A stretch of 61,594 nucleotides of DNA, counting the filler. It is 9 parts of 9 records of this genome, joined end to end, with 100 filler letters (N's around TTAATTAATTAA, not from the genome) between each part and the next. Parts side by side here need not be neighbours in the genome. Positions count along the whole stretch, not along the records: positions 10,485 to 16,191 come from SRR31147125_146167; 8 more parts are not named here. The stretch is one strand, 5' to 3'. The notes below the pieces were generated by a model, which was given only the letters and a program-made list of their open reading frames with translations, was not told where the DNA came from and did not search any database. Numbering within the stretch: position 1 is the first letter of the stretch; the number at the start of each line of letters is the position of its first letter. Of the stretch, positions 1-61,594 are shown piece after piece. The position numbers and the translations under genes are program-made.

Positions 1-405
1 CCCCCAAAGGGCCACACCCCTTTTGGCGATCATTCCGGAATAGAGATTTTTCCCGGATGCGGTACCGGCCCCGAATACCTGTTCCGGGTATCCCCATTGC
101 TGGCCGTGAATCCGGGTGACCAGAAGCTCGGCCATGTTCAGGGCTGCCACGGCCCGGTGCAGCTTGGGCTTGTCTGTGGCCACGACATAGGCCACAAAGG
201 TCACGGGCAGATCCTGCTCTCCGGTCCCCACGGGCTTCGGCTTGCCCGTGGCCAGGATGGCCACATAAACCGCAGGCGCCCGGCCGGACACCCGCTTGAT
301 TTCGTCTTTGTCGAACCGGCCGCCGTGGGACTCGCAGGTTCTAAGGCCCGGTATCCAGACCTTGATTTGGGCGGAAATTGCGTCAAGAAGGTCGTTTAAG
401 GTCAT
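1..405 (-). CDS. Mu-like gp37 (DUF1834-type) tail terminator/completion protein, 3' end runs off the window
   Basis: Not in the ORF track. Manual translation from ATG 405 (ATGA overlap with the upstream stop) gives MTLNDLLDAISAQIKVWIPGLRTCESHGGRFDKDEIKRVSGRAPAVYVAILATG...NLYSGMIAKRGVALWG. The H-G-RF and PAVYV motifs and the position after gp36/gpG fit gp37. Confidence 0.75.
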   Translation of the reverse strand, partial: MTLNDLLDAISAQIKVWIPGLRTCESHGGRFDKDEIKRVSGRAPAVYVAILATGKPKPVGTGEQDLPVTFVAYVVATDKPKLHRAVAALNMAELLVTRIHGQQWGYPEQVFGAGTASGKNLYSGMIAKRGVALWG

Positions 406-854
406 GCCGCCCCCTGTACCTGATCATCCAGCCAGTCATCCACCAGGGCCAGGATATCGTCCTCGTTTTCAGGGGACAGGCCAAGATAGGCGCGGGCAGG
501 GATATCAATCCCCACCTCTTCGCCGCCAAGCTGGTGGATGGCGCCGTAAATCAGATTAGTGCCCCAGACCACGGCATCCTCCTGCAGTTCATAGGTCATG
601 GAATCCAGCAGGCTGCCTTCCCCTTCCAAAAAGCTGTGGCCGCCGTGCCGGGTCGTTGCATAAGCCGGAGACCAGTCCACCCACTCATTGCCTTCCGGAT
701 CAGTCTTTTCCGACTCGATCCGTCGCCGGGTCTGGCTTTCTCCTTCGGACCCGATAAGATCCAGGAGGCTGTCCAGCTCCATGGCGGCCATACGTTCCAG
801 CCGCTTTGCAAGGCGTTCCATCTCCAGGTCGATGACAATGCCGACACTTGCCAT
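402..854 (-). CDS. Phage virion morphogenesis protein (Mu gpG/gp31, Phage_tail_S family)
   Basis: Motifs DPEGNEW, L..EGSLLDS, GTNLIYGAIHQLGG, IPARAYLGLS. Confidence 0.85.
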   Translation of the reverse strand: MASVGIVIDLEMERLAKRLERMAAMELDSLLDLIGSEGESQTRRRIESEKTDPEGNEWVDWSPAYATTRHGGHSFLEGEGSLLDSMTYELQEDAVVWGTNLIYGAIHQLGGEEVGIDIPARAYLGLSPENEDDILALVDDWLDDQVQGAA

Positions 855-1279
855 TACAGACCTGCCATGGTGTCGCGGGAGAACAGGCGCCCGGGGCCTG
901 ACACCACCACTCCGCCGCTGGGGGTGTCCTCGGTTTCCTCTATCCCCAGGGCCATGGTACCGGCGGCAATGCGTTCAAGGATCTTCACTGCATCCTCGTA
1001 CCGCTGCCGCCGCTCTTCCGTGTTGCCCAGGGCATCGGACACCATCCGGTAAAGGGCAATGTCAACGGAAAGGCGAACCAGCAGGGCGGGCGGCTCGGCG
1101 ATGGGCAGATTGTGTTTGACCGCCAGATAGGGATCAATCTCCTCTGCCGCATCATCCAGGGCCTTTTCAACGGCAGCCTCATCCACGATCTCCTCATCCT
1201 CGTTGTCCAGATCCGGGATCATGGGGAAGTTGACGTCGTTGTACCGGTCTTCAATGTCCTGCTGCGTAGCGTAGGCCAT
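854..1279 (-). CDS. Mu-like gp36 (DUF1320) head-tail adaptor
   Basis: MAYATQQDI...ALDDAAEEIDPYLA...LP...LSVDIALYRM...RYEDAVKILERIAAG. Confidence 0.88.
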   Translation of the reverse strand: MAYATQQDIEDRYNDVNFPMIPDLDNEDEEIVDEAAVEKALDDAAEEIDPYLAVKHNLPIAEPPALLVRLSVDIALYRMVSDALGNTEERRQRYEDAVKILERIAAGTMALGIEETEDTPSGGVVVSGPGRLFSRDTMAGL

Positions 1280-1284
1280 AAGGC

Positions 1285-1791
1285 TTATCCTTCAGTCTCC
1301 GCCTGGATGGCTTCCCAGGCCAGGTTCCGTTCATCCGCATCAACATCCCGGCCCAGAATCTTCTCCATGGCCTTGATGTCAGGGGCTCCCGATTTAATCG
1401 TATCCCCGGCAGCCACCACCTGGCGGGCAGCTTCCAGGACGTCCTGGGCCAGGGTCTCTGCCTCATCATCCACAACGGTTTCGGCCACCGCTGTATCGTT
1501 CTCAGGATCCACCGCATCTGCATCAGAATTTTCAATGGACACCTCCTCTTCCACGGGGGCTGAAGCCTCCTGGATTGACGTTTCTCCGGCTTCCTCGGCG
1601 CTTTCCTCCGGGATACTTTCTTCCGGGGCACTTTCCACCGGGACGATGGTCACTGACAGTTTGGGCTCGGCCATAAGGCGTTTCAGCTCATCTTCGCTAA
1701 ACCGGTCATCCGGCCATTCCGTCGGTGCTTTTGAATGGGGGATTCCACACCGGCGGAATCCCTCTTTGGTTGAGCTTATGAATACAGGCAT
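1285..1791 (-). CDS. Mu-like prophage HI1506-family protein with acidic linker
   Basis: N-terminal GFRRCGIPHS...FSEDELKRLMAEPKL domain, E/A-rich linker, small C-terminal helical domain; located after the capsid gene. Confidence 0.7.
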   Translation of the reverse strand: MPVFISSTKEGFRRCGIPHSKAPTEWPDDRFSEDELKRLMAEPKLSVTIVPVESAPEESIPEESAEEAGETSIQEASAPVEEEVSIENSDADAVDPENDTAVAETVVDDEAETLAQDVLEAARQVVAAGDTIKSGAPDIKAMEKILGRDVDADERNLAWEAIQAETEG

Positions 1792-1815
1792 GACGCTCCC
1801 TTCGCTTTTACGGGG

Positions 1816-2715
1816 TTAAATCCAGGCAGGAACCAGAAGATCAAGTTTGCCGTGGAGGGTGTTGGTCTCGCCGCCTTCGATGATTTCCTTGAGAGCCTCT
1901 TCAGCCGCCTTTTGTTGGCCGGAACGAGCCACCATCAGGTTGGGCCGGATCCCCAGGGGCTTGCCGCCATCAGCCTTAAAGTCCTGCATGGCCTCATAGG
2001 CCGCCCAGATATTGTCCGGGGTGGGCTCCGCCTTGGAGCAGATGGCCATCTGCCAGAAGCTGTAACCAGCGTTTGCCCGGCAGTCCACGCCGTAGTAGTA
2101 TTCCTTGGACATGAACACGTTGGTGTCGGTGGACTTGTCCATGCGGTCGAACTTCATGGGGCGCCGTTCCTGATAGATGAGGGGCTTGATGGCCCGGGTG
2201 CAGTCCAGGAGGAACCATGCGTCATAGGTGCCGTCAATGTAGTTGGCCACGGATTCTGCGGTGCCGGTGCCGTCTGCATTGGGATAGACCGGATGGTCCA
2301 CATCAAAGAAATACTGCTCATCGTAGCACTCCGTTGCCAGGCCAGCGTCCAGGAGTGGGAACACCATCTCGTCCGGGAACACCTCAGCCGCCCTGCCCAT
2401 TTCTTGGAACAAGGGAGCGTAAACGCCGATCTCGTCGTCTTCGATATCGTCCCGGTCCACGCCGATGGTGGAAACAAAGGGCTTGTTGGTGATGCTGTAG
2501 CCGGAAGCCTTCATCTGATTGATGGTTCTCTCTCCCACCCATTCCTCAAATGCGGGCCATTTGCCCAGCCATCCGTAGGTGGTGGACTTACCACTGCTGG
2601 GGATCTTGGTGGCGACCTTGAGGTACTCGGATTTGGCCATGGACTGGCCTTCCTGAAACTTCCTGCTGTATCCCACCATCAGGGACTGCAGGACGGCATC
2701 GGTTACAATCGTCAT
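1816..2715 (-). CDS. Mu-like major head subunit (gpT/gp34)
   Basis: YGWLGKWPAFEEWVGER, VDRDDIEDD, FFDVDHPV, KPLIYQERR, YGVDCRANAGYSFWQMA. Confidence 0.93.
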   Translation of the reverse strand: MTIVTDAVLQSLMVGYSRKFQEGQSMAKSEYLKVATKIPSSGKSTTYGWLGKWPAFEEWVGERTINQMKASGYSITNKPFVSTIGVDRDDIEDDEIGVYAPLFQEMGRAAEVFPDEMVFPLLDAGLATECYDEQYFFDVDHPVYPNADGTGTAESVANYIDGTYDAWFLLDCTRAIKPLIYQERRPMKFDRMDKSTDTNVFMSKEYYYGVDCRANAGYSFWQMAICSKAEPTPDNIWAAYEAMQDFKADGGKPLGIRPNLMVARSGQQKAAEEALKEIIEGGETNTLHGKLDLLVPAWI

Positions 2716-3713
2716 GAGGCCATCTCCTTTTTGGTTTTGAGGTAATCGTCTTCAACAATACCCAACTGCTGGCAGACATCCTTATCCTCGCTGGTCAGGG
2801 CACCCTTGGCCCGGTTCAGGTCCTTGTCGTCAAATTCGGTTTCCTCTCCCAGGACCGGGGCGGATTTAAGAAAATCCTTAAACCGGTCAAGACCGCCGCC
2901 GGTTTGGCACTGTGCCTTGTGGTAATCCTTGGAGCCCGGGGTGATCTTGCCGTCCTTTAACGCCTGGTTGATCGCCGTGTCGATCTCCTCTTCCAAGGCT
3001 TTGGCCTCCTGGTCCTTGAGCTTTTGTTCGGCATTGGCGGCCCGGGTTGTGGCCGCGTCATAGTCCGACCTGGGGACGAATTTGCCCAGGTCCGGCGTCT
3101 GCGCCCGGTTCTCCGCCTTGTCCAGGTCGGTTTTCAGGCCGTTGACCTTTTTAAGGGCCTGGTCTTCGGTTGTGCCCTCCGCAAGGCCTAATGCCTGGCA
3201 GATGGCCTTTAATAGATCCATACCTTTCTCCTTTGTCTTGGATGGTTCCGGTTGGTGAGCCTCACTGTTCAGGGCGGTCAGGTGCAGGTTGGGCTTGTTG
3301 GTCAGCCCGGCCGAATCAATGCCGATGATCCTGCGGTCCTTTTTGAGGAACACGATCACCGGGGACAGGTACCGGTAACGCCGGTTCTTGACGTCATCCC
3401 CGCCCCTGTCTGTCCATTCGATCCTGCCCCAGATCGCCCCGTCCCGGACTTCCATTTTCTGTATCCATCCGGCTGCCGGTGCAGGCTCCCCCTTGGGGGC
3501 CTTTTTTTCCGTGGCATGCTCCCAGTCGATTGGCAGGTCTGCACCGTTCTCCTGGAAGGCCGCCACCACCTGTTCCGGCGCCGGGTTGATCCACCTACGG
3601 CCGTCCCGCCCCTGAACAATGCCACCTGCCGGGATCAGCTCCACCCATTCGGGCAGGGAACCGTCTTCCGGCAGTTGAATGTTCAGGGCGATTTTCAGTT
3701 GGCTCTTTTCCAT
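2712..3713 (-). CDS. Mu-like prohead protease/scaffold (gpI/gp32); start probably ATG 3713 (alternative 3734)
   Basis: WVELIPAG, GRDGRRW, PIDWEHAT, PAPAAGWI, YRYLSPV, AGLTNKPNL, followed by a coiled-coil scaffold C-terminus. Confidence 0.9.
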   Translation of the reverse strand: MEKSQLKIALNIQLPEDGSLPEWVELIPAGGIVQGRDGRRWINPAPEQVVAAFQENGADLPIDWEHATEKKAPKGEPAPAAGWIQKMEVRDGAIWGRIEWTDRGGDDVKNRRYRYLSPVIVFLKKDRRIIGIDSAGLTNKPNLHLTALNSEAHQPEPSKTKEKGMDLLKAICQALGLAEGTTEDQALKKVNGLKTDLDKAENRAQTPDLGKFVPRSDYDAATTRAANAEQKLKDQEAKALEEEIDTAINQALKDGKITPGSKDYHKAQCQTGGGLDRFKDFLKSAPVLGEETEFDDKDLNRAKGALTSEDKDVCQQLGIVEDDYLKTKKEMAS

Positions 3714-3936
3714 GGAGCTGAAACTATCAGGCATGGGAGATCAGGTGGGTTTCAAGCATTTGAAAAGGAGTACCCGGGGATTTTTAGAGGGAGGTTGCCT
3801 ATTGCGGATAGAAATCCTGTTCAGATTCCTGAAACATGGGGCTTAAAATCGTTTTTAAGGGCAAAACAAGGCAAAAGGCGGGGGAATGTATATGGCATTG
3901 GCTGTACGGCTTAATTTAGGGCCTGTTTCGCGATTG

Positions 3937-4748
3937 CTATTCCCAGGCCTTTTTTGCGGCACTGGCATCGTTCTTATCAGCGGATTTCATTTTACTGTCC
4001 AGAACGGCCTCCAGATTCTTGGTCCTGGCCAGTCCGGGATTATAATCCCAGCCCGGGTCAATCCCCTGGGCCACAAAAACAGTCTCTCCGGTCCGCTTGT
4101 TTTTCCATTTGTGCATCTGGATCACTGGATCGGCACTGACGCCGCCGAGGCGCTCAGCCTCCCGCTTGCTGATCTGCCGGACCCGGCACTTGCATCCCCA
4201 GCCGTTTGGCGGATAGTGGGTTTTCCAAAAGAATGATCAACGGGCAGGACAAGACCGTTCCAGGACAGATGCAGTTCCCGGTGGACCCGGGACGGCCCCA
4301 CCGAATAAACCAAAAAGGGCCGCAGTTTTTTGGTTCGCTGAATCCGGTCCCATTGCCCGGCGGCCCGGGCGGTTTTCATATTGACCCTGTAGATGGTCTT
4401 TAGCCGCCTGGGGGATCCCAGCCGGGCCGCGACCATCTCCCCGGTTTTCGGATCCTGGATTTCCTTGATCCCCCACCAGCCTTTTTTTTGCAGGATGGGG
4501 GTGAGGTTTTTCCGGAACTGGGCAAAGGTCTGCCCCTCTTCCAGAGCCTGGTCAACCGCCGCCCGGATATCGGAGAGCAGATCCAGCTCCGTGGCCTTGG
4601 CAACGGTAAAGGCGTTGGCATGTTCCGCCTTCCACACGTCCCGGTAGTCAAAGCCGATCTGAAACCCCTTGGCCCGGAAATACTCCAGGGCCTCCTTGGG
4701 TATCGGCCCTGGGTGATACCCACGTGTACCCGTCAGTGGATCAGTCAT
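3937..4748 (-). CDS. Mu-like head morphogenesis protein gpF/gp30, split by a 1-nt frameshift near 4227-4230
   Basis: AFTVAKA, RRLKTIYRVN. Adding one T restores DHSFWKTHYPPNGWGCKCRVRQ...GIDPGWDYNPG across ORFs 4122-4757 and 3937-4125. Confidence 0.85.
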
Positions 4749-6291
4749 CCGTGGCATCTCCCATGCCCCTGGCCTTGAACGTGGCCCGGGCCAGTTTTTT
4801 GATCAGCTCCTCCGGGCTCATCTCCTCCAGAAGGCCGGGCAGCCCGGCCAGGAAATCCTCATAGGTTTCCACCCGGTCCGCCAGATCCGTTACCGGATCA
4901 ATGACCGGCGCCATGACCGGCTCCCAGTCCGCTGCGGCTTCCTCGGCCAGATCGTCAAGCGGATCCAAATCCGCCCCGGCCCGGTTCGCTGCCGTGGCCG
5001 TCTGCCGGTTGGGTTCTGCAGCCGCAGGCGCTTCCGGGTCCGGCATTACTTCCAAGAGTTCATCCCCCTCCTTGGGATCCGGGATGCCGAATTTCTTACG
5101 CGCCCAGGAGGCAGGGGCCTTGATCCCCTTGGGAACCAACTTGTCCAGGACATATGCCAGGGCCTTTAAATCCTCCGGCTCCGGCACCGGGATCCGGACC
5201 CGGGGGTACCGCTCCTGGACACCGTAATTGATATCCACAAATGGGCGTACCAGGTCCCGGTTCCATGTATTGGCCAGGGCTTTGGCATCGGATTTTTTAA
5301 TATCCTGCCGGACATCGTCCTGGATATCGTCTCCCCCCAGTTTGCCCGGGGTGCCCTCAGTGCTGGCCACCTGGCCCAGGACCGCCTTGGAGACCTGGCG
5401 GTCCAGCCAGTCCGCCAGGCCTTGGAAAAGCTTTTCCCCGCCTGTGGCCCGGGCGGCTTCGATAAACTCGATCCGCATATTGTCCGGCAGCACGGCAGCC
5501 GCATCGCTGCCGATATTGGCCACGGCCTTGATCAGGGTTTCAATGTCTTTGGGCAGGGCGCCGGGCTTGTGGCGGCCGATGCGCAGCGGCATGCCGAACA
5601 CCTCTGCAAAAGCCATCCAGTCCTTAAGGGTGTAGGACTTGCACATATAGGAGACAGCGGCCAGGCGGGCCAGACCGCCCCGGATGGGCAGGCCGGATTT
5701 CAGCTTTGGAATGTGGATGATGAATTTATAGGGCGCCAGGGGCAGGCCGTTGTGGTGGCTTTCATCTGCCAGGCGCAGGGTGGAGCCGTCATTCTCGTCG
5801 AAAACGAAAAATCGGGGATCCCGCCATTTGTATCTTGGGGTCCAGACGTCCCCGGTCTGCCAGACGGACTCCACCACAGAATATCCCTTACCCAGGCCGT
5901 CCAGAAGATCGGTCCCTGCATCTTCAAATTCCGGCTTACGGGTCAGCTCCCGGACCGCATCTGCAATCTCCTTGTCTTTCTTCTCATCGGAGGCCGCCTC
6001 CACCACCACGTCCAGGCTGGATATGGCCCTTTTCCGTGTGCCCAGAACACTGCCGTAATGGGGCTCCCGCTCCTCCATCTCCTCGGCCAGGGTCAGGTAG
6101 GCATAGGTGTTTCCCTCGGCCGCATCCCGCAGGATGGTGGCAAGGCGTTCCGGGGCAAGGCCGTCCGCCGCAGATCCATAGCCCCATACAGACCGGATCC
6201 CGGTCAGGGTCGGGGCGGCCACCTCCTGGGTCAATTGTTTCTTTGGCTGCAACCTTCCATCAGGCCCGTAAAGGCGAACCTCATCGTTCAT
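4741..6291 (-). CDS. Mu-like portal protein gp29 (DUF935)
   Basis: LAEEMEER.PH...LGTRKRAI, KGYSVVE..W, DWMAFAEVFGMPLRIG, QVSKAVLGQ. Confidence 0.92.
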   Translation of the reverse strand: MNDEVRLYGPDGRLQPKKQLTQEVAAPTLTGIRSVWGYGSAADGLAPERLATILRDAAEGNTYAYLTLAEEMEEREPHYGSVLGTRKRAISSLDVVVEAASDEKKDKEIADAVRELTRKPEFEDAGTDLLDGLGKGYSVVESVWQTGDVWTPRYKWRDPRFFVFDENDGSTLRLADESHHNGLPLAPYKFIIHIPKLKSGLPIRGGLARLAAVSYMCKSYTLKDWMAFAEVFGMPLRIGRHKPGALPKDIETLIKAVANIGSDAAAVLPDNMRIEFIEAARATGGEKLFQGLADWLDRQVSKAVLGQVASTEGTPGKLGGDDIQDDVRQDIKKSDAKALANTWNRDLVRPFVDINYGVQERYPRVRIPVPEPEDLKALAYVLDKLVPKGIKAPASWARKKFGIPDPKEGDELLEVMPDPEAPAAAEPNRQTATAANRAGADLDPLDDLAEEAAADWEPVMAPVIDPVTDLADRVETYEDFLAGLPGLLEEMSPEELIKKLARATFKARGMGDATDD

Positions 6292-7946
6292 AAAATACCT
6301 CCTCTCCGGCCGAAGCCTGCGGTGATCCGCACGGGCCTGGCTATGGCATCGTCATCAGGCCCGGCAGCCGGTTTCACCGGGATATAGCCAAAGGATTCCA
6401 CATCCATCCCGGATGCGAACCAGGCCAGGGCCAGGGCAATGGCAGCATCACCGTGGCGTTTCAGGCTGGAATCCTTGGTATCTGACTCTCTGAGTTTGGG
6501 CAGCTTGATAATCCCGTCAATGCGCTCCAGCGCCCGGACATCGTTCTTGATATCCGCGTCCTTTCCCAGCTCAATGGTCCGGTCTTCAAATGCCTGGACA
6601 AATGGCTCCATATTTTCCCGGTACCAGACATCGTTGAGCTTGACCATGTTGATCACGTCATACCCGAATTCGTCTGCCGTATATTCGGCAATGGTAAAGC
6701 CGTTGCCCGTGGCGTCCATGGCCCCGCACCGGAACCGGGGCAGGTTCCGGATGATATGGAAGATGATCTGCTGCTGGTGGCGGGTTGGGACATTGTGCAT
6801 CTCCAAGATCCAGGGCACGGTCCGGGTCAGGTTCTGCCGGATGGCCATGGGCAGGGTCACTGCAAAATCACAGTACCGGGAATAGTCGGATCCCAATACA
6901 TGTTCCAGGTCAGGGTCCAGCATTTCCAGGAGGGGATCGATGTGGATCCGGATCCACTCTTCCATCCAGGAGTCCCGCTCGGCCAGTTCCAGAAGCAGGA
7001 AGGAATCATCCATGGCCAGGCGGACCACCGGCCGCTCCTCCGGCATGCAGGCCTCCACCAGGACGCCGGGTATGGCCACGCCGTCCCCTTCTCTGGGGAT
7101 GGCGTCCAGCTCCTCCAGCATGGCTGCCTTGCGGGTGCCGTATGATTTGCGGACCCGCTCGTACCATTCCTTTTTGCCTTCCTCAGTGGGCGTCCATCCC
7201 TTAACCATGCAGACCCGTTCGTACAGCCCGTTTTTAACGGCGTCGTCAAAGGTCACACGGAAAATTTTAAATGCATATAGCCCGGCTCGGGTATCCAGAA
7301 TAAGCTGGTTAAAAGAATTTTTGGCCCCGTTATGGGTGGAGATAATCCGGATCCGGCCGCCCCAGATGACAAGGGCCAGGCATGCCTCGATCACTGCCCC
7401 CACGTTGAGGTGAAAAGCAGCTTCGTCAATGGTGACAATGCCTTGGAGACCCCTGATATTGGCGGGATTTGATGAAAGGGCCACCTGCTGGAATCCCGAG
7501 GCATACCGGATCCGGTATGCTGTGATCTGGCGGGTGTGCCAGGTATCCCCCTCCTTGTATTGATCCTCGAACAAAAAGACTTCAATACCGCTCCAGCCTT
7601 CGGCCATTGCCGAGGCCATGACCCTGGCCATATGAGCCGCAACGCCAATGTACTCCAGGCCCTTTTCCTTTGTGTCCGGGATGTAAAAACAATTATCCCC
7701 ACCGGCTGCCCGGTTGGAGGATGCAGTGATGGCATCGTCCAGGGCCGTGGCATAAGTAATGCCGGTCCGCCGACCTTTCTCTCCAATGTTCAGAGGCTCT
7801 TCGTGGATCTGCTTAATCCATTGGGCCTGGTGGGCCATGAGGATGCCGTCTTTCAGAGGATTGAGGTCCTTGGGTATCTCACGGACAGAGGCGGGCAGTT
7901 CTTCCCAGCTCAAGACCCGTATGGTATCGCCTGGCAGCGTCGTCAT
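6288..7946 (-). CDS. Mu-like terminase large subunit gp28
   Basis: EKGRRTGITYA Walker A-like motif, RGLQG..TIDEAAFH, IISTHNG, MDATGNG, HGDAAIALALA nuclease motif. Confidence 0.92.
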   Translation of the reverse strand: MTTLPGDTIRVLSWEELPASVREIPKDLNPLKDGILMAHQAQWIKQIHEEPLNIGEKGRRTGITYATALDDAITASSNRAAGGDNCFYIPDTKEKGLEYIGVAAHMARVMASAMAEGWSGIEVFLFEDQYKEGDTWHTRQITAYRIRYASGFQQVALSSNPANIRGLQGIVTIDEAAFHLNVGAVIEACLALVIWGGRIRIISTHNGAKNSFNQLILDTRAGLYAFKIFRVTFDDAVKNGLYERVCMVKGWTPTEEGKKEWYERVRKSYGTRKAAMLEELDAIPREGDGVAIPGVLVEACMPEERPVVRLAMDDSFLLLELAERDSWMEEWIRIHIDPLLEMLDPDLEHVLGSDYSRYCDFAVTLPMAIRQNLTRTVPWILEMHNVPTRHQQQIIFHIIRNLPRFRCGAMDATGNGFTIAEYTADEFGYDVINMVKLNDVWYRENMEPFVQAFEDRTIELGKDADIKNDVRALERIDGIIKLPKLRESDTKDSSLKRHGDAAIALALAWFASGMDVESFGYIPVKPAAGPDDDAIARPVRITAGFGRRGGIL

Positions 7947-8518
7947 TTGATTCCCAAAATCTTTTCACGCCAGAGCTGGGCCTGATCTTCGGTCATACCG
8001 GACTGGACTGCGGTTTCCTCCACGGTTTCGGCGGCCTCTTCTAATACCTGCTGCCGAACCTGCTGCTCCCGTTCCAAGCTGATCTTGCTGGCCCGTTCAA
8101 TCCGCTGGGTCACCAGGGCCAGCTTGTTCAGGGTGGCCACGTCAATGGGATTGCCGTCCCCGTTTTCTCCGTTCATGACGATGTCAAAGGTCAGGGTCTT
8201 GATCAGCTCGGTTACGGCCCGGCCAAGATCGGTTCCTTTCTGCTCTGACAACCCGCCCACCAGGGCATCGGCCGCCTCCCGGGCCTGCCGCATCATGGCC
8301 CCTTTTTCCTCAATCTGCATGGAGTAGCGGTTTACAGCGCTTCTGGACAGAGGTTTCTTCCCCCGGTCCTCCAGCAGGGCGTTGATCTCTTCCCGGATCT
8401 GCTGCTGGGTCAACCGGCGGTCCCGAAGGGCATCATTAAGCCGGATGCGAATATCATCCGGCAGCAGATCAATACTGGACCGCCTGCCACGGCCCTGGCG
8501 TTTTTCCTTGGCGGCCAT
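7943..8518 (-). CDS. Mu-like gp27 (DUF3486), putative small terminase
   Basis: GRRSSIDLLPDDIR...LSRSAVNRY; lies directly upstream of gp28. Confidence 0.85.
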   Translation of the reverse strand: MAAKEKRQGRGRRSSIDLLPDDIRIRLNDALRDRRLTQQQIREEINALLEDRGKKPLSRSAVNRYSMQIEEKGAMMRQAREAADALVGGLSEQKGTDLGRAVTELIKTLTFDIVMNGENGDGNPIDVATLNKLALVTQRIERASKISLEREQQVRQQVLEEAAETVEETAVQSGMTEDQAQLWREKILGIK

Positions 8519-8520
8519 AG

Positions 8521-8820
8521 TCAGCTCCCGGCCGAGGGGCGTTTGACACCGGGGACTGTAATACGGCCCCTGGCCGCTTCCTCTCCCCGGAGGGTCAGCG
8601 TTGCAATGATCAGCTTGTCTTTTCCGTCCGTCTCCACCAGGCCCTGCTCTTTGAGCCAGAACAACTCCGTCCGGGTCTTGTCCCGGCTTGGGATAACCGC
8701 GTAAACCTCTGATAGATCCGTGATCATGGAATCATTGGAGGTGTAGCCGGGGCTTTCCAGGAGGATCCGCAGGATGGTGATCCGAAGATGGCCACGGATA
8801 ATATCATCGTACTTGCTCAT
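8521..8820 (-). CDS. Mu-like gp26 (winged-helix-like)
   Basis: RITILRIL...SND...L.WLKEQGLV...ATLTLRGEEAARG...VPGVKRP. Confidence 0.8.
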   Translation of the reverse strand: MSKYDDIIRGHLRITILRILLESPGYTSNDSMITDLSEVYAVIPSRDKTRTELFWLKEQGLVETDGKDKLIIATLTLRGEEAARGRITVPGVKRPSAGS

Positions 8821-9185
8821 GCCTTGTCTCCCTTGTTTAAAAGATATTCGTGGGCGATGTTCCAGGAATTAATGGCCGTGTCCAGCTTGCCGGTCATGTT
8901 GTCCACCTGACTGGCCATCCCGTTGACCCGGTCATACAGGGCGGCCAGTTCATCTTTTGTGATGATGCTGTTCTCCAGGGCCGTGACCCGGTTGTCTATG
9001 TCGTGGACGGAATTTCGGATGTCTTTTACATCAATATCCACGGACTCCTTGACCTTTTCCACATCCTTTTCCGTGGCCTTGGCCCGGTTGCTGATGTAAA
9101 CGTAAAGGGCCACGAGACCGGCCACAATGTACTGCCCAAGATCCAGATAAAACCGCCAGACGGAATAGTCTGTTTTCGGGGTCAC
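8817..9185 (-). CDS. Mu-like gp25 (DUF2730-like), single TM plus coiled coil
   Basis: N-terminal hydrophobic segment, RVTALE coiled coil, C-terminal EYLLN; position upstream of gp26. Confidence 0.6.
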   Translation of the reverse strand: MTPKTDYSVWRFYLDLGQYIVAGLVALYVYISNRAKATEKDVEKVKESVDIDVKDIRNSVHDIDNRVTALENSIITKDELAALYDRVNGMASQVDNMTGKLDTAINSWNIAHEYLLNKGDKA

Positions 9186-9391
9186 AAGACGCTCCTTTCA
9201 AGTTCTGATGCACATTCAACGCACCGGGTGCAGCCCGGCATGGCTTTGCGCCTGCCTTCCGGGATGGGTTCTCCGCAGTCCTCGCAAAGGGTTTTTGAAA
9301 CGGTTCCGGCAGGGATCTGCCTGCGGCATCCTGCCAGAGACGCTTTCATGTATTGTTCAGTCATCCGGCGCCCCAAATCACCTTCGTCCAT
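9182..9391 (-). CDS. TraR/DksA C4 zinc-finger protein (69 aa)
   Basis: MDEGD...CEDCGEPIPEGRRKAMPGCTRCVEC; start overlaps the upstream stop (TGATG). Confidence 0.88.
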   Translation of the reverse strand: MDEGDLGRRMTEQYMKASLAGCRRQIPAGTVSKTLCEDCGEPIPEGRRKAMPGCTRCVECASELERSVL

Positions 9392-10038
9392 CAAACGCCC
9401 CGGAGTTTGAGATTTTTCGCCATGCCTTTGGCCGCCATGCGGTCGCCAAACCACCATGTGGTGGCCGTCACGGTCAGGTAAAAAATAATCCCTATGGCGT
9501 CCGATATGATGTTCGTGGCCATGGTGGCGGTGAGCTGGGTCTGGTTGATTCTGTCCAGGAGCGCCCACGCTTTGATGGTGATCCAGGTGCTTATCCCGAG
9601 CAGATAAAACGTGATCCCGGGCCGGGCAAAGCCTTTGACCAGATCCAGAGTGCCGAAAAATACCGCCAGCAGTACACCGGCCGGAATGGCTACATACCGA
9701 AGCCATCCTTCAACGTTGAAAAGCCGCTCCATGTATGATTCATCAAAGGCCTTGATTTGCCCCGCTTCAAGGCTGTTTGTAAACGCCTCTGTCTCTGCCA
9801 GCTCCACAGCCCCGGAAACCCGGGCGCTGACAACTTCAATCTGTGCTTTGCTTTCTGCGATGGTGGCGTCGGACTCGGCCTTGACCATAGCCACGTCATG
9901 CTGACGCTGTTTGTCATTGTCCTCCATTTCCAGTGCGGCCAGCTTACGCTTATTGTAGCTGGACCAGATGGTTCCGATAAGACCGGTGATGCCGCCAAGC
10001 ACACCTCCTGTGGCCAGATCACCTAACATTTCAATCAT
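9391..10038 (-). CDS. Multi-TM phage membrane protein, putative holin
   Basis: N-terminal Gly-rich hydrophobic helix, coiled coil, three C-terminal TMs with RPGIT and WWFGDR motifs, basic tail; lysis-module position. Confidence 0.55.
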   Translation of the reverse strand: MIEMLGDLATGGVLGGITGLIGTIWSSYNKRKLAALEMEDNDKQRQHDVAMVKAESDATIAESKAQIEVVSARVSGAVELAETEAFTNSLEAGQIKAFDESYMERLFNVEGWLRYVAIPAGVLLAVFFGTLDLVKGFARPGITFYLLGISTWITIKAWALLDRINQTQLTATMATNIISDAIGIIFYLTVTATTWWFGDRMAAKGMAKNLKLRGV

Positions 10039-10384
10039 GCTGCTTTCCTCCATTGCTCTTTAATGGTTATGCGGGCCTTCCGGCCCCTCATTGCCGTGTT
10101 AAACCGTCTCACCATAGGCCTTGATGCCAGTACAGCCCTTTGGCCGCCAATACGCCCCCATCTTGTCCCCAGGAGGACGCAACCCTGGACATGGGTCTTC
10201 CAACCTTTGGAGACATCGCCTGCGAAATTGCCGGAGTGCATGAGGATCCAAGACCGGCCCTCAACGTCTTTGATGTGAAAGGCCTTCCACCGCCTGGATT
10301 CTCTCCACGCTAAGGGGTAGGTGCCGGGCGGGATACAGGACACGTTTGGCCGGTTATCCCGCCACGGCAGCTCCAGGCAGGGGC
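10035..10384 (-). CDS. DUF5675-family protein (putative L,D-peptidase-type endolysin), 5' truncated
   Basis: LELPWRDN...SCIPPGTY...DVEGRSWILMHSGN...GCVLLG. Confidence 0.75.
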
Positions 10385-10484
10385 NNNNNNNNNNNNNNNN
10401 NNNNNNNNNNNNNNNNNNNNNNNNNNNNTTAATTAATTAANNNNNNNNNNNNNNNNNNNNNNNNNNNNNNNNNNNNNNNNNNNN
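10385..10484. other. Artificial contig linker
   Basis: 100 nt of N around TTAATTAATTAA (stops in all six frames). Confidence 0.99.
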
Positions 10485-10537
10485 TATACTGCAAGTCAGG
10501 AAACCTGCCTTAAATTTGGATAAAACTTCGGTGGGAG
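10485..10537 (+). promoter_or_regulatory. 3' end of a cobalamin (B12) riboswitch, truncated by the contig edge
   Basis: GCAAGTCAGGAAACCTGCC (10491-10509) matches the conserved B12-box (AGYCAGRAGACCTGCC-like) and is followed by an antiterminator-like CGGTGGGAG. Confidence 0.78.
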
Positions 10538-10600
10538 GTTTGATTGCCATTATATTTTTTGTATTGTCTTTTTGACTATGTATAGTATAATTGTAATTCG

Positions 10601-10632
10601 CTCGTACCGATTTTAATGGTAGGAGTTTTTTT
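10601..10632 (+). terminator. Intrinsic terminator in the 5' leader (riboswitch expression platform)
   Basis: CTCGTACC-loop-GGTAGGAG hairpin followed by T7, about 55 nt before the start codon. Confidence 0.75.
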
Positions 10633-10686
10633 ATGCTCAAATTTTCTACTAATTTTAAAAATATAAACATAATGAGGAGAAAGTAA

Positions 10687-12297
10687 ATGAAAAAGATTAT
10701 TGTAGTTTTATTAGCACTTATGATGCTTTTGACTGTTGGCTGTAGTGCAACTTCGGACGTAGCCGAGCAAAGCACACCTCAATCAGTTGAAGAAGAAGCA
10801 ACGGTTGATGCTACTGAGGAAGTAGAGGAGAGCGTTGATCTTGATGCTCAAATCGTTATCGCAGGTCACAGAAATCTAGCACCTGGAGAAAAGGATGCTT
10901 ATTATTGTAACTCCGTACTATTGGTATGGGAGCCACTAATTACTAAAGACGCTTCTTATGCACCTACTGGCAAACTAGTTGATACATACTCAGCAAATGA
11001 AGATTCTACTGTCTGGACTTTTAATCTAAAACAAGGTGTGAAGTTTCACGACGGAGTTGATTTTAATGCTGATGCAGTTATAGCTAACTTTGATCGTATG
11101 AAACTAGGTAAAAAGTCTTCTAATTTTTACTCACTTGATATAGACAAGACTTATCCTGGTTTATCAGAAGTTAATAAAGTTGATGATTATACTGTTGAGC
11201 TTGTTTTTGAAAACTCACTTCCAACATTGGATTACAGCATGACAGATTTTGGAAGCCCAATGTTTAGTCCAAACAACTTTGATGAAGAAGGAAACTTTAA
11301 CGGATTACCAATGGGAACAGGACCTTTCAAATTGACTGAGAATGTTTTGGATGAGTATTGTGTTCTTGAAAGAAATGAAGAGTACTATGGTGAAAAAGCA
11401 AATGCAAAATCAATAAAAGTAAGGGTTATTGCTGACCCTGATACAAGATTTGCTGCTCTTAAAGCAGAAGAAATTATGGGTGTCATTGACCTTGGGGCTA
11501 TCCAACCAATTATGGGTAAGGAACTTATCAAAGATGAAAGATTCTCTGATTCACAAACTCCAAGCACAATTACACATAACTTGATTGTTAATGGTAACAA
11601 AGCACCATTTGATGATGTAAAAATGAGACAAGCTGTTAGCTTGCTTATTGATAGACAATTAATCGTTGATAGCTTTTATGCTGGGGTTGGAGAACCAACA
11701 GTAAACTTTTTGAACCAATGTACACCTTTTATAAAAGATTATGAGGTTAAGCAAGATGTTGAAAAAGCAAAGAGTTTAGCAAAAGAAGTGTTGGGCGATG
11801 AAAAAGCAAGCATAAAGATGATTTTAAGGCAAGGCGAAATTGATAGATATCCTAATAAGGAAGAAGCTGAACTATTACAAGCACAATTGCTTGAAATAGG
11901 ATTGGATGCAGAAATTGTTATTTTAGAAAACTCTGCTTGGTCAGAAGCTATGAAAGCTGGAGACTTTGATATATGTATTAAAGTTCTTGGAATGTCAACA
12001 ACAGAGCCGAATACGCTGTTTAAGAAAGTTATGCTTACAGGTTATAGCTTGAACAAATCTTGGTCTATTGGATATTCTGACGAGTATACTGATTCTTTGA
12101 TTACTGGTGTTGATAGCGAGCTGGATATGGATAAGCGTATTGCTACATATGATGAGCTTCAGCAAATCGGTGTAGATCAATTGCCAATTATTCCACTATT
12201 CTATGATATGACATACATTGCATATAACAATAAAATTGAAAACTATGAAGCTTCATATTACGGAGTAACACTTGATAAAGTAAAATGGGCTGAATAA
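10687..12297 (+). CDS. ABC transporter substrate-binding lipoprotein, SBP family 5 (NikA/OppA-like)
   Basis: Lipobox LTVGC, WTFNLKQGVKFHDG, GTGPFKL, PFDDVKMRQA. Confidence 0.92.
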   Translation: MKKIIVVLLALMMLLTVGCSATSDVAEQSTPQSVEEEATVDATEEVEESVDLDAQIVIAGHRNLAPGEKDAYYCNSVLLVWEPLITKDASYAPTGKLVDTYSANEDSTVWTFNLKQGVKFHDGVDFNADAVIANFDRMKLGKKSSNFYSLDIDKTYPGLSEVNKVDDYTVELVFENSLPTLDYSMTDFGSPMFSPNNFDEEGNFNGLPMGTGPFKLTENVLDEYCVLERNEEYYGEKANAKSIKVRVIADPDTRFAALKAEEIMGVIDLGAIQPIMGKELIKDERFSDSQTPSTITHNLIVNGNKAPFDDVKMRQAVSLLIDRQLIVDSFYAGVGEPTVNFLNQCTPFIKDYEVKQDVEKAKSLAKEVLGDEKASIKMILRQGEIDRYPNKEEAELLQAQLLEIGLDAEIVILENSAWSEAMKAGDFDICIKVLGMSTTEPNTLFKKVMLTGYSLNKSWSIGYSDEYTDSLITGVDSELDMDKRIATYDELQQIGVDQLPIIPLFYDMTYIAYNNKIENYEASYYGVTLDKVKWAE

Positions 12298-13238
12298 TGT
12301 TTGCTTATTTCTTGAAAAGAATTTTACATGTTTTCCCTGTTCTTTTCATGATCACAGTATGTGCTTTTTTCCTGGGAGTAATAACTCCTGGGGATCCAGC
12401 ATATATTGCTCTTACAAGAGACGGTTTGACTGAGCCTACCGAGCAGGAAGTACTAGAAAAAAGACATGAGTTGGGACTGGATCTACCATACCACGAACAA
12501 TACTTTAAATGGATGAAGAAAGCAGTAGTGCTGGATTTTGGAGATAGTATATATACTGGTGAAGATATATCTGAAGAGATTAAAAGACGATTTCCTGTTA
12601 CTATAAAATTGTCTTTAAGTGCAGTGCTTTTAACGACTATATTAGGAATTGCTTTTGGCTGTATTATGACGTTTTATAAAGATAAATTTATAGATGTCGT
12701 GATGCGGTTTTTTGCTACTCTTGTTTCTTCTGTGCCAAGCTTTTGGATGGCGATTATTTTGATAACAGTTTTTGCAGAAACGCTTCATTTGTTGCCAACA
12801 AGCGGTAACGAATCTAATAAATCTTATATATTACCTACAGTGGTTTTATCACTATCAACAATAGGGTTTGTATCAAGGCTGACAAGAGCAAGCTTTATTG
12901 GTGTTCTGTCAAAGGATTATTTAGTATTGGCAAATGCTAAGGGGCTAAAAAGCTTTACAATCGGCTTAATTCATATTTTTAAAAACGGCATAATTCCTAT
13001 TATAACTTTTTTAGGTCTCTATTTCGCATCAATTTTAGGTGGTGCAAGTATTGTAGAAACTATATTTTCATTGCCTGGTATCGGAAGCTATGCGATTGAA
13101 TCGATATACGCAAAAGACTACTATGTTATTCAAGCTTATGTTTTGATAACTGGCAGTACTTATGTTTTTGTAACCATATTGGTTGATATGCTTTGCTTTG
13201 CTATTAATCCTAAGCTTAAGGAAGGTGAGACGATATGA
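12297..13238 (+). CDS. ABC permease (NikB/OppB-like)
   Basis: PGDPA, LGLDLPYHEQY, EAA-loop region ANAKGL, ETIFSLPGIG. Confidence 0.92.
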   Translation: MFAYFLKRILHVFPVLFMITVCAFFLGVITPGDPAYIALTRDGLTEPTEQEVLEKRHELGLDLPYHEQYFKWMKKAVVLDFGDSIYTGEDISEEIKRRFPVTIKLSLSAVLLTTILGIAFGCIMTFYKDKFIDVVMRFFATLVSSVPSFWMAIILITVFAETLHLLPTSGNESNKSYILPTVVLSLSTIGFVSRLTRASFIGVLSKDYLVLANAKGLKSFTIGLIHIFKNGIIPIITFLGLYFASILGGASIVETIFSLPGIGSYAIESIYAKDYYVIQAYVLITGSTYVFVTILVDMLCFAINPKLKEGETI

Positions 13239-14044
13239 ATATAAAAATACCGCTTACAATTCTTGCTCTGATACTTTTGTTCAGTATATTTGCCCCGCTA
13301 ATTGCCCCATATGATCCTTTAGAAATTGATATGACAAGTAGGCTAGAAGAACCAAGTTTTGAGCATATGCTAGGAACTGACTCGCTTGGTCGCGATACAC
13401 TTAGCAGAGTTTTACATGGTGGGAGGCAGTCCATAATTCTAGCTTTTATTGCTACTAACCTTTCTATGATTATAGGTGTGATTGTGGGCTTTCTTGCAGG
13501 GTATTATGGAGGAAAAACAGACAGCGTTATTACAAGCGTCACCAATATGTTTATGGGTCTTCCTGATATAAGTATTATGATTGCAGTTGTAGGGATTATG
13601 GGACCTGCTGTTAAAAGTCTTTTGGTCGCAATTATCATAAACTCGTGGACTTCATTTTCCAGATTGGTTCGGATTGAAACTATGCATGTGAAAAAGGAAT
13701 ATTTTGTCGATGGCCTAAAAAACATTGGTGCTAAGGATTTTTATATATTTTATTCGCATATTTTACCCAATCTTTCGGACACGTTGATTATTGTTTTTGT
13801 ATCGAGAATAGGCAGTATTATTTTAAGTGTAGCTGCTTTAAGCTATTTGGGTTTAGGGTTAAGTCCGCCGTATCCTGATTGGGCAATTATGATTAGCGAT
13901 GCTAGAACGTATTTTAGAAGCAACCCAATGCTTGTACTTGCACCTGGTATATGTATTGTTGTATTTGTGTGGTGTGTTCATAGTATTGGCGATGCAATTA
14001 GAGATAAATTGGATGTAAGAGGTGATATCGATGGCGACATCTAA
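13235..14044 (+). CDS. ABC permease (NikC/OppC-like)
   Basis: HMLGTDSLGRD, HILPN, LSYLGLG..PP.PDW. Confidence 0.92.
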   Translation: MNIKIPLTILALILLFSIFAPLIAPYDPLEIDMTSRLEEPSFEHMLGTDSLGRDTLSRVLHGGRQSIILAFIATNLSMIIGVIVGFLAGYYGGKTDSVITSVTNMFMGLPDISIMIAVVGIMGPAVKSLLVAIIINSWTSFSRLVRIETMHVKKEYFVDGLKNIGAKDFYIFYSHILPNLSDTLIIVFVSRIGSIILSVAALSYLGLGLSPPYPDWAIMISDARTYFRSNPMLVLAPGICIVVFVWCVHSIGDAIRDKLDVRGDIDGDI

Positions 14045-14965
14045 TATTGAGATACAAGATCTAAATATAACGTTTAACACAAAATTTGGTGATGTTAGGG
14101 CGGTTAAAAATGCTAGTATTGCATTTGAGAGCAACAGAGCAACAGGGATAATAGGTGAAAGCGGAAGTGGGAAGTCGCTTTTGGCGATGTCTATTTTAAA
14201 GCTTTTACCGCCAGAGGCAGTATATCTGGGGCTTGTATTTATAATGAAAAAAACTTATTTAAATTGGGTAAAAAGGATATACGAAATATTCGTGGTAAAG
14301 AGATAGCTTTTGTTCCTCAAAACCCGATAAACGCTATGAATCCTGTGCTTACTATTGGTAGACAGCTTATAGAGCACACAGTTATGTATCTTGGAATATC
14401 TAAAAGAGAAGCAAGAAACTTGTGTGAAGAATATATAACTGCTTTTGGTCTTGAAAATCCTCATAAAATTATGAAGTCTTACTCGTTTCAGCTAAGCGGA
14501 GGAATGAATCAGGTTGTTCTGTTTATTATGGGTATTATTTGCAAACCATCATTTATTATTGCGGATGAACCAACAAAGGGTTTAGACAGTAAGATTCGTA
14601 AAAATGTGTATGATAATCTATTGCGCATAAAACAAAGCTATGTGAAAAGTATGGTTATTATATCTCATGATTTATACTTTGCTAATAAAATATGTGATGT
14701 GCTTATCGTTATGTATCGTGGTGAGATTGTAGAGATTGGGAAAAGCTATGATATTATAAATAACCCAAGGCATCCATATACAAAAAAACTAGTCAAGTCT
14801 ACTGTGAAAAATGGCATGATACCGATAAAAAAGATCGATGAAAAAACATGCGAAGAAGGATGTAGCTTTTATAGCTATTGTTTGCTAAGGACAGAAAAAT
14901 GTATAAAAGATATTAAGCTAAACAAAATTGATGAAGCTAGAGTGAGGTGTGCAATTTATGATTAA
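14031..14965 (+). CDS. ABC ATPase (NikD/OppD-like), split by a frameshift near 14220
   Basis: Walker A GESGSGKS in the first ORF; LSGGMNQ, ADEPT and HPYT in ORF 14264-14965. Confidence 0.88.
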
Positions 14966-15680
14966 AGTAGAAAACATCTCAATGAATTTTGGTAAAAAAC
15001 AAGTGCTAAAAGATATAAATTTTGAAATTAAAAAAGGTACAAAGTTTGCTATAGTTGGAGACAGCGGATGTGGGAAGTCTACACTTGCAAGGATTATAAC
15101 GAATTTAGTCCACCCCACTGATGGGAAAATCATCTTGCAAGGCAAAGAGGTAAATTCACTAAGTCGGCTTGAAAAAGCTAAGCACATACAGATGGTATTT
15201 CAACATCCCATCAGTAGCTTTGATCCAAAGAAAAAACTGAAAGCACAGCTAGAGGAAGTCATTAAAATTAACAGTTTATCGGTTGATATAGCAAAATATC
15301 TTGAAAATTTTGGTCTTAGTGAGAATCTTCTAGATCGCTATACATTTCAGATAAGTGGTGGTGAAGCGCAGAGACTTTCTATAATACGAAGTATTATACT
15401 TAGCCCAGAAGTCTTGATATTGGACGAGCCAACATCTATGCTTGATGTTTCAACTCAAGCCGAAGTATTCCACTATCTAGATAAATATCAGCAAAGAAGC
15501 CGAGCAACATTAATATTAATTTCTCATGATATCGAATTAGTCAGCAGGTTTTGTGACGATATCGTTATTATTAATGATGGGGAAATAATTGAGATGGATA
15601 CAGTGCAAAATGTTTTACATTCGCCAAAGTGCGAATATACTAGAACGCTTATAGAGAATTTTAATTTTTTTTATGAGTAG
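14958..15680 (+). CDS. ABC ATPase (NikE/OppF-like)
   Basis: GDSGCGKST, ISGGEAQR, ILDEPTS, ISHD. Confidence 0.92.
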   Translation: MIKVENISMNFGKKQVLKDINFEIKKGTKFAIVGDSGCGKSTLARIITNLVHPTDGKIILQGKEVNSLSRLEKAKHIQMVFQHPISSFDPKKKLKAQLEEVIKINSLSVDIAKYLENFGLSENLLDRYTFQISGGEAQRLSIIRSIILSPEVLILDEPTSMLDVSTQAEVFHYLDKYQQRSRATLILISHDIELVSRFCDDIVIINDGEIIEMDTVQNVLHSPKCEYTRTLIENFNFFYE

Positions 15681-15688
15681 GAGATATA

Positions 15689-16191
15689 ATGAATTATAGC
15701 TTATATATTAGTCAATTAAAAGATAAAACAGATAAAATGTGGCTCGATACGATTATCAGTTCGAATGAAAAATCATACAAACGCGCTTTTAGCGATGAGG
15801 TAGAAACGGATTTTTGGAAAGAACATAGCAAAGTCTACGATAAACTCCCATCGCTATTCACTTATGCTCCGCAAGTTTTTGACGATATCGTTGAAATAAT
15901 CGGAATTAATAAAAACATAATTGAGCTTGGAGCGGGTACAGGTCAGTTTACTATTCCTATGTCTAAAGTGCAAAAATCTGTCATAGCAGTTGATTTTTCG
16001 AAAGATATGCTGAATAAACTTGAGGCGAAGGCAAAGGAAATAGATAACATAAAGACCATTAACTGCAAGATTGAAGAAATGGACGGAATAAATGCTGATG
16101 TGATTTTTGGTGTTAACTGTATTTATCGGATTCTGGATATGAAGTCATGTATTAATAATCTTAGAAATATGGTATCGCAAAAGATACTTTT
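15689..16191 (+). CDS. Class I SAM-dependent methyltransferase, 3' truncated
   Basis: IIELGAGTGQFT motif I, AVDFSKDML motif II; starts 8 nt after the ABC operon. Confidence 0.85.
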
Positions 16192-16291
16192 NNNNNNNNN
16201 NNNNNNNNNNNNNNNNNNNNNNNNNNNNNNNNNNNTTAATTAATTAANNNNNNNNNNNNNNNNNNNNNNNNNNNNNNNNNNNNNNNNNNNN
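16192..16291. other. Artificial contig linker
   Basis: N/TTAATTAATTAA spacer. Confidence 0.99.
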
Positions 16292-16588
16292 CGGGCGCAG
16301 CCCCTTGTGATGGGGGAGAATAAAGCGCAGCGGCCAGATAATGTGGGGGGCGGCTTGTAACAGAACCTCACGCTCTCTCAGCGCTTCACGTACCAAGCGA
16401 AATTCGTAATACTCGAGATAGCGGAGGCCGCCATGAATCAGTTTAGTGGACGCGGAAGACGTTCCATTCGCCAGATCATTTTGTTCGCAGAGAAACACGG
16501 ACAGGCCCCTGCCGGCTGCATCGCGGGCGATTCCGCATCCGTTGATGCCGCCGCCGACAATAGCCAGATCGTAAATTCCGTTTTCCAT
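16292..16588 (-). CDS. glpD: Glycerol-3-phosphate dehydrogenase, N-terminal fragment
   Basis: GGGINGCGIARDAAGRG, GTSSASTKLIHGGLRYLE. Confidence 0.93.
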
Positions 16589-16663
16589 CGGGATTATTTC
16601 ATCCGCTTAAGGTTTGCTGCCTGACCGGTCGCCCAGAGACAACCCTTTCTCACTCACACGTTG

Positions 16664-17434
16664 TTATTCCTTACCGGCCACAACGATCTCAACCTCGTTG
16701 CGGCGGCAGACATCAATCAGTTTCTCGGAAAACGGGCCATCGGTTACAATCGTGTCTACCTCCCCGATATGACAGAGACGTACCGGCGCGGTCCGCTCGA
16801 GTTTGAGCCGGTCGGCAACCAGGATCACGTGACGTGCGTTATTGATTATGGCCTGGGCGACACGCACCTCCCTCAGGTCGTAGTCGAGCAGCGAGCCGTC
16901 CTCATCGATTGCAGAGACGCCGATTACCGCATAGTCGACCTTGAACTGGTTGATGAAATCGATTGCCGCATCACCGACAATGCCCCCGTCCGACAACCTG
17001 ACGAGCCCTCCGGCCAGGATAAGTTCGATGCCGATGAACTGCTTCATGATGTGCACGGCGTTCACGTTATTGCTGATGACCAGCAGCCCGTGATGCGCGT
17101 GGAGGGCGTGGGCGACCTGCTCCGTGGTCGTGCCGATATTGATGAGCAGAGAAGAGTTATCCGGGATCAGTTCAGCGGCCTTGCGGCCGATCAGCTTTTT
17201 GCTTTCAGGCGCGAGCAGCCTGCGGGCATCGTAGCTGACGTTTTCGATCCCCGACCCGACGACGGCACCACCGTGGACCCTTTGGAGAATGCGCCGGTCG
17301 CAGAGTTCGTTGAGATCCTTGCGGATGGTCTGGGGAGATACGGAGAAGGCTCTCGACAACTCGTCAACCTCTACCCGTCCCTGCTCCCTGGCTACAGTGA
17401 GTATATTGCTCTGTCGTGTTGAAAGTGATTCCAT
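16664..17434 (-). CDS. glpR: DeoR/GlpR family transcriptional regulator
   Basis: VSPQTIRKDL HTH, RVHGGA, INIGTTTE; lies upstream of glpD. Confidence 0.88.
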   Translation of the reverse strand: MESLSTRQSNILTVAREQGRVEVDELSRAFSVSPQTIRKDLNELCDRRILQRVHGGAVVGSGIENVSYDARRLLAPESKKLIGRKAAELIPDNSSLLINIGTTTEQVAHALHAHHGLLVISNNVNAVHIMKQFIGIELILAGGLVRLSDGGIVGDAAIDFINQFKVDYAVIGVSAIDEDGSLLDYDLREVRVAQAIINNARHVILVADRLKLERTAPVRLCHIGEVDTIVTDGPFSEKLIDVCRRNEVEIVVAGKE

Positions 17435-17475
17435 GGTCGTTCCCGTCTCTTTGGTGTTTCATTCACTTGACGGAG

Positions 17476-17537
17476 ATTATGCTACCATTTAAGGGAAATG
17501 TCAATTTCATATGAAAGACATTCGTGCTATAAACGAA
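17476..17537 (-). promoter_or_regulatory. Sigma70 promoter for glpR-glpD with adjacent candidate operators
   Basis: Minus strand TTGACA (17504-17499), 17 nt, CATAAT (17481-17476); palindromes TTTCATATGAAA (17505-17516) and TTCG-N9-CGAA (17521-17537). Confidence 0.65.
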
Positions 17538-17598
17538 AGTGATAAGGGGAAGAATTTCCTGGAAAAACTACATCTGTCTACCGGGTAGACTGGAGAGA

Positions 17599-17826
17599 TC
17601 ACCCGCCGCCGATAGACGGGAGAAACGAGACGCGATCGCCGTCGTGCAGGCGGTGGTCAAATCCGCCTTCCTTGCTGTTTATATAGATGGATTCAACCAT
17701 CCGGGTATGTATGCCGAGATGGTCGAGAAGAGAGGTAATCGTAGCGGGTTCATCGATGTCGACCGCCGCCTTCGAGAAGCGGTCTTCCCGCAACGGTGGA
17801 TAGAGGGTAACGGTTACGGAAATCAT
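17599..17826 (-). CDS. MoaD/ThiS ubiquitin-like sulfur-carrier protein
   Basis: 75 aa beta-grasp pattern ending LHDGDRVSFLPSIGGG. Confidence 0.85.
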   Translation of the reverse strand: MISVTVTLYPPLREDRFSKAAVDIDEPATITSLLDHLGIHTRMVESIYINSKEGGFDHRLHDGDRVSFLPSIGGG

Positions 17827-17901
17827 CTCAGCTGGAATATGCTGGTCTGTGCAGTTACGCATTCCGGCTGTCGATGCCGGTCGGCATGGCCGGAACAGGC
17901 A

Positions 17902-19326
17902 TCAAACGCCGCCGATCGATACATGCTTGGTCTCAAGATAGGCATCGATTCCTTCGTTGCCCAGCTCGCGTCCCCACCCGCTCTGCTTGAAGCCGCCGAA
18001 CGGACAGTTGCTGGTTGACGGGACCGGGTCGTTGATCCCGACGGTGCCGGCCTCAAGCGCCTCCGATACGCGGAACATGCGGTTGAGATCAGTGGTAAAG
18101 GCGTACGCGGCGAGACCGAACTCAGTGTCGTTGGCCTTGGCGACCACCTCTGATTCGGTTTCAAACCGGTAGATTGCCGCAACCGGGGCAAAGATTTCCT
18201 CCCGGTAGCACTGCACCGTCTCCGGCATATCGACCAGCAGAGTGGGTTCGAGAAACGCTCCTTCCCCGGTGCCTTTTTTTCCTCCCGTCAATACGCGGCC
18301 ACCCTGGTTGATTCCATCTTCGATGAAAGCCAGTGCCGAAGACAGTGCGCTCTCGTCGATCATCGGTCCGACATCGACCGCATCCTCGTCCCACCTGCCA
18401 AGCTTCAGCGATTCTATTTTTTCAACCAGGGCGATGCAGAATTTCTCGTAGATGGAATCCTGGATATAGATGCGATTGGACGCGATGCAGGATTGGCCGT
18501 TGTTTCTGAACTTGGTAATAAGGATGCCATCGATAGCCTGCTCGAAATCGGCATCCTCGAAAACGATGAGCGGGGCGTTGCCCCCCAGTTCCAGGGATAA
18601 CTCGGTACATGTATCAGCTGCACCGCGAATAAGCGAGCGGCCGACCTCGGTGGAACCGGTAAAACTGATTTTACGGCATTTCGGATTTTCAAGCATTTCA
18701 GCAGAAATGTCCGCTGCCGCCCCGAGCACCAGCTGAAACACCCCGGCGGGCAACTTGGCGCGCTCTACGCAGCGCGCGAATTCACACGATGAAAGCGGCG
18801 TGGCACTCGCCGGCTTGAGAATAACCGTGCAGCCGGCAGCCAGAGCAGGTGCCACTTTCCTTACCGCGAGAACCAGCGGGAAATTCCATGGGGCAATGGC
18901 TCCGACCACTCCCACCGGCTGTCTGATGACAAGGTGCCGTTTGCCGTCCGCCTGAGGAGGGACAACCCGCCCGTAGACGCGTCGTCCTTCTTCGGCAAAC
19001 CAGAGGAGATGATCGATGGACATGGCGATTTCGCCTTTTGCCTGGGCAAGCGGCTTGCCGTTTTCCCTGGCGATAAGCTCAGCGATCAGATCGCCGCTCT
19101 TCTCAACTTCAGTCGCTATGGCTCTCAAATAATCACCACGTTCTTTGGCAGTCAGCTTTTTCCAGCTGCCAAACGCTGCATCACCATCTGCAATCGCCTG
19201 TGTAACTTCGTTGCGACCGACTTTCGCAACAGTCGCAAACGGTTCACCGGTTGCGGGATCGATTACGGCAAGCCGGGTATCACTGTCATGCCAGACACCG
19301 TTGAGCAGCAGTTTGTAGTGATCCAT
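17902..19326 (-). CDS. NAD(P)-dependent aldehyde dehydrogenase (SSADH/GabD-like)
   Basis: PWNFP, FTGSTEVG, LELGGNAP, GQSC, EEIFAP, PFGGFKQSG. Confidence 0.92.
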   Translation of the reverse strand: MDHYKLLLNGVWHDSDTRLAVIDPATGEPFATVAKVGRNEVTQAIADGDAAFGSWKKLTAKERGDYLRAIATEVEKSGDLIAELIARENGKPLAQAKGEIAMSIDHLLWFAEEGRRVYGRVVPPQADGKRHLVIRQPVGVVGAIAPWNFPLVLAVRKVAPALAAGCTVILKPASATPLSSCEFARCVERAKLPAGVFQLVLGAAADISAEMLENPKCRKISFTGSTEVGRSLIRGAADTCTELSLELGGNAPLIVFEDADFEQAIDGILITKFRNNGQSCIASNRIYIQDSIYEKFCIALVEKIESLKLGRWDEDAVDVGPMIDESALSSALAFIEDGINQGGRVLTGGKKGTGEGAFLEPTLLVDMPETVQCYREEIFAPVAAIYRFETESEVVAKANDTEFGLAAYAFTTDLNRMFRVSEALEAGTVGINDPVPSTSNCPFGGFKQSGWGRELGNEGIDAYLETKHVSIGGV

Positions 19327-19381
19327 CGTGTCGGTCCCCTCTGTAGATATATGACGGTCGGTGCTCCGATCTTACTCCCCG

Positions 19382-20692
19382 TCAGAGAAGCCACAGAGAC
19401 AGGGCAGGTACAAAAGCCAAGATCAGCACGACAACAAGCATAGTCAAGACAAAGGTGATTGCATAGCGCGAGATACTCATCACCGATTCCCCAGTCACAC
19501 CGGACACAACGAAGAGGTTGAGCCCCAGAGGCGGTGTGATGAATCCAATGCCAAGCGCGGTAATCATGAAGATACAGAAATGCACCTCATGCATCCCGAT
19601 CTCCTGGGCCAGCGGCAGCAGCAGCGGAGAGAGGATAACGATGTTCGGTGTGGTCTCCATCACGCAACCGGCAACCATCAGAATGACCAGCATCAGAAAG
19701 ACGATGAGATACTGGTTGGTGGTAAAATCCGTGATGCTCTGCACAAAAAACTGCGGTACCTGCAGAGATGCGAGCGTTTGAGCCAGAGGCAATGACATCG
19801 CGATGATCGGTACGATGACCCCGTTCACCTTTGCCGAGGTTTCCAGCATATCGGGAAAATCCTTCAGGGTCAGCGTACCCTGGAAGAAACCGATGATGAT
19901 GGTAGTCATAACCGCCACGGCGGCTGACTCGGTCGGCGTGAAGATACCTGAATAAATACCACCGAGAATGATAAACGGAATCAGAAGCGCGTAGCGCCCC
20001 TCGTAACAGGTTTTCGCGAGGTGCTTGAAATCGAACCCGATCCGCGAATCTTCGTAGCCTTTGAATTTGTTGACGATAATGTTCGTGATCATGACCGAGG
20101 TCAGGATCATCACACCGGGAATGGCCGCCGCGAGAAACAGTGTCGAAGCGGAAATACCGAGAACGAGACCGATGATGATATAGGCGATCGACGGAGGAAT
20201 CAGGATTCCGGTACACGCACCGGCGGCTACCATTGCACACGCGTATCCTTTCGGGTATCCCTTTTCGACCAGGCGACCGATGGTGATTCGGCTGATCGCT
20301 GCAGCATCAGCGGCATCTGAACCGGAGATACAGGCGAAGAAACCGCAGCCGAGAACCGTCGAGGTTCCGGAGCCGGCCTTCTGCCAGCCCATCACCGCCT
20401 CCGCCACCTGGAGCAGTTTCAGAGACAGACCCGTCCGTACCAGGACGTCACCGGTCAGGATGAAAAGAGGCACCGCAATCAGCGCGAACGAGTCGACGCC
20501 GTCAAACAACGCCTCCCCGAGAAGCGTGAGCGGCAGTACTTCCGTGAAATACAGCATGGCCATCGAACCCAGCCCGATAACTACCCAGATTCTGACACCG
20601 AGAAGAATGAGGACCACCATGCCAATCAGCGGCCCGTAAAAATCCCAGCCGAGAACGAGTTCCTGTGCCTGCTGCGCTATTGATGGAAACAT
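19382..20692 (-). CDS. TRAP transporter large permease DctM
   Basis: AVPLFILTG, GILIPPSI, GIFTPTESA, ITPPLGLNLFV. Confidence 0.92.
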   Translation of the reverse strand: MFPSIAQQAQELVLGWDFYGPLIGMVVLILLGVRIWVVIGLGSMAMLYFTEVLPLTLLGEALFDGVDSFALIAVPLFILTGDVLVRTGLSLKLLQVAEAVMGWQKAGSGTSTVLGCGFFACISGSDAADAAAISRITIGRLVEKGYPKGYACAMVAAGACTGILIPPSIAYIIIGLVLGISASTLFLAAAIPGVMILTSVMITNIIVNKFKGYEDSRIGFDFKHLAKTCYEGRYALLIPFIILGGIYSGIFTPTESAAVAVMTTIIIGFFQGTLTLKDFPDMLETSAKVNGVIVPIIAMSLPLAQTLASLQVPQFFVQSITDFTTNQYLIVFLMLVILMVAGCVMETTPNIVILSPLLLPLAQEIGMHEVHFCIFMITALGIGFITPPLGLNLFVVSGVTGESVMSISRYAITFVLTMLVVVLILAFVPALSLWLL

Positions 20693-20703
20693 ATTTTCTC
20701 CTC

Positions 20704-21225
20704 TTAATCAAAAAGTGCGTTGCCTTCAAACACAGGTCTGTTGGCTCTCAGGTCCTTCCAATCTCGCCATAGTGACTGCAGAATGCGAACCACCATCATT
20801 GAAAATCCGATTGGAACCGCGGCAAGGAACCAGGCTTGACTTATTCGTAAGCCATGCGTGACCGAATCAAAATGTAAAGAGACCAGAACCGATTCCATGG
20901 ACATATAAATCGACACGACCGCAAGAATCAGCGTGACGATATCGCCAAAGATATAGAGGATCAGTTTCATCCGATTGGGTAACAGATTGAGTATGACATC
21001 TATCCGAATGTGTGCTCTTTCTTTGATCGCTGCAGAGGCGCCGATATACGCGATATAAATAAATGCATAGCGGGCAATCTCCTCTGTCCAGACCGAAGAA
21101 TAGGAAAGTACGCTGCGCCTGATAACCTCAATAAAAATGGAGCTTACGATCATCGCGTAAAGCGGCAGCAGCAGGTAGCGTTCACCGTTTTTGTCGATGA
21201 GTTGGAGAATCTTTTTGAAATCCAT
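20704..21225 (-). CDS. TRAP transporter small permease DctQ
   Basis: WTEEIARY, HIRID, four TMs. Confidence 0.9.
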   Translation of the reverse strand: MDFKKILQLIDKNGERYLLLPLYAMIVSSIFIEVIRRSVLSYSSVWTEEIARYAFIYIAYIGASAAIKERAHIRIDVILNLLPNRMKLILYIFGDIVTLILAVVSIYMSMESVLVSLHFDSVTHGLRISQAWFLAAVPIGFSMMVVRILQSLWRDWKDLRANRPVFEGNALFD

Positions 21226-21309
21226 GGGGCCACCATCGGGTTATGGTTCATTGAGGGGCGGCCAACGCCTGACCGCCCCCATACATCAACTTCATCAGCA
21301 ACTACATCA

Positions 21310-22108
21310 TTAACCTTTTACATCATGTATATAGTAGCCGGTGAAGGTATTGGCGGCCTCCTGCAGGGCGTCGAATTTCTCGACCGAACCGAGCAGTTCC
21401 TTCTTGATGGCGTCCCATGCCGACAGCTGGGCTCCGGCCTTGGCAACCCACTGCTCCTTCTCGGCCGCGGTCGGTGCATAGAACTGTACGCCTGCCTTGG
21501 CCATTTCAGCCATCGCGTAGGCGCGGGCGGCCGGAACCATGGCCAGGTTCTGACGGAAGGTGATATCGCTGGCGAACTCGATGGCTTCCTGGATATCCTT
21601 GGGCAGGCTGTTGAACCACTCGAGGTTGCAGGAATAGACCTGGGCATCCGGAACCGCGGCGTTGAAGGTGATCCAGGAGAGGATCTCCTTGAAACCGAAC
21701 GTATACAGGGCGCCAACAGCGGGATCCAGAGCGTCTGCGACACCCTGCTTGATGGCTGAGGAAGTCTCGCCCCAGGCAACCGGGGTCGGGTTTGCACCGA
21801 GCAGCTGGTAGAACTTCTGGAGGATCTTGGATCCCGGTACGCGGAACTTGATGCCCTGGAGCTGATCCGGGGTCTTTATCGGTCCATCCACGCCTTTACG
21901 GATCGCGCAAGTTCTCGGATCAATCTGGCAATACCAGAGTGCTTTGAATCCTTTGGCCTCGATTTTCGGGTTGATCTCACCCTTCCACGCGTCAGAGGTC
22001 ACCAGGTTGATGAACTGCTGATTCTCACCGCACATATACGGGATGTTGATGACATCGGCCGCAGGTGCGAACGGAGCAAAGTTGGAAATCGAATGCTGGG
22101 CCGCCTGG
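21310..22108 (-). CDS. TRAP substrate-binding protein DctP, 5' truncated
   Basis: LQGIKFRVPGS, GANPTPVAWGE, KQGVAD; the frame stays open to the contig edge. Confidence 0.88.
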
Positions 22109-22208
22109 NNNNNNNNNNNNNNNNNNNNNNNNNNNNNNNNNNNNNNNNNNNNTTAATTAATTAANNNNNNNNNNNNNNNNNNNNNNNNNNNNNNNNNNNN
22201 NNNNNNNN
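22109..22208. other. Artificial contig linker
   Basis: N/TTAATTAATTAA spacer. Confidence 0.99.
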
Positions 22209-22240
22209 CCCCCTTCTCAGGAAATTGGAAAAGTATAATC

Positions 22241-23629
22241 ATGACACCCTACAAAACAATCACCCGGGAAATCCGGGATCTCATCGTCGAAACCCTGGGC
22301 AAAGACTCTGTAATCTGCGACCCGGAGCAGCTTGAGGCGTATAATTGTGATGCCTCGGAACTTTGCCACACCCCCGAGCTTGTGGTTCACCCCAAGACGG
22401 TGCAGCAAATCCAGGACCTCATGATCCTGGCCGGACGCCATCATTTTCCCGTCACCCCCAGGGGCGGCGGCAGCGGCCTTGCCGGGGCCTGCCTGCCTGT
22501 AATGGGCGGGGTGGTCCTTTCCATGACCGGCTTAAACACCATCCGCAACATCGATAAAAAAAACCTGATCATGGAAGTGGAGGCCGGAGCCATCAGCAAA
22601 GAGGTCCGGGACCAGGCCGCTGCCATGGGCCTGTTTTACCCCCCTGACCCTGCGGGCATGGACAAAAGCACCATCGGGGGCAATGCCGCCACAGACGCAG
22701 GCGGCCCAGCCTGTGTCAAATACGGCACCACCCGGGACTATATTCTGGGGCTTGAGGCGGTCCTGGCCGACGGCAGCCTGATCCAAACCGGGGTTAAAAC
22801 CCGCAAGGGGGTGGTGGGCTATGATATGACCAATGTCCTGGTCGGCTGCGAAGGCACCCTGGGCATCATCACGGCCCTGACCCTGAAGCTGTTACCCGCT
22901 CCTGCCGCCGTTTCAGGCATGCTCGCGGTGTTTACGGATATGGTCTCGGCCATGACTGCCGTCTCAGATATCATGGGAAAGGGCCATATCCCCTCTGCCA
23001 TTGAATTTATGGATTATAAGTGCCTCTCCCTTGTGGGCAAGACCCTGCCCTTGACCCTGCCCGGGGACCGGCCCTCCATCCTGATCATTGAGATTGACGG
23101 CCCAAAAGATCAGATTTGTCATGACATCAAGGGCATCGCAGACATTGCCACCCAGGCCGGAGCCACCCACATCCTGCCGGCGGACAGCCCGGAGGAGCGG
23201 GAAAAGATCTGGGCGGTCCGGCGCAGTGTCTCCCTTGAAATTCACGATTACGCCCCCTTATACGTGTCAGAAGATGTGGCTGTGCCGCTGACCGCCATCG
23301 CTGCCCTGGTGGACTCCCTGCCGGCCTACGAAGAAAAATACGGACTGACAATTTTTGCATTTGGCCATGCCGGAGATGGCAATATCCACTTGAACATCAC
23401 AGCCCCGGACCGAAACCACATGGACCGGGTTGAACAGGGGATCACCGCACTTTTGGCCCAGGTCATTGAGATGGGCGGCACCATTTCCGGTGAGCACGGC
23501 ATCGGCCTGGCCAAAAAACAATTCCTTGCCATGGAGCTGTCCCCAAAAAGCATCAGTCTGCAAAAAGGCATAAAAACCCTTTTTGATCCGGACCAGATCC
23601 TGAACCCGGGGAAATTGTTTCCGGAATAG
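22241..23629 (+). CDS. FAD-linked oxidoreductase, GlcD/D-lactate dehydrogenase family
   Basis: PRGGGSGLAG, YPPDPA, GHAGDGNIH, GEHGIG, LNPGK. Confidence 0.9.
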   Translation: MTPYKTITREIRDLIVETLGKDSVICDPEQLEAYNCDASELCHTPELVVHPKTVQQIQDLMILAGRHHFPVTPRGGGSGLAGACLPVMGGVVLSMTGLNTIRNIDKKNLIMEVEAGAISKEVRDQAAAMGLFYPPDPAGMDKSTIGGNAATDAGGPACVKYGTTRDYILGLEAVLADGSLIQTGVKTRKGVVGYDMTNVLVGCEGTLGIITALTLKLLPAPAAVSGMLAVFTDMVSAMTAVSDIMGKGHIPSAIEFMDYKCLSLVGKTLPLTLPGDRPSILIIEIDGPKDQICHDIKGIADIATQAGATHILPADSPEEREKIWAVRRSVSLEIHDYAPLYVSEDVAVPLTAIAALVDSLPAYEEKYGLTIFAFGHAGDGNIHLNITAPDRNHMDRVEQGITALLAQVIEMGGTISGEHGIGLAKKQFLAMELSPKSISLQKGIKTLFDPDQILNPGKLFPE

Positions 23630-23678
23630 AATGGGCGGTCTCGTCTCGAGAAGTCACTGAACACATCATTTTCTGCCC

Positions 23679-23709
23679 TGTCCCGGCAGGAGTACCAAAT
23701 GCCGGGACA
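23679..23709. terminator. Hairpin between convergent genes
   Basis: TGTCCCGGCA-N11-TGCCGGGACA. Confidence 0.55.
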
Positions 23710-23723
23710 AGGAGACGGGCTGC

Positions 23724-24032
23724 TTACATCCTTCGTTTGGAGGCCTTGATGGGATTCAGGGACTTGCCGCCCTTTGCCGTACCCGTATCGGTTTTGATCA
23801 GGTGGGTGTTGGCATTGAACAGGTTCAGGGGGTCCAACCCCAAGCCCTCAAGCGTCTGGATGATCTTCTCCCGGGGAACGCCGTAACGGTTCACATCGGC
23901 CACCATGCGGCCCACCCGATCCTGGGTGGTCAGATACAGCCCCTTGCTGTCAATGGCAAGAAGCTGGGCCTCCCCGTTATTGGTCACCTCCTGAATGATC
24001 ATATCCTGGGTGGTACCATAGCGATTTTCCAT
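23724..24032 (-). CDS. Hypothetical protein (102 aa)
   Basis: RBS AAGGAG upstream, plausible composition, basic C-terminus. Confidence 0.7.
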   Translation of the reverse strand: MENRYGTTQDMIIQEVTNNGEAQLLAIDSKGLYLTTQDRVGRMVADVNRYGVPREKIIQTLEGLGLDPLNLFNANTHLIKTDTGTAKGGKSLNPIKASKRRM

Positions 24033-24391
24033 TATAATTCTCCTTGATTTCTAAAAATTTATCGAATAACTCTATCATAACAAAAGTATGTGTTACATAA
24101 CTTAATTAGCATAGCACCCCGGCTTGTTCAAGCCCCGATTTGCCCGCCCCTTATCCATTACCAACTTAGGACACTGTCCCTCCTTTCCTTTGGCCAGATA
24201 AATTTTCCTCACCCATACACCCTGGCCTAAACCATGGGTTGGCCCTGGATTGCTCGGCGAAATTCTTGACACTGCCCGGAAGTGGTGGTATTTATTTTCG
24301 TTTTAGTATTTTTTAATTGGCCTGACATGTCCTGCATTCTGGTCCTGCATTTTGCAATCCCGTTAACCGACAGTTTAGGAGAAAAACACAG

Positions 24392-25446
24392 ATGAAGACG
24401 AATAAGTGGTTGACCCTTTTTCTGGCAATGACCATGGCCCTGAGCCTCGGCGTCACAGCCTTTGCGGCAGACAAACCCATTAAGTGGAAGATGGCCTCAT
24501 CCTGGCCCAAAGGCACCATGATCCAGTGGGCGGCAGAGGACTTCGCCAACAGCGTCAATGCCATGAGCGGCGGCAGGCTGGTCATTAAAAGCTACGCTGC
24601 AGGGGTTCTCATGGGCGCCTTAGAGGTGACCGACAGTGTCCGCATGGGCACCATTGATGTGGCCCATTGCTCCCCGGCCTACCAGATGGGCAAGCTGCCC
24701 ACCGCTCCCCTGTTCGCCTATATCCCCTTTGGCATGGATGCCGTGCCCTACCTGACCTGGATCTATGAAAACGAAGGCCTGGAATTATACAAAGAGCTTT
24801 ACGAGCCATATAAACTGGGGTATTCCGCCCCCTGCGGCATCATCCCGACGGAAAACCTGGCCTGGTCCAACAAGCCCATCAAAACCATGGCGGATTTCAA
24901 AGGCCTTAAATTCCGGACCAGCGGTTTCTGGGGGGAAATCCTCAGCCAAGCCGGTGCCTCGGTCATGATGCTGCCGGCCGGCGAAATTTATGAGGCTCTC
25001 CAGCGCAACGTCCTGGATGCAGGCGAGTTCAGCATCCCCTCCATGGACAAGGATCTGTCCTTCCATGAAACTGCCAAATACCTTCTGGTTCCCGGCATCC
25101 ACCAGCCCAGCACCTTTCTGGACATCACCATCAACAAGCGCTCCTGGGCCAAGCTGCCCGAGGATCTTAAAGAGATCGTAAAAACCGCTGCCCAGGCCAC
25201 CACCATGAAAATGCTGATTCACTGCATTGACAAGGACATCGACGCCCTGGCCTTTTTCAAGGAAAAGGGGTGGAAATCCAATACCTCAGCCCGGAAATCC
25301 AAAAGGAATTGTCTAAGAAATCCGACGCTCTCATGGACGAGAAAGCGGCAAAAGACCCCTTCTTCGCAAAAGTCCTGGCCTCCCAGCGTAAATTCCGGGA
25401 AGGCTATAACACCTATAAAAAGCTGATGACCCCGGATTACGAATAG
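24392..25446 (+). CDS. TRAP substrate-binding protein DctP (monocarboxylate/keto-acid type), frameshift near 25267-25270
   Basis: Signal peptide, WKMASSWP, MSGGRL, KGLKFR, PGIHQP. Adding one G restores KGVEIQYLSPE...LMTPDYE* ending at 25446. Confidence 0.88.
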
Positions 25447-25467
25447 GCCATGGGCAGGTAGAGGCAG

Positions 25468-25992
25468 ATGATTTTAAAATTCATTGACAATGCAAGCGAG
25501 ATCACGGGCCGGATGACCTCCTGGCTCGTGATCGTGCTCACCCTGGTACTGGGCTATGAAATTGCCGCCCGGTACCTGTTCGGCGCCCCCACCAAGTGGG
25601 CCTTTGATTTAAGCTATATGATCGGGGGCACCTTTTTTCTCATGGGGGAGGCCTATACCCTCAAGCACCGGCAGCATGTCCGCATTGACATCTTTTACAG
25701 CCGGTTTTCTCCAAGGACCCGGGCCGGGATTGATGTGATCTTTTTCCTCTTGCTCTTTTTCCCGCTGTGGGGCGGGATCCTCTATGCCTTGTTCCCCTAT
25801 GTGGCCTTTTCCTGGCAGGTGGGGGAGAAATCCATGCAGGGGTATTGGCAGCCCATTCTCTATCCTTTTAAAACCGTCATGCCCATTGGCGTGGGACTCT
25901 TCCTGCTCCAGGGCCTTGCTGAATTCTGCCGCAGCCTCATGATCCTGGTCAAAGGAGAGGCAATTGAGGCCGGAAATGAGGGGGTATCATGA
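25468..25992 (+). CDS. TRAP small permease DctQ
   Basis: ARYLFGAPTKWA, HVRIDIFY. Confidence 0.9.
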   Translation: MILKFIDNASEITGRMTSWLVIVLTLVLGYEIAARYLFGAPTKWAFDLSYMIGGTFFLMGEAYTLKHRQHVRIDIFYSRFSPRTRAGIDVIFFLLLFFPLWGGILYALFPYVAFSWQVGEKSMQGYWQPILYPFKTVMPIGVGLFLLQGLAEFCRSLMILVKGEAIEAGNEGVS

Positions 25993-27315
25993 TACTGCCT
26001 GATTCCCCCGAACTCCTGGTATTAATGATGTTCGGCAGCCTGTTTACCGGGATCTTCCTGGGGTTTCCCACGGCTTTTGTCCTGGGCGGGGTGGCCATGG
26101 TTTTCGGCTTCGGCACCATGGGACCCGATATTTTCGGGCTGTTCATCACCCGGCTGTTCGGCCTGATGAAAAATTATACCCTTTTGGCGGTTCCCCTGTT
26201 CTTGTTCATGGGGGTGTTCATGGAGAAATCCGGGGTGGCCGAGCGTCTCTTTAAGGCCATGCACCTGCTCTGGGGCGGGATGCGCGGCGGCCTTGGCATC
26301 AGCACCATTGCCATCTCCGCCCTCTTTGCTGCGGCCACCGGCGTGGTGGGAGCCTCGGAGGTCACCATCGGGCTCATGGCCCTGCCGGCCATGCTCAAAA
26401 ATTCCTATGACAAATCCCTGGCCTGCGGCAGCGTATGTGCCGGCGGCACCCTGGGGATTCTTATCCCGCCAAGCATCATGATCGTAATTTACGGCCCCAT
26501 TGCCCAGATCTCCGTGGGCAAACTGTTTTTAGGGGCCCTGGTGCCCGGGATACTGCTCTCCGTCCTCTACATGGTCTATATTGCCATTCGCTGCTACTTC
26601 CGGCCCCAGGACGGTCCGCCCATGGCCGAAGACCAGCGCAACCTGCCTTTGGGCCAGAAGCTGTGGCTGCTGGTTACCTCGGTGCTGCCCCCGGCCCTGC
26701 TGATCTTTGCAGTCCTGGGCTCCATCTTTTTCGGCATTGCCGCCGTAACCGAGGCCGCTGCCGTGGGCGTTGTGGCCAGCATCCTTCTGGCGGCCTGCTA
26801 TGGACGGCTGACCTTTGGTACGGTAAAAGCGGCCTGTACCCAGACCCTGACCATCACCAGCATGATCCTGATGATCGCCATTGGCGCCTCGTTTTTTTCA
26901 TCGGTCTTCGTGGCCCTGGGCGGGGATGATGTGATTTCCAGCCTGTTTTTAAATCTTCCCTTTGGCAAGTGGGGCATCATGGCCACAATCATGGCCCTGC
27001 TGATCCTGGTGGGCATGTTCATCGACTGGATGGGCATATTGTTCATCATAGTCCCCCTGATCACCCCCATTGGTGCGGAGCTGGGATTTGATCCGGTCTG
27101 GTTTGCGGTCATGGTCATGGTCAATCTCCAGATCTCTTTTCTGACGCCGCCCTTTGCCTACTCCATTTTTTATCTTAAGGGCATTACCCCACCGGAAGTG
27201 CAGACCACGGATATTTACCGCGGGGTTCTTCCCTTTGTGGGGATGCAGGTACTGGCCCTGCTGCTCTGTGTTATTTTTCCCTTTTTGATCACCTGGCTGC
27301 CCGGCCGGCTGATCC
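25989..27315 (+). CDS. TRAP large permease DctM, end at the contig edge
   Basis: AVPLFLFMG, GTLGILIPPS, NLQISFLTPPF. Confidence 0.92.
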
Positions 27316-27415
27316 NNNNNNNNNNNNNNNNNNNNNNNNNNNNNNNNNNNNNNNNNNNNTTAATTAATTAANNNNNNNNNNNNNNNNNNNNNNNNNNNNN
27401 NNNNNNNNNNNNNNN
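27316..27415. other. Artificial contig linker
   Basis: N/TTAATTAATTAA spacer. Confidence 0.99.
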
Positions 27416-28141
27416 GGGAATCCCCATCGAACGAATTAAGGATGCCATGGCCCATATATCCGTAAAAAGTCATGCCAACGGCGCCATGAACCCCAGGGCA
27501 CACCTGAAAAGAGCCATCACCAAAGAACAGGTGATGAAGGCACCGATGATCGCGTATCCGTTGGGATTGTTTGATTGTTGCGGCGTCAGCGACGGCGCTG
27601 CGGCGGCCATCGTAACGACACCCGAGATCGCCAAGAGCCTGAAACCGAATCAGGATGTCATCAAGGTCAAATCCCTCCAGATCGCGGTCAGCTCCGGTGA
27701 GGAGGCGTTTCATGATGCGTGGGACGGCGCCCATGTCATGTCCACCCAAAAGGCGGCGACCAAAGCCTATGAAGAGGCTGGCATCAATGATCCGCGCAGC
27801 GAACTGAGCATGATGGAAGTGCACGATTGCTTCTCCGTCACGGAGCTTGTGACCTACGAGGATCTGCACATCTCACCCAAGGGGAAGGCATGCGACGACA
27901 CGCAGGAAGGCTTCTACGATCTAGATGGCCAGGTCCCGTGCCAGGTGGACGGTGGATTGAAGTGTTTCGGCCATCCCATCGGCGCATCCGGTTTGCGGAT
28001 GATCTTTGCCATGTATGAACAACTGCTGGAGAGAGTGCCGCCCGAACGTTTGGTGAAAAATGCCCGGCTGGGACTCACCCATAACCTCGGGGAATCCCTT
28101 GGATGAACATCTGTGCCCTTTCGATCATCGGAAAGGACTGA
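27416..28141 (+). CDS. SCP-x-type thiolase (acetyl-CoA acetyltransferase), 5' truncated, frameshift near 28089-28092
   Basis: DCCGVSDGAAA, EVHDCF, GHPIGASG. Adding one G gives THNLGGIPWMNICALSIIGKD*. Confidence 0.88.
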
Positions 28142-28250
28142 TCGCTTGTTACGCATTCGCGTGATACTGACCCGTATTAAAAAAGAAGGTGCGACGACGC
28201 GAGGTTTGTACTCCTATCGCCGCACCTTTGTCAATTTTAGAATTCGACCC

Positions 28251-28577
28251 ATGTTCAAGACATACACGCATGAAGTCGGGCTAACGATACGCGCCATATC
28301 CGGGGAGTATGAGGTCGAGAAAGAGGATGTGATCGAATTTGACGGAGAAAAAATTCTCTACTCCATCGCAATCGCCAACATGGACTCATCCTGCTGCGGA
28401 ACCTGGGGATGCAGATACGCACTGGTTCATGGTTATATAAGGCAGTGCAAAACGGAAAAGAACGGCGATGGGCTATGGGTTTCCAAGGTTGAAACAATTA
28501 AAGACGATGATCGTAAAGAGGAACTTCAACGTATCCTCACGGAACAGGACAATTGTCTTCAGATCCAATTTCAATAA
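28251..28577 (+). CDS. Hypothetical Cys-motif protein (108 aa)
   Basis: ORF from ATG 28251 with DSSCCGTWGC motif. Confidence 0.7.
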   Translation: MFKTYTHEVGLTIRAISGEYEVEKEDVIEFDGEKILYSIAIANMDSSCCGTWGCRYALVHGYIRQCKTEKNGDGLWVSKVETIKDDDRKEELQRILTEQDNCLQIQFQ

Positions 28578-28666
28578 CCGGCCAACTTTCGGGTGTATAG
28601 AAAATGGATTTTCCATGAATCAACGTTCCCATCCTTAGCACCCGAGCAAATCACAATCTTCTCTTG

Positions 28667-28682
28667 TGGCACATTTCTTGAT
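28667..28682 (+). promoter_or_regulatory. Candidate sigma54 -24/-12 promoter for moaD-aor
   Basis: TGGCACATTTCTTGAT, with GG and GA at the correct spacing. Confidence 0.5.
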
Positions 28683-28776
28683 ATAAGTAGTATTTGGATA
28701 TAAACAGTCGGGAATCAAACCGATTACGGGTGTGCAGCCGTTTCACTTTTTTCCCTAACCATGACAGGATTTTTCC

Positions 28777-29010
28777 GTGAAAGTCAGGGTGTTCGCACCA
28801 GCATTTTTAGACCTGTCAGCACTCGACAACGATGGGTATGTGACTCTGCCTGAAGGGTCGGATGTCGGCACCCTGTTAAAGAAACTGAAGATACCGTTTA
28901 TTATACATCCCATTGCTTTCTATACCGTTAACAACGCCCGAGTAAAAGCGAAGGACAAATTAAAAGATGGCGATACGGTGACCATTTTAGCCCTTGCAGC
29001 GGGAGGCTGA
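28777..29010 (+). CDS. MoaD/ThiS family protein
   Basis: Ends LKDGDTVTILALAAGG; adjacent to AOR. Confidence 0.85.
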   Translation: MKVRVFAPAFLDLSALDNDGYVTLPEGSDVGTLLKKLKIPFIIHPIAFYTVNNARVKAKDKLKDGDTVTILALAAGG

Positions 29011-29054
29011 CCGTGTTGGTAGGGGAAAATTTTCTTTCAAGGAGTGTGGATCAA

Positions 29055-31042
29055 ATGAAATGCTACTGCGGTCAAGTACTTGTTGTAGATTTATCAAACG
29101 GTGAAATATCTACTGAAAAGATCAGCGACAATGCGTATGAAACGCTATTGGCCGGCGTAGGATTGGGCGCTTATTTTCTTTACAAAAACATCCCTGTAGA
29201 TGCGGATCCCCTCGGCCCGGACAACATTTTGGGATTCACAAGCGGTCTGTTGACAGGATCGGGGAGCCTGGTCACGGGCAGATGGATGGTGGTTTGCAAA
29301 TCTCCTTTAACCGGTGGATGGGGGGACGCCAATTGCGGAGGCAATCTGGCTCCAGCCATTAAACGCTGCGGTTACGACGCCATTTTCTTCAAAGGAATTT
29401 CAAAAAATCCCGTATATCTTTATGTTGACGACAAAGGCCCTGAGCTGAAATCGGCTACGCATCTTTGGGGAATCGATGCCATCGAATCCGAAGAGATGTT
29501 GAAGAAAGAATGCAAGGGAAAGAAAAAACCATCTGTTGCCGTCATTGGTCAGTCTGGTGAAAATCAATCCCTTATTTCGGGCATATCGAACGACTCGGGG
29601 CGGATGGCGGCCCGATCCGGTGTTGGTGCCGTAATGGGGTCGAAAAAGCTCAAGGCCGTAGTTTTACGAGGACGGGAACGGATCAAGGCCCACGATCCGA
29701 AAAAGGTTAAAGAGATCAGCAAAGAATACGGTAAAAAAATACGCGAAGCGAGTGTCCCGAGTCTTTTAAAAGGGTGGGTGCTTCCCCTGATCAGTCATCT
29801 GGTTGCCAGGGTCAAAAATAATTCTCTGCTTGATGGGTTGGCAGTAGCCGGTTTCAACAAGAAGTGGGGAACCATCGCAAACAACACAATGGGAATTCCC
29901 AATGGCGACAGCCCTATCAAGAATTGGTCCGGGAGTGTCAAAGACTACAATTGGCTGTATTACAAAAACCTCAATCCGGATCGTATCGTGGAAAGAATGA
30001 CAAAACCCTACGCCTGCTACTCCTGCCCCATCGGATGCGGCGGCATCTGCGATACCAAAGACATCAAGGGGGGCAATTTCCCCATACCCACCAGCCGGAA
30101 TACGAGACATGCGCCGCATTCGGGTGCCTCATCATGAACAAGGACCTGGATGCCATATTCCATATCAATGAATTGTTGAATCGCGCCGGCATGGATACAA
30201 TCTCGGCCGGCGGGGTTGTCGCATTTGCCATCGAGTGTTTTCAAAACGGCCTGATCACCGAAGAAGATACCGGTGGAATCTCGCTGCGATGGGGTGATTC
30301 CGAAGCGGTTATCGCTTTACTCCAGCTTATGATCCGTAGGGAAAAAATCGGTGATCTTCTTGCCGACGGCGTAAAAATCGCTTCGAAAAAAATCGGAAAA
30401 GAAGCTCCCGCCTTTGCCGTGAATGCCGGCGGCCAGGAACCGGGAATGCATGACTCCAGGATGGATCCCATGCTCGGAGTTCACTTCAGTACAGACCCCA
30501 CGCCAGGCCGACATACGATCGGATCGGTGATCAATTACAATCTATACCGTTTGTGGGAGTCCGTATCCTGGGCACCGAAAGTCTCCAACAAGTACCCCAA
30601 AATCCTGGACCATGAGGTGAGCAAGGAAAACGCGGTAAAGGCCAAGGCTAACAGCTGTTTTAAAATGGTGATCGACGGAGCCGGCGGGTGCCTGTTTGCC
30701 GCACTGACAGGGATCAATCATTGGAAGATATTCGATTGGTTAAATGCCGCTACGGGATGGGACAAAACCCCGGATGAGTATATGGAAATCGGAATGCGGA
30801 TCCAGACCTTGCGGCAAATGTTCAATATCAAACATGGAATCGATCCAATCCGGTATAAAATACATGATCGGATGAGCGGTAGTCCGCCATTGAAGAAGGG
30901 GCCGTTGACCGGAATTACTATCGATATCGAAAATATGATGAGAAACTACTGGAAAGCCTTCGGCTGGGAAGAAGAGACCGGACGCCCCACACAGGAAATC
31001 ATGGATCACCTACAATTACTGGCCTTATTGGAAGACAAATGA
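29055..31042 (+). CDS. Aldehyde:ferredoxin oxidoreductase (W-cofactor AOR family), frameshift near 30068-30073
   Basis: DPLGPDN, KSPLTGGWG, ARSGVGAVMGSKKLKA, CYSCPIGC; continues PEYETC, GMDTIS in ORF 29864-31042. Confidence 0.9.
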
Positions 31043-31087
31043 ATACTTCTTCATGGTTGTAAATGGCTGAAAAGAGGAGAACTGGAA

Positions 31088-32640
31088 ATGTCCAAAAGCT
31101 GGGATGAATTATTGGAGGAGCATAGAAATCAGCGGGACCACCTGATGGCCGGTGGAGGTGTTGAAAGGCAGTCCAGAGAGCATGAAAAGGGCAAACTTAC
31201 GGCACGGAAACGAATAGACCTGTTATTCGATCCGGGCACCTTTGTCGAATACGATCTATATGCCAAACACATCGGCCGGGACTACGGTCTGGACAAAAAG
31301 GAATTGCCTGGCGATGGCGTGATTATCGGCTATGGGGAAGTCAAAGGAAGGGGATGCATGATCTATGCCCAGGACTTTACAGTACAGGCAGGAACCTATG
31401 GCGAACGCCATGGAAAGAAAATATGCAAGATCATGGAGATGGCGAAAAAACACGGCCACCCGGTTATAGCCATAAATGATTCCGGGGGGCTCGCGTCACA
31501 GAGGTTATGGGACCGCTCTCCGAGTATGGCCGGCTCTTTTATCGCCATGTGCAGGCATCGGGTGTCGTTCCGCAGGTCGCTCTGATCATGGGGCCGGTGG
31601 CAGGCGGCCAATCCTATTCACCGGCGCTGATGGATTTCATCTACATGGTGGAGAACACCAGCGCCATGTTCATAGCCGGCCCCCTTGTGGAAGCGGTCGT
31701 CTTTGAAAAAACCGATGAACAGACCCTGGGGGGGCCCAAAATTCATGGGTCCATCAGCGGGGTGTCCGATGGAACCCTGGTAGATGACTATGCGTGCCTG
31801 GAGAATACCCGCAAGCTGCTATCCTATTTACCGTCCAACAACAAAGAAAGGCCACCCTATGTCGAGCCAAACGATTCCGCTGACCGACTGACCCCGGCGC
31901 TTCGGGAGATCATTCCCACGGACCAGAAAATTCTTTATGACATTCGGGAGGTGATCAATGTTGTATTCGATACCGATTCCTTTTTCGAGATCAAAAAAGA
32001 TTTTGCGGTCAACCTAACGATCGGTTTCGCACGTCTGGATGGACACGTGGTTGGCGTGGTGGCCAACAACCCCATCAAGTTCGGCGGTGCTCTGGACTAC
32101 AATAGCTCGGACAAAGGGTCCCGTTTCATCCGTTTCTGCAATGCGTTTAATATTCCGTTGATCAATCTGCAGGATGTTCCCGGTTACGTCATCGGAACCA
32201 ATTCTGAATATAACGGCATTATCCGCCATGGCGCAAAGATGTTGTATGCATACAGCGAAGCAACGGTTCCCAAAATCACTATCCTGGTTCGAAAGGCATA
32301 CGCCGGCGGATACCTGGCCATGTGCAGCAAGGACCTGGGAGCGGATGTGGTATTCGCCCTGCCCACTGCGGAAACCTGTTTGATGGGCCCCCAAGGTGCA
32401 GTCAATATCCTCTTTCGCAAAGAAATCGCCGCAGCCGGAGACCCAGCCGCGGCTCGTGCCGTGCGCGAAAAGGAGTTCACGGACAAGTATGTCAACCCGA
32501 CCCATGCGGCGAGTCTGCAACACATAGACGATATCATCAGCCCGGATGAGATGCGGATCAAGCTAATTCAGGCCTTGAAGATGACGATAGACAAGGATGA
32601 AAAACAACCCGATCGGAAACATGGAATTACCCCGGTATAA
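31088..32640 (+). CDS. Acyl-CoA carboxylase carboxyltransferase (beta) subunit, frameshift near 31484-31489
   Basis: KGKLTARKRI, QDFTV. Adding one G restores DSGGARV; then GFARLDG, DVPGY, RKAYAGG. Confidence 0.9.
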
Positions 32641-32664
32641 GAGTAACGGTCGAAGGGAGATGGC

Positions 32665-32801
32665 ATGCGAGAAGCGGTAATTGTCAGTGCGGTGAGGACC
32701 CCACTGGGAGGCTTTAATGGAACGTTGAGTCAATTCGGAGCCACCAGGTTGGGTGGACTGGTCATCGAAGAAGCGGTGAAAAGAGCCGGAATCGAAAAAA
32801 A
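32665..32801 (+). CDS. Thiolase (acetyl-CoA acetyltransferase), N-terminal fragment
   Basis: [19 protein letters not shown]. Confidence 0.85.
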
Positions 32802-32901
32802 NNNNNNNNNNNNNNNNNNNNNNNNNNNNNNNNNNNNNNNNNNNNTTAATTAATTAANNNNNNNNNNNNNNNNNNNNNNNNNNNNNNNNNNNNNNNNNNN
32901 N
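32802..32901. other. Artificial contig linker
   Basis: N/TTAATTAATTAA spacer. Confidence 0.99.
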
Positions 32902-33673
32902 TTTTATGGCCGAACAGCTCGGATTCAATGAGGGCCTCGGAGAATTGGGAAAGATTTATCTCTATGAAGTTACGGGTGAAACTCTCGTCAAAGGCTCCTT
33001 TCTTCTCGTTGTAGGGAATGAATCCGGATCGACCTATTGCCCCTGCGGCGGTACCTTTCCCGGTCCCGGTTTCCCCTACCATAAACGTGGAAAAGTCCTC
33101 CATGCGGTCCCACATGACGTTCTCATATACTGCCGGAAAAGATGTGAAAAGAGTGCGCCAGAGGTGGGAACGCAGTACCTGCATGGATTCACTCTGGCCG
33201 AGCAGGCCGTGATATATGAAATACCAGGCCCTGCGCACCTGGTAGAAGAAACTGAAGTAGCGCACGGAGTCAGCATCGCTGAAATCCCTGCTGCGCATCA
33301 GTGCCAGGGTTTCATGGGCAAATGGTATGGGGTGGTCGATAAGGTCGTCGGTGATTTGTTTTAAAATGAAATCATCAAACTGGGAGAAGCACCGGTAATA
33401 CGAGTCGTGCATCAGGGCATGGCGGACGAGATATCTGTCCTCGCCGGAGAACTGCTTCCAGCTTAATTTCCCGTTCGCGGTTACGCTGGAAAGCCTGGCT
33501 TTGATCGACTCGTAAACGTGTGCTCTGAGCTGATCACCGGCCGGATATTTCCCTCCCGCCACCCTGTGTGCGAGCAGTAATGATTTTTTGTCGAACGGGT
33601 TGCGAAACGCAAACTCGGTGAGGTTCCTGAAATAGTCTCTGTCTTCAGGCTTTAGTTCTGTTTTTTCACCCAT
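32902..33673 (-). CDS. Sigma54-interacting transcriptional regulator with an atypical N-terminal domain, 3' truncated
   Basis: GETGTGKG Walker A and INLSQF..ALIESELFGHK, cut off just before the GAFTGA position. Confidence 0.85.
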
Positions 33674-33797
33674 ACATAAATTGTATGTCACTCCGGCATT
33701 GAATGTCAATCGGTGTCCCGTCCGGTGTTATGGATCCGGAGTTTTCGTGTCTCTCAAGTTATATGAATTCCAGTGGTTATAGGGCTCGATACCGGCA

Positions 33798-33813
33798 TGG
33801 CATGGGAATTGAA
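33798..33813 (+). promoter_or_regulatory. Candidate sigma54 promoter for the downstream lipoprotein gene
   Basis: TGGCATGGGAATTGAA, divergent from the sigma54 activator gene. Confidence 0.55.
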
Positions 33814-33940
33814 AGTATCTGGTTAAAAGCCGATGGAGAATCCCGGACCATCCATCGAAACCAGAATTGAGGAAGAGTGTAGAGGCCGTTTCCAGACCGG
33901 GGATAATGCCAATTATGGACATACTATCAAGAGGTTTGAA

Positions 33941-34411
33941 ATGAAAACGTTACTGCATCATGCGCTCAAGGTGTTGCCGCTTGTGGTTCTGCTTGGTGGC
34001 TGCTACGTGATACCCATGGACCAGTACGGTAACCCCGTGTACCCGTTACCACCAGGGTGGGATAAAACAGCTACCACGCCGCCCGCCCCACCTGTCGGCA
34101 AAGCGGGTCCGATAACAATTTCCGCCCGCCTGTATCCAAACAATGAACTGGCTTCTGAAACAGGAATCGTGACGGGTGCCGTTACCAATATGTTGACAGG
34201 CAAAGGTCGTTTTAACCTTGAATACAAAGGGGAAACGTATTCCGGCGAAGCGACCCGGCTATCGAACGATACCCGCCGCGGAGTCGCCAGTGCCTTCAGC
34301 CCCAGTGGCGGGTATATGAGCTGCGAGTACAAGATGAACACGCCGCGGCAGGGGGCGGGTACCTGCACATTCTCCAACGGGGCGGCCTACAAGCTGCACA
34401 TGGGCAATTAG
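33941..34411 (+). CDS. Hypothetical lipoprotein
   Basis: MKTLLHHALKVLPLVVLLGGC lipobox, Pro-rich linker, beta-rich domain with two Cys. Confidence 0.75.
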   Translation: MKTLLHHALKVLPLVVLLGGCYVIPMDQYGNPVYPLPPGWDKTATTPPAPPVGKAGPITISARLYPNNELASETGIVTGAVTNMLTGKGRFNLEYKGETYSGEATRLSNDTRRGVASAFSPSGGYMSCEYKMNTPRQGAGTCTFSNGAAYKLHMGN

Positions 34412-34464
34412 TGTCAGTCCCTGCTGTGCGTGGTTTCGAAACAGAGAGGCACTCCGGCGCAGGC

Positions 34465-35742
34465 TTACCGCGAAGTCAGCTTGATTTCGATACGCCGGTT
34501 TTTGCGATAGGCCTCGCTTGTCTCTGCCGGGTCGAGGGGGTGAAATTTACTGAACCCCGCTGCCGCCATTCGATCCTCTGGAATCCCCCGGGTCGCCAGG
34601 TAACGGACCACCGAGACGGCCCGAGCGGTGGACAGCTCCCAGTTGGAGGGATACCGGTCCGAGTTTATCGGGATCCGGTCGGTATGCCCGTCCACCCTGA
34701 GGATCCACTGCAGATCCTCGGGGATCTCGGGGATGATTGCCTGCAGGATATCAACCAGTGCATCAAGCTCCTGTTTACCCGGCTCTGACAGCTCGGCGGT
34801 GCCGGAGGGGAAGAGCAGTTCCGCCTGCAGCAGAAAACGGTCCCCCTCGATGCGGATAAGCGGGCTGTCGCCGAGCACCTCACGCAGCCGGCCGAAGAAT
34901 TCGGAGCGATACCGTTCCAGGTCGTTGACCTTCCGGGCCAGCTCGATGTTCAACCGTTTTCCGAGATCCTCGATTTCCTCATCCTGCTGCCGGCGATCGA
35001 GCTCGGAGAGACGCAGAGCTTCGGCGATTTCCCGCAGCTGTTCGCGCAACTGGTTGATCTTGCTGGTGAGGAGTGCCACCTCGGCCCGGGCATCGGCGGT
35101 CAGGCTGCGCTGGTTGTCGAGGGCCTGCTGCTGCTCCCCGATCAGGGCCGAGAGGGCCTCGATCCTGATGTCACGCTGGTCTATGTTTTTCTGCGCAAGC
35201 AGTGTCTTTTCCTGCTCGCCGGCCAGTTTAGCCTCAAGGGTTTTACTGCGGTCCCGCAGGGCCGCCGCGACCTGCTGCTCCCGTTCAAGGGCTGCTGCCG
35301 CTGCGGCGATGTCGTTTTCGAGCTGCTGGCGCAGATCACGCAGCGTACTGATGTCCTGCTGGAGGCTGGCGATTGATTTCAGGTGGAACTCGATCATTTC
35401 GAAATCTTCCACCCGCTTTTCGTTCAGGTAGTCGATTTCACCTTCGAGATCACTGTTTTCGGTGATGAGGGTGTCGATCTCGGTGGACAGGGCGGCGATG
35501 TGCGTCTGCATTTCCTCATTCTTCTGTTGCTCCAGTCCCAGGAGTTCGGTGATTTCGGCAATCTGGGAGTGCAGATCATCCAACTCGCTGCTCTGACTGG
35601 ACAGAATCGTGCTGAGTATGAACTGGGACAGGGTGAAGATCAGCAACACGAAAATGATGATCATGACCAGGGCTGACAGAACGTCGACGTAGCCCGGCCA
35701 TATACTGACGGACTCCTGGGAGTGGTGGTTTCTCGAACGCAT
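34465..35742 (-). CDS. MotB/OmpA-like peptidoglycan-binding protein with a long coiled coil
   Basis: WPGYVD TM Asp, long heptad region, VDGHTD, SNWELSTARA, NRRIEIK. Confidence 0.88.
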   Translation of the reverse strand: MRSRNHHSQESVSIWPGYVDVLSALVMIIIFVLLIFTLSQFILSTILSSQSSELDDLHSQIAEITELLGLEQQKNEEMQTHIAALSTEIDTLITENSDLEGEIDYLNEKRVEDFEMIEFHLKSIASLQQDISTLRDLRQQLENDIAAAAAALEREQQVAAALRDRSKTLEAKLAGEQEKTLLAQKNIDQRDIRIEALSALIGEQQQALDNQRSLTADARAEVALLTSKINQLREQLREIAEALRLSELDRRQQDEEIEDLGKRLNIELARKVNDLERYRSEFFGRLREVLGDSPLIRIEGDRFLLQAELLFPSGTAELSEPGKQELDALVDILQAIIPEIPEDLQWILRVDGHTDRIPINSDRYPSNWELSTARAVSVVRYLATRGIPEDRMAAAGFSKFHPLDPAETSEAYRKNRRIEIKLTSR

Positions 35743-35744
35743 GG

Positions 35745-36635
35745 CTACTCCGCAGGCTCGCGCTCAGGAACTTCGATCGCAGGCCTTTTCGTCGCGTCAG
35801 AAGCGTGCAGCAATGCTTTGATATGCAGATTGGTGTGATGCAGTTCCCTGATGAGGCTGTCCAACTGGCCGGATCCTGTGTGCGGTGATTCAAACGATTC
35901 TCCGTTATGGTCGTGGTCGAGGTTGCCGCCAAGCGTCCTGTCGACGAGCTGTGTGACCCCGGACAGCCACTCTTCGAGTTCGTTGAAAAACCGGTTCTGG
36001 GCATGATTGGCCTGGATATCGATAAAGCCGAGTATCAGCGATCCACCAAGCCCGAACAGTGAGGAGCTGAACGCGGTTCCCATCCCCCTGAGCGGTTCCT
36101 GTAAGCCGGCCTTCAGGGCCTCGAACATGGGCCCGTAGTCGTTGTCTCCCATATCGAGCGCGCCGACAATGTTGCCTACCGAGCTGATGGTCCCCAGCAG
36201 ACCCCAAAAGGTGCCCAGCAGCCCCAGGAACACAAGCAGGCCGATAATGTAGCGCGAGATCTCCCGCGATTCATCGAGCCGCCCCCTGATTCCCTCGAGA
36301 ACGGTGCGTAGCGATAGGGCCGACAGGCTGAACCGGTCGCGATGCAGTCCTTCAAGATGTTTGGCCAACGGTTTGAGAAGCTCCGGACTTTCCGCAACGG
36401 AGAGACCGGAGGTGCCGGTGCGGAAGATCTTGATCCAGTTGATTTCCGGCTCCAGAATCAGGACCCGGCGAATGTTCAGCAGGATGCCGATCAGCAGGGC
36501 TCCCACGATGATGAGATTGAACCCCCAGTTGGACATGAAGGCCTGCTTGAGCGGGACGAATAACAACGCGCAGACAAGGACGACCAGGCTGACAAAGACG
36601 AACATGATTACAAGGTAAGAGCGTGGATTACTCAT
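35745..36635 (-). CDS. MotA/TolQ/ExbB-like ion-channel subunit
   Basis: LGLLGTFWGL and GMGTAFSSSLFGL TM motifs; directly upstream of the MotB-like gene. Confidence 0.85.
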   Translation of the reverse strand: MSNPRSYLVIMFVFVSLVVLVCALLFVPLKQAFMSNWGFNLIIVGALLIGILLNIRRVLILEPEINWIKIFRTGTSGLSVAESPELLKPLAKHLEGLHRDRFSLSALSLRTVLEGIRGRLDESREISRYIIGLLVFLGLLGTFWGLLGTISSVGNIVGALDMGDNDYGPMFEALKAGLQEPLRGMGTAFSSSLFGLGGSLILGFIDIQANHAQNRFFNELEEWLSGVTQLVDRTLGGNLDHDHNGESFESPHTGSGQLDSLIRELHHTNLHIKALLHASDATKRPAIEVPEREPAE

Positions 36636-36959
36636 GGGATATACCGTGCAGAGATTATAGGCAGAACCGCGCCGGCGCGGCGTTTGCTCGACAGTCTGTG
36701 GATGCGGGCATCACTATACCAGAGTTGCTGAACCATTTCATAATAATCCGCTCCCGCACAGTCGTCAGGTCCGGGTCGGAGCGTTCTACTGCAATCGTTT
36801 CGGCAACGTCTGACAGCGGGGAGTTGCCCTGTTTGCGATGTCTCAGGAAAAGGAAATAGTTATGACGATATTCAGGGAAATCGGCTATCTTAGAGAGATA
36901 GGGGAGATCTGAACGATTTCAGTCGAACCGCTCACGGGATTCACATTCACTGGAGCAAG

Positions 36960-39771
36960 ATGAAGATGGCCAGCGATTCTGAGAGAATTCTACACGCAAT
37001 AGAGAAAATCGATGATGCCATACATATCACCTCGGATGTGGTGATTTTACTGGATAACGTTATTCAGGAAGTGCGTGAGATCTTTCAGTCGGATCGGGCC
37101 TGGCTGTTGCATCCGTGTAATCCCGACCTGAGCTCTTTCGAAGTTGTCTTTGAAAGTACCACCCCTGGCTATCCCGGTGCAAATGCGAAAAACGAGATCG
37201 TGCCGATGACTGGGGATATGGCCGATTATTGTCGAAGGGCGCTGTCGGGCACTGGCGAGCCGGAGATCGATCTGCCCAAAGGCCGCAAGGTGGAAAATGA
37301 TATCGCCCTGCGGTTCGGCGTCAAATCGCTCATGTTCATGGCCCTCCGTCCCCCGAGCGGCGACGCCTGGATGTTCGGCCTGCACCAGTGCGGATACCCG
37401 CGGGTCTGGACGGAGCAGGATAAAAGACTTTTCAAGCTGATCGGCAATCGCATAACCAATTCTATCGGAAATATGCTCTATGTCGATCATCTCAAAAAAA
37501 GCGAAGCCACCTATCGTACGCTGTTCGATACCGCGCCGTTTGGCATCCAACTGACCGACCTGGAGGGCAGAATCGTTTTCAGCAATCCGGCTCACCATAA
37601 GATACAGGGCTACGACAACAACGAACTGGTCGGGAAGTTTATCTGGGACCTGATGGTTGACGACGAACATAAGAAAACAGCCAGGAACTATTACGAAACG
37701 ATCGTCAAAAACCGGCCGCAACCAGAAACGTATTACAATAGAGACCGCACAAGAGACGGCCGGTTGATTGATGTTCAGATCGGCTGGGACTACGTCTATG
37801 CCGCAGACGGCGAGCTTGAAGGCATAATCAGCATTATCAGCGATGTTACGGAAAGAAAAGAGGCGGAACGTGCGCTGGAAGTGAGTGAATCGAAATACCG
37901 GCAGCTTATCCAGACGGCTTCCGACGCCGTGTATCTGATTTCTGCAGAAGGGCGGTTCATCGATGCCAATGACGCTGCCTGCCGGATGTTGAAATGCAGA
38001 CGAGAGGAGATCCTCGACTCCGAAATCAGCATGGTGGACCCGAATTTCAGTGTCGAAGGATTTCTTGAGTTCTGGAAGGACATGCCGGTAAACGAGCCCG
38101 TCATGTTTGAAACAGAACATCAGCGCAGAGACGGAACCTTGATTTCTGTGGAGGTAAGCGGGCAGAAATTCAGGATTGGGGAGGACATCCTCTTCTTCGG
38201 GATTGCCAGAGATATTTCTGAACGGAAGGCAGCAGATGAAGCGCTGCGACTTAGTATTCAGAAATATCAGTCCATGGTCGACAATATCGGGATCGGCGTA
38301 GCGCTGATCAGTTCGGATATGGAGGTGCTGGAAATCAACAAACAGATGCGAAAATGGTTCCCCCTGATCACTCCGGGCAAGGGGACTGTTTGTTATCACG
38401 TCTTCAATGATCCGCCACGGGATAGAATCTGTGATTATTGCCCGACATGCAAGACCATCAAGGACGGTAAGGTTCACGAATCGGTTTCGGAAACGCCAGC
38501 ACCCGAGGGAACACGCAACTATCGCATTGTTTCATCCCCCATCATCAATGATGACGGAAATGTCACGGCCGTGATTGAAATGGTGGAGGATATCACCTAC
38601 CAGTTGAAACAGGAGAAGCGGATTCGTCAATCCCAGAAACTGGAATCCATCGGCAATCTTGCCGGCGGGATCGCGCATGATTTCAACAATATCCTTGCAT
38701 CAATTATCGGATTCACCGAACTGTCGCTGGATGAGGTCGACAAGGGGTCGGCCGTGGAGGATAATTTGCAGGAGGTCTTTGCCGCAGGAAAACGCGCCAA
38801 GGAACTCGTGAGCCAGATTCTGGCATTTGCCAGGCAATCGGAAGAGAAACTGAGCCCCGTCCAGGTGGATACCGTTGTCGATGAGGTACTTCATTTCATC
38901 AGATCAACTATTCCCGCCACAATTGATATCGAGAGCCATATCGCCAGTGATTCACTCATCATGGGCAACCAGACACAGGTTCATCAGATCCTGATGAATT
39001 TGTGTTCTAACGCAGCTGATGCGATGGAAGAGAAGGGGGATTCTTGCCGTTATCCTGGAAGACGTATCAGTGGAGAGAGATTTCTCTGATCAAACGCTCG
39101 ACCTGAGTCATGGGGATTACGTTAAGCTGACAGTGTCCGACACGGGCGAGGGTATCGAACCCGAGATCGTTGATTCGATTTTCGAGCCCTACTTTACCAC
39201 GAAAGCTCCGGGCGAGGGGACCGGAATGGGGCTTGCGATGGTCCAGGGAATTATCGAGAGCTACAGGGGGAAAATAGCGGTGGACAGTGTGCCCGGACGT
39301 GGCACGATCTTTACCGTGTATCTGCCCGTGACGCGAAAACGCAACGAAGCGCACCACTATGAGAAAGAGTCCTTACCAGCAGGTGAAGAACGCATTTTAT
39401 TTGTAGACGATGAGGCTCCCATCGCAAAAATGGGGAGCGAGGGACTTGAACGTCTCGGCTATCGGGTGACCTGCAAAACCAGCAGCCTCGAGGCCCTTGA
39501 GCTCTTCAGGTCTCATCCGGACGAGTTTGATCTGGTCATTACCGATATGACAATGCCGGACATGACGGGAGATGAACTGTCCGCGGAGCTGATGACCATC
39601 CGGCCGAATATTCCGGTGATCATCTGCACGGGATACAGCAGGAAAATATCCCATGAAACGGCGGCTGAAATCGGGATCAGGGCCTTCGCCTACAAACCGA
39701 TCGTCAAGGCGGACCTCGCGAGGACTGTCAGAAACGTGCTGGACGAGGCGAGAAACAGGACGGAGACCTGA
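36960..39771 (+). CDS. GAF-PAS-PAS-PAS hybrid histidine kinase with receiver domain, frameshift near 39035-39039
   Basis: GIAHDFNNIL H-box, QILMNLCSNA N-box, then DTGEG, GTGMGL, FVDDE, ITDMTMP in ORF 39019-39771. Confidence 0.9.
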
Positions 39772-39864
39772 GCGGCCGGCTACCAGATAGGCTGAAAGTC
39801 CCCTGAACTGTGAACTGATCATTACGAGAGGAGACCTCACCTGATCACTCGTTGGATAACGGCA

Positions 39865-41104
39865 ATGACAGAAAAGGCAGAACCTTCAAGACCTGGAGAG
39901 TTTCCTCCATCTCTGGCGTACCATTACGCAGTCGGAGCCATTTCCGTCACGATTGGTATCGGTGTTGTCATTCTGCTCAATATCTTTACGCCTCTCGACA
40001 TCATACAGAACACCGTCGGCGGGCGAACCGATGTGCACTTTGGGCCTTCTTTCCTGTGGAATTTTTTGGTTCGCCTCGTGGCTATTCTCTCCTGTGTCTA
40101 CGGAATTGTCTTTCTCGGGCTTGGGTATCTGCTCAAACCAATAGCTGCGTGTCTGGCACTCTATAAAAATGGTGAGGAGCCTGATGAGAGCCAGCTCCGC
40201 AGTGCTCAGAAGCGGTTGTTGAATCTCCATTACCTCTTCGCTCGAATGACCGTTTTGATGTGGATTATTCTTCCTGCGTTGGTTGCTGGAGGATCGGTGG
40301 TCGCAGGCTTTCTGGACCATAGGGCTGCGATAATTTTTGCCGCGCGGGCAAGCATGGTCGGCTTGATCGTGGCCTCCATTGCAACGTTGAGGATCGAGAT
40401 TGCCTCGCGCAAAGTGCTCATCCCCTTTTTTTCCCCAATGGCGTTTTGAGCACGGTTGAACACGTCAAGAAGAGATCGCTCAGCCACCGCATCATGCTCG
40501 TCAACCGACTTGGGGCCATCGTTCCTGTTATTGTTTTCCTCGTAACGCTGCTGACGACTCAGTGGCAGGTGACCTATATGTCGATTTCGGCTGTGGCGTA
40601 TGGAGCGGAGATACTCGTTTTTACGGTGGTTCTGATTTTCTGGGTGTTCGTGTTCTCCTGGCAGTTAGGTATGCTGCAGCGCCGCACTATCGTAGAGCCT
40701 CTCAATGATCTGGTGAAACGGTTGAGAGGGGTAGAGGACGGTGAGTATGAGACCAGGGTCCAAGTCACGTCAAATGATGAGATCGGTTATGCCGGGGAAG
40801 TCGTAAACAATATGACCGAGGGACTGAAGGAACGGCTGGTAATGAAACGCTCCCTGGATCTTGCCGGACAGGTTCAACAGAATCTGTTGCCCCGGACCAA
40901 TCCGGTTTTCCCGGGCCTAGATGTTGCGGGGACGAGCATTTATTGCGACGAAACAGGGGGAGACTATTACGATTACCTCGAGCCGAGGCGTGAAGGTGGA
41001 AGGAGATTAGGTGTCGTGATTGGGGATGTTTCAGGACACGGCATCGCGTCGGCCCTGATCATGGCCACGACGCGCGGTTTCCTACGTCAGCGCTGCGCGC
41101 TGCC
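39865..41104 (+). CDS. Membrane HAMP-SpoIIE (PP2C-type) phosphatase, frameshift near 40425-40432, 3' truncated
   Basis: Multiple TMs, DEIG HAMP, VQQNLLP, TGGDYYD, GDVSGHG. Confidence 0.87.
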
Positions 41105-41204
41105 NNNNNNNNNNNNNNNNNNNNNNNNNNNNNNNNNNNNNNNNNNNNTTAATTAATTAANNNNNNNNNNNNNNNNNNNNNNNNNNNNNNNNNNNNNNNN
41201 NNNN
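41105..41204. other. Artificial contig linker
   Basis: N/TTAATTAATTAA spacer. Confidence 0.99.
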
Positions 41205-41301
41205 CCAAAATCCGAATTTTTCAAGGTAGCCTGAGGCGTTTGAAGGTGCTCAGTATGAACGGCGGCAGCCTGGGCCATGGCTAAGAGAAGGGGAGCGTGC
41301 A

Positions 41302-41643
41302 GTGACAGAGCAGAAACATCCGCAACTGTCTCGGCGGGGGGCATTCCGGTTCCGTTGCAGCAAGGAATTGGTGGCGTATAAAACCGCCTACGAGGAGGGG
41401 GAAGGAGTCCTTACCAATATTTCGACCGATGGCTGTGCGGTAGAGCGGGCGACCAATCCTCCCGAGCTTCACGAGAGGATCCTCCTGACCATCGAACCTG
41501 AAGATGATGCACCGGCGATTGAAGCCCAGGCACAGGTGGTACGGGTTGAAGAAAGGGATTTTGCGGTGAGATTCACTCTTGTTGAACAGGCAACCAAAAC
41601 GATGATCAGGAACTATTTTGCCGGGAAACTGCGCGGTCGATAG
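41302..41643 (+). CDS. Stand-alone PilZ domain protein
   Basis: RRGAFR (RxxxR) and NISTDG (D/NxSxxG) motifs, FAVRF. Confidence 0.85.
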   Translation: MTEQKHPQLSRRGAFRFRCSKELVAYKTAYEEGEGVLTNISTDGCAVERATNPPELHERILLTIEPEDDAPAIEAQAQVVRVEERDFAVRFTLVEQATKTMIRNYFAGKLRGR

Positions 41644-41689
41644 GCGGATAATCGTCTCAGCCGTATTATTTTCCTGAAAAGCAGGATGT

Positions 41690-42895
41690 ATGGATCAATA
41701 TATTGCCAGGCAACCTATTTTGAACGTCAATAAGCGTCTATTCGCTTATGAACTGCTCTATCGCGGTGCGGACTCGTATCGTCTCGGCAATGTCAGTGGC
41801 AACCGGGCGACGGCGAGCCTTCTGACATCGACCTTCCTGACCAGGGGGATTGATGAAATATCCGGCATGCGGCCCTGTTTTATCAACTTCACCCAGGAAC
41901 TCCTCGAGAAAAACCTGCCGGCAGCGTTTCCCAAGAACCAGCTTGTCATCGAAGTCCTGGAGCATGTCAAACCGACCGACCGGTTGATTGCAATTCTCAA
42001 AAAACTCCACGATGATGGCTACAAGATCGCCCTGGATGATTTCGTATACAAAAGGAACCTGACGCCGCTCATGGAGATCGCCGACATCATTAAGATCGAC
42101 GTGCGCCTGACTCCGCTCGAAACGATTACCCGGACGTTGAATATCGTGCAAAATTACAAGGTCCGGCTGCTGGCCGAAAAAGTGGAGACTATTCGGGAAT
42201 TTGAAGTGGCCAACAAGCTTGGTTTTAGTTATTTCCAGGGGTACTTTTTCAGTAAGCCGGAGCGGATTGAAATCAAGGAACTGTCGTCGGCCAAAGTGAA
42301 CCTGCTCAGGCTGCTTTCCGAGGTGACACGCAAAGAAACGACCCTGGAAAAGCTTCAGGAGATCATATCGGTGGACATCGCAATAAGCTATAAATTGATG
42401 CGGTTTCTCAATTCGGCATATTTTTACCGGCTGCAGGAAGTGAAAACGGTAAAACACGCAATCGCCTATCTCGGCGAAAAAGAACTCCGCCGGTTTGTGC
42501 TGCTGGTGGTTGTGTCGGAGCTTGCATCCGATCAGCCGGGGGAACTGACCCGACTCGCACTGGTTCGCGCAAAATTCTGCGAACTGCTTGCCGAATCGAG
42601 CTCGTATCGGACCCGCTCGGACGAACTCTTTATCATGGGGCTCTTTTCACTCCTCGATTCCATGCTCGGCTCCCCTATGGGACATGTTATGGATCGGCTG
42701 CCGATCAGTCAGCCGGTCAAGGATGCGTTGAGCCGGAAAAGCGGGGTGATGGGGATGTTTCTCAGGGTGGCAATAGCCTTTGAACGCAACCAGCAGAATA
42801 AGATCGTCAACCTGCTCAAGGAACTCAAGGTCAATACTGCAACTATCTCCGAATCCTATCTGACTGCGGTTCGGTATGCAAACGGGCTGCTCTGA
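41690..42895 (+). CDS. EAL-like and HDOD domain protein (YuxH type)
   Basis: IARQPI, AYELLYR, ALDDF, LAEKVE, FQGYFFSKP, then HDOD (RAKFCE, GLFSLLD). Confidence 0.88.
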   Translation: MDQYIARQPILNVNKRLFAYELLYRGADSYRLGNVSGNRATASLLTSTFLTRGIDEISGMRPCFINFTQELLEKNLPAAFPKNQLVIEVLEHVKPTDRLIAILKKLHDDGYKIALDDFVYKRNLTPLMEIADIIKIDVRLTPLETITRTLNIVQNYKVRLLAEKVETIREFEVANKLGFSYFQGYFFSKPERIEIKELSSAKVNLLRLLSEVTRKETTLEKLQEIISVDIAISYKLMRFLNSAYFYRLQEVKTVKHAIAYLGEKELRRFVLLVVVSELASDQPGELTRLALVRAKFCELLAESSSYRTRSDELFIMGLFSLLDSMLGSPMGHVMDRLPISQPVKDALSRKSGVMGMFLRVAIAFERNQQNKIVNLLKELKVNTATISESYLTAVRYANGLL

Positions 42896-42938
42896 TTAGC
42901 CTGACTGTTTCATGGAAAACAGATTTCCACCCTGCAGG

Positions 42939-43055
42939 CTAGTCGAGACGGCCCGCTATCCGAGATCGCTTGAGCGCGCGGTTATTTTTGCAGAAGGGTA
43001 TATCGCATATAGTGCCTTCTCAAAGTCTCCTTGGCTAGCAGGCCGTCTCAACTAG
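42939..43055. mobile_element. MITE/REP-like element with 20-nt terminal inverted repeats
   Basis: CTAGTCGAGACGGCCCGCTA ... TAGCAGGCCGTCTCAACTAG (18/20 complementary), CTAG at both ends, internal hairpin. Confidence 0.6.
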
Positions 43056-43111
43056 TGAAATATCCAGGCCAGAGTATTGTATTCTGAAACCACCAGCGGA
43101 GGTAACGGGGT

Positions 43112-43163
43112 AAAAACAAAACAGCCCGTGCCTTCTCTCTATACGAGGGGAAGGCACGGGCTG
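43112..43163 (-). terminator. Intrinsic terminator of sulP
   Basis: CAGCCCGTGCCTTC...GAAGGCACGGGCTG stem with an A-run on the left (U-tail on the minus strand). Confidence 0.8.
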
Positions 43164-43201
43164 CATCCTTGCAATGGTTTGTGTTTTTTTGTTACGGCTG
43201 C

Positions 43202-45391
43202 TTAACTGGCCATTACCTTTTCTATATGCTTCTGGTCTTCAAGCGGCAAATATTGCGTGAGCGGACAATTGCCGCACCCACCTTCCGGAAGATCGGTACC
43301 TTTATGAATCTTTTCGATAATGGCAGTTGTCGCGGCCCGACTGTCAGCGTAGATATTATCTGAGCCGATTTCATCGTAGAGTCCGGTTCGTTCCATGACA
43401 TCAAGAATCTGACCTTTTACCCCGCAAATAGCGAATCCCATGCCAGCGCTTCTGATGCGTTTGACCAGCATGGCTAGTGCTTCTTCACCCGATGCGTCCA
43501 TATCATTGATACCGCGTGCGTCGAGGAGGATGTACCTGAGGTCAGGCTGTTCGTTGCGAAACTTCAGCACCTGCTCGTCCAGATAGCTGGCGTTGGCGAA
43601 AAACAGGGCTCCGTCGAAACGTACGACGGAAATATGACGACAGCCTTTGAGCCGGTAATATTCCATTGACTTGAGAACCCTCTCTTCATTCAGGGACAGA
43701 CTGGTGACGACCGGACGCATGGATTTGTAGAGAAAGATTGCCATGGACAGGAAAACACCAACCATGATGCCTTTGTCGAGGTGCGGGGCAAAATAGAGTG
43801 TTACAGCAAAACTCAGGATGGAGATGGCTCCGTCATACCACTGGGCTTTCCAGGAATGAATGAAGCCTTTTACATTAATCAGACCGATAACCGCCATCAT
43901 GATGACAGCGGCCAGAACCGCCTGGGGCAGATGATAGAGTAGCGGAGTGAAAAACAGCAGGGTAATGACCACCATCAACGAAGTGATTACCGAGGACACA
44001 CCGCTGACAGCACCGGCCTGCAGGTTGACTGCGGAACGTGAAAAAGACCCTGATACAGCATAACTGGACCCGATAGAACCGAGGATGTTGGCCAGGCCTT
44101 GGCCGATAAGCTCCTGGTTAGGGTCCAGTTTCTGGCCGGTCTGGGCAGCCATGGCCTTGGCAATGGCTATAGCCTCCATAAAGCCGAGCAGTGATATGAT
44201 GATGGCATAGGGAAACAGTTTTAAGAAGGTCTTGACGTCAAGGGAAGGGACAACGAAGGTTGGCAACCCTTCAGGTATCTTGCCGACAATAGCGCCACCG
44301 CCGGTGTACTTCAGCTTTGTTGAATCCAGCTCAGTTGCTCCAACAGACAAACGCCACGTGGCGCCGTCTGCTTTCACATTGTCAGGGACAGCGTTTTGCA
44401 CATAGAATTCATAGCTGTCTCCGCTTGGGACGCCACTGAATTTCATGTAGCGGAGTTCGGTGCGCAGATCTGAAGAGTGTTGCTTCATTTCCGCCAATTC
44501 GATGGAGAGGATCTCGACCTCAGCTTCAAGTTTAACCAATTCCGGTGTTTTACCGCCATGTCCCCCTTTCTCGACGGATTTTTCTTTGTCGATGGTCAGG
44601 CCGATATCGGCGCGTAGCTGTCCGATCCTCTCAATTTCTCGCACAGAGTGGTTGAATGATTCAATTTTCTGGTTGAATCCATCAATACGAACGGATTCAA
44701 CGGGGACCATCGTGTCATTGTTGAATCCCGTGAAATAGGAAATCAGCGTGGTAACACCAACGGCGATGAGCACATTGGGGATACGCGGATTGATTTTGCG
44801 CAGGGAGAACATGATAGCTACGGCGCCGACACCGTAGAGCAGGGTCGGAAAATGCGTGTAGTCAATCGCTGCCTGGGCAACCCGGATCAGGGTTTCGTAA
44901 TGATGCTCCGCTTTGTCGACATAGACCCCGAAGAATTTTGAAAACTGGGAAGAGGCAATGATAATAGCCGCAGCATTGGTAAAACCGTTGACAACGGGGT
45001 GGGAGAGGAAATTAACCACGAGACCGAGTCGCAGCACCCCGAGCGAGAACTGAAAAATCCCGACCGTCAATGCGAGTACGATGGAATAAGCGATAAATTC
45101 AGCTGATCCGGCTGTTGCCAGAGGTTCCAGAGATGCTGCTGACATAAGTGATACAACAGCAACCGGTCCTGTTGCCAACTGACGGCTCGAACCAAAAAGT
45201 GCAGCGATCATGGGTGGCAGAAACGCTGCATATAGTCCATAATAGGCTGGCAATCCAGCGAGCTGGGCGTATGCCATCGATTGGGGAATGAGCACAAGCG
45301 CAACGGTAATGCCTGCGAGCAGGTCAATTCTGAACTTTCCGAAACTGTAGTCTTTGAACCACAGGATAAACGGGAGAAATTTATATATCAT
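43202..45391 (-). CDS. SulP/SLC26 anion permease with STAS domain
   Basis: PQSMAYAQLAG, GSSRQLATGP, NQELIGQG, GSFSRSA, LFFANA STAS. Confidence 0.93.
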   Translation of the reverse strand: MIYKFLPFILWFKDYSFGKFRIDLLAGITVALVLIPQSMAYAQLAGLPAYYGLYAAFLPPMIAALFGSSRQLATGPVAVVSLMSAASLEPLATAGSAEFIAYSIVLALTVGIFQFSLGVLRLGLVVNFLSHPVVNGFTNAAAIIIASSQFSKFFGVYVDKAEHHYETLIRVAQAAIDYTHFPTLLYGVGAVAIMFSLRKINPRIPNVLIAVGVTTLISYFTGFNNDTMVPVESVRIDGFNQKIESFNHSVREIERIGQLRADIGLTIDKEKSVEKGGHGGKTPELVKLEAEVEILSIELAEMKQHSSDLRTELRYMKFSGVPSGDSYEFYVQNAVPDNVKADGATWRLSVGATELDSTKLKYTGGGAIVGKIPEGLPTFVVPSLDVKTFLKLFPYAIIISLLGFMEAIAIAKAMAAQTGQKLDPNQELIGQGLANILGSIGSSYAVSGSFSRSAVNLQAGAVSGVSSVITSLMVVITLLFFTPLLYHLPQAVLAAVIMMAVIGLINVKGFIHSWKAQWYDGAISILSFAVTLYFAPHLDKGIMVGVFLSMAIFLYKSMRPVVTSLSLNEERVLKSMEYYRLKGCRHISVVRFDGALFFANASYLDEQVLKFRNEQPDLRYILLDARGINDMDASGEEALAMLVKRIRSAGMGFAICGVKGQILDVMERTGLYDEIGSDNIYADSRAATTAIIEKIHKGTDLPEGGCGNCPLTQYLPLEDQKHIEKVMAS

Positions 45392-45421
45392 TGCATTTCC
45401 TATGTTGTTGGCTGGTAAAAT

Positions 45422-46024
45422 TTATTTCGGCAATATGGAAACAATTCCGCTTTGTAAATCATAATATGCAGCAATAACCTGGACCTTACCCTCTGCGACA
45501 TAATCTGCGATTATCGGTTCCGATTTCTCGATGTTGTTGGCAATCTGAGTGGCAACTTCTTTTGAAGCATTTTCGATTAAGTCACCCTCAGCATCTTTGA
45601 TGTTCTTGATAGCGGTTTGAATCGGAGGTGCCAGCGTTGCCATATGCCCGGCAAGATTTGCGCCGTTGGCAACTGCGGTGATTGCACCGCAGGAAGAGTG
45701 GCCCATGACGATAACAAGAGGGGTGTGTAGATGAGCAACAGCATACTCTATGCTCCCCAGGGTGTGGTCACCGATTATATTTCCGGCCACACGCACGACA
45801 AACAAATCACCGATGCCCTGATCAAAGATATCAACGGGAGGAACACGAGAGTCGGCGCAGGTGAGGACAGTGGCGATCGGTTCCTGCATCTTCATGACAG
45901 ACTGCCTGCTTTCCTCGCAATGGTTGGGATGGATGAGGTTGCCAGAAACAAAACGTTTGTTGCCCGCCTGGAGGATTTCCATTACTTCGACGGCGGTAGG
46001 GCGTTGTTGGTTGGTTTGTCCCAT
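45422..46024 (-). CDS. Beta-class carbonic anhydrase
   Basis: GNKRF, CADSRV, RVAGN, GHSSCGA; RBS GGAGA before ATG 46024. Confidence 0.93.
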   Translation of the reverse strand: MGQTNQQRPTAVEVMEILQAGNKRFVSGNLIHPNHCEESRQSVMKMQEPIATVLTCADSRVPPVDIFDQGIGDLFVVRVAGNIIGDHTLGSIEYAVAHLHTPLVIVMGHSSCGAITAVANGANLAGHMATLAPPIQTAIKNIKDAEGDLIENASKEVATQIANNIEKSEPIIADYVAEGKVQVIAAYYDLQSGIVSILPK

Positions 46025-46404
46025 CGATGTTCTCCTTGAATGTGAGAATGAAAATAATAATCCGTGATAAACCCTATTATATTCTATGTGATCGCTCACC
46101 AAAATGAATGAGCATTCATTTCCAATCTTGATAATCAACGATTTTTCAGCAATAAAGTCAAGGGAAAGGTGTTTTCCGCGAAAAAATGAACACCCATGAG
46201 AAACTGGATAAACGGCGGCCAGCTTTGTGTTTAGCGGGAATTTGTTGGTTTGGCGGGATCAATTCCTACTTTCTTTGCAGAAACCGAATGTTGTTAATTT
46301 TTGCAAATCAATGGAATAAGCAATGATAGAGGAAGGATGATGGTCGATAGCGGAAAATATTTATTTGCAATTGTTTGGGAATATGGTTAATTAAGAGGTT
46401 ATCA

Positions 46405-46509
46405 ATGAAATATGATCTGGTTTTTCTGCCTAAGCGGGGAGACAAACTTCATGTCGGATTACTGTCCGACTGCTTGGTTAGAGATTTTTTTGGTAAGGGG
46501 TTACAGTGA
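46405..46509 (+). CDS. Candidate leader peptide (uORF, 34 aa) upstream of fusA
   Basis: GAGG then ATG 46405; MKYDLVFLPKRGDKLHVGLLSDCLVRDFFGKGLQ*; the stop codon lies in the terminator loop. Confidence 0.35.
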   Translation: MKYDLVFLPKRGDKLHVGLLSDCLVRDFFGKGLQ

Positions 46510-46530
46510 TCTGTAGCTCCTTTCTTTTTT
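46495..46530 (+). terminator. Intrinsic terminator upstream of fusA
   Basis: AAGGGGTTACAG-TGAT-CTGTAGCTCCTT (12 bp including G-U pairs) followed by TCTTTTTT. Confidence 0.7.
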
Positions 46531-46609
46531 ATTTGATGAAACGGAAGTTTGGGCAAAATGCCGGCCGACAGGCGGTCCGGTTTGCAGGTTAACGTCAGAG
46601 GATGGAGTC

Positions 46610-48694
46610 ATGACAAAAGATTTATCGAACGTTCGAAATATCGGTATCAGTGCTCATATTGATTCAGGGAAAACAACCCTGACAGAAAGAATCCTGTTCT
46701 ATACCGACCGTATCCACGCCATTCACGAAGTAAGGGGCAAGGACGGCGTTGGTGCGAAGATGGATTCGATGGAGTTGGAAAAAGAGCGCGGTATCACTAT
46801 TCAGTCCGCGGCCACGTACGCTTCGTGGAAGGACAACGACATCAATATTATCGACACTCCCGGCCACGTCGACTTCACCATTGAAGTCGAGCGCGCACTG
46901 CGGGTGCTCGACGGCGCGATTCTCGTGCTGTGCTCGGTGGGCGGTGTGCAGTCCCAGTCGATTACTGTGAGCAGGCAGATGGCACGGTACAAGGTTCCCC
47001 GGATAGCATTTGTCAACAAATGTGACCGGACCGGTGCCAATCCGATTCGAGTAAAGGATCAGCTGCGGGACAAACTGGAACTCAATGCCCACATGTTGCA
47101 GTTGCCGATTGGCCTGGAAAACGACTTTGAGGGGCTCGTCGACCTGGTTACGATGAAGGCGATCTATTTCGACGGCGAGAACGGAGAGGTTCTCAGGGAA
47201 GAAGAGATTCCTGCGGATATGGCCGATGAGGCAGCAGAACACCGGGAATCGCTACTCGAAGAAGTCTCCATGTTTTCCGAGGAGTTGATGGAAGCCGTGC
47301 TGGACGGCGGCGATATCGACCCGGCACTGATTTATGACGCCGTGCGTAAAGGCACGCTTTCTCTCGAGTTTACCCCGGTTTTCGTCGGTTCCGCCTACAA
47401 GAACAAAGGCATTCAGCCCCTGCTCGACGCGGTTTCCGCATACCTGCCGTGTCCGACCGACGTGGTCAACCATGCGTTGGACCTGGCGGATGAGGAGAAA
47501 GAGTTCGAGGTGACCAACGACGAGGATGACAAGCTCATCATGCTCGCCTTCAAGCTGGAGGACGGCAGATACGGTCAGCTTACCTACATCAGGACGTACC
47601 AGGGGGTGCTCAACAAGGGGGACACCGTCTTCAACAGCCGTACCGGCAAAAAGGTCAAGATCGGCCGCCTCGTCCGCATGCATGCGGATGAGATGGAAGA
47701 GATCGACTCATGTGGCCCCGGCGACATCGTCGCACTGTTCGGAGTGGACTGCGCATCCGGTGACACGTTCACCGCCGGCGGAATATCGGCATCCATGAGT
47801 TCGATGCACATCCCCGAGCCTGTTATCTCGCTGGCGGTCATCCCGGTGGACAACAAGGCGCAGACCAATATGTCCAAGGCCCTGAACCGATTCACCAAAG
47901 AGGACCCGACCTTTCGTACCTACGTGGATCACGAAACCGGGGAGACGATCATCTCCGGCATGGGCGAGTTGCACCTCGACGTCTACATCGAACGTATGAA
48001 ACGGGAGTACAAGGCCGAGGTGGAGGCGGGTGCACCCCAGGTAGCCTACCGTGAAACGATCACCATGCAGGCTCAGTTCGACTATACCCACAAGAAGCAG
48101 ACCGGTGGTTCGGGCCAGTACGGCCGGGTAGCGGGGTATCTCGAACCGCTGGAAGAGGGCGAGTACGAATTCGTCGACAATATCGTGGGCGGCGTCATCC
48201 CGCGCGAATTTATCCCGTCGTGTGACAAAGGGTTCCAGAAGAGCATGGCAAAAGGCTCGCTCTGCGGTGCGTCTATTACCGGTGTCCGTGCGGTTATCAA
48301 CGACGGCAACTCCCACTCGGTGGACTCCTCGGACGTGGCCTTCCAGCTCGCCTCGCAGGGCGCGTTCAAAGTGGCATACATGAAGGCCAGCCCGGTGATC
48401 ATGGAGCCGATCATGAAAGTCGCCGTCGAGGGACCGTCGGAATTCCAGGGTGCCGTCATGGGTAGCCTGAATCAGCGCCGCGGCATGATCATCGGTACGG
48501 TGGAAGAGGGCAACTACACGGTCGTCGAGGCCGAGGTCCCTCTCTCCGAGATGTTCGGCTATTCGACGACGCTTCGTTCCCTCACGCAGGGCAAGGCCGA
48601 GTTCACGATGGAGTTTGCGACGTTCAAGCAGGTACCGAAAAGCGTGAGCGAAGAGTTGATAAAACAATATCAGGCAGAGAGAAAAGGCGAATAA
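46610..48694 (+). CDS. fusA: Elongation factor G (stand-alone, spdEFG1 type)
   Basis: [60 protein letters not shown]. Confidence 0.97.
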
Positions 48695-48753
48695 TCAATT
48701 GACAGGTCGTCGACGACGGAACTGATCAATACCAATAGAGGAGTTGAACCGAT

Positions 48754-49449
48754 ATGGGTAAGGAAAATTTGATTTCCGGCAATCCGCTCCGGGTGCTGGG
48801 ACTTGACAACACGACTGAGGAAGGGACCCAGGGTCTCGGGCTGGTAATGTCCCGGGCCGGGCTCGGAAAAACCGCTATCCTGGTGCAGATTGCACTCGAT
48901 GCGATGCTGCGCGGCAGGAAGGTGCTGCATGTGGCGATTGGTCAGACCATCGAGAAGACCAGGGAACGCTACGATGATATCCTCGCCAAAATGGTGGATG
49001 ATCTGTCCACCGAGGATGCCACCGAGCTGTCCAGGAAGCGGATGATCATGACGTTCAAGGAAAACGCGTTCAGCCGGGGCATGCTCGAAGAACGCCTCAA
49101 GGATCTGACCGAACAGGATGTGTTCAAACCCGAGTGTCTGATTGTCGACGGGTACGATTTCGACGGGAACGGCCGCGAGCATCTCGAGGATCTGAAGAAG
49201 CTGATGGCGGATCTCGGCATCGCGGTTATCTGGTTCTCTGCGGTCTGCCATCGCGAAGACCCGCGGATAAGTGCGGACGGAGTACCCGCACCCTGCCATA
49301 CGATCGACGATCTGTTCGAGGTCATCCTGCTGATCAACCCGCAGGACGACGTGGTGAAACTCGATATTCTGCGTTGCGCGTACTGCGAGGTGGAGCCGGG
49401 GACCACGCTGTTGCTCGATCCGTCCACGATGCTGATTCAGAAATCGTAG
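48754..49449 (+). CDS. RecA/KaiC-like P-loop NTPase of unknown function
   Basis: Walker A SRAGLGKT, Walker B LIVDG. Confidence 0.75.
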   Translation: MGKENLISGNPLRVLGLDNTTEEGTQGLGLVMSRAGLGKTAILVQIALDAMLRGRKVLHVAIGQTIEKTRERYDDILAKMVDDLSTEDATELSRKRMIMTFKENAFSRGMLEERLKDLTEQDVFKPECLIVDGYDFDGNGREHLEDLKKLMADLGIAVIWFSAVCHREDPRISADGVPAPCHTIDDLFEVILLINPQDDVVKLDILRCAYCEVEPGTTLLLDPSTMLIQKS

Positions 49450-49489
49450 CGATCGATAACAACCGCCCGCGCCGGCGGTGGTTTGAATG

Positions 49490-49526
49490 AGCGGGCCTGC
49501 TTCGTAATGAAGCGCCCGCTTTTTTT
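49490..49526 (+). terminator. Intrinsic terminator
   Basis: AGCGGGC..GCTTC-loop-GAAGCGCCCGCT followed by a T-run. Confidence 0.7.
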
Positions 49527-49542
49527 ATTTTCAGGAGACACG

Positions 49543-49827
49543 ATGCGCTTTCGCCCATGCATAGATTTACACCAGGGAAAGGTCAAACAGATCATTGGCT
49601 CGACCCTGGAAGACGGGAATCCCGATGTGCTCAAGACAAATTTCGTTGCGGATGCGTCACCCGCGTGGTTTGCAGATCTCTACCGCCGGGATAACCTGGC
49701 GGGCGGCCACATCATCATGCTCGGTCCCGGGAACGAGCAGGCGGCTTCCGAGGCACTGGCAGCATGGCCTGGAGGAATGCAGATCGGCGGCGGTATCGAC
49801 ATCGATAACGCAGTCGGATGGATCGAC
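49543..49827 (+). CDS. hisA: ProFAR isomerase, eukaryotic (His6)-type, 3' truncated
   Basis: MRFRPCIDLHQGKVKQIIGSTL, GGHIIMLG, MQIGGGI. Confidence 0.88.
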
Positions 49828-49927
49828 NNNNNNNNNNNNNNNNNNNNNNNNNNNNNNNNNNNNNNNNNNNNTTAATTAATTAANNNNNNNNNNNNNNNNN
49901 NNNNNNNNNNNNNNNNNNNNNNNNNNN
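49828..49927. other. Artificial contig linker
   Basis: N/TTAATTAATTAA spacer. Confidence 0.99.
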
Positions 49928-50917
49928 GGCCTGCTTGTTCCCAGGGACGATGTCACTGTATCCAACGAAGACCTCATGAAGGAGATCCACTCTCATCTCT
50001 GCAGCCGGGAACTGGTCTGGAACGGCGCGCAGATCCATATCTTCATCCGCCTGGGGGCGGCGGAAATCCGGCCCCCGGATACCCGGTCCTTCCTTTCCGA
50101 AGCCGATCTGGCTCTGGAGAAAGCCCGCCAGACCTACCGGCAGTCCCATATTTTCGATAGCAATGACGAGATACCGGCAAAGTCCCTGAGCAAGGTCCGT
50201 GACTACACCATCCTCCAGAAGAACCTGCAGCATTCCCTGCTGCAGGTGTACTATCAGCCCATCGCCGATGCACGGACCCGGCAGATCGCCTGGCATGAGG
50301 CCCTGTTGCGGCTCCAGGATGACAACGGTGCGATCCTTTCCCCGTTCCCCTTCATAGAACTCGCCGAGCAGCTGGGAATGCAGACGCTGGTGAGCAAATC
50401 CCTCCTGACGATTCTCCATGAAGACATGTCCCGATCTCCGTTCTCGCTCTCGCTGAACATGACCCACCGGGACCTGTTGGACCCGGAGTTTCTCTTCATG
50501 GCCGAGAACTTCCTGGAAGAGGCGGACGGCCGGTTCCAGGTGACCTTCGAGATCCTGGAGTCCCAGGACCTGCTGAGCAACAGTGCCTGCATGAACTTCA
50601 TCACGTCCATCCACCGGAAGAACGGCCTGATCGCCCTGGACGATTTCGGTACCGGATACTCGAATCTGACGAACCTGTCCAGGATTCCCTTCGATATTCT
50701 CAAGTTTGATGGAGAACTCATCCGGCAGATCGAGAAGAATCCCGAGAGCAGGGAACTCATCGCCGGCGTTGTGTCGTTCTGCAGAAACAGGGGCCTCCGG
50801 ACAGTCGCCGAATTTGTGGAAACCGACAGCGTCGCGGACATCCTGACCGATATGGGCGCTGATTATCTCCAGGGCTACCTGGTCGGCAAACCCCGGCCGT
50901 TGGCTGAGATAGCCTGA
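49928..50917 (+). CDS. GGDEF-remnant/EAL phosphodiesterase, 5' truncated
   Basis: YYQPI, EALLRL, FEILES, LDDFGTGYSN, AEFVE, LQGY. Confidence 0.9.
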   Translation, partial: GLLVPRDDVTVSNEDLMKEIHSHLCSRELVWNGAQIHIFIRLGAAEIRPPDTRSFLSEADLALEKARQTYRQSHIFDSNDEIPAKSLSKVRDYTILQKNLQHSLLQVYYQPIADARTRQIAWHEALLRLQDDNGAILSPFPFIELAEQLGMQTLVSKSLLTILHEDMSRSPFSLSLNMTHRDLLDPEFLFMAENFLEEADGRFQVTFEILESQDLLSNSACMNFITSIHRKNGLIALDDFGTGYSNLTNLSRIPFDILKFDGELIRQIEKNPESRELIAGVVSFCRNRGLRTVAEFVETDSVADILTDMGADYLQGYLVGKPRPLAEIA

Positions 50918-51068
50918 TGCATCGTCCTGGAAGTACCTGAACAATTCGATAATAGGTGTCAGACCGGACCATCTCAATAACAGAGAGGAACTGACTGGTT
51001 ATCTATGATTTGATGAGAAAGTGGCTGCAACGCAGGCTTCTGGAGTAGAATCGCGGTTCTTTGGTGAA

Positions 51069-51278
51069 CTACTTGGGAACATTGATCGCCACGATGCCGT
51101 CTTTGTTCAAGACTACGTGGAACATCGGAAGCCCGCGCTTGTCGATCGGGTGAAAGTATCCGAATCGCGTGAACGACCGGATACTCGGTATCCATCCAGG
51201 CAGCTCCGGTGACTCGTAACGGCTGTCTCCTGCCGGCAGATGCACAATGTTGTCGAAGGCCCCGTTCCAGGCACCCAT
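51069..51278 (-). CDS. Small hypothetical protein (69 aa)
   Basis: RBS GGAGGGGAG directly upstream of ATG; no recognisable motif. Confidence 0.4.
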   Translation of the reverse strand: MGAWNGAFDNIVHLPAGDSRYESPELPGWIPSIRSFTRFGYFHPIDKRGLPMFHVVLNKDGIVAINVPK

Positions 51279-51370
51279 TCTCCCCTCCCGCGATGAAACG
51301 AATGTTTAACGCCAATTTATCGCAGGAGTTAACAGAAATCAGGATTGCCGCGAAACACTCTTCTGACCGT

Positions 51371-51684
51371 CTATCCGGGAATAACCCAGGTGTTGTTGGG
51401 ACTGGTGAATTTCCGCGTGTCGTACTTGGTTCCGGTGGAGATTCCCTTGGCTGTTATCCTGACGTCCTTCACCACGGAGATGAGCCGGACAGTGTCCCGT
51501 TGGACATCATATCGGATGAAATGAGACCTGACTGGATTCGGATATCTTCCGGAGCACTGTTTGTGACTTCCACAAGCACATACTCATGTTCCGTGAACCA
51601 GTTGCAGCCGGCAAGTGCTGTCAGGGCCAGGCAGAGAAACAGGATCCGCAAGATGGGATGAATGATCTTCTTCCGTGTCTTCAT
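51371..51684 (-). CDS. Hypothetical lipoprotein, probably split by a 1-nt frameshift near 51511
   Basis: MKTRKK...LTALAGC lipobox. Adding one T gives ...LISSDYDVQRDTVRLISVVKDVRITAKG...WVIPG*. Confidence 0.6.
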
Positions 51685-51903
51685 TGTCTGTCTCCGTTCA
51701 ATGAAGTGTATATTTCTGGTGTCTGTAAACTGAAAATAGTCCCGGTTCAAGCGGCTATCAATGGGAAGATTTTCCCATTTCGTCTCAGATGAACCGGCTT
51801 TACCGACACGTCGCTACCGGTGGAGTTCCCGCTGATCTTGCTCTTTTCTTCGGAAGACGAGATTGTTGTGAGGCTGAACGAGCACTCTGTATCAGGAGCA
51901 CAC

Positions 51904-52575
51904 ATGAACTATCGCCTGGCAATCTTCGACCTCGACGGAACCCTGGTCGATTCCATCAACGGTATCGCCTACTCAATGAACAAGGTGCTGGAGGCCCATG
52001 GTTTCCCTCTGCACAGCGAGGACACCTACAAAGGTTTCGTCGGCGAAGGCCGGCGCCGCCTGGTAGTGAAGTCGCTGCCGGACTCTGCCCGAAGTGACGA
52101 TCAGGTGGTGGAAACCTGTTTCCGCCAGATGTCCGAGGAATATCCCCGCTCCTGGAACCACCGGATGAGCACCTATGACGGGATGTACGATCTGCTGCGT
52201 CGCCTGCAGAAGGAAGGCATTCTCATCGCCATGCATACGAACAAGACAGTGTCGATCGCCGGGCAGATCGCCGAAAGTCATTTCTCCGAGTTTGAGTTTG
52301 CGGATGTGATCGGCATCGACTCCCTGGGATGCCCGAAACCGCAGCCGGATGGTGTATTCCGCATTCTGGAAACCTGCGGTCTGGAGAAATCCGACTGTGT
52401 GTACATTGGCGATACGGAGATTGATATCCGAACCGCCGGGAACGCCGGTATCGATATCATCTCTGTCGGCTGGGGATTCCGGTCGGAAGAGGCACTGGTT
52501 GATGCCGGAGCCCGGGTCGTTGTTGATTCTCCGATGGATATTTTCCGCTATTTCCAGGATTCTGAGGTTCAATAA
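51904..52575 (+). CDS. HAD-superfamily hydrolase (phosphoglycolate phosphatase-like)
   Basis: IFDLDGTLVDS, TNK, PKPQP, YIGD..ID, VGWGFR. Confidence 0.92.
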   Translation: MNYRLAIFDLDGTLVDSINGIAYSMNKVLEAHGFPLHSEDTYKGFVGEGRRRLVVKSLPDSARSDDQVVETCFRQMSEEYPRSWNHRMSTYDGMYDLLRRLQKEGILIAMHTNKTVSIAGQIAESHFSEFEFADVIGIDSLGCPKPQPDGVFRILETCGLEKSDCVYIGDTEIDIRTAGNAGIDIISVGWGFRSEEALVDAGARVVVDSPMDIFRYFQDSEVQ

Positions 52576-52625
52576 GGAACGCTTGTATGTTAAAAGTGGA
52601 GTGAATCTGTTCAGGAGGTGGCGAT

Positions 52626-53516
52626 ATGGACCCGATTCAGGTTTTATGGACACCGGCAGGCATCAACCTGCCTTCCCTGCGTTCCCGGGCTCTGGTGGAT
52701 ATCAGCGATGGAGATACTCCGAATATCCGCATGCCGATCCGCATGCTCTCCATCGATACACCGGAGGTAACAGCGAAATCAGCTGCCGGGGCGGCCAATG
52801 TGGACAGTGATTTCACCCTACTCGCAGGATGGATCCGGAGCGGTAAGGCTCCGGTCTCCAGGAGGTTCGCGACTTACATCCTGCCTAAACTGGACTCCGG
52901 TACTGCCGGTACCCTCCAGTACACCCAGGGAGAGCAGGCCAGCCTGTTCCACAAGAACATGGCCGACCGACGCCTGACGAAGGGACCGAGATCCAAACGC
53001 AAACTGTTCATCCGCAGCTCGATTCAGCCTTTCGACAACTATGGACGACTGCTGGCCTATGTGGCTCCTGACTATACGAAGAAGGAGAGGGAAACCCTGA
53101 GCCGGAAGCAGCGGGCCACCTTCAACCTTGAACTTGTTGAAAGCGGCTGGGCCGTACCGTTCGTCCTGTACCCCAATATCCCCGGAGAACTGGACTACCC
53201 GCTCCTGATCGAAGCGGCTGTGGATGCCATCGCGGCCGGCCGCGGGCAGTATACCGACCCACTCTACCTGGCCGGTTATGAATACCGGATGTGCGAGAAG
53301 CTGTTCCGTATCACAGAGAAAATGGTCGGCGGGGCCGATCTCTCCTATCCGGAACAGCTGAACTGGCGCAGCCGCTACTGCGCGGATATCCGGGATCGCC
53401 GCCTGTATGGTCCCGAGGACTACATGGATATCCCGGAAGGATACCGGTTGTGGATCTGGCCGGATGATCTTCAGGATGCGATCGGGGAACTGAACCTGAT
53501 ACCGGAGATCGGCTGA
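52626..53516 (+). CDS. Thermonuclease (SNase-like) family protein without signal peptide
   Basis: ISDGDTP, IRMLSIDTPE, DNYGRLLAYV, FNLELVESGWA; RBS AGGAGG. Confidence 0.8.
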   Translation: MDPIQVLWTPAGINLPSLRSRALVDISDGDTPNIRMPIRMLSIDTPEVTAKSAAGAANVDSDFTLLAGWIRSGKAPVSRRFATYILPKLDSGTAGTLQYTQGEQASLFHKNMADRRLTKGPRSKRKLFIRSSIQPFDNYGRLLAYVAPDYTKKERETLSRKQRATFNLELVESGWAVPFVLYPNIPGELDYPLLIEAAVDAIAAGRGQYTDPLYLAGYEYRMCEKLFRITEKMVGGADLSYPEQLNWRSRYCADIRDRRLYGPEDYMDIPEGYRLWIWPDDLQDAIGELNLIPEIG

Positions 53517-53550
53517 GCTGAATGCCAGTTGAAGACTCGAAGTTCACTTC

Positions 53551-54396
53551 TCAGGGCTTCGAGTCCCGGATCTTCAGCCGTTTTCTGACATTGTTTCGTT
53601 CATTCTCATTCAGGTAGGCAATGATATCCTTTACCATCTCGGGCGGTAGCCTTTTGAAAAGTTCTGCATAGTCCTTGGCTCTGGTTGTGAAAACGGTATC
53701 AAAGACTTCCCGCAGTTTCTCCACCGCATTCTTGCTGAACAGTCCCACCAGCGTTGATACTGCTGAAAGCGCCCACTTATTGAGTGAATCCTCTCCTTGG
53801 TTTTCAGAACTGACGATATCGATGTTCAGGGCCAGCATGCCGCTCCGAAGAACGAAGTAGAAAGCCAATCCGGTCAGGGCGCCGATAAACGGTCGCGCGA
53901 TATACCAGGAGACATACAGATCCTCGAAATCATTCTTCGAACATGCATGTTCCAGATACCCCATAGCCGTTGTGATCGTCGCTCCGAGTCCCGCTGTGAT
54001 CATGACGATCACGACATCGCGCTGGAACAACCGGGTAGACAATTCAGAACCGGCACTTCCGGAATTGCTGCCCGGATCGCTGAATATCTGTACCAGCCCG
54101 AATCCTATGAACGCCGTGACACCGAGCAGCCATAGGCCGACGGCGATCATTCCGTAGGTCACCGTGTATTTGTTTCGTTGCTCCAGCCTCTTTTGAAGTC
54201 TGATGTTCTTCTGTGACAATCGCGATATCTGCCTTTCTGATCGAGCCTTCAAACGCCTGGTACGGACTTTCAGTTTCTCTGTTCGCTGCAGCTCCTTCAT
54301 GTCGGTAGAGTGGGCTGATATAGTCTTTGCATCAGATCCAGATTTCTTCGCTTTGGTTCCCGGTTTCTTCGCATTGTTCTTGCCTTTTCCGCTCAT
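53551..54396 (-). CDS. Hypothetical multi-TM membrane protein with a basic coiled-coil N-terminus
   Basis: K/R-rich N-terminus; TMs with AGLGA, WYIARPFIGAL and VGLFS..AVEKL motifs. Confidence 0.75.
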   Translation of the reverse strand: MSGKGKNNAKKPGTKAKKSGSDAKTISAHSTDMKELQRTEKLKVRTRRLKARSERQISRLSQKNIRLQKRLEQRNKYTVTYGMIAVGLWLLGVTAFIGFGLVQIFSDPGSNSGSAGSELSTRLFQRDVVIVMITAGLGATITTAMGYLEHACSKNDFEDLYVSWYIARPFIGALTGLAFYFVLRSGMLALNIDIVSSENQGEDSLNKWALSAVSTLVGLFSKNAVEKLREVFDTVFTTRAKDYAELFKRLPPEMVKDIIAYLNENERNNVRKRLKIRDSKP

Positions 54397-54602
54397 ATCG
54401 ATCCTCTTATGAGTCTGTGTTGAAAGGTCACCTGTTCAAAGAATATTAAAGTATATGCGTTGATTCATGAAGGAGTCGCACTCTATTCCATACCTTCTTC
54501 CGGGTTGTCTTGCTCATGCACAGGCTCCTGGAAATTCCTGTTGATGTAATCTAAGTGCAGGAATACTGTGATCTACTGTTTCCGGGATAGAAGGGTAGCG
54601 CA

Positions 54603-54969
54603 ATCAAAATAGACAGGCTCCTCGGCATCATCATTCTCCTCATCAACAAGAAGAAGGTAACCGCCCGACAGCTGGCGGAGTATTTCGAAGTCTCGCTCCG
54701 GACCATTCATCCCTATTCCCTGGCCTTGCTGGGTTCCACCTGATACTTCTAAGGCAATTGCGAATTGAGATCCGATTTCCGGATTTTCAAGGTCAGCAGA
54801 ATCGGCGAGTGCCGCCTGACCGCAGACAACTTCACTGTCCGGGAGACTCCGGAAGTGATACCCTGGGATATCGGCTCGGAGAATCAGGGCGAACAGGTGG
54901 AGATAGTTCTGGAAATCGACAGGAGCTATCAGAACAAGCTCCCCGATTTCCTTACACCCTACAATTGCC
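54603..54969 (+). pseudogene. YafY-type HTH-WYL regulator pseudogene
   Basis: One frame reads IKIDRLLGIIILL...AEYFEVSLRTI|HPYSLALLGST*YF*GNCELRSDFRIFKVSRI: ATC start, internal deletion, TGA 54741 and TAA 54750. Confidence 0.75.
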
Positions 54970-55069
54970 NNNNNNNNNNNNNNNNNNNNNNNNNNNNNNN
55001 NNNNNNNNNNNNNTTAATTAATTAANNNNNNNNNNNNNNNNNNNNNNNNNNNNNNNNNNNNNNNNNNNN
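54970..55069. other. Artificial contig linker
   Basis: N/TTAATTAATTAA spacer. Confidence 0.99.
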
Positions 55070-56140
55070 ATCCAGGGCGTCGGCATTGTCTATGGACAGC
55101 GGATGGCCGGACCGGTTGCCCGAGGTCATGACCAGGATATCCGGCCCCTTTTTCAGCAGCAGATAGTGAAGGGGGGTATAGGGCAGCATGATGCCCAGAC
55201 ACTTATTTTTCGGGGCCACGGAAGGGGCGATGGGCGGCCCCTTTTTCCCGCCGGGGCCGGCAGCCTTATCTAAAAGAACAATGGGCCGGTGATAGGAAAA
55301 AAGCAGATTTTTTTCATCCCCATCCATGGTCACATGGTCAAAGAGATCTGCCTCTGGATCGGCCATGAGGGCAAAAGGCTTGTCCGGCCGCTGTTTTCGC
55401 CTTCGAAGTTCTGTCACGGCCGCCGGGTTGCAGGCATCGGCGGCCAGGTGAAATCCCCCCAGCCCTTTTACCGCCACAATCTTTCCCTGTCCCAGCAGCT
55501 CTGCGGCCATGGCCAGGGCATGGGCCGGTCCGGTATCCACCCGGTTCCCCCGGCGATCTGTCAGAAAAACCTTAGGGCCGCAGACCGGGCAGGCATTGGG
55601 CTGGGCATGAAATCGCCGGTCAAGGGGATTGTCATACTCAGCCTGACAATCCGGGCACAGGGTAAATTCCCCCATGGAGGTTTTGGGACGGTCGTAGGGG
55701 ATATCCTTGATTATGGTGTATCTGGGGCCGCAATTGGTACAATTGATAAAGGGATATTCAAATCGCCGGTTCAAAGGATCAGTGAGTTCGGCCAGACAGT
55801 CCGGACAGATGGAGACATCCGGAGAAATCAGGGTAAACCGGTCTGCAGCCTCCCGGCTTTTGACGATCTCAAACCCACTGAGGTGTTCCACGGGCCAGGA
55901 GACCTCATCAATGGCCGTAATCCGGCTGAGGGGCGGTTTTTTTTCGGAAATATCCGAAACAAAGGCATCCAGGACATCTGCCGGCCCCTCAATGATCAGG
56001 TTTACCCCCTTGGGAGTATTAGAGACCTGGCCTGCAATCTTATGGGCATGGGCCAGTCCGAATAAAAACGGTCTGAAACCCACCCCCTGGACAACGCCGC
56101 TGATTTCAAGCCGTCTTGCATCAAGGACAGGACAGGACAT
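55070..56140 (-). CDS. hypF: Hydrogenase maturation carbamoyltransferase, 3' truncated
   Basis: GVVQGVGFRPF, CPDC, NCTNCGPRY, RFHAQPNACPVCGP, KGLGGFHL. Confidence 0.96.
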
Positions 56141-56148
56141 GGGGGGAA

Positions 56149-56379
56149 TCAGGAGGGATCGGATCCCAGGGCCAGCATCTGCCGCATATCCTCAATGGTC
56201 TGGAGGGCGGATGCCTCGTCAACCTTTGAAATGGCAAATCCTGCATGGATAATGACATATTCACCGATTTTTGCATCTTCCAGGAGCATGAGGCTGGCAT
56301 CCCGGACCACGCCGTCCACTTCGACCTTGGCCATGGCATCGTTAATCTCAATAATTTTTGAGGGTACTGCTAAACACAT
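56149..56379 (-). CDS. hypC: Hydrogenase maturation chaperone
   Basis: MCLAVP, YVIIHAGFAI. Confidence 0.96.
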   Translation of the reverse strand: MCLAVPSKIIEINDAMAKVEVDGVVRDASLMLLEDAKIGEYVIIHAGFAISKVDEASALQTIEDMRQMLALGSDPS

Positions 56380-56472
56380 AGGGTATATCCATATATTTAT
56401 CGTTAATCAAAGGCTTACCTTATACCATAGACAGGCACCGGGCAATATTTATTTCACCGGCCCAAAACCAAC

Positions 56473-56505
56473 AAATCCCCCACCGTTTTACCGGCAGGGG
56501 ATTTT
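56473..56505 (-). terminator. Terminator downstream of cspA
   Basis: AAATCCCC...GGGGATTT inverted repeat. Confidence 0.55.
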
Positions 56506-56549
56506 AATTTTCAGGGCAGATGACCGCCCAAGGCCAGATCTAAATTTAT

Positions 56550-56750
56550 TTAGATCTTGGTGACGTTTTTGGCAGCCGGGCCCTTTTGTCCCTGTTCCAC
56601 CTCAAACTCCACCCGGTCGCCTTCGCTCAGGGAGCGAAATCCTGTGGAATTAATCCCGCTGTGATGGACAAACACATCCTGTCCGTCTTCCTGCTCGATA
56701 AATCCGAAACCTTTTGAGTCGTTGAACCATTTAACGGTGCCAGTAGCCAT
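56550..56750 (-). CDS. cspA: Cold-shock protein
   Basis: GTVKWFN, KGFGFI, DVFVHHS. Confidence 0.95.
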
Positions 56751-56996
56751 TTGGCAATCTCCTATAACAATGAATTAAATAAATGGGGGGGTTGTCTAAC
56801 ACTTGGGGGATTGCCGCAACTTTTAAAATTTCGGGAATTCACACCAAAGATTAAGGAACCCTATGTTCTGCCCCTCCGGCAGCTCATAAAAGAAATCTTA
56901 TATAACATTTTTAACGAATGTCAAGCCATGAAATGCCTTGATTCTATGGAGCCGTCCCGGTATCATAGATGGATACGAAAGATTCAGTATCGTCAA

Positions 56997-58070
56997 ATGA
57001 CCCCGCTGAACACCATTATTAAAGAGAATGTATCCATGGCCCGAACCTTTTTTATGGCAGTCGCTCTCATTGGTCTTTACCTTACGACCTTTGTAAATTA
57101 CCTGCTTTTTCACAGCCTTGCAGAGTTCATCAGCATTGCCGTGGCCGGCGCTTTTTTCATGATCACCTGGAATTCCAGGCGCTTTATTAAAAACCCTTAT
57201 CTGATTTTTATCGGGATCGCCTATTTATTTATCGCCTTTCTGGACCTGCTCCACACCCTGGCGTATAAAGGCATGCCCATATTTACGGATTACGATTACT
57301 ATGCCAACCAGCTCTGGATCGGGGCCAGATACATGGAAAGCCTTACCCTGGCGGCAGCATTCTTTCTTCTGAGCCGCAAACGCGCCTTTTCCCCGGAGCG
57401 GGTCTTTTTAGGCTATGCCCTGGCCACCCTTGTCATGGTCATGAGCATTTTCATCTGGAAACTCTTTCCAATCTGCTTTGTTGAGGGCCAGGGCCTTACC
57501 CCGTTTAAAAAAATCAGCGAGTACATCATCTGCCTCATTTTATCCCTGGCCCTTGTCCTGCTGCACCGGCACCGCAACAATTTCAGCGTTTCAGTGTACC
57601 GGTATCTTGCCGTCTCCCTGGTCTGCTCCATCATCAGCGAACTGGCCTTTACCTTTTATATATCCAACTATGGATTCTCCAACCTTATGGGCCATTATTT
57701 CAAACTGTTTTCATTCTATTTTATCTATAAGTCCATTGTGGAAACCGGGATACGCAAGCCCTATGAAATCATTTTCCGGGAACTGTCCATGGCCAACCAG
57801 CGGCTGACGGACGAAATGGCGGCCAGGGTTGAAATGGAAAAAGAAAGGGAAGAGATGATTACAACCCTCCAGGCGGCCCTGGACGATGTCAAGGCCCTCA
57901 CCGGCCTGCTCCCCATCTGCTCCCATTGCAAAAAAATCCGGGATGACAAAGGGTATTGGAACCGCCTGGAAGTATACCTGGACCAGCACTCCAACGCCAC
58001 GCTCAGCCACGGGATCTGCCCGGACTGCATTAAAACCCATTATCCGGATAGCGATGAAAATAAGGCCTGA
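56997..58070 (+). CDS. MASE3 membrane sensor domain fused to a C-terminal CxxC...CxxC domain (start 56997 or 57036)
   Basis: YLLFHSLAE, DLLHTLAYKGM, QLWIGARY, GLTPFK; C-terminal LPICSHCKKIRD...SHGICPDC. Confidence 0.82.
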   Translation: MTPLNTIIKENVSMARTFFMAVALIGLYLTTFVNYLLFHSLAEFISIAVAGAFFMITWNSRRFIKNPYLIFIGIAYLFIAFLDLLHTLAYKGMPIFTDYDYYANQLWIGARYMESLTLAAAFFLLSRKRAFSPERVFLGYALATLVMVMSIFIWKLFPICFVEGQGLTPFKKISEYIICLILSLALVLLHRHRNNFSVSVYRYLAVSLVCSIISELAFTFYISNYGFSNLMGHYFKLFSFYFIYKSIVETGIRKPYEIIFRELSMANQRLTDEMAARVEMEKEREEMITTLQAALDDVKALTGLLPICSHCKKIRDDKGYWNRLEVYLDQHSNATLSHGICPDCIKTHYPDSDENKA

Positions 58071-58162
58071 CAGGGAAAACCTGCGGCAGCCGTCTGTGAA
58101 TTGACCCCCACAAGGATTCATGACATAGTATCTGTCTTTGAACACAACACACAGGTACACCC

Positions 58163-59917
58163 ATGCCGCAGTCTTCAGACATTCAGGAAAGCCCTTCATA
58201 CCAAGCCCTTGTCAATGCCCTTCCGGACATGCTTATCCGTATAGACAGAGACGGGGTATTCAAACGGTTTGAAGGAAATATCTCAGGGCTGCACCGGCCG
58301 GTTGAGGACATCCTTGGCAAACCCATTGATGCGGTCATGCCCAAGGCTGTGGCAAAACGCTTTACCCAGGCCCTTGAAAAAGCCTTCTCCACCGGTCAAA
58401 TGCAGCAGATCGAGTACCGGCTGCCCCATGCCCATCACCTCTGCTATTATGAGGCCCGCCTGGCCAAATGCTGTGAACAGGAAGTGATTGCCCTGGTCCG
58501 GGACGTGACCCGGGAGCGTGAGGATGATATCAGTTCATCAAAACGGCAGGAAAAAGAGGTCAAAGACCGGGAGACCCTGTACAGCGCAATTCTGGAAGGG
58601 TATGAAGGATTTATCTATACCATTGACAAACAATTTCGCATTCGCTTTCTCAACGAAAATCTGATCCGGGATCTGGGCCAGGATGCCACCGGTAAAATCT
58701 GCTACCAGGCCATCCATAACCGGCAGTCCAAGTGCCGGTGGTGCGTGGCGGATCAAGTCTTTACCGGCGACACGGTCCGGTTTCAGATGAAAAATCCTCG
58801 CAATAAAAAATGGTATTACAGCATAAACCTGCCCGTGACCTTATCGAACAATGCCAGGTTTTGCCAGGCCATGATCATGGATATCGACGAAAGCAAACAA
58901 ATGGAAGAGGCGCTTCGCAGCAGCGAAGCCCATTTGCTGGAGGAGAACTCCCGGCTGCGCAGCCGGATGGAGGACCGCCACGGGTTCGGTGATATCGTGG
59001 GGCAGAGCGCTGCCATGCAGGAGGTTTATGAGCTGCTTCTTCTTGCCGCCTCTTCAGACAACAATGTGATCATCTACGGAGAATCCGGCACAGGAAAGGA
59101 ACTGGCCGCCAAGACCATCCACGACATGAGCGGCCGTGGCAATGGACAATTTGTCCCCATAAACTGCGGCGCCATACCCCAGAATCTTTTGGAAAGTGAA
59201 TTTTTTGGTTATAAAAAAGGGGCCTTTACCGGGGCCAACACAGACAAGACCGGACTGCTGGATGAGGCAGACAAGGGCAGCCTATTTCTGGACGAAATCG
59301 GTGAGATTGAAACCGGATTTCAGGTCAAGCTGCTTCGGGCCATTGAAGGTGGCGGGTTCACCCCGGTGGGGGGAAGCGGACTGCACCAGCCCGACTTCAG
59401 GATCATAGCGGCCACCAACCGAAACCTGACGGAAAAGGTAAAATCCGGTGGGATGCGTTCGGATTTTTTTTACAGGGTCCACGTGATTCCCATCTACCTG
59501 CCGCCCCTAAGGAAGCGAAAAGATGATATCCCTTTGCTCATGGCGCATTTTCTCAAAGCCTATGACCGAAAAATCCGTCCCAGAATCACATCTAAAATCA
59601 TGGACACCCTGATGGATTATTCCTGGCCCGGCAATGTCAGAGAGCTCCAAAACGTATTGTACCGGTTTGTCACCCTGAAGCGTCTGGATCTGACCGGGGC
59701 GGCCCCGGCCCTTGAAGACACCGGTATAAACGATGTCCCCGGGACGGATGCCTTTAAAGAGGGCCTTTCTTTTGCATCTGCCGTGGCTGGATTTGAAAAG
59801 CAGTTCATTGCCTCAGCCCTGGCCGGAAATCGCTGGAACCGGACACACACGGCCAGACAATTGGGCATGGGCCTTCGGACCCTCCAGCGGAAGATGAAAC
59901 AATTGGGAATCCAATAG
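58163..59917 (+). CDS. PAS-PAS sigma54-dependent Fis-family activator
   Basis: GESGTGKE, ESEFFG..KGAFTGA, LFLDEIGE, WPGNVRELQN, C-terminal HTH. Confidence 0.93.
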   Translation: MPQSSDIQESPSYQALVNALPDMLIRIDRDGVFKRFEGNISGLHRPVEDILGKPIDAVMPKAVAKRFTQALEKAFSTGQMQQIEYRLPHAHHLCYYEARLAKCCEQEVIALVRDVTREREDDISSSKRQEKEVKDRETLYSAILEGYEGFIYTIDKQFRIRFLNENLIRDLGQDATGKICYQAIHNRQSKCRWCVADQVFTGDTVRFQMKNPRNKKWYYSINLPVTLSNNARFCQAMIMDIDESKQMEEALRSSEAHLLEENSRLRSRMEDRHGFGDIVGQSAAMQEVYELLLLAASSDNNVIIYGESGTGKELAAKTIHDMSGRGNGQFVPINCGAIPQNLLESEFFGYKKGAFTGANTDKTGLLDEADKGSLFLDEIGEIETGFQVKLLRAIEGGGFTPVGGSGLHQPDFRIIAATNRNLTEKVKSGGMRSDFFYRVHVIPIYLPPLRKRKDDIPLLMAHFLKAYDRKIRPRITSKIMDTLMDYSWPGNVRELQNVLYRFVTLKRLDLTGAAPALEDTGINDVPGTDAFKEGLSFASAVAGFEKQFIASALAGNRWNRTHTARQLGMGLRTLQRKMKQLGIQ

Positions 59918-59922
59918 AACCC

Positions 59923-60153
59923 CGCCCATATTGACGCGTACCACGCCAAAATTGTCGCATTCATTATAAATTATTAAAAATCAACCCCTTACCCCATCAA
60001 CCCACCCAAAGCATGCCGATAATGACGCACCTGGGGTGTCCCAAAAATGGACGGCAGACCAATTTAAAAAAAGAGATATCACGAATTTCCATTAAATTAC
60101 AATAAGTTACATAATAGCACCGACCAGTGATCAGGACTGGCACAGATGTTGAA
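59923..60153 (+). promoter_or_regulatory. Sigma54 promoter region with candidate enhancer sites and an IHF site
   Basis: Repeats CGCCCATATTGACG (59923), CGCCAAAATTGTCG (59944), TGCCGATAATGACG (60014); IHF match AATCAACCCCTTA (59979-59991); TGGCACAGATGTTGAA (60138-60153). Confidence 0.7.
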
Positions 60154-60227
60154 ATACATTCCGTCAGATGCTGCAGAACCTGAAAAAAGCCAGGCCTGCC
60201 ATAAATTAAAATAATAAGGAAAAACCC

Positions 60228-60374
60228 ATGAGAGACTCTAATACATACGACCCAAGCTCTGTAACCCTGACTGCAAAAATACGTGGGTACCTTCCCGGGG
60301 TGGTTGCCACCCTTATTCTGGGAGGCCTGCTGGTCGGTGATATGGCCGTCAGATGTTTCCCCATCTGGTCTTAA
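60228..60374 (+). CDS. Small single-TM protein (48 aa), below the ORF-track cutoff
   Basis: RBS AAGGA; MRDSNTYDPSSVTLTAKIRGYLPGVVATLILGGLLVGDMAVRCFPIWS*; flanked by a sigma54 promoter and terminators. Confidence 0.65.
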   Translation: MRDSNTYDPSSVTLTAKIRGYLPGVVATLILGGLLVGDMAVRCFPIWS

Positions 60375-60397
60375 TCTGATGGTTTAAAAGCGTTTAA

Positions 60398-60463
60398 CCC
60401 TGCCGGGGATATCCCGGCAGGGAGTTTGGGCCGGCGCCAACAGGCGTTCCGGCCCCTTTTTTT
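60398..60463 (+). terminator. Tandem hairpins and intrinsic terminator
   Basis: CCCTGCCGGG-GATAT-CCCGGCAGGG, then GGGCCGG...CCGGCCC followed by T7. Confidence 0.7.
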
Positions 60464-60523
60464 GCCCGGGGCAACCGGCCTGAAATATTGTGAAGCCATC
60501 CTGATCATGGTATAGCATATCCC

Positions 60524-61594
60524 ATGGCCTATATTAACAAACAGATCCTGACCGCAGTCGTGGCTGCGGAAAACGGAGAGATTTTCGAACTTGAAGGATA
60601 CGGTGCCGCCGGCATGGCCGGTGAGGGATATCACATCCTGACCAAATCCACCACCTGTGACATGCCCCACGGCAGCGAGCTCATGATGCTGCCCCTTCGA
60701 CGACCTGTGGTCTTCAACCTTTCCACCGACCGCTTTGAGATCCTGGAAACCAACCCGTATGATCCGTCCCAACGGATCTTTCCCGTAGGGGTATTTAACT
60801 CCCCGGGCTATGTCAACGCCCATGTCTGCGCCTATGATGACACCGGTATTGAAGACCCCCTGCCCCTTTTTCATACGGGGCCGTGGGCTTTGGGAAAAAC
60901 GACTTTCGCAGTTCCGCCATTCAGGTGGATAAGGAGCCCCGCCAGGATCTTCGACTCATGCCCATTGAACAGGTCCGGGCCGGGGTGGATCACTGCCAAA
61001 AAGCCTTTCCTGACAACCGCCTCATGCGCCACCTTGAAACCTGTGCCCTTGAATACGGATGCCCGGCCGGGAAAACTTTTTTTAGGACGATACGAGGCAC
61101 CGCTTCCCACAGCCGAGGTCTGCAACGCCCGGTGCCTGGGCTGCATCTCTTTGCAGACCGAGAACAACCTTTGCGCCTGTCAGGACCGCATTGCCTTTAC
61201 CCCGAATCCAGAGGAAATCGCCGGCGTGGCCCTGGAACACATCGCCAAAGTTGACCGGGCCGTGGTCAGTTTCGGCCAGGGCTGCGAGGGGGAGCCTTTA
61301 ACCGCTGCCCGGGTCATTGGCCCGGCCATTGAACAGATTCGGAAAAAAACCCCTGAGGGGACCATCAACCTCAACACCAACGCCAGCCTTCCCGACCAGG
61401 TGGCTGCCCTGTGCGACAAGGGCCTGGACAGCATGAGGGTCAGCATGAATTCTGTGCGAAGCCCCTGTTACACCGCCTATTTTCGACCCCGGTCCTATAC
61501 CTTTGAAGCGGTCTGTCAATCCATTGAAGCGGCCCGGTCCCGGGGAAAATTTGTGGCCATCAACTACCTGAACTGCCCGGGGTTCACGGATTCG
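60524..61594 (+). CDS. Radical SAM protein, 3' end runs off the window, with compensating internal frameshifts
   Basis: CNARCLGC (CxxxCxxC), SFGQGCEGEP, NLNTN, DSMRVSMNS; the middle part is read correctly in ORF 60883. Confidence 0.87.
   Translation, partial: MAYINKQILTAVVAAENGEIFELEGYGAAGMAGEGYHILTKSTTCDMPHGSELMMLPLRRPVVFNLSTDRFEILETNPYDPSQRIFPVGVFNSPGYVNAHVCAYDDTGIEDPLPLFHTGPWALGKTTFAVPPFRWIRSPARIFDSCPLNRSGPGWITAKKPFLTTASCATLKPVPLNTDARPGKLFLGRYEAPLPTAEVCNARCLGCISLQTENNLCACQDRIAFTPNPEEIAGVALEHIAKVDRAVVSFGQGCEGEPLTAARVIGPAIEQIRKKTPEGTINLNTNASLPDQVAALCDKGLDSMRVSMNSVRSPCYTAYFRPRSYTFEAVCQSIEAARSRGKFVAINYLNCPGFTDS

Follow-up and report, generated by a model that had tools for sequence, protein, structure and literature searches.

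A cobalamin-riboswitch-linked NikABCDE/Opp1-Cnt-type importer, probably for cobalt, followed by a class I methyltransferase gene

We describe an operon that probably encodes a B12-riboswitch-controlled importer of the NikABCDE/Opp1-Cnt type, supplying cobalt as an ion or chelate for B12 synthesis, with a methyltransferase as an accessory gene. The operon occupies a contig of 5,707 bp (10485-16191, 34.7% GC), which lies within a window of 61,594 nucleotides (the whole stretch of DNA analyzed) that joins 9 contigs through N44-TTAATTAATTAA-N44 spacers; the GC content of this contig is unlike that of the remainder of the window. Read 5′ to 3′, the contig opens with the last part of an aptamer and a hairpin; the genes behind them encode an SBP_bac_5 lipoprotein, a pair each of permeases and ATPases, and a class I methyltransferase (Table 1). 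This is the gene set of the original prediction, which was made from the sequence alone and is borne out here by gene and domain annotation. The sequence features, the family assignments, the conservation of the riboswitch in relatives, and the co-occurrence with corrin synthesis come from direct analysis; the switching mechanism, the cargo, and any role of the methyltransferase are inferred.

Table 1. Features of the contig, in window coordinates.
Feature	Position	Strand	Details
Cobalamin riboswitch aptamer, 3′ end	10485..10526	+	RF00174 model positions 148-189 of 189; remainder off contig
B12 box GCAAGTCAGGAAACCTGCC	10491..10509	+	Exact 19-mer; aligned to conserved AGCCAGGAGACCUGCC stretch of RF00174
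Terminator-like hairpin and T7	10601..10632	+	Arms 10601-10608 / 10618-10625, 9-nt loop, one G-G mismatch; T7 10626-10632
Shine-Dalgarno GAGGAG	10674..10679	+	7 nt upstream of ATG, sequence reading
Substrate-binding lipoprotein (SBP), SBP_bac_5, 536 aa	10687..12297	+	PF00496, 248 bits
Permease, NikB/Opp1B/Opp2B-like, 313 aa	12297..13238	+	PF00528 and PF19300
Permease, NikC/Opp1C-like, 269 aa	13235..14044	+	PF00528 and OppC_N
ATPase, OppD/NikD/CntD-like	about 14037..14965	+	1-base frameshift near 14218 in assembly
ATPase, OppF/NikE-like, 243 aa	14949..15680	+	PF00005, 115 bits
Class I SAM-dependent methyltransferase, first 167 codons	15689..16191	+	Methyltransf_25, 40.9 bits (cut-off 27); cut by contig end

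A B12 box had been predicted at the start of the contig, and the motif does lie there, 6 nt from the true contig start; it is the sole match in the window at up to 2 mismatches (0.01 expected in shuffles). When the leader was searched with Infernal, as had been proposed, using a stretch that started at the contig start, we obtained a 5′-truncated match to RF00174 (18.5 bits, E 0.0058), which was the top match for the leader among 4227 Rfam families. The score falls under the gathering score of 31.5 bits, presumably because the rest of the aptamer is off the contig, which holds just 42 of the 189 aptamer positions. At gathering score, the whole window gave zero Rfam matches, and a search of 9900-10800 gave no cobalamin match, the truncated match appearing only in searches started from the first base of the contig. 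The aptamer is on the same strand as the importer genes and ends 160 nt before the SBP ATG.

Between the aptamer and the first gene is a hairpin (10601-10625, −10.5 kcal/mol) ahead of a T-run, which a simple terminator scan missed because its loop exceeds 8 nt and its stem contains a mismatch. We regard this element as the likely expression platform of the riboswitch; of the 12 riboswitch-bearing relatives described below, 10 likewise have a hairpin and T-run between aptamer and first gene. In a fold of the full leader, the strand from CCUGCC (10504-10509) onwards was paired with the hairpin loop and 3′ arm, and GGUAGG (10618-10623) reads as complementary to CCUGCC; the energy of this fold was no better than that of shuffles (z = −0.93). 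A promoter-like match lies between aptamer and hairpin (10564-10591), a kind of match that is common here (31 found versus 24.6 expected). We propose that when corrinoid is plentiful the aptamer would fold, the hairpin would form, and transcription would end ahead of the SBP gene, and that under corrinoid shortage the strand with the B12 box would instead pair with the 3′ arm of the hairpin and the operon would be transcribed.

The domain content of the transport genes (SBP_bac_5, two BPD_transp_1, and two ABC_tran, all over Pfam cut-offs, with oligo_HPY on the first ATPase) identifies, at the level of sequence, a five-component importer of the peptide/nickel/opine (NikABCDE/Opp1-Cnt) type. 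Cys19 of the SBP is invariant across 20 homologs. The frameshift in the first ATPase probably stems from the assembly: the C. difficile ortholog, used as a tblastn query, aligns in two frames, a contig of run X1 has one extra G behind 14218, and adding one base there yields an open frame of 309 codons. Run X2 gave no sequence over the stretch. FecCD, Peripla_BP_2, and CbiM/CbiN/CbiQ domains were absent from the contig's seven products in the Pfam search.

Among named models, the importer comes closest to those of nickel or nickel/cobalt permeases and to NikA/CntA, and no component reached an NCBIfam equivalog cut-off. For the SBP the best models were NikA (160.9 bits versus a cut-off of 393), Opp5A, and CntA (122.7 versus 800), all far under their cut-offs. 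The first permease scored 304.9 bits with Opp2B (cut-off 350) and 297.7 with Opp1B (cut-off 380), and the second scored 266.6 with Opp1C (cut-off 350). Scores with NikD/NikE were 161-180 bits against cut-offs of 319-333; the OppF/NikE-like ATPase scored 173-180 bits with the NikD, NikE, and CntF models, under their cut-offs. A search of the PDB returned no close solved structure for the SBP (best match E 1.8e-31), with similarity to DppA and HbpA about equal to that to NikA. Given that there is neither an equivalog match nor a close solved structure, the cargo is therefore unreadable from homology.

Among the 13 close homologous loci, which are the best 13 of 594 ranked, 12 (L001-L012) are preceded on their own strand by a complete aptamer of the Cobalamin or AdoCbl model, and in one (L013) neither model finds a riboswitch. 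By comparison, 12 loci of distant SBP homologs (25-36% identity) have a riboswitch in 0 of 12 (Fisher p = 2.5e-6). Importer gene order is kept in the relatives, whose SBPs are 37-50% identical to that of the contig. CbiC, a marker of corrin-ring synthesis, is present in 13/13 genomes with close loci versus 38/200 in an even sample of 200 genomes of the class (Fisher p = 2.3e-9). Two diderm relatives have TonB-dependent receptors ahead of the SBP gene; two of these three receptors score above the cut-off of TIGR01783, a model of siderophore receptors (285 and 250 bits against 223.5), and a BtuB-named model is listed for none of the three. The riboswitches and CbiC support the predicted control by B12 and an importer that serves B12 synthesis; taken with the siderophore-type receptors, they suggest cobalt itself or one of its chelates as the cargo. 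Thus, of the cargoes named in the original prediction, cobalt or a cobalt chelate is favored, while a corrinoid or a lower-ligand precursor draws no support from the siderophore-type receptors of the diderm relatives. Most likely, the importer would supply de novo B12 synthesis with cobalt, taken up as the ion or on a small organic chelating molecule. CbiN is present in 8 of the 13 close-locus genomes, and the importer is thus often redundant with CbiMNQO; CbiN was not found in the other 5, some of which may therefore lack a CbiMNQO cobalt importer.

How does this importer compare with known systems? Its permeases match the nickel/cobalt Opp1B and Opp1C models of S. aureus Opp1/CntABCDF, which takes up cobalt, nickel, and zinc in a staphylopine-dependent manner, and the CntA, CntC, CntD, and CntF models also match, all below cut-offs; a metal-chelate cargo is the idea in common. 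The opine synthesis genes cntKLM, which are the defining genes of the S. aureus system, were absent from the contig and from the annotated neighbors. With E. coli NikABCDE, which imports nickel as Ni-(L-His)2, the contig shares its domain set and gene order, and NikA, NikB, and NikC are among the best models. The shortfall in score is nonetheless large for NikB (271 versus 447) and NikC (262 versus 358) as well as for NikA, and the contig's importer lies under a B12 riboswitch whereas E. coli NikABCDE is repressed by NikR, according to Zhang 2009. CbiMNQO (ECF-type) and BtuFCD (FecCD-type) share the B12-riboswitch logic, and probably the place in the pathway, with the contig's importer, but their transporter architecture is unrelated.

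The closest precedents are already in print. As excerpted, Zhang 2009 (citing Rodionov 2006) counts B12-riboswitch-preceded NikABCDE-family systems as cobalt-specific, with examples from Clostridium tetani and Desulfitobacterium hafniense, and Kennedy 2022, likewise in excerpt, reports that the cobalamin riboswitch of Sporomusa ovata nikA responds to corrinoids in a reporter. The published systems of Clostridia resemble the contig in layout, with a five-component Nik-type importer of Bacillota right behind a cobalamin riboswitch, and a Desulfitobacterium SBP (P0105) is 49% identical to that of the contig. The arrangement is thus known as a kind, that of B12-riboswitch-linked Nik-type predicted cobalt importers, and the original prediction overstated its novelty. 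The trailing methyltransferase goes unmentioned in the available portions of these two papers.

That gene starts 8 nt past the stop of the OppF-like ATPase, as had been predicted, and its sequence identifies it as a class I SAM-dependent methyltransferase with a Rossmann-type SAM-binding domain. The SAM motif GxGxG is conserved (G81, G83, and G85 invariant or nearly so), and the product is 57-69% identical to P0121-P0124 and 46% identical to the product of the gene following the C. difficile operon. P0121 and P0124 are on contigs equal in length to those of P0001 and P0003, respectively, which suggests that each pair shares a contig. The methyltransferase's family, which has no name, consists of proteins of about 280 aa (473 clusters at E≤1e-30). 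A fold model of a 60%-identical full-length relative (pLDDT 95) found its best matches in BioC, trans-aconitate methyltransferase, juvenile-hormone acid methyltransferase, and ChlM (TM 0.45-0.55), small-molecule enzymes that have the fold and GxGxG in common with it at just 10-17% identity. Two features set the family apart from these enzymes: a W...FW motif near the N terminus and a domain of about 100 aa at the C terminus. Searches of the PDB by sequence and by fold gave generic matches (TM about 0.5), and the ESM Atlas gave generic class I methyltransferase clusters alone. No named family (CpaM, BioC, UbiE/UbiG, CbiT, or ChlM) was matched at NCBIfam cut-off, full-length relatives included, and the scores rule out CbiT (21.3 versus 78), CpaM (38.3 versus 180), and BioC (33.9 versus 185). 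BzaC carries PF00891, to which the methyltransferase has no match.

The original prediction coupled the methyltransferase to the transporter, and this stands in part. As a constant partner it fails: the close type follows only 1 of the 13 close operons (best 13 of 594), with a distant relative upstream in 1 more, so that the gene is a sporadic companion of the importer. Used as a single query against 400 genomes (E≤1e-15), the methyltransferase found C. difficile's own copy alone, and the one close locus from a metagenome scan (L086) lacked both a riboswitch and any ABC gene within 10 kb. What holds is an association at the level of the family, 18 of 32 sampled members of which adjoin chelate-type ABC importers (a raw count). 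The commonest partners are these importers (FecCD/BtuCD-type, Nik/Opp-type, and once CbiMQO) and FmdE-like zinc-finger proteins, and the loci are sometimes under a B12 riboswitch or beside a CsoR/RcnR-type metal sensor. Fusions also occur (LysR-methyltransferase and tandem methyltransferase) and are uninformative on substrate. Because the family is often beside chelate-type importers, a link between methyltransferase and cargo is possible. We entertain, tentatively and with some doubt, the idea that the family processes the cargo in metal or corrinoid uptake, a step not described so far. In one version, an imported carboxylate chelator might be methyl-esterified, freeing cobalt or nickel in the cell; in another, an imported corrinoid precursor might be methylated.

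The second version would suit an importer dedicated to salvage in the manner of BtuFCD, with a corrinoid or precursor (cobinamide, cobyric acid, or a complete cobamide) as the cargo on which the methyltransferase acts. Corrinoid importers are also under B12 riboswitches (Sun 2013), and methyltransferase relatives lie in riboswitch-controlled BtuFCD-type operons (L092 and L145) and, in L131, after CbiMQO beside FecCD. We nevertheless think salvage unlikely, since the host genomes all carry CbiC, the diderm relatives' receptors fit a siderophore model with no BtuB-named model listed, the permeases score highest on nickel and nickel/cobalt models, and none of the listed solved SBP_bac_5 relatives is named as a corrinoid binder. 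Still harder to sustain is a role as a B12-independent alternative, in which the operon would bring in peptides (such as those containing methionine) or some other nutrient to spare a B12-dependent reaction. Cobalamin riboswitches do control isozymes that replace B12-dependent enzymes (Sun 2013), and the SBP is about as near to DppA and HbpA as to NikA; yet such a role does not predict the co-occurrence with CbiC, siderophore-type TonB receptors are ill-suited to peptide uptake, and the permeases are nearest to nickel/cobalt models. Finally, an ordinary nickel or peptide importer whose B12 box matched by chance or closes the riboswitch of another transcript would accommodate the sub-threshold aptamer match and the promoter-like hexamer pair downstream of it, but is barely credible against a 19-mer expected 0.01 times per window, cobalamin as the top family match for the leader, and, as had been proposed for a search upstream of homologs, full riboswitches found at the same place in 12 of the 13 close operons and in none of the 12 distant ones.

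We conclude that cobalt supply for B12 synthesis is the probable role of this importer. The routine annotation label, peptide/nickel ABC transporter, overlooks both the B12 control and this likely function, and such mislabeling affects predictions of which members of anaerobic communities make B12. The B12-riboswitch-linked Nik-type class has been predicted since 2006, and in our literature search no member turned up with a published cargo test, be it of transport or of binding. That one methyltransferase family recurs beside several unrelated importer types offers a small lead on the fate of imported metal chelates.

The operon occupies exactly one contig (10485–16191, 5,707 bp) of the nine, which are joined by N44-TTAATTAATTAA-N44 spacers and do not form one molecule. 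The GC content of this contig is 34.7%, compared with 50.6–58.2% in the other eight; therefore, this contig and the remaining contigs of the bin may come from different organisms, and it may be mis-binned. The original prediction placed a B12-box at the contig start, which is correct: the contig begins at 10485 and the 19-mer GCAAGTCAGGAAACCTGCC lies at 10491–10509, unique at ≤2 mismatches with 0.01 expected by chance. At Rfam gathering scores, the whole window gave no match, and a scan of 9900–10800 against Rfam gave no cobalamin match. An Infernal search begun at the first base of the contig returned a 5′-truncated match to RF00174, the Rfam cobalamin riboswitch model, at 10485–10526 (model positions 148–189 of 189; 18.5 bits, E 0.0058), which falls under the 31.5-bit gathering score, since roughly three quarters of the aptamer is off the contig. 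RF00174 was the best of all 4227 families for this leader stretch. Together, the 19-mer, the RF00174 match, and the gene families confirm the observation of a B12-box ahead of an Opp/Nik-type operon, whose genes overlap or are separated by 8-nt gaps.

Features of the operon and its leader
Feature	Position	Size	Assignment or remark
Terminator-like hairpin	arms 10601–10608 and 10618–10625		–10.5 kcal/mol, followed by seven T
Shine-Dalgarno GAGGAG	7 nt upstream of ATG		read from sequence
Binding lipoprotein	10687–12297	536 aa	SBP_bac_5; Cys19 invariant in 20 homologs
Permease B	12297–13238	313 aa	BPD_transp_1
Permease C	13235–14044	269 aa	BPD_transp_1, OppC_N
ATPase D	about 14037–14965	split	ABC_tran, oligo_HPY tail
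ATPase F	14949–15680	243 aa	ABC_tran
Methyltransferase	15689 to contig end	167 codons	class I, Methyltransf_25

The leader following the aptamer remnant is predicted to have the elements of a transcriptional switch. The hairpin was absent from the list of a simple terminator scan because it has a 9-nt loop and a stem mismatch. In a fold of the whole leader, the sequence from CCUGCC (10504–10509) onward base-pairs with both the loop and the 3′ arm of the hairpin, and GGUAGG (10618–10623) is complementary to CCUGCC by inspection; this pairing would constitute a mutually exclusive antiterminator. As a whole, the leader folds no better than its shuffles (z = –0.93). Two hexamers resembling a promoter, TTGTCT-16-TATAAT (10 of 12), are also present at 10564–10591 between the aptamer remnant and the hairpin; such matches are frequent in this AT-rich contig (31 found vs 24.6 expected).

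ATPase D is read in two frames in the assembly, with the shift near 14210–14222. X1, a public sequencing run in which 95% of the words sampled from this stretch occur and which may be the sample of origin, yielded a contig with one extra G behind 14218 at a depth of about 6, and adding one base at that point leaves the frame open for 309 codons. The break thus most probably reflects an assembly error, not a pseudogene. One X1 contig runs 38 nt past the upstream end of the 10485–16191 contig, and another runs 391 nt past its downstream end. A depth spike in the bin holding 15285–15317 arises because this 33-nt stretch also matches a 17-kb X1 contig of very high depth (650x); it is probably a short stretch in common with another organism.

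Family models place the transporter only broadly. NikA, Opp5A, and CntA were the top named NCBIfam models for the binding protein; for the permeases, they were the nickel or nickel/cobalt models Opp2B, Opp1B, and Opp1C. None of these attains its own cut-off. We did not find a close solved structure for the binding protein (best E 1.8e-31), and solved peptide, heme, nickel, and opine binders are all about equally far from it. Among 7999 scored candidates, 1944 relatives of the binding protein were found at E ≤ 1e-20, the best at 80–81% identity, with named matches in Vallitalea, Clostridium, Fusibacter, Sporanaerobium, Desulfosporosinus, Desulfitobacterium, and Paenibacillus. When one genome per species was scanned with a profile, 594 relatives emerged; in the best 80 of these 594 loci, 13 are close (L001–L013, 37–50% identity) and the remainder are at about 24–36%. 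The five-gene order is kept in 11 of the 13 close loci (L001–L005 and L007–L012), while L006 ends at a contig edge and L013 has a tandem pair of binding-protein genes ahead of the permeases and ATPases. In L007 (Varibaculum timonense), an oppositely oriented integrase-core (rve) gene at L007:13281–14378, probably an insertion sequence, splits the D-type ATPase.

We found a full same-strand aptamer upstream of the operon in 12 of the 13 close loci (Rfam Cobalamin in 11, AdoCbl in L007); L013 had no cobalamin riboswitch by either Rfam or R1, a cobalamin riboswitch model built for this analysis. None was found in 12 distant loci used as a control (L014, L015, L016, L022, L017, L021, L024, L025, L027, L029, L033, and L039; Fisher p = 2.5e-6 for 12/13 vs 0/12). 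Of the 12 riboswitch loci, 10 have a hairpin and T-run after the aptamer; the two without are the actinobacterial L007 and L010. Thus, predicted riboswitch control is a property of the close binding-protein subfamily, and the expectation that homologous leaders would carry the aptamer was borne out. In L011, from a Eubacteriales MAG, a pair of nitrogenase-component-1-like genes (Oxidored_nitro, 523 and 395 aa; L011:12187–14939) comes immediately after the riboswitch-controlled operon.

Three genomic observations suggest that the cargo is cobalt or a cobalt chelate. The corrin-ring enzyme CbiC is encoded in all 13 genomes with close loci and in 38 of 200 genomes sampled evenly from the class of one of them (Fisher p = 2.3e-9), a comparison in which the 13 genomes span several phyla and the 200 include incomplete genomes. 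Only 8 of the 13 genomes yielded CbiN, the CbiMNQO component specific to cobalt, and as many as five B12 makers, several of them incomplete MAGs, may use the Nik-type system as their dedicated cobalt route. Finally, two diderm loci include TonB-dependent receptors: in L006, one gene separates the riboswitch from the binding protein, and two precede the two binding proteins and then the permeases in L013, a Veillonellaceae MAG (L013:2866–10452). Against the siderophore-receptor model TIGR01783 (cut-off 223.5), two of these receptors pass with 285 and 250 bits and the third scores 184; a BtuB-named model was listed for none of them. From the original list of cobalt, a cobalt chelate, a corrinoid, or a lower-ligand precursor, the evidence therefore favours the first two over the last two.

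Riboswitch-controlled importers of this kind have precedent. The accessible text of Zhang et al. 2009, citing Rodionov et al. 2006, takes NikABCDE-family members that stand behind a B12 riboswitch to be cobalt-specific and counts two such systems in Clostridia; cobalt transporters are named as one class of cobalamin-riboswitch targets in the available portions of Sun et al. 2013 (PMC3766115) and, likewise, of the review by Osman et al. 2021 (PMC7689651); and Kennedy et al. 2022 (PMC9600662), as far as its available text goes, put the nikA riboswitch of S. ovata, termed "promiscuous", through reporter assays in a B. subtilis system. In a literature search that covered few subscription journals and main texts without supplements, we found no transport or binding experiment for a B12-riboswitch Nik-type system. 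We conclude that the combination of riboswitch and Nik-type importer is a known, predicted kind of arrangement, and that the original interpretation was right in substance (a B12-controlled system that would supply the B12 pathway).

The coupling to a methyltransferase fared less well. A methyltransferase gene (46% identical) follows the last ATPase in only one of the 13 close loci, L008 (Clostridioides difficile), and in L001 (Sporanaerobium) a distant relative (25–30% identical) lies between riboswitch and binding protein. Four nearer homologs are known at 57–69% identity, two of which lie on contigs equal in length to those of the 80%- and 66%-identical binding proteins, so that the two genes may be linked in the nearest relatives. 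A 49%-identical gene on a single metagenome contig has no ABC genes less than 10 kb away. The proposed co-occurrence thus holds downstream in L008 and, distantly, in L001, and the methyltransferase is otherwise a sporadic, occasional passenger of the riboswitch-Nik operon.

Members of the methyltransferase family align end to end and share an N-terminal W...FW motif, a GxGxG SAM site, and a C-terminal domain of about 100 aa. The methyltransferase could be assigned to none of the named families. A confident structure model (pLDDT 95) resembles small-molecule enzymes such as BioC, trans-aconitate methyltransferase, juvenile-hormone acid methyltransferase, and ChlM at TM 0.45–0.55 only. A profile search of 1.84 billion proteins recovered 473 cluster representatives at E ≤ 1e-30, and 28 of 400 genomes of the class carry a member (33 matches at E ≤ 1e-25). 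Two matches (G104:C3:160408–161202 and G318:C1:1227222–1228016) have one in-frame TAA each in otherwise full-length alignments.

Neighbourhoods of up to three ORFs on each side were annotated for 32 of the 33 matches. By raw count, an ABC importer adjoins the methyltransferase in 18 of 32: 13 are FecCD/Peripla_BP_2-type (one also with CbiMQO) and 5 SBP_bac_5/Opp-type. No importer is nearby in 13, and one match is at a contig end. An FmdE-like zinc-finger protein adjoins in 10 of 32 and a CsoR/RcnR-family repressor in 3 of 32. This metal-sensing repressor (PF02583) lies beside the methyltransferase and FecCD-type importer cluster in three genomes (L135, L136, and L137), with an FmdE-like gene also in L135 and L137; at L139:7032–9819, a member, FmdE, and a FecCD-type importer lie beside a corrinoid protein with B12-binding domains and a URO-D-family gene.

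Scanning the 32 loci with Rfam or R1 (R1 detected all 4 known positives outside its training) placed a cobalamin riboswitch at the operon head in only three (L008, L131, and L145). Elsewhere, riboswitch-like elements at L151:10110–10298 and L152:9979–10167 (73–74 bits, R1) lie about 2.2–2.4 kb downstream of the methyltransferase members, after a metallo-beta-lactamase-fold gene, and would control genes further downstream; outside the 32, a riboswitch in L092 heads a BtuFCD-type operon with a related methyltransferase. With 18 of 32 importer-adjacent vs 3 of 32 riboswitch-headed, these raw counts link the family to chelate-type importers generally and not to B12 control in particular. Our literature search found no paper pairing this family with importers. 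We conclude that the methyltransferases form an uncharacterised family that apparently has a marked tendency to lie near importers, and that this family might be the sole part of the finding to offer a route to something new.
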